Of a stretch of DNA of 39,190 nt, positions 1-39,190 are shown piece after piece. Made by a program: the position numbers and the translations under genes. The notes below the pieces were generated by a model, which was not told the origin of the DNA, made no database searches, and was given only the letters and a program-made list of their open reading frames with translations. This DNA comes from a bacterium (GTDB taxonomy: Bacteria; T1Sed10-126; CAZEBV01), in assembly GCA_042219765.1 (NCBI GenBank), contig JBDGPI010000040.1:53567-92756 (forward strand), given 5' to 3'. Position 1 is the stretch's first letter. Each line of letters starts with the position of its first letter.

Positions 1-702
1 AACGAAAAATGTCGTACCGCCAATCGGGAATTACAGAAACGCATCGATGATTACAAAAAGAAATTGAAGGAAACCATCCTTAAAAATGAAGAAATGCTCC
101 ACCGGGTCAAAAACCATTTTAGCCGGGTTGAAAGCTGGCTTCGTTACCAGCAGTCCCAGGTAGAAAACGAGGAAGGCTTTCGGGCACTGGAGATTGCCGA
201 GGCAAGGCTCCATGCCTTCGTCAGCATCCAGGAACAGTTCAACAAGACCCGTCAGACCGAGGTCGTTCAATCGAGGGACCTGCTGATGAACATCATCGAA
301 CATATCAACACCATCTTCGATGAAGTATCAACAAGTGTTGATCTGACCCACCGGATTGATGACGTTGAAATACCGAGTGATACGGCACTTAAAATTGGAC
401 TCGCCCTGAATGAACTTATGACAAATGCCTATCAGCACGTGTTTATTCCCGGGCGAGGGTCGAGCTTAACGGTCGATTTTTCCGTTCGGAACGATACCTG
501 TCATCTGCTCGTCAGTGACGACGGCCCGGGATTCCCCGATGACGATCAACCCCGACGGGAGTTACCAAAAGGACTCGAACTCGTCAGAGAACTGATTGAA
601 TACGAAAGCAACGGAAGCTTAACGTTAAAAGAGGCCGACAGGACAACGCTGGAAGTGCGTGTTCCCCTGGAGACGGAAAAGTTCAATACGGATAATGACT
701 AA
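1..702 (+). CDS. Sensor histidine kinase, C-terminal portion (HisKA_2-type H-box plus HATPase_c). The 5' end lies outside the window.
   Basis: The frame of the 64..702 ORF is open from base 1 (NEKCRTANRELQKRIDDYKK...), so the gene enters from upstream. Motifs: H-box-like EEMLHRVKNHF, N-box-like LALNELMTNAYQHVF, G1-like LLVSDDGPGFP. Stop TAA at 700..702. Confidence 0.8.
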   Translation, partial: NEKCRTANRELQKRIDDYKKKLKETILKNEEMLHRVKNHFSRVESWLRYQQSQVENEEGFRALEIAEARLHAFVSIQEQFNKTRQTEVVQSRDLLMNIIEHINTIFDEVSTSVDLTHRIDDVEIPSDTALKIGLALNELMTNAYQHVFIPGRGSSLTVDFSVRNDTCHLLVSDDGPGFPDDDQPRRELPKGLELVRELIEYESNGSLTLKEADRTTLEVRVPLETEKFNTDND

Positions 703-743
703 TGTTGCCACGCTAAGGGTGGATTATTTCATGGGTTAGCTGC

Positions 744-1187
744 TCATGATCGCACGACACCCTGAACGTAATCGATCGCTGATTGACGGTCCTCGCAATT
801 GAACGGGTCTATCAGCCAGCAGAGTCCCAGTGAAACCAGCGTGAGCCCGAAAAATCCCAGCAGCATTAAAATATCAATACGAATATTCATCCGGGCCGGA
901 ACCTGTAGTTCGTAGGGTATCCAGAACAGGAAGGAAAGACCTACAAGGCCCGTTCTAATAGTACGTCCATAAGTTATCGGAAAGGGAATACTGGCGTAGG
1001 CCATGCACGTCAGGCTCAAGTAGAAGGCCAATCCCTTGGTCCCGGGTACCGTTCCGAACAGGCTACCCAGAAGAGGTATTGTCACCATTATCCAGCCCCC
1101 GGCCGCACACAGACCAGTGATAACCACAATCGTTCCCGAAAGGTACCTCAGGTAGCGTAAGACGGTTTCCATACCAATCACTTTCAC
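744..1187 (-). CDS. Hypothetical integral membrane protein
   Basis: A 147-codon ORF with several long hydrophobic segments (GTIVVITGLCAAGGWIMVTIPLL, LVGLSFLFWIPY, ILMLLGFFGLTLVSLGLCWLI). I recognise no family. The start is ambiguous (GTG 1187 or ATG 1172). Confidence 0.45.
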   Translation of the reverse strand: MKVIGMETVLRYLRYLSGTIVVITGLCAAGGWIMVTIPLLGSLFGTVPGTKGLAFYLSLTCMAYASIPFPITYGRTIRTGLVGLSFLFWIPYELQVPARMNIRIDILMLLGFFGLTLVSLGLCWLIDPFNCEDRQSAIDYVQGVVRS

Positions 1188-1392
1188 TGTAATTGTGTCT
1201 AAGGCTCAACGCTTCCTTCACGGCTCGTGATCAAGCACAGTCCGACGAAAATTTGCTGCTGGCCGGATATCAAGTGACTATCATGGTCATTAATACCGGG
1301 GGGAGGCACTACTCCAGCATTCTCCGGCTTAAATTGTCCTCGGACCAACTTTATTATTCCTATCCGAGCGTCTTAATTGAACAAGGACTCTT

Positions 1393-1917
1393 TTGTTCAC
1401 CTCAGGCTCGCGAAAGGACCTCGACCAACCAGTGTTGTCAAAAATTATTCTACTGACAAGCTTTGCCATGCTCGCCCTGGCGGTAATCGGTTCACTTCTA
1501 CCGGCTCTACCAGGCCCAGCTCTTTCACTGGCCGGTACCTACCTGTACTGGTGGAACAGCGGGTACGTACACCCGGGACCCGTTCTTCTGACTATCATCA
1601 CGGTAATGAGCTTTCTAGCGTTGATAGCCGACTGGATTGGCCCAGCCCTGATAAGCAAATTTGGGGATGCCTCGAAGCGGACGGCGTTCGTAACCAGTGT
1701 TACAGGTATTATTGCTCTTTTTATTTCCGGTCCAATTGTCATGGTCGGTGTGATCTTTGTGACCGCTTTCCTGATGGAGTATTACCGGCAAAAAAGTTTC
1801 GGGAAGGGAATCAAAGCTGCCATGGCCGCGTTAATAGGTACCATTGGTGGAAGAATTTTTGAACTACTGGTGACACTCTTCGTGTTTGTCTCAATGCTTT
1901 TGGTTCATTTCACCTAA
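1393..1917 (+). CDS. Small integral membrane protein, DUF456-like
   Basis: The N-terminal LLPALPGPALSLAGTYLYWW motif and four hydrophobic segments recall the DUF456 family. The TTG start is preceded by AAGGA 5 nt upstream. The competing overlapping frames (1377..1862, 1193..1456) translate to Arg/Cys/Ser-rich non-protein-like sequence. Confidence 0.55.
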   Translation: MFTSGSRKDLDQPVLSKIILLTSFAMLALAVIGSLLPALPGPALSLAGTYLYWWNSGYVHPGPVLLTIITVMSFLALIADWIGPALISKFGDASKRTAFVTSVTGIIALFISGPIVMVGVIFVTAFLMEYYRQKSFGKGIKAAMAALIGTIGGRIFELLVTLFVFVSMLLVHFT

Positions 1918-2120
1918 GACCACTTATCACTCAGTCCAATACCTACGAATATTGTCTTCACCAGCTTCACGCAATAAATCGGAAGTGAAAAAGGCGATAT
2001 GGTAAGAGGTGTGATTACGCCGAATTTTTAGATGAATCTTGATCACGGATGAAACTTTAACAGTGAGTTCGTCCGGATGGGAAGGTGGTTAAAAGTTCCG
2101 AGGAGTACTTTCTTAATGCG

Positions 2121-3698
2121 TTAAATATCGGAGACCAATTCTCTTACGTCCAGGACCAGACAGATACTCCCATCTCCCATTAAGGCCGATCCGGAGGTAA
2201 AATCAATCTGTTCGAAGACCGGTCCAAGGTCCCGAACCACAACCTTTTGCTGACCGACCACTTCGTCGACTTTAAGGGAATACTCCATCCCTCCTTCCTC
2301 CAGAACCATGACCATAGGTTTCGTGGCCTCGGTGTCGTCGGGTTCCTGAAGGTTAAGTAACGACGATAAATCATGGAGGGGAAAGATGTCCCCTCGGAGA
2401 TTGATTGCCTCCTTGTGGTCTTCAACGGTGGTCGTCGGGACTTTTTCCAGGGAAAGTGTTTCAATCACACTTTCAAGGGGGACAATAAATTGCTGGTCGG
2501 CTGCTCGAATTAGCAATCCTTCCACCACAACGACGGATTGTGTCCTCGGAATCGATATCCGAATTGTAAAACCCTCGTCGTTTTCCTGGAATTCTATCGA
2601 ACCTCTTACGTCCTCAATGCGATCGATCATTTCCTGACCGTTCGAGGACGTCTCTTTGTCGTCATTATCCCTCGTTTCAAGACCAATCTTCAGAATCGTC
2701 CTCAGGATCTCCTTGTTGGCATAGTTACTCCTCTCAAAGTCTTCGGCCTCACCGGCCAAAGCACCTTGAAGGATGTTAAGGTCAAACCCCTGACCGTCGC
2801 TGCTAACTTCGAAGACAACTTCATCCCCGGATTGGTCAACTGAAATTTGGATCGTCCCCTGAGGGTCCTTCCCGGCCTCTTCTCGCTCGTCAGCCGGTTT
2901 AATATCCTCGAGCGCAAAATACTGCACCAGCGCCGTCAGGGGTCTTTCCAGAATTTCGATCAGTTTACTGTCAATGGAAATATCCTCGCCCGACAGGTCA
3001 ACCTCCACGTCACGGTCCGTTTCTTCTATCAGTTTCCGGACAAGCACGGGATATTTATTGAGGTGATTTTCGAGCGTCACCTCCCGGATTTCAAGCAGGC
3101 TATCCTGGAGATCGGAGGACAGCTCCTGGAAAGCTTGATTTGTGCTCTGGAAGTTCTGGGTAAAGTCCGCGTCCACGTCAATACTGTTTTTTGCAAGAGA
3201 GTTTTCGAGATGGTTGTACATTTCTCCGGTGACAATCAATTCCCCGACGTAATCCATGAACTGGTCGAGTTCGTCTTCATCAACTCGAACGGACTGCAGT
3301 ATTTCCATTGGGTTACTCAAAAATTCCGTCAGGTCCGCCACCTCATCGCCTCCGAGTTGATTTTCTATCTTCTCGAGTAATTTCGACACCAGTGATCCTT
3401 TAACCATCAGCGGCGGATCAGGCTGCCCCGTGTTTACGGCCTGGTACTGCATCTTGGTATTTAACATTTTCCAGTGACTCTTCAATTCTATGTATCGATC
3501 AACTAAAGCCTCCCTGACTTCCTGAGGGTCCTGAACGACGTCCATGAAGTCGAGGAAATCATCACGCAACCCACGAATCCACTCAAGAAGGTCCTCCTGA
3601 ACGTCCTCGTCCTCGATCGTAGTGTCAATATGCTCCTTCCACTGTTCCTCGAGTTCATCCCTGGTGAGTTGTTCACGCGTTTCCTCAATGAAATCCAT
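2121..3698 (-). CDS. CheA-like protein (dimerisation domain, degenerate HATPase domain, C-terminal CheW-like domain)
   Basis: VRVDEDELDQFMDYVGELIV matches the CheA P3 region (IRVD..LD.L.NLVGELV). YPVLVRKLIEETDRDVEVDLSGEDISIDSKLIEILERPL matches the CheA P4 start. FEVSSDGQGFD is G1-like. The C-terminal VDEVVGQQKVVVRDLG...SGSALMGDGSICLVLDV is a typical CheW/P5 domain. ATG at 3698 is preceded by GGTGG with a 5-nt spacer. The ORF is open up to a TTG at 3710. Confidence 0.8.
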   Translation of the reverse strand: MDFIEETREQLTRDELEEQWKEHIDTTIEDEDVQEDLLEWIRGLRDDFLDFMDVVQDPQEVREALVDRYIELKSHWKMLNTKMQYQAVNTGQPDPPLMVKGSLVSKLLEKIENQLGGDEVADLTEFLSNPMEILQSVRVDEDELDQFMDYVGELIVTGEMYNHLENSLAKNSIDVDADFTQNFQSTNQAFQELSSDLQDSLLEIREVTLENHLNKYPVLVRKLIEETDRDVEVDLSGEDISIDSKLIEILERPLTALVQYFALEDIKPADEREEAGKDPQGTIQISVDQSGDEVVFEVSSDGQGFDLNILQGALAGEAEDFERSNYANKEILRTILKIGLETRDNDDKETSSNGQEMIDRIEDVRGSIEFQENDEGFTIRISIPRTQSVVVVEGLLIRAADQQFIVPLESVIETLSLEKVPTTTVEDHKEAINLRGDIFPLHDLSSLLNLQEPDDTEATKPMVMVLEEGGMEYSLKVDEVVGQQKVVVRDLGPVFEQIDFTSGSALMGDGSICLVLDVRELVSDI

Positions 3699-4045
3699 CA
3701 AAACCACCAAAAGAAGCCAAAGTAATTACAGCGTTCATTTCTTTGACGCTAAGTTTCTGAGTTACGGTTATATTGCTGCACGGGCGAATCAGTGCAAACC
3801 CTATCGTGGGATCCATACTGGAACGAATCTAAAAAGAATAGTTCCGTACATAAAAACCATTAAATTTAGCGGATCGACTATTATATTAGGTTTCTCATAG
3901 TTGAGGCCAAAATGTATAGGACGAAGACTGACTGTGTGATCGTAAGGTCACTAACGAAAAAATTGGTAAGACTGTGAAACGGCTGAAACCGACCCGTTAC
4001 AATGCGAAATAAAGTTTTTCAAAACCAGAAGTGTGGGAACAGCTA

Positions 4046-4594
4046 CTAAGAGTTGCAGGTATTTGCGTTGAAGTGCAGAAGAATGTCTTCGGTATCACTG
4101 TCGGTCAAACCCGTGGCTGAATCAATCAAAACCTGATTATCGATTCCCAGTAATTCCCGGTTATCGAGAACGAGAAAGCTTTCGGGATCAACTTCCTGTT
4201 CCGACCAGAGGATAAGCTCATTTTTTTCCGGACTGATCTGAGGACCCTCTCGGATACCAGCGTCCAGCGTCCCCTGGAAGCCCCGCTCTGCCAGGAACTG
4301 ATCAATTTCCCTCAACGAATAATGCCTGCGCCAGGTTGAAGTGAGGACAACGGTCGGTTCGAGGTTTTTAACTACCCTGTTGAGTTGAGTAATGGCTTCC
4401 GGATCAATCAGATCGGCCGGCTGATCGATCCCCCCCGGATCTTCGACTCCTTTTAATTGCTCTTCCACAACGTCCGGATTGGCGGAGAAATAGCGGTCGG
4501 AGTTTAAGACCCCATCAATATCGAAATAGATTACTTTGTCGAACGCTGGTTCGGAGCCCCTGAAGTACGTAAAATCGTATTTGTCGGACGCCAT
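4046..4594 (-). CDS. HAD-superfamily phosphatase-like protein (resembles the HAD domain of RNA-repair 'Swiss army knife' proteins)
   Basis: VIYFDIDGVLN (HAD motif I, DxDG), followed by VVLTSTWRR and a late FLVLDN motif. From memory this pattern matches the HAD_SAK-type family. ATG start at 4594. Confidence 0.6.
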   Translation of the reverse strand: MASDKYDFTYFRGSEPAFDKVIYFDIDGVLNSDRYFSANPDVVEEQLKGVEDPGGIDQPADLIDPEAITQLNRVVKNLEPTVVLTSTWRRHYSLREIDQFLAERGFQGTLDAGIREGPQISPEKNELILWSEQEVDPESFLVLDNRELLGIDNQVLIDSATGLTDSDTEDILLHFNANTCNS

Positions 4595-4667
4595 TCCAAA
4601 TCGTCCCTTCTACGGTAATCCAGGTGAAACCAACAAACGTTCTATGCCACGTGTTGTTTTTCCTCCG

Positions 4668-5135
4668 TCAGCCCTCCTGTGGATCCTTCGTCGATAAAAC
4701 CTCAGACGTACACTGCGGGCATCGAGTGGCTTTGGCGGGTATCTGGCTAAGACAATAAGGGCACTCCTGAGTGGACGAAACAGTTTTGACGGATTCCGGG
4801 TCCTGACCGAGTCGAAGTTGATTTATTTTACGGATTACGACGAATAAGATACTCGCAATGATCAGGAAGTTGATAAGGGTGTTTATAAATATGCCGTAAT
4901 TAATCGTAGGTACCCCCGCCGATTGAGCTGCCTGTAACGTCTCGTAGCTGCCCGAGGACAAATTGATGTACATATTTGAAAAATCAACCTTGCCCAGTAC
5001 CAATCCGAGTGGAGGCATTAAGATGTCCTTCACCAACGAATTGATAACGCTGGTAAAAGCCGTTCCAATAATGATTCCTACGGCCATGTCAATTACGTTT
5101 CCCTTAATCGCAAATTTCTTGAACTCCTCCAGCAT
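4668..5135 (-). CDS. mscL: Large-conductance mechanosensitive channel MscL with a C-terminal CxxC...CxxC extension
   Basis: MLEEFKKFAIKGNVIDMAVGIIIGTAFTSVINSLVKDILMPPLG is the canonical MscL N-terminus and TM1. ATG at 5135 is preceded by GGAGGTG with a 6-nt spacer, so the listed GTG at 5144 is probably not the start. The C-terminus carries CPYCLSQIPAKATRCPQC. Confidence 0.9.
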   Translation of the reverse strand: MLEEFKKFAIKGNVIDMAVGIIIGTAFTSVINSLVKDILMPPLGLVLGKVDFSNMYINLSSGSYETLQAAQSAGVPTINYGIFINTLINFLIIASILFVVIRKINQLRLGQDPESVKTVSSTQECPYCLSQIPAKATRCPQCTSEVLSTKDPQEG

Positions 5136-5207
5136 AACAGTCACCTCCGAGGTTGTATTTTACTCCTGAATTCATCCTTGAAGCTTTCCTGGTAAACCTA
5201 AATTACC

Positions 5208-6662
5208 TCACTCATCGTCTTTCTTAAAACGAACCGTTACGGAAGTTCCGCCATTACTACTCATCTCTATCTCCCCATGTAAATCGGTCTCCACGAGAGC
5301 CTGGACCAAATCCAGTCCAAGGGAGTCCGTGGCTGTCGGCTTGTCCTCCATTGAAAAGCCACTACCGTTGTCCTCTACCTCAAGTTTATACTGACCATTG
5401 ATCCTGGAAAAAGCCACCCTGGTTCGTCCTTGACCGCCTTTGTTAAAAGCATGTTGTATACTATTCGTTACCAGCTCATTCACTATCAGACCACACCGAA
5501 CGGCAGTATCAATGTTAAGACGTATATCCTCGATTTCAGTCTCAAAGGTAATCTCGCTGTCACCCGGGACCAGAGAGGTTCGTAGTTCATCGAAGAGCCG
5601 GTGAACGTAGTCGGCAAAATTAACCTGATCAAAGTCATCCGACCGATAAAGTAAATCGTGGACAAGTGCCATGGAATTAATCCGGCTGAGACTCTCGTCG
5701 AAACTCTCACGGATCGATGGTTCATCAAACTTTTGCAGTTGAAGGCTTAACATGGAGGAGATGATCTGCATGTTGTTTTTTACACGGTGATGTATTTCTT
5801 TGAGAAGGATCTCTTTTTCCTTTACTGCCTGCTCCAGTTCCTCCGTTCTGTTGGCCACCTGCTCCTCCAGTATGTCCTTTCGGTTTCGAAGGGTCCTCTG
5901 GTCACGGATGAACGTTATCACAGCAAACAGAAGGGCCGCTGCATAGGCCAGAAGCCGTAGGAAATGCCACCCCCACCACGAGAAATCCCAGAGAGTCGAT
6001 AATTCAAACATCATCCCTGCCATGCCAAACAACAGACAGTGCACACAGAATAACAAATCGTCAAAATGGTAATCATTCAGGTAGGTCAAACCCAATCGCA
6101 TTGAAGCACCAATTAACAAAGCCCCCCCGGCCAGATTCAAATACCGTGCCGTAGTAGTGAATGAACCAAGCTGAATCATCTCCGGTAAATTTTCGGAAAA
6201 AACAAATGACAGAATGCCAAACACAATGGTGACTGCTGTACAGAGGTAGGGCCAGAGGGTCTCGAAAGGATCAAAGAACGACTCGGGTAACCAGACAAGG
6301 ACGAACAGAACCCCACCAAAAAACGTCGACGAACTGTGAAGCCAGACAAAGAGTCCGCTGACCGGGGCCATCGCATGAAAAGCATCAAGAAAACCCATTC
6401 CAATAAGGGCCCCCGCTATGCGCACGTTATAACTTGTACCCTCGTTCCGGCTTTCCAGGGCCAGGAGAAGAAACGCAACCACGAAAGCAATCATCGACCC
6501 AGTTGTTTCAATAGTGCTGTGTACCGAATGTTGTATCCACTGCCAGTCCGCCATTAACGTTAAACCCAGTGTCAGAATCACCCCGTGCAGGGCCAGACTT
6601 AAAAACACAATACCGACGAGGAACGGCTTTACGGTATTTTCCTGGATTGACGTGAACTTCAT
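5208..6662 (-). CDS. Membrane-embedded sensor histidine kinase (multi-TM N-terminal domain, HisKA_2 H-box, HATPase_c)
   Basis: About 250 N-terminal residues are repeated hydrophobic helices, followed by a coiled-coil and then LLKEIHHRVKNNMQIISSMLSLQ (HisKA_2 H-box). Also present: LIVNELVTNSIQHAF (N box) and EVEDNGSGF (G1). ATG 6662 is preceded by AGGAAG. Confidence 0.85.
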   Translation of the reverse strand: MKFTSIQENTVKPFLVGIVFLSLALHGVILTLGLTLMADWQWIQHSVHSTIETTGSMIAFVVAFLLLALESRNEGTSYNVRIAGALIGMGFLDAFHAMAPVSGLFVWLHSSSTFFGGVLFVLVWLPESFFDPFETLWPYLCTAVTIVFGILSFVFSENLPEMIQLGSFTTTARYLNLAGGALLIGASMRLGLTYLNDYHFDDLLFCVHCLLFGMAGMMFELSTLWDFSWWGWHFLRLLAYAAALLFAVITFIRDQRTLRNRKDILEEQVANRTEELEQAVKEKEILLKEIHHRVKNNMQIISSMLSLQLQKFDEPSIRESFDESLSRINSMALVHDLLYRSDDFDQVNFADYVHRLFDELRTSLVPGDSEITFETEIEDIRLNIDTAVRCGLIVNELVTNSIQHAFNKGGQGRTRVAFSRINGQYKLEVEDNGSGFSMEDKPTATDSLGLDLVQALVETDLHGEIEMSSNGGTSVTVRFKKDDE

Positions 6663-7033
6663 AAATAAACTTCCTTCTGTCCTGTGGGTGAAGGCGTATG
6701 GAATTACACGTTGGCTACAAAAAGAATTACGGAAAATATTCGTAAAGCTATTTTTCTAAGACTCGGCTTCGAATAGATTCTCCCAGGGAGAAAAAAGGAC
6801 TGAATATCGGCGGAGTATTCGAGAATAAATTCCATAGAGTACTACGTTTTTAGAATAAGTTTTTTTCCAACTAAAACCAATAATACACGGCAAATTCATT
6901 GATTGGATAATCGGTCGAATCAATGGAAAATGGAAGGGGAAATCTCAAGTTGCGGAACCTAAAAAATTCGTTCCAGTCCTCAGCATCAAGGCTGGAGTTA
7001 TTAATGGTAGGAAGTCAGTTTCGCACGTCAGCA

Positions 7034-8713
7034 TTAGGGTGGGGATAGAATACGGGGGTCCTCGTCGTCGGATTCCCTGTCCTGAAGTGATCGACCACTG
7101 GAGGATTGTCCACGAAATTCAACCGGTTCGGTTTTAGGATCAAGCGCAATTGATTCCTCAATCAACCGACTGGTCTCCTCTGAATGAGACGGATCGTTAT
7201 TTACTCCCACCTGAATTGACCTGATCTTGTCCTCGACGTCATTCAGATCAACGTCCTCATTGACCGCGTAGGCCGTGACATCCCTCTGGGTTTCGGGCTC
7301 GGCCGAACCAATCACCCGGGCTGTCGTTCTGTCAATATGGCCCTCGGCCAGCGCTTGCTGTGTCAGCGGTACAAGATCCTGGATCCAGTCGTAGGCCTGT
7401 ATTTCCTCGGCTGATTTTCCAATCATCTCGCCTAATTCCTCAATCCTCAAAAAGTCGTATTCCTCCCGAAGTCGTTTGTAAAAATTTGACTTCTCCACAC
7501 AGTTCATGGGTTCTCGCTGTAGGTTCTCCAGAAATCCCATCTCTCGGACGGTCCGTTGATCTACGTTACGAATCAGGGCTGGAATAGTCTCCCGCCCAAG
7601 TTGTCTGGCGGCACGGACTCGCCGCTCTCCAGCAATCAGCTGATAGCTGTCGTCATCAGTCTCGGCTACTTGAATCGGAGTGACAACCCCATATTCCTCA
7701 ATCGATGCCGCCAGCTTCTCCAGCTTATCCTCATCAATCTGGGATCGGGGTTGATACGGGTTAGCGACTATCCGGTCGAGTCGAATATCCCTTACCTCAA
7801 CATTCCTGGTCGAGGTCCCTGAATCGGAAACTAAATTTAGCCCAGCACTATATCGACCGGCAAGGTAACCAAAAACCGCAACCACGAGGAACATCAATCC
7901 CAAAATAATCGAAGGAGAGTCTATTACTGACCATCCAAGGGGGATTAAGTTCTTTCCCCGTGCATGGGAACCTGGTTCAGGTTGAAACCCCTCCCCTTGA
8001 CTTAAACGACTGGCTTGTTCAGGTGGATCATCGATCACGGATTTTGAACCGAAAAACGCAATAGTGTTTGTAACTGAAGAAAAATTTTGGGCGTTGATAA
8101 TGTTTTTAAGTTCGACCGTTTCTAACGTGGCCGATACCTTGTCCGATCGCGACCAGGAGATGGTAGTAAGTTGACTGACCGTCCCCGAGGTTATCGTTTT
8201 GTTACTTTCCTTGTTGGCCGAAAAAACGGATTCCGGTTCTGGATCGTCATCCTTTTGAGCCGCCTCTTCTGAGGCAACCGTCAAATCAGTTTTTGAAAGG
8301 GCCGATGATTCGGACTCTGTATGAGAATGACTGCGACTCTTTGAATTAGTTGCAGTGATCTTTTGTCCAGATCCGAGAAGCACGGCGGTAGTACTGGCCC
8401 CCGCCGGTCGATCGGATTCAGACCTGGGCGTCTCACTGCGAGGCTTTACATGATTTTGCTTGAATCGCTTGATAACCCTTGTAAGAGCCCGTTCGTCGGA
8501 GGTTTCCCTGTCAGTGGCTGCGAATGATTCGTCACCGTCGGAGGGACTCGCAATGGGCGTTCTCGGTTCATCGGGATGGATAAGTCGGTCTTCTTCGGGT
8601 TGAGTTTGTCGAACCGGTGATTGACGGCCGGCACACCCGGACAGAAAAGCAACCGAAAACAATACAAAGACTACAATTATTTGGACTCTGAACGAGGTTG
8701 TTCCTGAATCCAT
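7034..8713 (-). CDS. ParB/Spo0J-like N-terminal domain protein with a lipoprotein-type signal peptide, a long low-complexity region and an internal TM helix
   Basis: The C-terminal half has ParB motifs: RLDRIVANPYQPR, SIEEYGVVTPIQV, YQLIAGERRVRAARQLG, ENLQRE. The N-terminus MDSGTTSFRVQIIVVFVLFSVAFLSGCAG has a lipobox (LSGC). About 240 Ser/Thr/Glu/Asp/Pro-rich residues follow, then the hydrophobic segment IILGLMFLVVAVFGYLAG immediately before the ParB domain. Confidence 0.8.
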   Translation of the reverse strand: MDSGTTSFRVQIIVVFVLFSVAFLSGCAGRQSPVRQTQPEEDRLIHPDEPRTPIASPSDGDESFAATDRETSDERALTRVIKRFKQNHVKPRSETPRSESDRPAGASTTAVLLGSGQKITATNSKSRSHSHTESESSALSKTDLTVASEEAAQKDDDPEPESVFSANKESNKTITSGTVSQLTTISWSRSDKVSATLETVELKNIINAQNFSSVTNTIAFFGSKSVIDDPPEQASRLSQGEGFQPEPGSHARGKNLIPLGWSVIDSPSIILGLMFLVVAVFGYLAGRYSAGLNLVSDSGTSTRNVEVRDIRLDRIVANPYQPRSQIDEDKLEKLAASIEEYGVVTPIQVAETDDDSYQLIAGERRVRAARQLGRETIPALIRNVDQRTVREMGFLENLQREPMNCVEKSNFYKRLREEYDFLRIEELGEMIGKSAEEIQAYDWIQDLVPLTQQALAEGHIDRTTARVIGSAEPETQRDVTAYAVNEDVDLNDVEDKIRSIQVGVNNDPSHSEETSRLIEESIALDPKTEPVEFRGQSSSGRSLQDRESDDEDPRILSPP

Positions 8714-8836
8714 TACCCGACAATTCCCCTGAAAGTAGTCTCTTCCTGAATCAATGTTATTTTTCGGCAGGACCGCATTGACGGTTTACGCCAAATTTTT
8801 TGAATTCGTGCCGGAGAACTCCTGGCAGGCATTCTA

Positions 8837-8861
8837 AAACCTAAAGCTATACTTTAGGTTT
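8837..8861. repeat. Perfect 10-bp inverted repeat / hairpin AAACCTAAAG-ctata-CTTTAGGTTT. Possible weak terminator.
   Basis: Read directly from the sequence. It lies between the end of the reductase gene (9124) and the start of the ParB-like gene (8713), both on the minus strand. The stem is A/T-rich and the trailing U-run is weak, so the terminator role is uncertain. Confidence 0.3.
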
Positions 8862-9123
8862 ATTGTTTATGGTAATCCCCTGCGGTTTCTTTGCAATAGT
8901 TCGAATTGGATTACTTCGATTGCGATTAACGTTGAAGTGGACTTCCATGTTGACCCCTACCAGTAGATTTGTAAATCACTATATTAACTGGATCGAGACG
9001 ATAAGAAGGAACCTCGGGCAGTACCATGATCGACTATTTAGCAGGATGGGTGATAGAGGACTACTTGGAAGAGGCCTTGGTTCCGATTCTGGCGACGCCT
9101 ACCAATCCTAACTAATTGAAGGG

Positions 9124-11100
9124 TTACCAGTGAATGCCCTTCAGGAGATGCGCAAAGGCAACTCCTTCCGGCGAGAGCTCCTCCTCGGGTTCCTCGGCCG
9201 TGGCCGTTGAGGGAAACAGTCGATAAGCCAGATTGAGAATAGCGTCGGAAAATTTCGGGGAGACGGCGTAAAGAATCTCAGCGAAGGTACCAAGTTTTGT
9301 GGCAATCCGCTTCGGGCGGTCAACAACCGCTTCCACGACGAGGTCGGCAGCTTCATCCGGTGTAAGCGTTGGTACGAAGTCGTAAATTTTTGTCGGTTCG
9401 ATCATCGGAGTACTGACAAGCGGCATGTATATTGTCGTAATATCCACATTTTTGTCGGTCACTTCCGGGGCCATACATTTAGAGAAAGCGTCAAGGGCCG
9501 CTTTACTTCCGACGTAAGCCGAAAACCGAGGGGAGTTGGCGAGAACACCGATACTTGAGATGTTTATGATGTGACCGTCCCTTTGCTCAAGCATACCGGG
9601 CAGTGCGTTCTTAATCATCCGAAGCGAGCCAAAATAATTTAACTTCATCGTACGCTCGTAATCGTGAAACCGTTCGAGGGATCGCTCGGCACTCCGCCGG
9701 ATTGACCGTCCAGCATTATTAACGAGTACGTCAATCGGTCCGTGCTCGTCTATGCTAGCCGCGACAGTCTCGTCGACGTCCTCGTAGTTCGTGAGGTCAC
9801 AGGGATAGACGTTCCCGCTTCCGTCACCGTTCTTCTCTATTTCGTCCTTGACGGCGTTCAAATCGTCTTCACTACGAGCCATTAGCATTACCTCTGCCCC
9901 GTTCCGGCCGGCTTTCAGTGCAACGGATCGACCGATACCACTGGACGCACCGGTAACGACGACATTTTTCCCTTCAATCTCCTCGCGAAAGTTTTTCCGG
10001 TAGTGGAGAGCCGGATCCAGGTGTCGCTCCCAGTAATCCCAGAGCCTCCAGGCGTAATCCTCGAGTCTGGGACAGTCTATCTCGGTCTCTTCAAGTGCAG
10101 TGTGGGTATTACGATCATCAAAGGTGGCGGGAATTTCAATGTTTGCGAAAACTGAGCGTGGTACTCCCAGCGAATCCGCAATACGATCAAGTACTTCCTC
10201 GACCATGGGTAAGGATGCAACCTGCTTGATGACTCCCGTCGGAAGGAAATTAAAAAGCCGTTTATCAATGCGCATATTCAACTCCGGTCCCCTGGCGGCT
10301 TTGAAAAATTCATTGACGGTATCCCCGAGGGACGGGGGATCGGGATCAACGAGATGAAAGACACTACTATCCGTTGTAGCATCGTTGGAAATGTAATCAA
10401 TAGCGTCCGCAGTATAATCGACGGGTGCTAATTGGACCTCGCTTCCCTCCAGACCAACCAGCGGTAACCAGCGAGGGACTGAATCCCGAATTTTTTGTAT
10501 GAGTTTGAAAAAATAATACGGCCCGTTAATTTTATCCATGTAACCAGTCTCTGAGGACCCCACGACGATACCGGGACGAAAAATATTCACGTCGTTTGAA
10601 CAAGATTCACGCACAACTCGTTCGGATTCAAATTTCGTTCTCATGTAGGGATTTTTGAAATTTTGCCCCTCGTTGAAGTGATCCTCGCGGAAGAGGCCGT
10701 CGTGGTCACCGGCGACGGCAATTGAACTGACGTGATTGAACGTGATATCTCGGTCAATATTATTCACGAAATCAACAAGGTTTGACGTTCCCTCGACATT
10801 TATTTTCCTGGCAGTCTCAGCGTCGACGTCCATGTCGTAGACCGCCGCAAGATGATAGACGTCGGTTATTTCATTTTGGACACGTTCACGACTGGTCGAG
10901 TCCTGTATAACATCAGGATCCGTGATGTCTCCATAAACCGGTTCAAGTTGATCCGGTTCATCCCAGAAGCTAAGTAAATCCTCGTATTTGTCCTCGGAGG
11001 ATGGACGAACCAGCAGGAAAATCGTCCTGTCACGCTCGAGGAGATTATCGACCAGAAAGCGACCGATAAGTCCAGTTCCCCCTGTAACAAAAAAGGCCAT
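9124..11100 (-). CDS. Two-domain NAD(P)-dependent reductase: N-terminal fatty acyl-CoA reductase/epimerase-like Rossmann domain plus C-terminal short-chain dehydrogenase (wax-ester-pathway FAR-like)
   Basis: The N-terminus MAFFVTGGTGLIGRFLV has the GxxGxxG of the extended SDR / NAD_binding_4 type. The second domain has VVVTGASSGIGRSVA and YVGSKAALDAF (YxxxK), which is classical SDR. ATG 11100 is preceded by AAGGAG. The size and architecture resemble the ~660-aa Marinobacter fatty aldehyde/acyl-CoA reductase; this comparison is from memory. Confidence 0.75.
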   Translation of the reverse strand: MAFFVTGGTGLIGRFLVDNLLERDRTIFLLVRPSSEDKYEDLLSFWDEPDQLEPVYGDITDPDVIQDSTSRERVQNEITDVYHLAAVYDMDVDAETARKINVEGTSNLVDFVNNIDRDITFNHVSSIAVAGDHDGLFREDHFNEGQNFKNPYMRTKFESERVVRESCSNDVNIFRPGIVVGSSETGYMDKINGPYYFFKLIQKIRDSVPRWLPLVGLEGSEVQLAPVDYTADAIDYISNDATTDSSVFHLVDPDPPSLGDTVNEFFKAARGPELNMRIDKRLFNFLPTGVIKQVASLPMVEEVLDRIADSLGVPRSVFANIEIPATFDDRNTHTALEETEIDCPRLEDYAWRLWDYWERHLDPALHYRKNFREEIEGKNVVVTGASSGIGRSVALKAGRNGAEVMLMARSEDDLNAVKDEIEKNGDGSGNVYPCDLTNYEDVDETVAASIDEHGPIDVLVNNAGRSIRRSAERSLERFHDYERTMKLNYFGSLRMIKNALPGMLEQRDGHIINISSIGVLANSPRFSAYVGSKAALDAFSKCMAPEVTDKNVDITTIYMPLVSTPMIEPTKIYDFVPTLTPDEAADLVVEAVVDRPKRIATKLGTFAEILYAVSPKFSDAILNLAYRLFPSTATAEEPEEELSPEGVAFAHLLKGIHW

Positions 11101-11493
11101 ACCGCTCAGCTCCTTTGACTGGGACTAAGGTAGCTCAATTTGACAATAACCCATGTGCAGTTAGCTCAAAACCTCATTCCGCCCGAGTTATAATATTGGA
11201 ACTAATAGGGTAAATAGTAACTTCTACGGACCATTTCATACCAATTAGACTGGCATTCACCAAAAAAAGCATATTACTTATTGATTAATAATACTATAAA
11301 GTACTGTTTATGAGGGATTTATTTAACTTGGTTTGTCCACAACGAGACTAAATGGGTTTTTCAGGAAAGCGAAAAGAGCTCACTGTTAGGGCAAACCAGG
11401 GGGGGGTTATTCTCCTGACGTTAATAACGCCACAAACTCGAGTGTAGGGGGCTAAGAGAGTAAAATTGCTGGAAGGAAGTTCGAGGGAGCCAT

Positions 11494-12861
11494 CTACTGA
11501 TGCAGAAAACTTAAACAGTAGTAGATACCACGTTCGTAGGTGTCGGGGTCTTTTTCAAGAAGAAAGTGACATCCCCCCTGGGCGTTGTTGAAATGAGCTT
11601 TGTGAGGTCCTTCTAAAATCCACTTGAAGAGTCGTGGATCCATCGTCATATTTACCGAACGAGCAGGATTGGACCCGACCTCCGAACCCGGCACAAGTTC
11701 GTATTTCCGACCATCAAAGGGCAGTTTTAATGCAGTATCGTCAAGCAGGTCAACGTAAACGACCGTATCCGTCTCAAACCCCATAGCCTTGCGTTTATCC
11801 GTGAAATTAACGAAAGCATCGGCAAGAAGGCTATCCAGTTCCTCGAGTGTGGGCATCTCCTCGGATTCGTAGGTGTATTTACGATCTTTTAGTTCGTTTC
11901 GGATATACTCCCATTTTTTGTCCTGATCCAGCGGTTCGTACTCGGCTGAAGGCTGGCGGGCGCTAACATCAAACGATTCGTCTTCGTTGAGAAGAAACAT
12001 TTCGGATTGCGAAGGATCCACACCCTCCGCCTCGTTGTGATAATAATCCCTGGCGTCGACAAGCGGTGGCATAGGGTGGTACTTTGTTCTTTCAGCCCGC
12101 TTGCCGGCAAACACAACACCGGCGGCAAAGGGGATTACCACGTCGGGGGAAAGCTCCCGCACAAAACCAAGTCCAGTCTCTATTGCTTCTTCAATAACGT
12201 TATCCCGTTCCTCAATCATTTTCTCGTGAGATAGATTATTCATGGAATGCGGATACATGCCCGCCGATGCCATCTGCGTTAGCAGGCAATCTATGTCACC
12301 GTAATTTTGTTTTACCCTTTGTGCAGCCCGCTGGGAAAGTGGCCAGCGACTGTCGTTCACGTTTACAAGGGTTTCGTCCCCGTTGTCAAAGACCCCCATC
12401 GTGTCAATGTGAGTTGACCCCTCGGTCTGATCAGTGTCATCGTCCACGAACCAGGAACACCCAAATAGGTTCTGGCAGATCTGAGGGTCACAGTCATCCG
12501 CCGCGTAAATCCCCAGGTGAAGATCGTTTTTTAGGTGATGACGTTCCCCGTGTTTCAACTCGGTAACGTCAAAACCGAGGTGTTCGATGTTTTTCCGGAC
12601 GAAGTCCCATTTGAAATCATGAATAAGTACCGGTATGTCCTTATCCATTTGATCAAGTGTCGGGTGGTGGAGGTGATCGGGATGAATGTGTGAAATGTAG
12701 ATAAAATCGACGTCGTTAAAATCGGAGGGAACGTGCTCGGTTGGCGGGTAGTGAGCCCATGAGCCGTAGAATGCTTCTCCGTCCAGCCAGGGATCGCAGA
12801 GGACTTTCACACCCCTGTCCTCGATTAGAAGTGTCGAGTGAATGATCTTGGTTACCTGCAT
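11494..12861 (-). CDS. MBL-fold metallo-hydrolase with a long uncharacterised C-terminal region
   Basis: MQVTKIIHSTLLIEDRGVKVLCDPWL is a typical MBL-fold N-terminus, and FIYISHIHPDHL is the HxHxDH metal motif. The ORF stays open upstream to a TTG at 12996, but those extra 45 codons have no RBS and are not family-like, so I prefer ATG 12861. Confidence 0.7.
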   Translation of the reverse strand: MQVTKIIHSTLLIEDRGVKVLCDPWLDGEAFYGSWAHYPPTEHVPSDFNDVDFIYISHIHPDHLHHPTLDQMDKDIPVLIHDFKWDFVRKNIEHLGFDVTELKHGERHHLKNDLHLGIYAADDCDPQICQNLFGCSWFVDDDTDQTEGSTHIDTMGVFDNGDETLVNVNDSRWPLSQRAAQRVKQNYGDIDCLLTQMASAGMYPHSMNNLSHEKMIEERDNVIEEAIETGLGFVRELSPDVVIPFAAGVVFAGKRAERTKYHPMPPLVDARDYYHNEAEGVDPSQSEMFLLNEDESFDVSARQPSAEYEPLDQDKKWEYIRNELKDRKYTYESEEMPTLEELDSLLADAFVNFTDKRKAMGFETDTVVYVDLLDDTALKLPFDGRKYELVPGSEVGSNPARSVNMTMDPRLFKWILEGPHKAHFNNAQGGCHFLLEKDPDTYERGIYYCLSFLHQ

Positions 12862-13315
12862 GTCTCGACCCTGAGTAAAAGAATATGCATTTTCACTCTC
12901 CCTCAGAAAGATTGATCCGTGGGGCAAATGAAATCCCATAAACCGACGTGGAATCGACCGGTCAGTATTGGTACCTATTCCAAAATCAACTGTCAATGAG
13001 TGTTTATCTATTCCACTGGTGAAAAAGTATTATAACAGGATAAAATGCCACATGAGACTAATCATACCATAATGCAATTTAAGAGGCTAACTCAAGCATG
13101 ATTTCTCTCTAAGCGCCCTTTACCACCTAAATGATTTGTTGACAGCCTTACTACTTTTTTAAATTTTAGATGACTTAATTTTTGAGTATTTTCTGTTGGC
13201 CCTCCGATATAATGGGGTTCTATTGATTCGCCCGGTGCAAGCGGCAGGCTCTCAAGAAGAGACACTAATACGGTCGCGTCCAGTAACATGCCCAACAATC
13301 GTAGGCGTCTGGTAG

Positions 13316-14041
13316 GTGTGTCGTTTCACGGTGAACAAAACGGCTGCGTTTTTCCTTGCTTACAACGAAGAGGAAACCCTCCCCGGACTACTGGAACGGG
13401 TTCCTGATAACGTCGACGCTTTCCTTTTTGACGACGGATCCACCGATCGAACCCCCGACATTGCCCGCGAACAGGACGTGACGGTCATTCAGCATCCAAT
13501 AAACCTCGGCCAGGGCATGACGTGCCTGACGGCTCTGAAATATTTCGTGAACACCTCCTATCAGTATGCCATATCCTTGGATGCCGATGGGCAACACAAC
13601 CCTGAAGAAATTCCAAAATTTATTGAAACGCTTGAAGCCACCGACTACGATATCGTAGCGGGCTCCCGTCTACTCGGCTCCAACTACGAGGAAGCACCGT
13701 TGTTTCGAAAGATTGGACTTAAACCGCTAAACCGTATTCTGGATTTTTTGACCAACTATCAACTCTCCGATTATATGTGTGGATTTCGGGGATTCCGCGT
13801 GGAGGCCCTACGGAAAGTTGAACCACTATTCGAAACGATGACCGAAACGAGCTACATCGCGTCCGAAATGTGGATTAAGTTTTCCCACGCCGGTCTTACG
13901 GCAGTGGATATTCCAATCAATTTAAAACAACGGGCCAGCGGAAGCTCCTACAAAGGCCATGCGTTGGCCCAGTATGGTTTCGGTGTGCTTCGAACGATAC
14001 TGCGGTCCGTTCTTGAAACGTATCGAGACCCTGATTCGTAA
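13316..14041 (+). CDS. Family 2 glycosyltransferase (dolichol/polyprenol-phosphate sugar transferase-like)
   Basis: AAFFLAYNEEETLPGLLERVP...FDDGSTDRTPDIA...LDADGQH is the GT2 signature (NEE, DDGS, DxD). The start is uncertain (GTG 13316 or GTG 13331). Confidence 0.8.
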   Translation: MCRFTVNKTAAFFLAYNEEETLPGLLERVPDNVDAFLFDDGSTDRTPDIAREQDVTVIQHPINLGQGMTCLTALKYFVNTSYQYAISLDADGQHNPEEIPKFIETLEATDYDIVAGSRLLGSNYEEAPLFRKIGLKPLNRILDFLTNYQLSDYMCGFRGFRVEALRKVEPLFETMTETSYIASEMWIKFSHAGLTAVDIPINLKQRASGSSYKGHALAQYGFGVLRTILRSVLETYRDPDS

Positions 14042-14456
14042 ATTTAACAACCCCGTATCTCGTATTCCCGAACCCCAAAATCAACCTACTTCGATTAATT
14101 TTTTAGTTTCATCAACCGGATGCGTTATCGGGGCAATTAAATTATAGTTTTACTATAGTTTTTGTTTATTAACCGTTATTTTTCAAGGTTTTTTAACTAC
14201 CCTAAGAGCACATATCATTCCTGCTTTCCTGAAACAGAGACCGTTCGATATTCGTAACGTCTTACCCGGCTGAAAGCAACCGAAAAACAATCGGGCGGAT
14301 TAATAATGGCAGGGTTTCATTCATAAAAAGCCCAGGACCTTGAATGAAATATTTGGCTTACTCTGGAGGGTACCGGTAGTTTCAAAAATACTCTGGGACA
14401 ATCGCCTGGGTACCTTTGAAGGCTCCCTTCACGAAGAAGTCCGTTGAGGGAAGTTT

Positions 14457-15599
14457 TCACGCAACGGTTTCGATAGTATTTCGACCATTTTCCTTGGCCT
14501 GGTACAACGCACGGTCCGCTCGTTTTACCATCGTGTCCTGGTCTTCCCCGTCCTGCCGGTACTCCGTCAGGCCAATACTGCAGGTCACCTGAAAGGATTC
14601 CTCGTTGGTTTCAAAATGCTCCTGGCTAAACTCTTCCCGTATCCGCTCGGCCAGGGTTTTGGCCTCCTCCAGGTCCGTGTGCGGCATTATCACCGAGAAT
14701 TCTTCTCCACCATAACGCCCGGCAACATCGGCTTCTCGTTTCTGATCCTTTAGAATTTCCCCGAATCTCTCAAGTACCCTATCCCCGGCTGAATGTCCGT
14801 AGGAATCGTTGATTTCCTTGAAGTGATCGAGGTCGATCAAAAGAAAACTGATCGGAAAATCATAGCGGTCGGCCTGTTCCAGGGTTGTTTTTAGCCGTTC
14901 CTCAAACGCACCTCGATCCAGGAGTTCCGTGAGAAGGTCATGCGTGGCGAGGTACTCGAGCTTTTCCTCTTTGAAGAAGTTCGTTCGGTTCAGGTGGTAG
15001 ATGATGTGACCTAACCCGACGCTCATGACACCACTACCGAGAATAATGATAAAGGTCGAAAAGAAATACTCCTGATAAAAAATTGATGGGCGGCCCAGGA
15101 AATACCCGACCAAAAAGCTCGAAATAACAATCATGGTACTTAATAATCGCTTACCGATACTCAGGGCCAGCGGGGTGGTTAAGAATGGAACGACGTAAAC
15201 CGTATAGAACCAGGGACTCTTGGGGGGAGCTGACCCGGCGGCCCTGGCCAGACAATAGCCGACCCAGAAAAGACAGATCAGGCTAATCAACAGAACAAGC
15301 TCATTGGAGTAAAACCGAAGCCTTTCGGAAAGCCTTATTACGATAAGAAACGTCAGTAGAAGGGGTGCTACCAGCAGGCGCCATAACGAAAACCAGTAAA
15401 ACACGTCGGAATGTTCGAATAGAAAATACTCCACGGGCCAGCTTCCGACGATCAGGAGAAGCAGCCCGGGTAACAAAATTTCGAGTACAGTGGCCGAGAG
15501 TTCGTTAATATGATTCCGGAACCGGCTCTCGTCCTTGTCGGATCGAGTGGTATGGCCAATGTACCTGGTGTAGAACGAACTTAATCTCTCGAGATCCAA
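14457..15599 (-). CDS. Membrane-anchored diguanylate cyclase (GGDEF domain)
   Basis: Multiple N-terminal TM helices, then ATHDLLTELLDRGAFEERL, LLIDLDHFKEINDSYGH and RYGGEEFSVIM (GGEEF active site). TTG at 15599 is preceded by GGGAGG with a 7-nt spacer. The ORF is open up to a TTG at 15620. Confidence 0.85.
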   Translation of the reverse strand: MDLERLSSFYTRYIGHTTRSDKDESRFRNHINELSATVLEILLPGLLLLIVGSWPVEYFLFEHSDVFYWFSLWRLLVAPLLLTFLIVIRLSERLRFYSNELVLLISLICLFWVGYCLARAAGSAPPKSPWFYTVYVVPFLTTPLALSIGKRLLSTMIVISSFLVGYFLGRPSIFYQEYFFSTFIIILGSGVMSVGLGHIIYHLNRTNFFKEEKLEYLATHDLLTELLDRGAFEERLKTTLEQADRYDFPISFLLIDLDHFKEINDSYGHSAGDRVLERFGEILKDQKREADVAGRYGGEEFSVIMPHTDLEEAKTLAERIREEFSQEHFETNEESFQVTCSIGLTEYRQDGEDQDTMVKRADRALYQAKENGRNTIETVA

Positions 15600-16004
15600 G
15601 CCGTCGCCTCCCGACTGCAATGAGAACCAGAAACAAATGGAGGACTTCTTTAAGTAAAGTGCTTCGGAACCTAAGTCTAACTCAAAAGTTCCATGCTTAA
15701 ATCAATCAGTCGCCCAAACCAACAAACGCCTGCCCTTGATCGGATTGTGTGCAACGCCCTGCCGTCAGAAAAAACCCAATGAGGAGAGTGCAGTCCCAGG
15801 GGATCAATCGGTTAACGATAAACCGCATCGACAAGCAAAACGGTCAGCAATAAGGTGTTGTTCATTGCCTCAGTGGTCATATTGACCCTAATTGTCACTG
15901 ATAAATACGGATAGCGTTTAATCCCTGCCTACGAATTCTCCGAAGCTTAACGGCCGGGACTTTGAACTGACGGTAACGGGCTGGCTTTGAAGGACTTCCG
16001 GAAA

Positions 16005-17033
16005 TCAACTTGGCTTTTTTGCGGTCAGAAGATCGTCTTCCCCGTCCATGACCATCCGTTCAACGGCCTCAAACCCGGCGTCCTGAAGAAACGTTTCGTA
16101 TTCCTCGAGCGTATAGTTGCGTCCAGTATCCGTCGCAAGGATCATGTGTAAATCAAATAAATTACCCTCCGGTGGTCCTACTCCCCCATTTTCCAGAACA
16201 TAATCCCGAAGAATGATTCGTCCCCCCGGGCGCAGAGTGTCCGCCGCCCGGTTCAGGAGAATACGATTCTTGTCTTCACCAAACATGTGGCAGATTGAAA
16301 AGAGGCAGGCAACGTCAAAATCCTCACCGTAGGATTCCGTCTCAAAAAAATCCAATTCCCTGTAGGAGAGTCTTTCTGACAGGGACGTTCCGCTGGAGAA
16401 ATCCTCGGCGATTTCGACAACGTGAGGAAGATCCGCCAGGACAGCTTCAGCGTCAGGCATTTCCTCAAGAATGGCCCGTGTGAAGACTCCCGTGCCACTT
16501 CCTAAATCAATAATTCTTTCGCCGCCGCTCAGAAGGGACGTTACCGTTTCTGCTACGGAGTCCTTGACGAAATGCGCCCTGGTTTCCATTGCAAGCATAA
16601 AGTCCCGCCCGAACTCAACGTCTCCAAAGACGGAACTTTCCACTTGATGACCCTCCGTTAGGATTTCGGGAAGTTTATTCCAGATTTCGTAGTTCCGGTG
16701 AAAGAGTTGTATTATCGGGCGAAGATCGAATTCTGACCCCTCCAGGAGAAAGGTCGTGGTAAGATCCGAGGGCCGGTAGGTCTCCGGGGCCGTCCGGTCG
16801 AGTAATCCCACGGAGGCAAGAGTCCGACAAAACCGGTACACGGCGTCGGCGTTCTCGCCGTCCCGGAGGACTTCATCAACTGAGGATCCTGATTCACTGA
16901 ACCGTTCCAGTATATTTTCCTCCACTGCAGTGGTAAGAAGACGGCTAGTGCGAAAATCCCGTACCCACGTCATCAATGTTTTGAGTTGCTCGCGGACTGT
17001 GCCGGTGTTATCCAGTGTCGGATTAGAACTCAT
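16005..17033 (-). CDS. SAM-dependent O-methyltransferase (Methyltransf_2/COMT-like, with an N-terminal dimerisation/winged-helix region)
   Basis: IIDLGSGTGVFTRAILEEMPDAEAVLADLPHVV is SAM motif I followed by an acidic loop. The ~340-aa length and N-terminal helical domain are typical of this family. ATG 17033 is preceded by GGAGTGA. Confidence 0.75.
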   Translation of the reverse strand: MSSNPTLDNTGTVREQLKTLMTWVRDFRTSRLLTTAVEENILERFSESGSSVDEVLRDGENADAVYRFCRTLASVGLLDRTAPETYRPSDLTTTFLLEGSEFDLRPIIQLFHRNYEIWNKLPEILTEGHQVESSVFGDVEFGRDFMLAMETRAHFVKDSVAETVTSLLSGGERIIDLGSGTGVFTRAILEEMPDAEAVLADLPHVVEIAEDFSSGTSLSERLSYRELDFFETESYGEDFDVACLFSICHMFGEDKNRILLNRAADTLRPGGRIILRDYVLENGGVGPPEGNLFDLHMILATDTGRNYTLEEYETFLQDAGFEAVERMVMDGEDDLLTAKKPS

Positions 17034-17117
17034 AGCGTCTTAATCACTCCGGATTCCCGAGAAAGCGTCAATGCAGGGCGCAAAAAGAAGCCCTCGGGCG
17101 ACAATGAACCCGTAAGT

Positions 17118-19814
17118 TTAATTCGTTTCCAGGACATTACTCACGGGAAGAGTGAGTTTCACACTGTTCATTCCGTTGGACTGAATTCTTAGGTCACCCT
17201 CCAGCTCGTAAGTTCCGAGGGCCTTTAGTATTTCAAATCCAACCGTATCAACATCCTCCAGACGAAAGTCGTCGGGAAACCCGGGTCCGTTGTCTTTGAC
17301 ACTGAGAACGAGAGTATCCTCCTTGCGCTGACAGGACACGATAAGTTTATTCTCTCGATCCGGTGCAAAAGCATGCTGACAGGCATTCGAGACGAGTTCG
17401 TGGACAATCAATCCACAGGGCACCGCGTATCGCAAAGAGAGTTTGAAGTGGGGGTCCACATCCACCGTCAGGTCAATATTTTTTTCCGGGATCGCATTCA
17501 ATTTTATTAACTCACCGACGAGGTCCCTGACGTACGCGGCAAAGGATAACTCCGCCAGGTTATCGGACTGGTACAGCCTTTCATGAATAGATGCGATTGA
17601 CCGGATACGGTTCTGACACTCTGCAATAAAATCCTCAGTGGACCCCTGGTTCGTGTATTCGTGAAGGCTCATGATGCTGTTGATAACCTGCAGATTATTT
17701 TTTACCCGGTGATGGACTTCTTTAAGCAGTGAGTTACGTTCATCAATGGTCTCTTCCAGTTCCGTCTGGGTCCGTTTTAATTCAGTGATCTCCCGCACCG
17801 TACCGACAATCCGGGTCACCGTACCGTCATCGTCCTTGATCGGGATGCCATCGGATTGAACGTACCGCGAATAGTCATCCGACTCGTTAACGCGATATTC
17901 GAGTGTAAGGGATTCTCCGGCCGCCATTCGTTCCAGAGCTTCTTCGACCATGGGCCGGTCGTCGGGGTGAATCCCCCGCATAAAATCGGTTGGATCCTCC
18001 TCAAGCTTATCGAGGGATTGGCCCCAGATTTCCTCGTACCGGGAGTTGACGTAAAGCATCTCGGACCAGTTGGACTTGTACATGAAGATAACTTCTTCGA
18101 TGTTCTCCGCCATCTGGCGGAAGCGCCGTTCACTTTCCCGGAGGGCTTCCTGAGCCTGCTTTCGTTGCGATATATCCAGACCGACACAGACAATTTCATT
18201 TAATTCCCCTGACTCATCAAAGAGTCCCCTGGCCGAAAAGAGAACAGGGATTTTTTCGTCCGACTGGGTCATGAACGTTTTTTCAATGTTAATGACGGGT
18301 TCACTTTCGGTGATACGCTGGAACTCATGCTCCATCAAATCACCTTCGAGAAGGGCTGAGACTCGCTTGCCCCGTAAGTCAGTTTCCTCGTAACCCAACA
18401 TTTCCAGGATTGAATCATTCAGGAGTGTTATTTGACCAAGCCGGTTCAGGATGAAGAGTCCAGCGGGAACTGTGTCGACAATCTCATGAAGGTGATCGCG
18501 ACTGTAGCGGGTTTCCTTTAATTCCTTCAACGTCTCCTTGAGGTCCATTTCTATGTGTTTTCGGTCGGTTATATCCCGAGCGGAACCGACGAAACGAATA
18601 ACCTCTCCACTGTCGTTCCGAACGGGAAATCCCCTGTCGTGAATCCATCGGATTTCGCCATCGGGCCGTTTTATCCTGTACTCGACGTCAATTTCTTCGT
18701 TGCCCGGTCGGAAGGCGTCCCTGACGGCATCCCGATCACTCTCGTAGATGGCATCAAACCAGAGGTCAGGATTGTCGTAGAAAGCCTCCGGGGGCTGCCC
18801 CCAGATGTCTTCAACCCGGGAATTCAGGAAAAGAATTTCCTCGTTCCGGGCATCGTGTATCCAGAAGATCTCTCCGGTGTGATTGACGAGATAATCAAAC
18901 CGCTGACGGATCGTTTTGTAGTCCTGCTGAATCGTACTCTGTTTCGAAATATCACGGGCGGTCACTACGAAACCATCAAACGCGGACTCGTACTGGCCGG
19001 TACACGATATCGCCAGCGACACCGTACAACCGTCGGCGTCAAGTGCCCGGAAATCTCCCCTCTCGATGACAGAATCTGGATTGGAGGTTACACGATCGAA
19101 GGCTTCCTCGAACTGCTTCCGGTCCTCGGGATGCAGGAGATCGAACAACGATTCCCCGACGAGCGACTCTCGATCGTACCCCAGCAGGTCCTGACCGGCC
19201 GAATTCATTAACTTTACGACACCGTCGTCGTCGATAACGGTGATTAATTCACCGGCACTGTCAAGAATCGCTTCAAGCCGCTCATCACTGAACCCCTCCT
19301 CGTTCGTCGGATTTAATTTATGGGTCCGTTGAATTAAATCCCCCACCTGTCGGGCAATCAACTTCAAATGCTCTTTTTCCTGGTCCGAAAACCTTCTCGG
19401 GTTTACGTCCCTGACCACGAGAACACCAACGGGCCAGCCGTCAACAACAACAGCGCAGACGGCGGTAGCCCGAAAGGCTTTGCCCTCAAGGTTGATCTCA
19501 CTTCCAGGTATACGGTCGTCCGTGCGGGCTTCTTCAACCAGGGTTACGTCATCGTGATTTTCCAGTGCGTCCCGAACCAGCGGTCCGATGCCCTCGTGTC
19601 CTTCAACGTCGACGCCGAAATTCGAAAGATAGTAGGTGTGGTCTTCCTCCACCAGACCGAATTGCACAACTGGAGCGTCAAGCAGGTCCGCCGTGAGTTT
19701 CATTAAGCGGTCGTATTCATCCATTGGAGGGTTGTCAGGAAGGTTTAATTTTCGGAGGAAGCTAAGTCTCCCGGGGTCCTCAACGACGGCTGTTTCAGCC
19801 CGATTTTTTTCCAT
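17118..19814 (-). CDS. Cytoplasmic multi-sensor histidine kinase (GAF, several PAS/PAC repeats, HisKA_2 H-box, HATPase_c)
   Basis: The N-terminus is GAF-like (LTADLLDAPVVQFGLVEED...GVLVVRD). PAS/PAC-like modules repeat (e.g. EYRIKRPDGEIRWIHDRGFPVRND, EYRVNESDDYSRYVQSDGIPIKDDDG). LLKEVHHRVKNNLQVINSIMSLH is the H-box, LIVHELVSNACQHAF the N box, and SVKDNGPGFP the G1 box. ATG 19814 is preceded by AAGGGAG with a 6-nt spacer. Confidence 0.9.
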   Translation of the reverse strand: MEKNRAETAVVEDPGRLSFLRKLNLPDNPPMDEYDRLMKLTADLLDAPVVQFGLVEEDHTYYLSNFGVDVEGHEGIGPLVRDALENHDDVTLVEEARTDDRIPGSEINLEGKAFRATAVCAVVVDGWPVGVLVVRDVNPRRFSDQEKEHLKLIARQVGDLIQRTHKLNPTNEEGFSDERLEAILDSAGELITVIDDDGVVKLMNSAGQDLLGYDRESLVGESLFDLLHPEDRKQFEEAFDRVTSNPDSVIERGDFRALDADGCTVSLAISCTGQYESAFDGFVVTARDISKQSTIQQDYKTIRQRFDYLVNHTGEIFWIHDARNEEILFLNSRVEDIWGQPPEAFYDNPDLWFDAIYESDRDAVRDAFRPGNEEIDVEYRIKRPDGEIRWIHDRGFPVRNDSGEVIRFVGSARDITDRKHIEMDLKETLKELKETRYSRDHLHEIVDTVPAGLFILNRLGQITLLNDSILEMLGYEETDLRGKRVSALLEGDLMEHEFQRITESEPVINIEKTFMTQSDEKIPVLFSARGLFDESGELNEIVCVGLDISQRKQAQEALRESERRFRQMAENIEEVIFMYKSNWSEMLYVNSRYEEIWGQSLDKLEEDPTDFMRGIHPDDRPMVEEALERMAAGESLTLEYRVNESDDYSRYVQSDGIPIKDDDGTVTRIVGTVREITELKRTQTELEETIDERNSLLKEVHHRVKNNLQVINSIMSLHEYTNQGSTEDFIAECQNRIRSIASIHERLYQSDNLAELSFAAYVRDLVGELIKLNAIPEKNIDLTVDVDPHFKLSLRYAVPCGLIVHELVSNACQHAFAPDRENKLIVSCQRKEDTLVLSVKDNGPGFPDDFRLEDVDTVGFEILKALGTYELEGDLRIQSNGMNSVKLTLPVSNVLETN

Positions 19815-20299
19815 CTCTGACTCCCTTAGAGCGGATCGGTTCCCGGATCAGGAACCCACTCTGTTCCCTCGGATTTCCCCTGTAAACAAGTACGAGCCAG
19901 CAAATTTAAACGGCTGAACTATTAGTCGTTCGATACGACCAGGGAACCGTTAGTGAATGGTTCCGTTCACATGATACCAGTGTAAAAACCCCTATAAAAA
20001 GCCCTGTTCGGGGTATCTGACAACTGATAAATGATAACTTAGGGATCAAGTTAATCCTACCGAAGGACATCGACGCACCCCCCTTCAAAAAAAGACTATC
20101 GATAAATTCAGACGCATGTTTATCCGGACGGACCGAACCCCACGCTTTCCCGGGAGGAAACTCACTCATACCTCCGGAGGTAAACTGACGTCGTCCGGAG
20201 GGAAGTAACGAACCTCAAGTTTTTATCCATTGACTTTTACCCGACCAACCCAGCCGGACAGGTCAACACGAAAAAACCCCCCCGATTATAGTTGAATAA

Positions 20300-20323
20300 T
20301 TGATCAATTGTTCAATTGATCAA
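20300..20323. repeat. Perfect 11-bp inverted repeat TTGATCAATTG-tt-CAATTGATCAA (two copies of the palindrome TTGATCAA, each containing GATC). Candidate operator.
   Basis: Read directly from the sequence. The arms are 20300..20310 and 20313..20323. It lies in the 860-nt divergent intergenic region between the PAS kinase gene and the MBL-hydrolase gene, and is preceded by an A6C7 tract (20271..20283). Confidence 0.6.
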
Positions 20324-20675
20324 ATGTCAGTTTTTTCGATGCTCTACCCTTCGATTCGTGGAGGATCTTATTTCGGCAAGATGTATTTGTTGGCGAGCAA
20401 ATTATTTCTACGGTCCCGAGATTGGATGTTATTGGGTCCAGACTTACCCCCGGAAATTACCAAACCCTTGCCACCGGTCCAGATGGGAGCACTCCAGAAC
20501 CATCCGTGGTGAATCCCCACGGATACGTTCCGCAAGTCGAACCTCTAATCCAAATTTTCCACTCGGTCTCCGACGGAGACCCGTCCAAAAAATTATGCCT
20601 ATCCGGAGTTTGTAGGATACAATTCTAAAACTCACCGATTACATCCTGTAACAACTATTTCTATCTTGGGACTGT

Positions 20676-21680
20676 ATGCCAATGGGTCCGGACTACGTTG
20701 ATCGTATACCGCTCGACATGGAGTGGCAGTACGAGGATGCCAATGTGTACCTAATTCGCTCGGACAGTGGCAACTGGCTCATAGACGCCGGTGAGATTTA
20801 TAACACTAATTTTCAATTTCTAACCGATGAACTCAAAGACCGGGGACTATCCTGGAACAAGATAGACGGTGTCTGTGTCACACACCTTCACCCGGACCAC
20901 GCTGGTCTCTGTTTTGACATGCTGGAAGCAAACCCTGATCTTCAGGTATTGATCCCTCCCGGCCCAGCCATGGACCAGCGCACACGTGATCGCACCCAGG
21001 AGTGGCTTAATCGAGTTGGTATGCCCGAGGATTTTCACGAATACATCCTTAACGACATTACAAGCCATAAATACGTGGACTTCATGGGAAGATTAAAAGA
21101 CACCGCGAAGTTCCTGGAAACCGGGCAGACGTTGACTCTCGGTGATTATCAATGCGACGTTATCAAAGCACACGGCCATACCCCCAACCAGGTCGTTTTC
21201 TACCTGCCCGAGGACGAACTCCTCTTTTCCGGGGATCACGTGCTCATGAATGAAACGCCGAACGTCAGTCTTTTCCCCGAGTACCTCGGTGGCAACCCCC
21301 TGAAGGACTTCCACGATAGCCTGGAATCCCTCCTCGATTTGGAGATATCAATGGTGTATCCCGGACATGGTGTGCCGTTCGAGAATGGATTATCCCGAAT
21401 TCAGGAACTACTCGACCATCACGAGGAGCGCCTTGAGCACTGCCGGCAAGCCATGCGAAAGGGCCCGGTAACAGCGTTTGACGTTGTCCAGGAAATTCCC
21501 TGGGGGAGTGGAGATTTCGATGAACTCGACGAAATTCATCAATTCCTCGCCCTGGGAGAAACGATGTCACACCTCATCTACCTTACCGAAGCAGATAACG
21601 TTCACCGAAACCGCGAAGACAAAGAGGATTACTTCAAACTGAGTTCCGACTCCAGAACGTCCCGCAGTGGGTCAATCTGA
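20676..21680 (+). CDS. MBL-fold metallo-hydrolase
   Basis: VCVTHLHPDHAG is the HxHxDH motif. Later His/Asp ligands appear in KAHGHTPNQ, FSGDHVL and YPGHG. The C-terminal helical segment LLDHHEERLE is common in this family. Confidence 0.8.
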   Translation: MPMGPDYVDRIPLDMEWQYEDANVYLIRSDSGNWLIDAGEIYNTNFQFLTDELKDRGLSWNKIDGVCVTHLHPDHAGLCFDMLEANPDLQVLIPPGPAMDQRTRDRTQEWLNRVGMPEDFHEYILNDITSHKYVDFMGRLKDTAKFLETGQTLTLGDYQCDVIKAHGHTPNQVVFYLPEDELLFSGDHVLMNETPNVSLFPEYLGGNPLKDFHDSLESLLDLEISMVYPGHGVPFENGLSRIQELLDHHEERLEHCRQAMRKGPVTAFDVVQEIPWGSGDFDELDEIHQFLALGETMSHLIYLTEADNVHRNREDKEDYFKLSSDSRTSRSGSI

Positions 21681-22410
21681 AGCAAGAACTATTTTCAAAA
21701 TCGATTCATCCATACAACCGGTGATATCATTCGTGACTGAAACAAAATTATTCGATTCGTACGCGGAGAATTACGACGGCTACCGACGGGATATGATACC
21801 GGGGTTTGAGGATTTTTACGGTATCATGCTCGAACGAGCGAAGAACCGAGAACTGACTGCTCCCGACGTAATTGACCTCGGTGCTGGTACGGGTTTAAGC
21901 ACAAGCTTACTTCAGGATGCTTTTTCCGATGCATCGGTCACCTTGCTCGATTCGTCGGAGGAAATGCTCAATAAAGCTCGTAATCGGTTCGAGAACAGCA
22001 ATTATGAATTCCTTCAAGAAGACCTCCGGGACGTTGAACTTCAAAAAGACCAATTTGACATCGTGCTTTCGGCCCTCGTTTTCCACTACATCGAGGATTC
22101 CGACAAGAAACGTCTTTTTCGGACCGTCCACCGTGGATTGAAACCGGGCGGAGTCTTCACCTTCGGAACGGTCCTGAAAGCCTCGGATTCGGATGTACGT
22201 GAGGAGTATCGGAAAAATTGGCTTCAGTACTCACGGAAAAACGATGTGCCGGAGGCAGTTATTGAAGACGCCCTGGAGAGGGTAGCAAAACACAAACGAG
22301 CTACGCTCAACGAACACATTAACTGGCTGAAGGCCGCCGGTTTCAACTGTGTCGATTGCTGGTACAAAAATTATGGATTGGCCGTGTTCTCGGGTAAGAA
22401 GTCCGACTAA
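21667..22410 (+). CDS. Class I SAM-dependent methyltransferase
   Basis: FDSYAENYDGYRRDMIPGFEDFY and VIDLGAGTGLSTSLL (motif I), plus LKPGGVF (post-II). The listed GTG start overlaps the upstream MBL gene by 14 nt. Alternative GTG starts lie at 21721 and 21733. Confidence 0.8.
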   Translation: MGQSEARTIFKIDSSIQPVISFVTETKLFDSYAENYDGYRRDMIPGFEDFYGIMLERAKNRELTAPDVIDLGAGTGLSTSLLQDAFSDASVTLLDSSEEMLNKARNRFENSNYEFLQEDLRDVELQKDQFDIVLSALVFHYIEDSDKKRLFRTVHRGLKPGGVFTFGTVLKASDSDVREEYRKNWLQYSRKNDVPEAVIEDALERVAKHKRATLNEHINWLKAAGFNCVDCWYKNYGLAVFSGKKSD

Positions 22411-22545
22411 TTTCTTTTAATTCGGTACACTTGATGACCGGTCAGGCAGCGACCAATTGAGTTGGCATTTTTGTAATTGAGTAAACATGCCGGCTTACCG
22501 TAAATAGTTCATCGCCGACCTGGGGTTCCGGGAAGTTACGAAACA

Positions 22546-23910
22546 ATGCCTCACCGATTCGGAACAATCTTTCTTCACCTGGCACTATCAGTAGTAATCA
22601 TGGTTTCAACACCCACCGGAGAAGTCAAAGCATTAATTGCCAGGGGACAAGAACCGGAAAAAATTCCAGTAAAACAGCTCACTGACACGTTCAAATCAGT
22701 CTTGAAGAAGGATTCCGGTAACGCCCGGGCCCATTACCGTCTTGGTCGGACTCACTATTTCGCCTATTACCTTGAGTCCAGAAAAATATACGGACTTGCA
22801 CCTGACAACGACGACTCGGATACCGGGCTACCGGCAATCTCCGATTTCCGACGGATTATGGACCGCAACCGTATGTTTGAATTCACCAACAAAAGATCGT
22901 TACCCGACACAGAGGCCCTTAATCACCTGAGAAACGGAATCAAGCATCACCGAAAAGCGCTTCAAATTAAGAAGAACCCGCTCTATCACCTGGGATTGGC
23001 CAGTCTACTCGATCAGGGAAGTCGTGACGCCGGTCGAATTAGTGAGAGTCTACTGCCGGACGTTCCGTCACAGGTCACCTCCGAACTCTTAGAAGATCCT
23101 TCCACCCTCCAGGCCCGGTGGTTAGGACTTGCACTTCTACACTACTGGAAAGCGTTCAACGGTTCCATACAGAAGGACCTTGCAAGGGTGAGTATTCCCT
23201 ATCAAATTTCTCACACAATCAGCCATGAAGCCGGTAAAAACTATCAGCATCTCCTGAAGTCCCTGAATCCTGATCGGGAAAACTCACTATTCTGGGCACT
23301 GGACGGATGGTCCATTGGCTGGCTTGCCCGGGTCGTCGGTGCCGGGGACCGCTGGGATCAACGCTACTTCGAAATTGAGCGTAAATTAAATGATATGCAG
23401 GAAAAAGTCCGTGGCGTTGTCACACCAATAATATTTTCCCGGAAACCGACTTCCTCCTGGCGATCGTTAATAGACTCGAAATCAACCGTTAAATTTGACC
23501 TGACCGGCACGGGCAAAGCCAGACGCTGGGAGTGGGTTAAACCGACCACTGGTTTCCTGGTCTGGACCCCGGAACACCCGGCGACCATCACAAGCGGCAG
23601 GCAACTCTTCGGATCAGTAACCTGGTGGATGTTCTGGGAGCACGGTTACGAACCCCTTGCCAGTCTGGACCGGGACAACAGCGGATGGCTGCGTGATGAG
23701 GAACTCCAAAATATTTCTGCCTGGTTCGATCGAAATCAGAACGGCAGAACCGATGCGGGCGAGGTGCTCAGTTTGCGAAAAATTGGGGTCGAAGCTCTTG
23801 CAGTCGAGCCTACGGGCCGTGAGGGAACTACTCTCAAGGCCAGCCCGGGAATTATCCTCGAAGACGGACTACGACTTCCGACCTGGGACTGGAAAGCAAA
23901 ACCTGAATGA
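22546..23910 (+). CDS. Secreted hypothetical protein with two C-terminal EF-hand-like calcium-binding loops
   Basis: The N-terminus is hydrophobic and signal-like (FGTIFLHLALSVVIMVSTPTGEVKA). DRDNSGWLRDEE and DRNQNGRTDAGE both fit the 12-residue EF-hand loop pattern (D-x-[DN]-x-[SN]-G-...-E). Confidence 0.6.
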   Translation: MPHRFGTIFLHLALSVVIMVSTPTGEVKALIARGQEPEKIPVKQLTDTFKSVLKKDSGNARAHYRLGRTHYFAYYLESRKIYGLAPDNDDSDTGLPAISDFRRIMDRNRMFEFTNKRSLPDTEALNHLRNGIKHHRKALQIKKNPLYHLGLASLLDQGSRDAGRISESLLPDVPSQVTSELLEDPSTLQARWLGLALLHYWKAFNGSIQKDLARVSIPYQISHTISHEAGKNYQHLLKSLNPDRENSLFWALDGWSIGWLARVVGAGDRWDQRYFEIERKLNDMQEKVRGVVTPIIFSRKPTSSWRSLIDSKSTVKFDLTGTGKARRWEWVKPTTGFLVWTPEHPATITSGRQLFGSVTWWMFWEHGYEPLASLDRDNSGWLRDEELQNISAWFDRNQNGRTDAGEVLSLRKIGVEALAVEPTGREGTTLKASPGIILEDGLRLPTWDWKAKPE

Positions 23911-24093
23911 GATCATCCATCAAACTGACGGCATTTTCACTGGGATTCATCCGAAGCGCCAATCGATGTCCTCGTGTCAGGGAAACACCGGAAACGTCAC
24001 TTACTTCAAATTCCAAAGCACTGGCCGGTCAGTGTCATCACCTCAAACCCAGCACTAAGAGAAACCAGAAGACTTATCGTGGGTAGAAGCACC

Positions 24094-26022
24094 TTACAGT
24101 CCCCAGAAATACTGAATGCCAAGTGACGTCACAACCGTCAATAGGATCTGAAGGGGGGCACCGGCAATGGCGTAGTCCCGGAACTTGTACCCCCCTGGAC
24201 CCATAACCATCAGGTTCGTCTGGTAGCCAACGGGAGACATAAATGCCGTACTGGCGGCAAACGTTACTGCCAGTACGAAGGAAAATGGATTCAGACCCAG
24301 CTGCTGAGCCGCGTCCACGGCAACCGGAATCATTAGCACCACGCTTGCGTTATTACTGATGATGTTCGTCAGAACAGCGGTCATTAAGTAAAACATTCCC
24401 AGCATCGCCACGGCGGGGAGAAACGAATCGCCAAGTTTAATCACCTGCTGGGCAAGCCACTGAGCCGTCCCGGTCTGCTGCATGGATGTGCCCAGTGGAA
24501 TCAACCCTGCCAGTAAGAAAATTACCTCCCAGTCGATCGCTTCGTATATTTCATTCGGTCGCACACAACCCGTACTCACCATACCAAGCACCCCGGCAAT
24601 GGCTGCCGGAATAATATCCAGGAGGCCAAACGCTACCGCACCTATAAAGGCAAGCAATATTCCCAGTGCCACGGGCATGAGTGATCGACGGAAATCGCCT
24701 GCGTCAAGTTTTTTCGAAACGATAAAGTTCGAGTTATTACGCAGGCGTTCTTCGGTTCGTTCCGTTGACAGCAGAAGCAAGACGTCACCAGCCTGCAGCA
24801 CGAGATCCTTCATGCCGCTGTGGGTCAACTCCCCGCCACGGCGTATGGCAAGGACGGTGGCATCGTAACGGTCGAGGAAGTTGATGTCTTTAAGGGATTC
24901 ACCTTCCGCAAACGAACCCTGCGTAATCACTGTTTCAATTAGCACCTGCCCCTTCACCGGTTCCTCGAGTTGCTTCTGGGTAACTTCAATTTCAGGCAAA
25001 AATCGTAGTCCCTCCGTTTGAAGAACCCGCATGAGGGTCTCCCGGCTCGACTGAATGATCAGGTGATCACCCACCTCTATTTTTTGTTCCTCAAGGGGTT
25101 CCATAAATTGCTCGCCGTTGCGGACGACTTGCACAATTTCGAAATCAAGGGAGGAATCCTCCTGAATGTCACCGATCGTCTGACCGACAAAAGGGGATCC
25201 TTCTTCGACGACCACTTCCGTTAGAAAGTCGGCCATTTCGTATTCCTCGGTTATTTCTTCGTCAATGTCGATCCGTTCGGGAATAAGAAACCGGCCGACC
25301 GTTACCAGATAAATAAAGCCCGTGATCAGAACGATAATTCCCAGTTCGGTAAACTCGAACATGGAAAAAGGATGGTTCAGCAGTTTGCTCGATATTTCAC
25401 TGGCCAGAATATTGGTGGAAGTACCGATAAGCGTCAGGGTCCCTCCAAGCATCGATGCATAGGACAATGGGATCATGAGTTTGGAGGGGGACGTGCGAGC
25501 GGCACGGGCCAGTCGTGAGACCATAGGAATGAAAATCGCAACAACGGAAGTATTGTTGAGAAAACCCGCCACGGGACCGGTAAGACCGGATATCAAACTC
25601 AACTGACGGGTTTCTCCCCCCTTGAAGTACTTGGAAAGCATGTCCCCCAGCAACTGGATGGCCCCGGTACGCCGCACGGCATCACTAACAACATACAGTA
25701 AAAGGACTGTTATCGTGGCCGTGCTCGAAAATCCGGAAAGCCCTTCCTCTCGAGAAATCATTGTCCAGGGTTCCAGCACCATCAGAGTGAATGGTATTGA
25801 AAGCGAAATTAAATCCAGTCGGATTGGTTCCCAGATAAAAAGGCACATGTAGCCAAAAATTAGTCCAAGTAAAACTCCCATTTTTGGGGTGAAACTTACT
25901 TTATCGGGCATGGTTCCCCCTTCCACGGCTTTAGCGTACACTTCCGCCCCCAGGGGCAGGACGGCGAGTAAAATTGAGAATATCAACAGCAACGTTGTTC
26001 GCTTCAGCGCACGGTCCCACAT
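24094..26022 (-). CDS. SLC13/DASS-family anion permease with two central TrkA-C (RCK C-terminal) domains
   Basis: Two multi-helix hydrophobic halves flank a soluble ~200-aa insert with a duplicated pattern (VVEEGSPFVGQTIGDI...GDHLIIQSS and VITQGSFAEGESLKDI...GDVLLLLST), typical of TrkA-C pairs. ATG at 26022. Confidence 0.85.
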   Translation of the reverse strand: MWDRALKRTTLLLIFSILLAVLPLGAEVYAKAVEGGTMPDKVSFTPKMGVLLGLIFGYMCLFIWEPIRLDLISLSIPFTLMVLEPWTMISREEGLSGFSSTATITVLLLYVVSDAVRRTGAIQLLGDMLSKYFKGGETRQLSLISGLTGPVAGFLNNTSVVAIFIPMVSRLARAARTSPSKLMIPLSYASMLGGTLTLIGTSTNILASEISSKLLNHPFSMFEFTELGIIVLITGFIYLVTVGRFLIPERIDIDEEITEEYEMADFLTEVVVEEGSPFVGQTIGDIQEDSSLDFEIVQVVRNGEQFMEPLEEQKIEVGDHLIIQSSRETLMRVLQTEGLRFLPEIEVTQKQLEEPVKGQVLIETVITQGSFAEGESLKDINFLDRYDATVLAIRRGGELTHSGMKDLVLQAGDVLLLLSTERTEERLRNNSNFIVSKKLDAGDFRRSLMPVALGILLAFIGAVAFGLLDIIPAAIAGVLGMVSTGCVRPNEIYEAIDWEVIFLLAGLIPLGTSMQQTGTAQWLAQQVIKLGDSFLPAVAMLGMFYLMTAVLTNIISNNASVVLMIPVAVDAAQQLGLNPFSFVLAVTFAASTAFMSPVGYQTNLMVMGPGGYKFRDYAIAGAPLQILLTVVTSLGIQYFWGL

Positions 26023-26591
26023 GATGCAAGATCACTCCGTTAATACAGATCGTAACAACCTGATCACCTGATTCTGCTCCTAATGAAACCCTTCATTTAT
26101 CACGGCCCCGAGGGCTGAATCGGTCGACCGACACAGCCTCTGACCGGCTCTTTTAGGGTTGGGTCTCGGATCGATAAATCAAATTTCCTACAACATTCGG
26201 GAGGAATTGCAAAAAGCCGGCACAAAACTGACTGAGGATGAGTTCACGGATTGGTGTATTTCACCATCTATCCGTTCACAGGAAGAATTTCATTAAAGTG
26301 AAAACAAGCAACCTCACGTAATTATTCCATCTCCCGAATTAGAAACTCCAGGAGGTTTGAGCGGTTAAAAATTCAAACAAGGCTACGCTGAAGCCTACCT
26401 GGTTGACATTCCCGTGTCCTAAAAGGGGGCAGCCTGGCATTAAACGGTTTGAAAACTCGATCACGATTCAGTGTTATTTCACCAAATATCCCGATTAAAA
26501 ATTTCGCTCTCTTACCCGCGGGAGCTCTGTTTTACAACAGCGGTTCGGGTTGCTTGGTTATAATTTAAACCCCATCAAGGTCAGACCAGGG

Positions 26592-28277
26592 ATGGATTCA
26601 ACAATGTCACGACTGACTACCGAGCCGGTACTGATTGTCGACTGTCAGACCACGGGATCCTCCCCGTCCTCCGGTGATCTACTGGAACTTGGCTGGGGCA
26701 TCTACCGGGCAAGCGAATCAATTGAATCTTTCAGGGAAAAAACCACACACCATCTCCTGAAACCCCAAAGCGGTACCGTTCCCAGGCGAATTTCGGACTT
26801 AACGGGAATTACGGACGACCATCTATCAAGGGCCAAACCACCGGAAACGGTCTGGGCGGAATTCCATAAATCACTCAACTCCACTGACTACCTGGTCGCC
26901 CACTACAGTCAGTTCGAAAAACGGTTCCTGGATGACCTGGCTCGTCGACAGGGCGACTCCGATAAGATCAACCGCCCAATCATCTGTACTCACGAGCTTA
27001 CCCGACGGGTGCTTGAGGGTCTACCACGGAAAGGAATTCGGCCGGTAGCGGGATACTGGGGTCATTCACTCCCTGAAGAAAAGCGAACACACCACCACGT
27101 TCCCGCAACGGCTTTCATCTGGAAGAAGCTCGTTCAGTGCCTGGAATCAGACCATGGATTGAAGTCGGTGAAGGACCTCAATGAGTGGATCCAAACAACG
27201 GAGCCGGATTCAGGGGATCATTTCGAATATCTCATTGATCGCGACCGCCGGCTTTCCCTGCCCGAGAAACCGGGCGTCTACCGGATGCTTAACCGAAACA
27301 ACCAGGTTTTATACGTCGGTAAGGCCAAATCCCTGAAGTCTCGGGTAAACTCTTACTTTCAGTCCGGATCCAGTCTGTCCGAATCAAAACTGGAGATGGT
27401 GAGTCAGGTTGACGACGTGGAGGTCGAATCGGTCGAAACCCCACTGGAAGCCAGCCTGCTCGAAGTTGATCAGATAAGGGAGCATAGTCCCCCCTATAAT
27501 TCGAAATTTGTGAACGATGGACGCTCAATCCTCTACGTTTCGAGGGATCTGAGGTCCTGGGCTACCGTCCCTGATCCATCCCATTCACTGGGTCCCGTGG
27601 ACCGAAAGGATCTCATTAATCAGTTTCGAATTATCTGGGATTGGATCCGTCAACCTGATAACCCTTGTAAAGCGAATTCAGACCGCCTCAGCACCCTTTA
27701 TGAACCAGATCAGTTCGAAGAAGGTTTACGTGAGACAATACGTGCATGGGACTTACACCAGCTGAAACCGGGACTTGAGGAATTCCTCGATATAGGACTG
27801 AAACTCTGGAGGCAAGACACTGAGACTGACCGGAATGAAGCGGGTAATCAAGCTACCAAATCCAATTCGGACGGTCGGACCGCTATGGAACCCGCCGTAA
27901 TTCGCAACCGTATCGAAAATGTGGTGAAATGGGGAACCCGGGCCATCCGCCGCGGAAACTGGTTCCGTCGAATTCAATCGGCCAATATCTACTGGAAACC
28001 CGTCCGGGGAAAAACGGAGCCCTGGCGTCACATCAAGTTAGTCGATGGATCGATCCAGACGAGGCAGAAAACAGAGGAAGTTCGCCCCTCCAATCGTAAA
28101 GAAGCGCACGATACGCCGTCTCGGTTAACCGTTCCCGAATTTGATCGCCTCAGGGTGTTGACTCGGGAACTCAAACGGCTGACGTCCGAACCAAAACCCG
28201 TAAGAGTTCTACCGGGCTCTGACGGTACAGAAATTATCAATGGGAGAGAATTGGCAAGTCTACTGGAAAATTTCTAG
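26592..28277 (+). CDS. DnaQ-like exonuclease domain fused to a UvrC/Cho-type GIY-YIG nuclease domain, plus an uncharacterised basic C-terminal region
   Basis: The N-terminal LIVDCQTTG...LLELGW...LVAHYSQFEKRFL aligns by eye with Exo I and Exo II of the epsilon subunit. PGVYRMLNRNNQVLYVGKAKSLKSRVNSYF...PLEASLLEVDQIREHSPPYN is a clear UvrC-type GIY-YIG. The ORF is open from a TTG at 26550. ATG codons lie at 26592 and 26604. Confidence 0.8.
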   Translation: MDSTMSRLTTEPVLIVDCQTTGSSPSSGDLLELGWGIYRASESIESFREKTTHHLLKPQSGTVPRRISDLTGITDDHLSRAKPPETVWAEFHKSLNSTDYLVAHYSQFEKRFLDDLARRQGDSDKINRPIICTHELTRRVLEGLPRKGIRPVAGYWGHSLPEEKRTHHHVPATAFIWKKLVQCLESDHGLKSVKDLNEWIQTTEPDSGDHFEYLIDRDRRLSLPEKPGVYRMLNRNNQVLYVGKAKSLKSRVNSYFQSGSSLSESKLEMVSQVDDVEVESVETPLEASLLEVDQIREHSPPYNSKFVNDGRSILYVSRDLRSWATVPDPSHSLGPVDRKDLINQFRIIWDWIRQPDNPCKANSDRLSTLYEPDQFEEGLRETIRAWDLHQLKPGLEEFLDIGLKLWRQDTETDRNEAGNQATKSNSDGRTAMEPAVIRNRIENVVKWGTRAIRRGNWFRRIQSANIYWKPVRGKTEPWRHIKLVDGSIQTRQKTEEVRPSNRKEAHDTPSRLTVPEFDRLRVLTRELKRLTSEPKPVRVLPGSDGTEIINGRELASLLENF

Positions 28278-28507
28278 GAGCGAATAACCTGCTTAAATTC
28301 GTTAGCTCCTGTTTCTTAACCCTGGGACTATATAAGTGTTTTTTTGTTGCTGATATTTCGTATTTAATGAACTTACTTATCAAGCATAAATTCACCTATA
28401 GGGACTGTTCGTACAACACTCCTGGAATGGTTATCAACTAATCTCCCGGCCACTCAATTTACGAGCTGGTTTCACCGGATACCCTATGTAAAGCTGGCCC
28501 CTTATTT

Positions 28508-30496
28508 TTAACGGACTGAGCCGATGGGGGTTCCATCGGGTGTAGGCTGATCCCGCCAGGGATAGTTCATCCAGGGAAAAACCTCGCATTGACTCAGTGA
28601 GTTATACCGTTCACGGTCGAAATGACCCACGTACGTAGCCATAGCCCGGTAGACGACACAACGTTGGCGTTGATTGGCCAACCGGTCATCCTCCTCGACT
28701 ACCTGGAGGAGTTTTTCTGGATCATAAGTTTCTGAACCGACCCGAATTCCTCCGTCGGTGGGAGAATCAAAAACAATGTACCGGGAATTTTTTGCAGTCC
28801 ACTGAGGCCAGGTCGGGAGTTTCATACCACTTTTGGTTGGGGATCCTGAACGGGCAAATTCAGCCCAGTACGATCGCATCTGCTTTGAGAGCTGCAGACG
28901 CCCGGTTCGATTGGCCTCGGTGAACAGAAAATCGGATGCCCCGCCCCCGAAACTAAAATCACCGAACACAAAGGGAATTTCAAAGCCGTGCGACGCCCCA
29001 AGAATTTTTGAAAGATCCGCCCCCATTAACGAAGGAAATTCATCCCAGTCAAATCGATAGCCGTAGACGGTAGAACCGGACTGACTTAAGACCGTTGCGG
29101 GTCGGTCAACCGCGTTTCCTTTCCATTGATTACTGCTGTACTCCGCAACCATATCGTAGAGATCCGGCTCTTTCAGTTGGGGAATGAGCCCCAGGAATCG
29201 GTCAACCCACGCCGGGTCCTGTGAGAGGAAAATTTTGGTTTCATCCCGGTTTGTTCCCGTTATCAGTGGTACGTTGTTGAAACTACCGGGATTCTTAAAA
29301 ACCTTGAGGGGGTCCGTTTCGGGCAGGACAACCCCGTCGGCAAATACCCGCGGCGGATCCATCGGCATACCGAGTTCACTGGCTTCAATGGCCCTCATCA
29401 AGTCTTTAGGGGGTTGTTTTTTCAGGTAAGACTCCGTGGAATCCGATCCCATTGATTCAAGTATTTTACGGGCTTCGGGAGCCGATTCTGCACGGCCATC
29501 CTCCTGCAGTAATCGGATTAGCACTTCACGGGAGCTGTTATTGTGTCCCCCGTTTTGCTCGTATTTTTCTCCAAGTGAGGGCTTGGTTGTCGCCAGAACG
29601 CCACTCTGAACGATTGCACGATCGAAGAGTCCCTCAGCAAGGGGTGAAAGCATCAAATTATAAACGTTACGTCCCCCGGCGGATTCACCAAATACTGTAA
29701 CGGTATTCGGATCCCCACCGAACGAAGCTATGTTCTCACGCACCCACTTCAGGGACTGTATTAAATCAAGAAGGGCAAAATTCCCGGAACGTTCTGCCGG
29801 TGATGTTCCAGGACCTCGTAGGGAGGGATGGCGGAACCAGCCAAGCGGACCCAGTCGATACTGCACCGCCACAACAATAACGTTCTGTTTACTGGCCAAC
29901 CGACTACCATCGTAGAGTTTAGTATGACCGATAACGTTTCCACCGCCGTGGATCCAGACCATAACCGGTAATTGTTCGTTACCGTCGGGAACCTGCTCCG
30001 GTTGGAAACTCGGGGCATAAACGTCCAGGTATAGACAGTCCTCCGAACCCACGGGCGTCCCCTGGTCCGCAGTTTGGACACCACCGAGTCTACTCGCCAG
30101 TTGAGGACAGGGATTTCCGTGTTTGGTCGCGGTAAGCGTATCGCTCCAGCCGGCCGGTGCTACCGGAGGCGCCCATCGGCGGTCATTAACAGGGGGTTTG
30201 GCGTACGGAATTCCGAGCCACTGATGACCGCCGTTCTCACCAGTCGCACCAATGACGGGTCCGTGTTTGAGTGATCGTTCGGTCCGGGGATTGGTTTCCA
30301 GAGGCTTGGATTCCCGACCACAACCTCCCAGAGCCAGGAAGGTCATCAATAGAACGAGTATCACAGTTATCTTAAGGATAAATTGCCGCTCTAAATCTGT
30401 TCTCAAGGTATCAACAGCCTGGAAGTTGCTCGATTTGCAACTTGTAAAGTTGTCTAAGCAAAATACAAACAACTCCACCATTGAAACAATTGCCAT
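28508..30496 (-). CDS. Type-B carboxylesterase/lipase (para-nitrobenzyl-esterase-like), probable lipoprotein
   Basis: LPVMVWIHGGG (oxyanion-hole region), VTVFGESAGG (GESAG nucleophile elbow), GASHGFEIPFVFG (catalytic His region). A signal-like KITVILVLLMTFLALGGCG has a lipobox-like LGGC. The true start is probably internal to the listed ORF (e.g. a TTG before RTDLERQF), and I could not resolve it. Confidence 0.85.
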   Translation of the reverse strand: MAIVSMVELFVFCLDNFTSCKSSNFQAVDTLRTDLERQFILKITVILVLLMTFLALGGCGRESKPLETNPRTERSLKHGPVIGATGENGGHQWLGIPYAKPPVNDRRWAPPVAPAGWSDTLTATKHGNPCPQLASRLGGVQTADQGTPVGSEDCLYLDVYAPSFQPEQVPDGNEQLPVMVWIHGGGNVIGHTKLYDGSRLASKQNVIVVAVQYRLGPLGWFRHPSLRGPGTSPAERSGNFALLDLIQSLKWVRENIASFGGDPNTVTVFGESAGGRNVYNLMLSPLAEGLFDRAIVQSGVLATTKPSLGEKYEQNGGHNNSSREVLIRLLQEDGRAESAPEARKILESMGSDSTESYLKKQPPKDLMRAIEASELGMPMDPPRVFADGVVLPETDPLKVFKNPGSFNNVPLITGTNRDETKIFLSQDPAWVDRFLGLIPQLKEPDLYDMVAEYSSNQWKGNAVDRPATVLSQSGSTVYGYRFDWDEFPSLMGADLSKILGASHGFEIPFVFGDFSFGGGASDFLFTEANRTGRLQLSKQMRSYWAEFARSGSPTKSGMKLPTWPQWTAKNSRYIVFDSPTDGGIRVGSETYDPEKLLQVVEEDDRLANQRQRCVVYRAMATYVGHFDRERYNSLSQCEVFPWMNYPWRDQPTPDGTPIGSVR

Positions 30497-30581
30497 GAAT
30501 CATTCAATCAAACGCGGCTTTCTGTCATGGAGTATTGGACGCAGTGACCCCGACAACAAGTCCAGGGCCACGGAATGAGGC

Positions 30582-30953
30582 TCACCCGAACCTGGTCTCA
30601 AGAAATTCGACAATATCGTCGGATTCGTACATCCACTCCGTGCCGTCGTCACGGTCAATCCTCAAGCATGGTACCTGGACCATGCCACCTCCCTGCTCGA
30701 GTTGTTTACGGTAAGTAGAATTCTCCTTGATATTCCGGTACTCGAGCGGAAGGTTCAGCTTGTGCGCCGACCGGCGCACTTTCACACAGAACGGTCATCC
30801 ATCAAAGTGGTAGAGCGACATTTTTTCCAACTCGTCTTCGATCACTTCCTGTTCATCGGGGGACCGCTGCATTGGGGTTGGACGGGTGAGCCAATCAATC
30901 CAGATAATAATCCAACCCAGAAATTTCCGTATTGGTGCCATCACATACTGCAT
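30582..30953 (-). CDS. Glutaredoxin-like (GST_N-type) protein with an N-terminal hydrophobic tether. The in-frame TGA at 30795..30797 is read as selenocysteine (U-P-F-C redox motif).
   Basis: Hand translation of the minus strand gives MQYVMAPIRKFLGWIIIWIDWLTRPTPMQRSPDEQEVIEDELEKMSLYHFDG-TGA-PFCVKVRRSAHKLNLPLEYRNIKENSTYRKQLEQGGGMVQVPCLRIDRDDGTEWMYESDDIVEFLETRFG. The only interruption is the TGA at the first Cys position of CPFC. The frame is closed upstream by TAA at 30975..30977. A SECIS-like hairpin starts 15 nt downstream of the TGA. The start may instead be ATG 30941. The ORF track lists only the 3' fragment, 30582..30785. Confidence 0.75.
30762..30779 (-). promoter_or_regulatory. Bacterial SECIS-like recoding hairpin (mRNA sense: GUGCGCC-GGUC-GGCGCAC)
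   Basis: A perfect 7-bp G/C-rich stem with a 4-nt GGUC loop begins 15 nt 3' of the in-frame UGA. GGUC is the apical loop of the E. coli fdhF SECIS that SelB contacts. Flanking GUUC (just after UGA) and GAAC (after the hairpin) could form a lower stem. Confidence 0.6.
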
Positions 30954-31479
30954 CGAAATCACGTCTCCAGTGAATTAAATTTCGGCTACTGTGAAATAAA
31001 ACCGGATGGATCTACCCAGGTTGAGTCCGCGTTTCACTGGTGGAAGGGCTGCGACTATTAAGGTGTTACTATTGTAACTAACATCTCCGAAGAATTTACC
31101 CCTGGCTAATCCAGAGATCACTGGTAGAGAAATACGATTTTTCATGATTGAGGTCACATTATTTAACGTTAGTTACTCAAAACTGATTCAACTCCAGGGA
31201 TGTAATAGATGGGGAATTTTTCGATGTAGAAGATCTCAAAATATTACGGGATTTTAAAATGCGATCGTAAAATCAGTCTACTGGACTCCTTCGCTCTAAA
31301 AGTACGGATGGAAGTCGATGCCGATGTGTTAAAACTTTCACCTGTACAGAAGAACCCCTCCTAAGTTCAACCATGAATAAGAGAGATGACCTACCAGAAC
31401 CCGAAAATAAGAGTAATCGACTAATCACTAAATTTGTGTCGGATCTACTTAGCAACCAATAACTCAGGACAAATCCTGA

Positions 31480-32904
31480 TTAAAGCTCGAAAAATTGACC
31501 GTGGAAACCGAGGGGTATGACATGAGGGACGACGGCCCGGCCTATTTCCTCAAAGGTCGAGGCGTCAAGTACCAGCAGAAAAGAGTGTTCCTGTTCGGCA
31601 TCGATTATTACGGAAAGTATCACTCCGTCGTCCTCGGCGGTGGCATCGGGTGACTCGAGGAAAACCGGTTCACCCGGGTAGACGTCGTCCTCCGACCAGG
31701 TCCGGGTCGATCCATCATTGACGTTCACTTTAATTAGTTTCCCCAGAAAGGAATCCGACGTCTGCCCCACCCCGTAAACATAATTGTAGTCCTCTCCGCC
31801 GTAGCTTCCGTAATTAAATCGAGGTAGTTCGATAAATTCATCAAGTAGAACGTCCCTGGATATTGATTCATCGTTCATATCCACGCTGACACGACTCAGT
31901 TCCGGGGAAGACGGATTGTAGCCCTCGGAGCGAATATCCTCGAGGTAGAAGTCGTGGATGATGTCGGCGTCCGGGTAAGTTACAAGGTCAATATTTACCC
32001 TGCCATTCTGTTCGAACGCATTTACATGGTGAAATGAGAAGAAAGCCTCTTCGGTCGATGGACGTGCAATCACCTCACCGGAATCCTTGTCGAGTATGGT
32101 AAATCGGGTCCCCTTCTCGGGTTTCCACTCAAAAGCTTTGATGATTGGATCATTACCGATGGCCACGTCAAACGGGTCTAATACCAGTGGGAATTCCGCA
32201 AGTACTACGTAGTTTTCGGTCATTCCAAAACTGTGCATGTACGCGGGCTCATCCGTCGGAATCGAATTAATAACATCACGCTCACCCGTCTCGTTATCGA
32301 TCTGAAAATACTTGTACCGGTGCCTGAAGGAGAATTCCGTTATGTAGCTAATCGTTGCGCCTCGTTCGGAGTCGAAGTGAGGATGAGCGGTTGTCAGATG
32401 CCCGTCAACTCCCAGACCGTCCTTGATCTCGAGAGTATCCAGCGTTTCCGGATCGAACTCAACCGGGATTGGAGTTTCGGTTAGAGCCAAATACTCGTCG
32501 GCTATCTCGGCCACGTTCACGACGGCGTTGTCCGTCGGATCAGGAGGTTTGAAGTACGTGAAAAACTGCTCGAAGATATCTCGACAGGGGTCGGTCCCAA
32601 ATTCTTTGTATTTCATTTCACCTTCACGGGCATGCTTGTAGGCATCGCTTTCAAGAAACTTATTCTGATAGCTGACATCTCCGTTCCGGAGAGTGAACAG
32701 ATGTAGCATGGCGTACCCATCGAAAAGGTGATTAAGCTGTCGATCCCCCACCTCAAATTTCGCCGGGGTATTTCGGAATAGTGAACCGTCAATCCAATCA
32801 GGAATCCGACCTTTCACGGTTAAATCATCGATAGACCGTTCCTCTTCCAGGCTCTGAATTATGACCGAACGCTTATCCGCTCTGGTGTTTCGATCGTCGG
32901 ACAC
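31480..32904 (-). CDS. Carotenoid/apocarotenoid cleavage oxygenase (RPE65/CCO family)
   Basis: The four conserved iron-ligand His contexts are present: TTAHPHFD, YMHSFGMTENYVV, FFSFHHVNAFE, PLGFHGQFF. The GTG start at 32904 is preceded by GGGAGG with a 9-nt spacer. Confidence 0.9.
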   Translation of the reverse strand: MSDDRNTRADKRSVIIQSLEEERSIDDLTVKGRIPDWIDGSLFRNTPAKFEVGDRQLNHLFDGYAMLHLFTLRNGDVSYQNKFLESDAYKHAREGEMKYKEFGTDPCRDIFEQFFTYFKPPDPTDNAVVNVAEIADEYLALTETPIPVEFDPETLDTLEIKDGLGVDGHLTTAHPHFDSERGATISYITEFSFRHRYKYFQIDNETGERDVINSIPTDEPAYMHSFGMTENYVVLAEFPLVLDPFDVAIGNDPIIKAFEWKPEKGTRFTILDKDSGEVIARPSTEEAFFSFHHVNAFEQNGRVNIDLVTYPDADIIHDFYLEDIRSEGYNPSSPELSRVSVDMNDESISRDVLLDEFIELPRFNYGSYGGEDYNYVYGVGQTSDSFLGKLIKVNVNDGSTRTWSEDDVYPGEPVFLESPDATAEDDGVILSVIIDAEQEHSFLLVLDASTFEEIGRAVVPHVIPLGFHGQFFEL

Positions 32905-33223
32905 TTTTTGAGGCCTCCCAAAATAACTGAATACCTAAAAGTCCATCACACACAGGAGATTATATGGCCCCCGGGATGAGTTTTTAATCAACTACAATTA
33001 TTCAAGCACCACTCAACGATTAACCCCAATTAGCCTGTGTGCCAAACTTTAACCCCTTGGGACGATGGGATTATTCCATTGTTGGATCTGTTAGCTGATT
33101 GGACCAATTGGTCGAATTTTATCTAACCAACGGTTCAAGAACCATTATGGGCCAGCTAGTAATAAGATCGTTGGTTGATATCCTGAATTACACCGATTTA
33201 ACTAACCTCCGAACAGCACGTAT

Positions 33224-34927
33224 TTAGGATAATTTATCAAGGTACTCCATGCTTTTTTGATCGTAACTAAGTTGGGTTAGCTGACAGGCAGTCGGTAGTT
33301 CACCGTAGTCGAACCAGGTGTAGGCGCAGACTTCGCAGGTATCGATTAAAACTCCGGTGTCCCCCCTGAAATTCTTGAGTAGGAATTCGTTCCCACAATC
33401 CGGGCAGTTACCGTCCAGTTCGGCCGTCCGACCGGTTTCCTGCGCCGGGTTGATGCCTTCAATGTACTTCTCATTTAAATCCTCCTTTTTTTCGTTCGTC
33501 AAAGCCGTTTCAAACCGACACGTAATTTTGAAAAGATCGTCCTGTTTGAGGCCAACCCCCCCACAAATGAAGCACTCGTCCAGTTGTACCCCAAGCCAAG
33601 TACGATCCGTTAGGGGCCCATTACAATTTGGACAGGACTGCTCGAATCCCCCTCCCTCCTCCTTTCGCATTTGAAGGAGGTCTTGAAACAACGGAATCGA
33701 CTCCATCGGTCTGAACTCTTCACCGTCGGCCAGACCAATTTGCGTTTGGGGATCCATTATTCCGGGCTCCATCAACCGGGAGAATCGTACGGGGCCCTCA
33801 GTTTTGTCGTCCACCTTGACGTGAAACTCCTCCTCGACGGCCGGACGGCCACTCTCGAATTCAACGCGGCGATGGGAGAACGGCTCGGTTGAGTCAAAAT
33901 CGACCTGGTTTTCGAGGGTTTCCATACTCTCAGCGGCCAGATCGAGCAAACGGTTCAAGCGCAGGTCAAGTGGGGGGTGGTTCTCGAACCAGCCACTGGA
34001 GTCACCGTTGCCGGAACCGTCTTTTTCTAACTTTCCCGGATCTACCGGGACAACCTGAAGCGCCTCGTAGGTTTGCTTTTTAAGCCGGGGACTCGATTGG
34101 TAATGGTGAACGCGTGAAGGATTGTACTTGTAGTAAAACCCCAGTTTATAGAGGGTTCGGGCAAGTGCGATCGGATTTCGATTGTACTCGACCGCTCGTG
34201 CGTCCGCTCGTGTCTCCTGGGTCCGGGAGACGGTGGTTCTTAGCAAACGCCCGATGATTGTGTAGACGGTGGCCAGGGCTACAACCATGATCCCGTCCGT
34301 CGAGACTTCACCTGATCCGAGACCATAAGTCGAGCCATATCGTGTTTGACCGCCGTCCACGTCCACCACGTTTACGTCGGGTTCGGCTACTCCAGTGATA
34401 CTCTCAATGGTGCTCATGATATTTTCCATAAAAGTTTTGATCCGGGTATCACCGTAAGCGACGTGCGCCGCCTCGTGTGCTACGACTCCCTGAAGTTCAC
34501 TTCGCTCAAGACACCCAATGGTTCCTTCCGTGAGAATAATCGCACACTGGTTTCGGTCCTCCAGAGAAAGGGCAGTCCGATACTCGGAGGAAATGACGTA
34601 TCCGTCAAAGTCCTTTCCTCCGGCGGCAATCTCGAGTTCGTCAATAATGTTCCGAAACAGCTGGTGGTATCGATCACCGGAATCAATCGGTTTGGCATCA
34701 AGCTTCTTAAGTTCTCGATCAATCGAGCGAAAGTAAGCTATCAGGAAGTGTCCGACGGCGAGCACCGTTCCAAAGAGCAGGAAATACGAAGTGAGAAAAG
34801 TGAAAAACCCTCCGAACTGGTGCTCAAAAGCAATGTATACAACAATCGACAGGAGCCAAAAAAAGCTCACGTACATAAGAACGAGAGCAACCAGAAAAAA
34901 AAGGAGCCTCTTTCTCGGTGGGATCAT
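33224..34927 (-). CDS. Membrane M48-family zinc metalloprotease with a C-terminal GYF_2-like segment and two zinc-ribbon modules
   Basis: N-terminal TM helices, then VVAHEAAHVAYGD (HExxH) and a downstream QETRADARAVEY. The C-terminus has CPNCNGPL...CFICGG and CPDCGNEF...CEVCAYTWFDYGEL, which resemble TFIIB-type zinc fingers. I prefer ATG 34927 (MIPPRKRLLFFLVALVL...). The ORF is open up to a TTG at 34975. Confidence 0.8.
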   Translation of the reverse strand: MIPPRKRLLFFLVALVLMYVSFFWLLSIVVYIAFEHQFGGFFTFLTSYFLLFGTVLAVGHFLIAYFRSIDRELKKLDAKPIDSGDRYHQLFRNIIDELEIAAGGKDFDGYVISSEYRTALSLEDRNQCAIILTEGTIGCLERSELQGVVAHEAAHVAYGDTRIKTFMENIMSTIESITGVAEPDVNVVDVDGGQTRYGSTYGLGSGEVSTDGIMVVALATVYTIIGRLLRTTVSRTQETRADARAVEYNRNPIALARTLYKLGFYYKYNPSRVHHYQSSPRLKKQTYEALQVVPVDPGKLEKDGSGNGDSSGWFENHPPLDLRLNRLLDLAAESMETLENQVDFDSTEPFSHRRVEFESGRPAVEEEFHVKVDDKTEGPVRFSRLMEPGIMDPQTQIGLADGEEFRPMESIPLFQDLLQMRKEEGGGFEQSCPNCNGPLTDRTWLGVQLDECFICGGVGLKQDDLFKITCRFETALTNEKKEDLNEKYIEGINPAQETGRTAELDGNCPDCGNEFLLKNFRGDTGVLIDTCEVCAYTWFDYGELPTACQLTQLSYDQKSMEYLDKLS

Positions 34928-35447
34928 CAATCTCGAAATAGTCCCGTTGCCGAAAATCACCAAATGGAACGACAAAATTGTAGGGGATTTTCTCCGTGGT
35001 CTGATTTAATTGCATCACCGAGTCATTGTAGTGCTGGCGGGCGTAACTGATACGGTTTTCGGTTGACGTCAATTCTTCCTGCAATTCCCGAAAATTCTCG
35101 TCGGCCTGTAACTGAGGGTAATTCTCGGAAACCGCAAATAACGACCGGAGTGAATCGGTAAGCATGTTCTCCGCTTCCGCCTGTTTCTGGAGGTTCTCCG
35201 TGTCTACCTCAACGGCCTGCTGCCGCGCTCTGGTTACGGCTTCAAACGTTTCCTGTTCGTGTTCGGCGTATCCCTGAACAGTTTCCACAAGATTCGGTAT
35301 CAGGTCGTGCCGGCGCTTTAATTGAACCTCGATCTGACTCAGCGCATTGTCGACTCGATTTTTTAAATTCACAAGACGATTGTACAGGTATACAAAAAGT
35401 CCGAGTAAAACCAATAATCCAGTCATTAACATGCTGGTCGTACTCAC
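34824..35447 (-). CDS. lemA: LemA family protein
   Basis: YNRLVNLKNRVDNALSQIEVQLKRRHDLIPNLVETVQGYAEHEQETFEAVTRAR and SENYPQLQADENFRELQEEL are hallmark LemA sequences after a single N-terminal TM. GTG 35447 is preceded by GGTGG with a 6-nt spacer. The ORF is open to a TTG at 35504, and an ATG lies at 35432. The 3' end overlaps the M48 gene out of frame. Confidence 0.85.
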   Translation of the reverse strand: MSTTSMLMTGLLVLLGLFVYLYNRLVNLKNRVDNALSQIEVQLKRRHDLIPNLVETVQGYAEHEQETFEAVTRARQQAVEVDTENLQKQAEAENMLTDSLRSLFAVSENYPQLQADENFRELQEELTSTENRISYARQHYNDSVMQLNQTTEKIPYNFVVPFGDFRQRDYFEIDDPTEKEAPFFSGCSRSYVRELFLAPVDCCIHCF

Positions 35448-35826
35448 GAGCAACCACCGGAGAAAAAATCCGTTATTATTAGTAGATGTATTAAAGACAA
35501 ACAAAATAGTTCTTCATCAAAATATTATTAATACCAAAAAGTAAAAATCAACGAAGTCCACACCGTCAACCGAAATCAGGTACGATCGAATTATTTTTTA
35601 TTTCGAAGACATGGGTAAAGGGGTGTTAAAGGGTTTTCTTCTATAAAAATCCTTGAAGACAGTTACGAACAGTAAACCAAAGCTTATCGGGAGGACCAGG
35701 AAGTGGATCTGCCATTCGGTAAATTTTAAAGGTCAGCTGTTTTAAGCCAAAAAAAGATCGGGCGTCAAAACGCAGTATTCATGTTCATGCACAAACCGGC
35801 TCCATCAGTGAGGATTGGGATTGCAA

Positions 35827-36276
35827 TCAATTAACCAGTAAGACAAGAAACCATACCCACAGGACACCCCGCGCAGTCCAGGCCACAGTTCGGATCCAGT
35901 TACTCCTTAGCAAGAATTGATGTGTGGATTCGCTGTAGCCCTGATTCAATCTTTCGTGAGCGGGTCGTTGAAGAAAGTACGTGGAGAAGAGATTAACCAG
36001 GACCAGTAAGAAGCCTGCTATCCATAGCCTCCCGGACCCAAATCCGGGGGGATGATAGGCAAGAAATCCGGCAGTCAACGCCTCTGCGATCATTGGTAAA
36101 GCAACCACGGACGTCGTCCGAACCATATGGTTTTTCTGGTAGTGCTCGTAATTATCCTCCGGGACAATACCGTGCAGAGGATAATGGACTACCTGCACGA
36201 ACCAGATCAGACCGACCATGAACCACGTCGATAGTAGGTTCATTATCCATGCTGTCCGTACTATGACGTCACTCAA
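35827..36276 (-). CDS. Hypothetical 4-TM membrane protein (possibly DUF1772-like)
   Basis: Four hydrophobic segments, including a WFVQVVHYPL motif that I associate loosely with DUF1772-type membrane proteins. TTG start, with an ATG alternative 11 codons in. Confidence 0.5.
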   Translation of the reverse strand: MSDVIVRTAWIMNLLSTWFMVGLIWFVQVVHYPLHGIVPEDNYEHYQKNHMVRTTSVVALPMIAEALTAGFLAYHPPGFGSGRLWIAGFLLVLVNLFSTYFLQRPAHERLNQGYSESTHQFLLRSNWIRTVAWTARGVLWVWFLVLLVN

Positions 36277-36379
36277 ACATCGTCACCCCGGAATTGAAGT
36301 TTTTACTATCAAGCACTAAGATACAGTGTCAATCCGACATCGAGAGAAGATCGTATTTCTCTAACAGGATTGTAAAACC

Positions 36380-36817
36380 GTGACTGCTTCTTCCTCGACA
36401 AGCTCGCTTCAATCAAAATGGATGTTCTGGACCCTTATGATCGCCGCCGTTTACAACGGACTATGGGGACTGTTCATAATACTGTTTCCGGAGGCACTTT
36501 TCGACTGGTCTGGGATCAGCCCACCACTTTATCCCGAGATCTGGCAATGCGTGGGGATGATCGTTGGGGTTTACAGCATCGGTTATGCCATCGCGGCCAA
36601 CCGCCCGCTCGTCCACTGGCCCATCGTGCTCGTGGGATTACTGGGTAAGGTCTTTGGCCCGATCGGTTTTATCAGTGCCTGGTTGGAGGGGACGTTCAAC
36701 CCCCGGTTCGGTCTGACCATTCTTACCAACGACCTTATCTGGTGGATTCCATTTTCACTCATTCTGCTTCGAGCCTATCAGGCAGACTACGACCAACACG
36801 CGAAAAGCCAGGTTTAA
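36380..36817 (+). CDS. Hypothetical integral membrane protein
   Basis: A 145-codon ORF with four Trp/Gly-rich hydrophobic segments (WMFWTLMIAAVYNGLWGLFIILF, WQCVGMIVGVYSIGYAIA, IVLVGLLGKVFGPIGFI, LIWWIPFSLILL). No family recognised. It is divergent from the preceding membrane-protein gene. Confidence 0.5.
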   Translation: MTASSSTSSLQSKWMFWTLMIAAVYNGLWGLFIILFPEALFDWSGISPPLYPEIWQCVGMIVGVYSIGYAIAANRPLVHWPIVLVGLLGKVFGPIGFISAWLEGTFNPRFGLTILTNDLIWWIPFSLILLRAYQADYDQHAKSQV

Positions 36818-36895
36818 CGTCGTAGCAATGGATTCTTGGATTAATCCCGGAAAAGTGGATTATGACTTCAATGATCGAAGGACGTCAGCGCACCG

Positions 36896-37819
36896 TTGAC
36901 ACTCCCACTGGTTCACGACGCCACTTACAGTATTGAACTACAGGACGATCATCGCTTCCCGATGGCAAAATTTAACCGGCTTCATACGATACTCAAAAAC
37001 AAACTTGATCCTGAGGACAGAACGGTCCACACACCGCTGAACGATCCTCTTCCCTGGATCATGGCGACCCACAACAACGCCTACGTTAAGAATTTTGTGG
37101 AGGGAACGCTATCCGCATCACATCAACGCCAGATAGGGCTCCCCTGGAGTGAGGCTCTCGTGGACCGAACGATTACGGCAGTGGGAGGAACGCTCAGGAC
37201 CATTGACCTTGCCCTCGAATACGGCCTTGCCTGTAATACGGCCGGGGGAACACATCATGCTTTCCCGGACGAAGGATCCGGGTTCTGCATTCTGAATGAC
37301 CTGGCCGTTGGTGCGCAGCGGGCCATGAAGGAATACGAATTAACCTCCATACTCATCCTGGACCTCGACGTCCACCAGGGAAACGGAACGGCGAAATTCT
37401 TTCAGGATCACGACCGTATCAGTACCGCATCCTTCCACTGTGAAACCAATTTTCCTTTTGACCGAACCGAAGGGAACTGGGACATCGAAATCCCGGCGAA
37501 AGCCGGCGATCAGGAGTATCTAACAATACTCCGGGAAAACTTCGGGACAATACTGAATAGAGTTAAACCGGATTTAGTCATCTACGATGCCGGTGTGGAC
37601 GTCCACCGTGACGATAAACTTGGCAATCTTCAACTGACGGATGACGGTATTGCCCGCCGTGATCGGACGGTTATTGCTACTTTGCTCGAGAGACGGATAC
37701 CAATTGCCTGTGTAATTGGAGGCGGCTACGACGAGGACACTTCGAAACTGGCAAGGCGACACGCAATCCTTCATCTTACAGTTAAAGATTTACTTGCTGA
37801 CATGGCACACGCCGAATAG
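36896..37819 (+). CDS. Histone deacetylase-family (arginase-fold) deacetylase/amidohydrolase
   Basis: GGTHHAFPDEGSGFCILNDLAV (catalytic HH, and D..), LDLDVHQGNGT (zinc ligands D-H), YDAGVDVHRDDKLG and GGGY near the C-terminus. The TTG start at 36896 is the first possible start after an in-frame TGA at 36872. Confidence 0.85.
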   Translation: MTLPLVHDATYSIELQDDHRFPMAKFNRLHTILKNKLDPEDRTVHTPLNDPLPWIMATHNNAYVKNFVEGTLSASHQRQIGLPWSEALVDRTITAVGGTLRTIDLALEYGLACNTAGGTHHAFPDEGSGFCILNDLAVGAQRAMKEYELTSILILDLDVHQGNGTAKFFQDHDRISTASFHCETNFPFDRTEGNWDIEIPAKAGDQEYLTILRENFGTILNRVKPDLVIYDAGVDVHRDDKLGNLQLTDDGIARRDRTVIATLLERRIPIACVIGGGYDEDTSKLARRHAILHLTVKDLLADMAHAE

Positions 37820-38068
37820 CTTTAATAAAAATCAGGATAGTGTCGTGATAAATACCTGGGGATCCTCCAGTCGATAAACATCCGCCACGTTGATCCATCC
37901 GGTCAGTATTTCTAAAGATCATCCAAGCAAGATTTTCCTTTCGATTCCAGCGAATGGTCCTTTGACGGAGAAGGCTCCTACGTTGTCACTCCTGGCACGT
38001 CAAATTTCAGTGGAAAATCAACCGGAAGGAAAATCCATCCAGAGAAGAAGTCTTAACAGTTCAACCGG

Positions 38069-38938
38069 CTAAAGCCAGAGAGTATAACTGAATGTTGGTC
38101 CCTTAAACTGATTGTTCCTGACGTTCTTGAAGGCCCGGTATCCCACGGATAAACCGGAAGGCTTGGTGCTGGAAAAATGAAGACTTGCCTCGTATTTTTT
38201 GAGGTATTGACCCTCGAGAGGACTGTATAAATAGTCGAAACTTAAGTAAAAAGGCTTTATCGGAAACAGGTAGAACTGATTTCTGTATGAGACATCCTGG
38301 CGGTAGGTAGACGAAAGACTATCGTGATACATGCTATACCCAACGGAAAGTTCCCATATGAGGGATTGCCAGGGGGATACATTCAATCCCATAAAAGTGG
38401 ATCCAAGCTGAACTTTGTTATTGTTGTTTTCTCCGGAGACGTAATGATCGTAGGAAAGACCGAAGAAACCGCTGCCCGCACTATGTTCGTTGTAGTCAAA
38501 GGACCATCCGGATAGATCCGACTGTGACGAATGATAGGTCAAGTTTGAATCCAGAGCCGATCGATTAATTCCGGTGTCAGCACTTTCATCGTGCGGTTTC
38601 CAGATAGAATGTTTTGGATTTGAGTAAGGGGGAGACTCGTAGTTTCGACCCGGTGGATACACAAGACGACCGGCAGTGTTACCGACGTAAAGCATCCCTC
38701 GTGTTGTGTAAAACGCTGCCGCCACCCCAATTACTACGGCGGTACCGACAATTGTCCCTTCCAGACTGCTTTCATCATTGTCACTGCTTGCCGCTTCGTA
38801 AGTGGTGGGTCCGGTAGGAATACTTTTACCGTCCCTGATCTGGAGATCGGAAGCATTTGCGACATTGGCCAGGAGAAGTATTCCGGCCGCCAGCAGTGAG
38901 GTCAAAATCGTTGTGGGATGACTATCCGTGTGGAACAT
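38069..38938 (-). CDS. Secreted or envelope hypothetical protein, possibly a beta-barrel outer-membrane protein
   Basis: A signal-like TTILTSLLAAGILLLANVANA-SD, and a Tyr/Ser/Gly-rich C-terminal two-thirds with alternating hydrophobic residues (LSVGYSMYH, FYLSFDYLYS, ASLHFSS, LSVGYRAF, PTFSYTLWL). ATG 38938 is preceded by GAGGT with a 9-nt spacer. The ORF is open up to a GTG at 38959. Confidence 0.5.
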   Translation of the reverse strand: MFHTDSHPTTILTSLLAAGILLLANVANASDLQIRDGKSIPTGPTTYEAASSDNDESSLEGTIVGTAVVIGVAAAFYTTRGMLYVGNTAGRLVYPPGRNYESPPYSNPKHSIWKPHDESADTGINRSALDSNLTYHSSQSDLSGWSFDYNEHSAGSGFFGLSYDHYVSGENNNNKVQLGSTFMGLNVSPWQSLIWELSVGYSMYHDSLSSTYRQDVSYRNQFYLFPIKPFYLSFDYLYSPLEGQYLKKYEASLHFSSTKPSGLSVGYRAFKNVRNNQFKGPTFSYTLWL

Positions 38939-39190
38939 GATTATGCGACCTCGCGACACTACATCGAATCACCGTAAAGGATAAAAAACACCGGCCGTCC
39001 AGATCACGACGAAATGGTGCGTAAGTAATGTTCCGAAAAAACTAATGAGTACTCTATTCCACCTCTTAATTTGAATCTTAAAAATTTAAACGAACCGATG
39101 CAAGTCCATCTCTGGTGCTCGGAAACATTCAATCAAGGGCATTTTCGGTTTCAGCAGGTTGATTTCCCGTTAAATCGAGTCGCTAAAATT

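Follow-up and report, generated by a model that had tools for sequence, protein, structure and literature searches.

On the minus strand of the 39,190-nt stretch of bacterial DNA analysed here (the window), a reading frame that follows a TAA codon (30977..30975) runs through 59 sense codons, reaches a TGA, goes on as PFCVKVRRSAH... and ends at another TGA (Table 1). It contains ATG codons at 30953 and 30941, the first of which gives a product of 123 aa and agrees with the N-termini of three related metagenome sequences (L001, L003, and L004). The ORF listing of the locus shows just two pieces of this frame: a 67-aa fragment with a GTG start (30582..30785), which is also present in the protein collection, and a 55-aa upstream fragment (30795..30962). 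The coordinates and frame of a single glutaredoxin-like gene had been proposed beforehand from the letters of the window (the sequence-only reading), and every one of them agrees on re-reading, as does the 85-nt gap between this gene and a carboxylesterase ORF (28508..30496; Pfam COesterase). No conserved operon partner was found, the neighbours being different at each locus compared.

Table 1. Features of the glutaredoxin-like gene and of its candidate selenocysteine (Sec) signal, in window coordinates.
Feature	Position	Strand	Remarks
Candidate selenoprotein CDS	30582..30953	minus	123 codons + stop; glutaredoxin/GST-N-like; U = residue 53; from translation
In-frame TGA, candidate Sec codon (residue 53)	30795..30797	minus	Opens the U-P-F-C redox motif
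15-nt spacer from UGA to hairpin, CCG UUC UGU GUG AAA	30780..30794	minus	Read directly
Codon of the predicted resolving Cys, TGT	30788..30786	minus	Inside the 15-nt spacer
Upper hairpin of the putative SECIS	30762..30779	minus	5' arm GUGCGCC 30779..30773, loop GGUC 30772..30769, 3' arm GGCGCAC 30768..30762; codes V-R-R-S-A-H
Predicted N-terminal hydrophobic helix, residues 2-23 (...PIRKFLGWIIIWIDWLTRP)	30885..30950	minus	AF2 model of a Cys homologue; possible membrane-association segment
Codon of the third cysteine C96, V-P-C-L motif	30666..30668	minus	Adjoins the predicted cis-proline; unchanged throughout an alignment of 42 family members
True stop codon, also TGA	30582..30584	minus	Without SECIS-type hairpin downstream

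When U is replaced by Cys, the 123-residue translation matches the Pfam models GST_N_3 (51.4 bits, cut-off 22), Glutaredoxin (45.5 bits, cut-off 22.9), and GST_N_2 (41.8 bits, cut-off 25). The sequence-only reading had placed the protein in a family of ~120-aa proteins with an N-terminal hydrophobic helix and the layout CPFCVK.RR...GGG..VPCLRI...WMYES; this family turns out to be both real and large, with 6567 proteins at E <= 1e-8. The AF2 model of one of its Cys members, P0005, which is 61% identical to the window protein, has a pLDDT of 89.5 and predicts a beta-alpha-beta-alpha-beta-beta-alpha fold (strands 45-49, 71-74, 96-101, and 104-108; helices 54-65, 79-87, and 111-122), in which the CxxC motif (C53PFC56) lies at the start of helix 1 and a cis-Pro loop is present. 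Foldseek matches of this model are GST N-domains and glutaredoxins. The locus is best explained as one intact gene coding for a thiol/selenol oxidoreductase of the glutaredoxin / GST-N-terminal-domain fold. In such an enzyme, helix alpha-1 would carry the U-P-F-C centre at its N-terminus, Sec would make the nucleophilic attack, and Cys56 would be the resolving residue. Since the cis-Pro (VP) and Glu-Ser (YESDDI) motifs of the glutathione site are conserved, the enzyme may turn over with glutathione or a similar thiol.

The protein had also been described as a tethered glutaredoxin. Residues 2-23 of the P0005 model are indeed predicted to be helical (pLDDT 71-85), but the best Kyte-Doolittle 19-residue window of this N-terminal segment reaches 1.27, under the usual transmembrane threshold of 1.6, and its hydrophobic core counts ~12 residues. 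The helix may hold the protein at the membrane, an association to which the model weakly points. A literature search for membrane-anchored glutaredoxins found nothing.

The internal TGA is aligned with the first Cys of CPFC in ~110 full-length homologues, and with the first Cys of CPFC/CPYC in solved Grx2 structures, while the codon found there is TGT or TGC in all 43 Cys-form genomic loci in which it was read. Homologues align across the TGA, both more than 100 full-length Cys forms with CPFC at this place and four independent TGA forms. With the window gene, these make five distinct TGA forms (the window, L001, L002, L003, and L004, the last being the same as L005), coming from at least four samples. 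The four others are metagenome sequences whose proteins are 62-72% identical to that of the window (62-86% among all five), and all five read G-TGA-PFCVKVRRSAH, without indels. Their synonymous sites are saturated (pS 0.52-0.92) and their dN/dS ratios are ~0.08-0.25 upstream of the TGA and 0.05-0.18 downstream of it, showing purifying selection on the two halves of the gene alike.

The 55 relatives recovered from GTDB representative genomes are all Cys forms (TGA form in 0 of 55), the best 120 of the 6567 proteins in a profile search with the five TGA forms are all full-length Cys proteins without any further TGA form among them, and viral contigs gave no match. A pattern scan of metagenomes for TGA-PFCVKVRR returned six loci, one of which (L063) is the L005 contig again. 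Two others are degraded members of the family that look like pseudogenes: L061 loses the frame after GGG, L062 combines 28% GC with several stops and lacks a start, and neither has the hairpin described below; the last three (L064-L066) are unrelated chance matches.

Immediately downstream of the TGA, the mRNA can form the hairpin GTGCGCC-GGTC-GGCGCAC, and direct reading bears out what had been claimed for it, namely a perfect 7-bp stem closed by a GGUC loop and starting 15 nt past the UGA. It is unique in the window: the two matches of a window-wide hairpin scan are this same hairpin, and no other TGA in the window carries one, so that its association with the TGA is not a matter of chance. 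The hairpin is identical in the five TGA forms (5/5) and missing from the Cys forms (43/43). Its folding energy is -12.7 kcal/mol in the TGA forms, against -5.6 or weaker for the equivalent 18 nt of the Cys forms. Besides, the 21 nt AAA GTG CGC CGG TCG GCG CAC are invariant across the five TGA forms, 4- and 6-fold degenerate codons included: among invariant residues encoded by such codons, the codon varies at 0 of 5 inside the hairpin and at 22 of 25 outside (Fisher p = 3.9e-4). The 15-nt spacer tolerates synonymous change in the relatives (CCG/CCC, TGT/TGC, GTG/GTA/GTC). These data show an RNA-level constraint on the hairpin, linked to the TGA.

The retention of the hairpin with TGA and its loss with TGY, which the sequence-only reading had put forward as a check, extend to very close Cys forms. 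Two of these, P0002 and P0004, nest with the TGA forms L003 and L004 (NJ bootstrap 99%, identity 78-81%); they have a TGT codon and, at the site of the hairpin, GTT CGG CGG GCG GCG CAT, that is, 4 substitutions in 18 nt, with an energy of -3.7 kcal/mol. From their place in the tree, they appear to be a natural control, in which the hairpin would have decayed in Cys forms inside the TGA group. The energy of the 66-nt region is ordinary compared to dinucleotide shuffles (z = 0.12), and the significance of the hairpin comes from its position and conservation, not from its energy. RNAalifold on the TGA forms detected no covariation, which in the upper stem is due to its invariance, and a putative lower stem is kept only in part. 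No match was found in Rfam, at gathering or permissive thresholds.

The hairpin ends in the same GGUC loop as the SECIS of E. coli fdhF, as had been stated and as the verified fdhF sequence confirms. In SelB-SECIS structures, the G and U of the loop are the SelB contacts. In both cases a short G+C-rich hairpin comes after an in-frame UGA, but the distance from the UGA to the loop is 22 nt in the window and 18 nt in fdhF, the window stem is a perfect 7 bp without the bulged U, and the stem sequences are unrelated. The hairpin also fits the bSECIS criteria as they are quoted in PMC13188914 (an apical loop 3-9 nt long that starts with two G, 4-16 bp in the upper stem, a UGA-to-loop distance of 16-37 nt, and an MFE of -7.5 kcal/mol or lower), having a loop of 4 nt with G at positions 1 and 2, a stem of 7 bp, a UGA-to-loop spacing of 22 nt, and an energy of -12.7 kcal/mol.

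A plausible decoding scheme would be the following. The mRNA hairpin, 15 nt 3' of the UGA, would fold as the ribosome nears, exposing its GGUC loop at a distance of ~22 nt; SelB, loaded with GTP and Sec-tRNA(Sec), would bind this loop and, competing with release factor 2, bring Sec into the A site, leading to selenium incorporation. Within the 39-kb window, neither selA, selB, selD, nor tRNA-Sec was found, a tRNA scan detected no tRNA, and a scan for TGA read-through ORFs and extensions yielded no second selenoprotein candidate.

Several other explanations of the in-frame TGA have to be weighed. Decay of the gene, a strain-specific nonsense mutation, or a sequencing or assembly error, the hairpin then being coincidental, would account for gene callers dividing the locus into 55-aa and 67-aa fragments, and metagenome contigs L061 and L062 do have TGA at the same codon and look degraded. 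Yet these two contigs, with their broken frames and no hairpin, show what real decay looks like; in the five TGA forms, frameshifts and extra stops are absent, dN/dS is far below 1 on either side, and the same TGA recurs in five sequences whose synonymous sites are mutually saturated, all of which makes this explanation very improbable. A genome-wide reassignment of TGA to sense (genetic code 4 or 25) has nothing more than the in-frame TGA itself in its favour. It is the least credible of all, given that long ORFs are intact under code 11, that TGA ends 7 of the 23 large ORFs, this gene among them, and that the other ORFs of the window do without TGA read-through. It is likewise quite unlikely, if slightly less so than decay or error, that two small genes share the locus, one for a hydrophobic peptide of 52-55 aa that stops at the TGA and one for a 67-aa C-terminal protein initiated at GTG 30785, with the hairpin acting in another way, for example in attenuation, in RNA stability, or as a palindromic DNA operator. 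Although both pieces have ORFs with start codons and the hairpin DNA is nearly palindromic, such a split would sever the thioredoxin fold between beta-1 and alpha-1 and remove the active site, the downstream start is called at MKVRR in some relatives but at MRRSAH in others, the Cys forms are full-length single chains, collinear and free of indels, and the hairpin vanishes exactly where TGA becomes TGT.

The alternative that deserves most attention, while still improbable, is read-through of the UGA without Sec, in which the hairpin would slow the ribosome or hinder RF2, and a near-cognate Trp or Cys tRNA or a suppressor would give a protein with W/C-P-F-C. It is in keeping with the Sec machinery genes not being seen within the 39-kb window, and a conserved hairpin by itself shows merely some RNA-level function tied to the UGA. 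However, the UGA lies exactly at the catalytic Cys, the classic position of Cys/Sec pairs, and the hairpin fits the SelB-type bSECIS model with the same GGUC loop as fdhF. In addition, the insertion of Cys would be achieved more simply by a TGY codon, as used by more than 6000 relatives, whereas that of Trp would cost the nucleophile position and leave an inactive enzyme, in a gene that is nevertheless under purifying selection. Because the TGA and the hairpin are conserved in divergent sequences under purifying selection, and because TGA is an ordinary stop here, pseudogene formation, sequencing error, and code reassignment are ruled out; this leaves recoding of the UGA at codon 53 to selenocysteine as, with high probability, the best explanation. 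The preference for Sec insertion over a pseudogene, already expressed in the sequence-only reading, finds support in the Cys/TGA pairing, the selection on both halves of the gene, the TGA-linked hairpin, and the fit to bSECIS.

Sec-containing glutaredoxin-like proteins had been said to occur in bacterial surveys, and Sec-glutaredoxins and Sec-GST-like proteins are indeed established families; one example, the glutaredoxin of Clostridium oremlandii, is a demonstrated selenoprotein (Kim et al. 2011, as cited in PMC13188914). The Sec-glutaredoxins (PF00462, UxxC; C. oremlandii, Sargasso Sea/GOS) are described as sharing with the window protein the thioredoxin/glutaredoxin fold, Sec in place of the N-terminal nucleophilic Cys of CxxC, and a bacterial SECIS hairpin within the coding region just 3' of the UGA. 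The window protein belongs to another subfamily: its best scores are to GST_N_3 and the Grx2 N-domain, and it differs by an N-terminal hydrophobic helix and a second helix predicted ahead of the fold, as well as by the GGGxxxVPCLRI...EWMYESDDI signature with a third invariant Cys. It is also unlike the Sargasso Sea (...HuTSC...) and GOS (...TTUPFCIKAKQ...TSVP...) Sec-glutaredoxins, and neither of the two survey supplements contains PFCVK, WMYES, or VPCLRI; a helix-bearing UPFC subfamily is missing from their selenoprotein lists. The GST-like selenoproteins of the same surveys (COG0625, PF13409) share the GST N-terminal-domain clan and a Sec near the start of alpha-1 at the catalytic position, but they have a uPWV motif without resolving Cys and, judging from their COG0625 membership, would be full-length two-domain proteins, in contrast to the stand-alone 123-aa N-domain with its dithiol-type UPFC motif.

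Among solved structures, the best sequence match is E. coli glutaredoxin 2 (GrxB; PDB 1G7O, 3IR4, 4KX4), whose CPFC/CPYC, cis-Pro (VP), and Glu-Ser glutathione-site motif all align with the window protein. GrxB is, however, a 215-aa two-domain cytosolic Cys protein, and the window protein lacks its C-terminal helical domain; membership in GrxB was rejected on account of this single domain and of scores far under the equivalog cut-offs of the GrxB models (NF007702, 44.1 vs 133 bits; TIGR02182, 31.6 vs 186.65 bits), covering profile positions 1-71 only. The Uxx-star proteins (NF041212 / NF041114) are also small glutaredoxin-like bacterial selenoproteins, but their name implies a Sec placed three residues before the C-terminus, compared to residue 53 of 123 here, and membership was again rejected with scores under the cut-offs (21.1 vs 66 and 19.3 vs 72 bits).

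The nine window proteins checked are singletons at 90% identity, with no relative at 90% or more. As a side observation, the SLC13 transporter encoded in the window has just 50-60% matches, to Halanaerobiales and haloarchaea, which by sequence similarity would indicate habitat, not lineage.

The gene product is a further member of a known bacterial selenoprotein class and no new kind of biology, and our understanding of Sec decoding and of glutaredoxins is left unchanged. We lean, with modest confidence, towards the view that it represents an uncatalogued selenoprotein subfamily from uncultured, apparently halophilic bacteria, combining an N-terminal hydrophobic helix, U-P-F-C, and the invariant third Cys of VPCL with a stand-alone GST-N/Grx2-like domain, in which Sec would be ancestral to the subclade and at least one lineage (P0002/P0004) would have reverted to Cys with decay of the SECIS. 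In terms of annotation, the two called fragments should become one selenoprotein gene, which gives a Sec representative to a Grx/GST-N-like family of unassigned function, very large (more than 6500 proteins) and otherwise almost all Cys. The presence of the gene predicts selenium use by a poorly sampled, apparently halophilic lineage. Should the proposed subfamily hold true, its minimal SECIS, with a perfect stem and a GGUC loop, would be useful for heterologous Sec insertion, and the nested Cys relatives, which illustrate SECIS loss once UGA has become UGY, would offer a natural, closely matched Sec/Cys enzyme pair (~80% identical) with which the contribution of Sec to catalysis may be measured.

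The glutaredoxin-like gene on the minus strand very probably decodes its in-frame UGA as selenocysteine (Sec). By direct reading, the frame runs from a TAA (30977..30975) through 59 sense codons to a TGA at 30797..30795, continues as P-F-C-V-K-V-R-R-S-A-H and ends at another TGA (30584..30582, minus strand), the conceptual product from the ATG at 30953 being 123 aa long; the ORF list for this locus holds only two fragments, one of 55 aa (30795..30962) and one of 67 aa that begins with the GTG at 30785. The TGA, frame, start codon, product, hairpin and 85-nt gap to the next gene noticed in the sequence-only reading are all present as described, and its proposal of Sec insertion is supported by the conserved frame, the purifying selection and the UGA-tied hairpin. 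The locus is a single gene, with its UGA at the nucleophilic position of CxxC and an RNA hairpin tied to that UGA.

The homology search retrieved full-length Cys forms, with CPFC at the TGA position, at 61% identity or less, together with four truncated proteins of 67-69 aa which, at 68-81% identity, come nearest to the C-terminal half. The metagenome contigs encoding the latter (L001, L002, L003 and L004, the last identical to L005) represent at least three further samples, and each carries a 52-codon ORF closing at a TGA whose frame is that of the truncated gene, the sequence being G-TGA-PFCVKVRRSAH, so that homologues of both kinds align across the TGA. The five TGA forms, including the window gene, align without indels, their synonymous sites are saturated (pS 0.52-0.92), and their dN/dS is about 0.08-0.25 upstream and about 0.05-0.18 downstream of the TGA. 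With saturated pS and low dN/dS on both sides, such a pattern is impossible for a gene that is dead, for a nonsense mutation confined to one strain or for an error of sequencing. Two other, unrelated metagenome contigs in which TGA takes the place of the first CPFC cysteine do look, from their sequence, like decaying copies: L061 (match 4215-4240, minus strand) loses the frame past GGG, in L062 (28% GC; match 356-381, minus strand) several stops lie upstream and a start codon is missing, and both are devoid of the hairpin. As an alternative to decay, L062 possibly derives from an organism with a different genetic code. In the window, genome-wide reassignment of TGA is ruled out by its use as the stop codon of 7 of the 23 large ORFs, this gene included.

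When the 1537 TGA trinucleotides on both window strands were scanned for a hairpin 16-37 nt downstream, with a perfect stem of at least 7 bp and a 3-9 nt loop having G at its first two positions, two matched, namely the gene's own TGA and another one, out of frame, lying 7 nt upstream of it, both leading to one and the same hairpin. The folding energy of the 66-nt region is unexceptional compared to dinucleotide shuffles (z = 0.12); it is by position, and not by folding energy, that the hairpin is beyond chance. Its GGUC loop is, as had been claimed, that of the E. coli fdhF SECIS, a sequence checked against 5419 genomes; the fdhF loop starts 18 nt past the UGA compared to 22 nt here, and the present hairpin has no bulged U. 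In SelB-SECIS structures, SelB contacts the G and U of the GGUC loop. Rfam holds no matching model for the hairpin region, and the lower stem below the hairpin is unconvincing. The hairpin satisfies the published bacterial SECIS model in the form quoted in PMC13188914, which requires an apical loop of 3-9 nt (observed: 4 nt, GGUC), an upper stem of 4-16 bp (7 bp), at least one G in the first two loop positions (both), a UGA-to-loop distance of 16-37 nt (22 nt) and an MFE of at most -7.5 kcal/mol (-12.7 kcal/mol).

The 21 nt AAA GTG CGC CGG TCG GCG CAC are identical in all five TGA forms and, the stem being invariant, no covariation is found among them. For invariant residues with four- or sixfold degenerate codons, the codon varies in 0 of 5 cases inside the hairpin versus 22 of 25 elsewhere (Fisher p = 3.9e-4), thereby reflecting a constraint on the RNA and not on the peptide alone. 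The 43 Cys-form loci have TGT or TGC at the TGA position, and their corresponding 18 nt reach at best -5.6 kcal/mol, compared to -12.7 kcal/mol in the TGA forms; the hairpin is thus kept with TGA and absent with TGC or TGT. Among the Cys forms, P0002 and P0004 (loci L067 and L068) come nearest: they are 78-81% identical to L003/L004, whereas L004 and the window protein share only 62%. In the NJ tree, 99% of bootstraps place them with L003/L004, and only 0.5% recover the five TGA forms as a clade that leaves them out. Both Cys forms read TGT ... GTT CGG CGG GCG GCG CAT, corresponding to three synonymous changes and a Ser-to-Ala replacement, and no longer form the hairpin (-3.7 kcal/mol). Since the 18-nt hairpin is identical in the two TGA groups, this simple distance tree would most simply be explained by a Sec-bearing ancestor, from which at least one lineage returned to Cys and then let its SECIS decay.

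With U replaced by C, the protein scores above the cut-offs of the Pfam families GST_N_3 (51.4 bits), Glutaredoxin (45.5) and GST_N_2 (41.8). Among solved structures, its sequence is best matched by glutaredoxin 2 N-terminal domains, with which CPFC, V-P (cis-proline loop) and E-S (glutathione site) align. A GrxB orthologue is ruled out by 44 bits against a cut-off of 133 and by the missing second domain, and a Uxx-star selenoprotein by 21 versus 66 bits; none of the NCBIfam selenoprotein models covers the protein. The family of about 120 aa outlined in the sequence-only reading proved real and large, a profile search yielding 6567 proteins at E <= 1e-8, typically of 119-135 aa, annotated as 'glutaredoxin family protein' or 'GST N-terminal domain-containing protein' and many of them from marine Gammaproteobacteria. 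The AlphaFold model of P0005, a 61%-identical Cys homologue (mean pLDDT 89.5), presents an N-terminal helix (2-23) and a second helix (32-42), followed by a canonical thioredoxin/glutaredoxin fold in which CPFC stands where helix 54-65 begins, and its Foldseek matches are GST N-domains and glutaredoxins. Membrane tethering of the window protein by its N-terminus is no more than plausible, the hydrophobic core of the helix spanning only about 12 residues and the best 19-residue Kyte-Doolittle window reaching 1.27. Besides, all of 42 family members share a third cysteine, C96 (30666-30668), located in V-P-C-L directly past the predicted cis-proline, whereas ordinary glutaredoxins and GSTs have no Cys at this position; C96 could act as a second resolving thiol, or as a metal or Fe-S ligand.

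In the proposed mechanism, SelB together with Sec-tRNA(Sec) plus GTP would bind the GGUC loop and Sec would be inserted at codon 53, giving a U-P-F-C selenol/thiol redox centre whose selenenylsulfide would be resolved by Cys56. Turnover would be ensured by glutathione or a related thiol, because the VP and YES motifs are conserved, and the N-terminal helix may place the enzyme at the membrane. The 39-kb window contains no selA, selB, selD or tRNA-Sec, no tRNA of any kind and no second selenoprotein candidate, and the TGA form occurs in none of the 55 relatives recovered from GTDB representative genomes.

Coordinates of the hairpin, neighbouring genes, closest Cys forms and possible ORFs
Feature	Position	Strand	Remark
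Hairpin GTGCGCC-GGTC-GGCGCAC	window 30779..30762	-	15 nt past TGA; single occurrence in window
Carboxylesterase ORF (Pfam COesterase)	window 28508..30496	-	85 nt downstream of gene
RPE65 carotenoid oxygenase	window 31480-32904		
Cytochrome P450	L001:1435-2343		
Heme oxygenase	L067:6369-6980		
P0002 Cys form	L067:5889-6272		heme oxygenase gene (PF01126) ~95 nt downstream
P0004 Cys form	L068:1055-1438		heme oxygenase gene (PF01126) ~95 nt downstream
Possible ORF, 226 aa	window 34824-35504		overlaps ORF-poor stretch 34976-36895
Membrane-protein-like ORF	near window 35644-36315		inside ORF-poor stretch 34976-36895

The neighbours are not conserved, being a carboxylesterase and an RPE65-type oxygenase in the window, a P450 in L001, a DUF4440 gene in L002 and a heme oxygenase next to the Cys forms. 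Genes adjoining different members of the clade are non-orthologous, yet repeatedly O2-dependent oxygenases, which hints, speculatively, at an aerobic, oxidative-stress context. Concerning the host, two features that we read by eye from the translations, a protein of GGDEF type and a signal sequence resembling that of a lipoprotein, point to a bacterium together with the coding-region SECIS. The proteome of the window (23 large ORFs) is strongly acidic (mean D+E 15.4%, K+R 9.8%), and the nearest named homologues of its SLC13 transporter (24094-26022) belong to Halanaerobiales and haloarchaea (50-60%), both pointing to a hypersaline habitat; each of the nine window proteins looked up stands alone in its cluster at 90% identity, and these sequence features together suggest a poorly sampled lineage from such a habitat. 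Elsewhere in the window, 19815-20675 (about 0.9 kb) and 34976-36895 (about 1.9 kb) show no long ORF under code 11, with two possible exceptions, and no Rfam match, while ORF 4668-5144, presumably an MscL-type channel judging by eye from its translation, bears an extra C-terminal CPYC...CPQC zinc-ribbon-like tail.

Sec-glutaredoxins (UxxC, PF00462) and GST-like selenoproteins (PF13409) are both well-recognised families, one Sec-glutaredoxin having been demonstrated by experiment (Kim et al. 2011, cited in PMC13188914), and the decoding mechanism is the known bacterial one. The UPFCVK of the present protein differs from the ...HuTSC... of the Sargasso Sec-Grx and the ...TuPWV... of the Sargasso Sec-GST, and its UPFCVKVRR from the ...TTUPFCIKAKQ...TSVP... 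of the GOS Sec-Grx. PFCVK, WMYES, VPCLRI and MYES/LYES do not appear in the Sargasso survey supplement or in the part of the GOS supplement covered, an absence that is inconclusive. Judging from these sequences, the gene probably represents a new Sec-bearing subfamily of a known selenoprotein type. To the selenoprotein specialist it adds one more thioredoxin-fold Cys/Sec pair; the find is nonetheless solid and useful for annotation, the P0002/P0004 Cys forms providing a good natural control.
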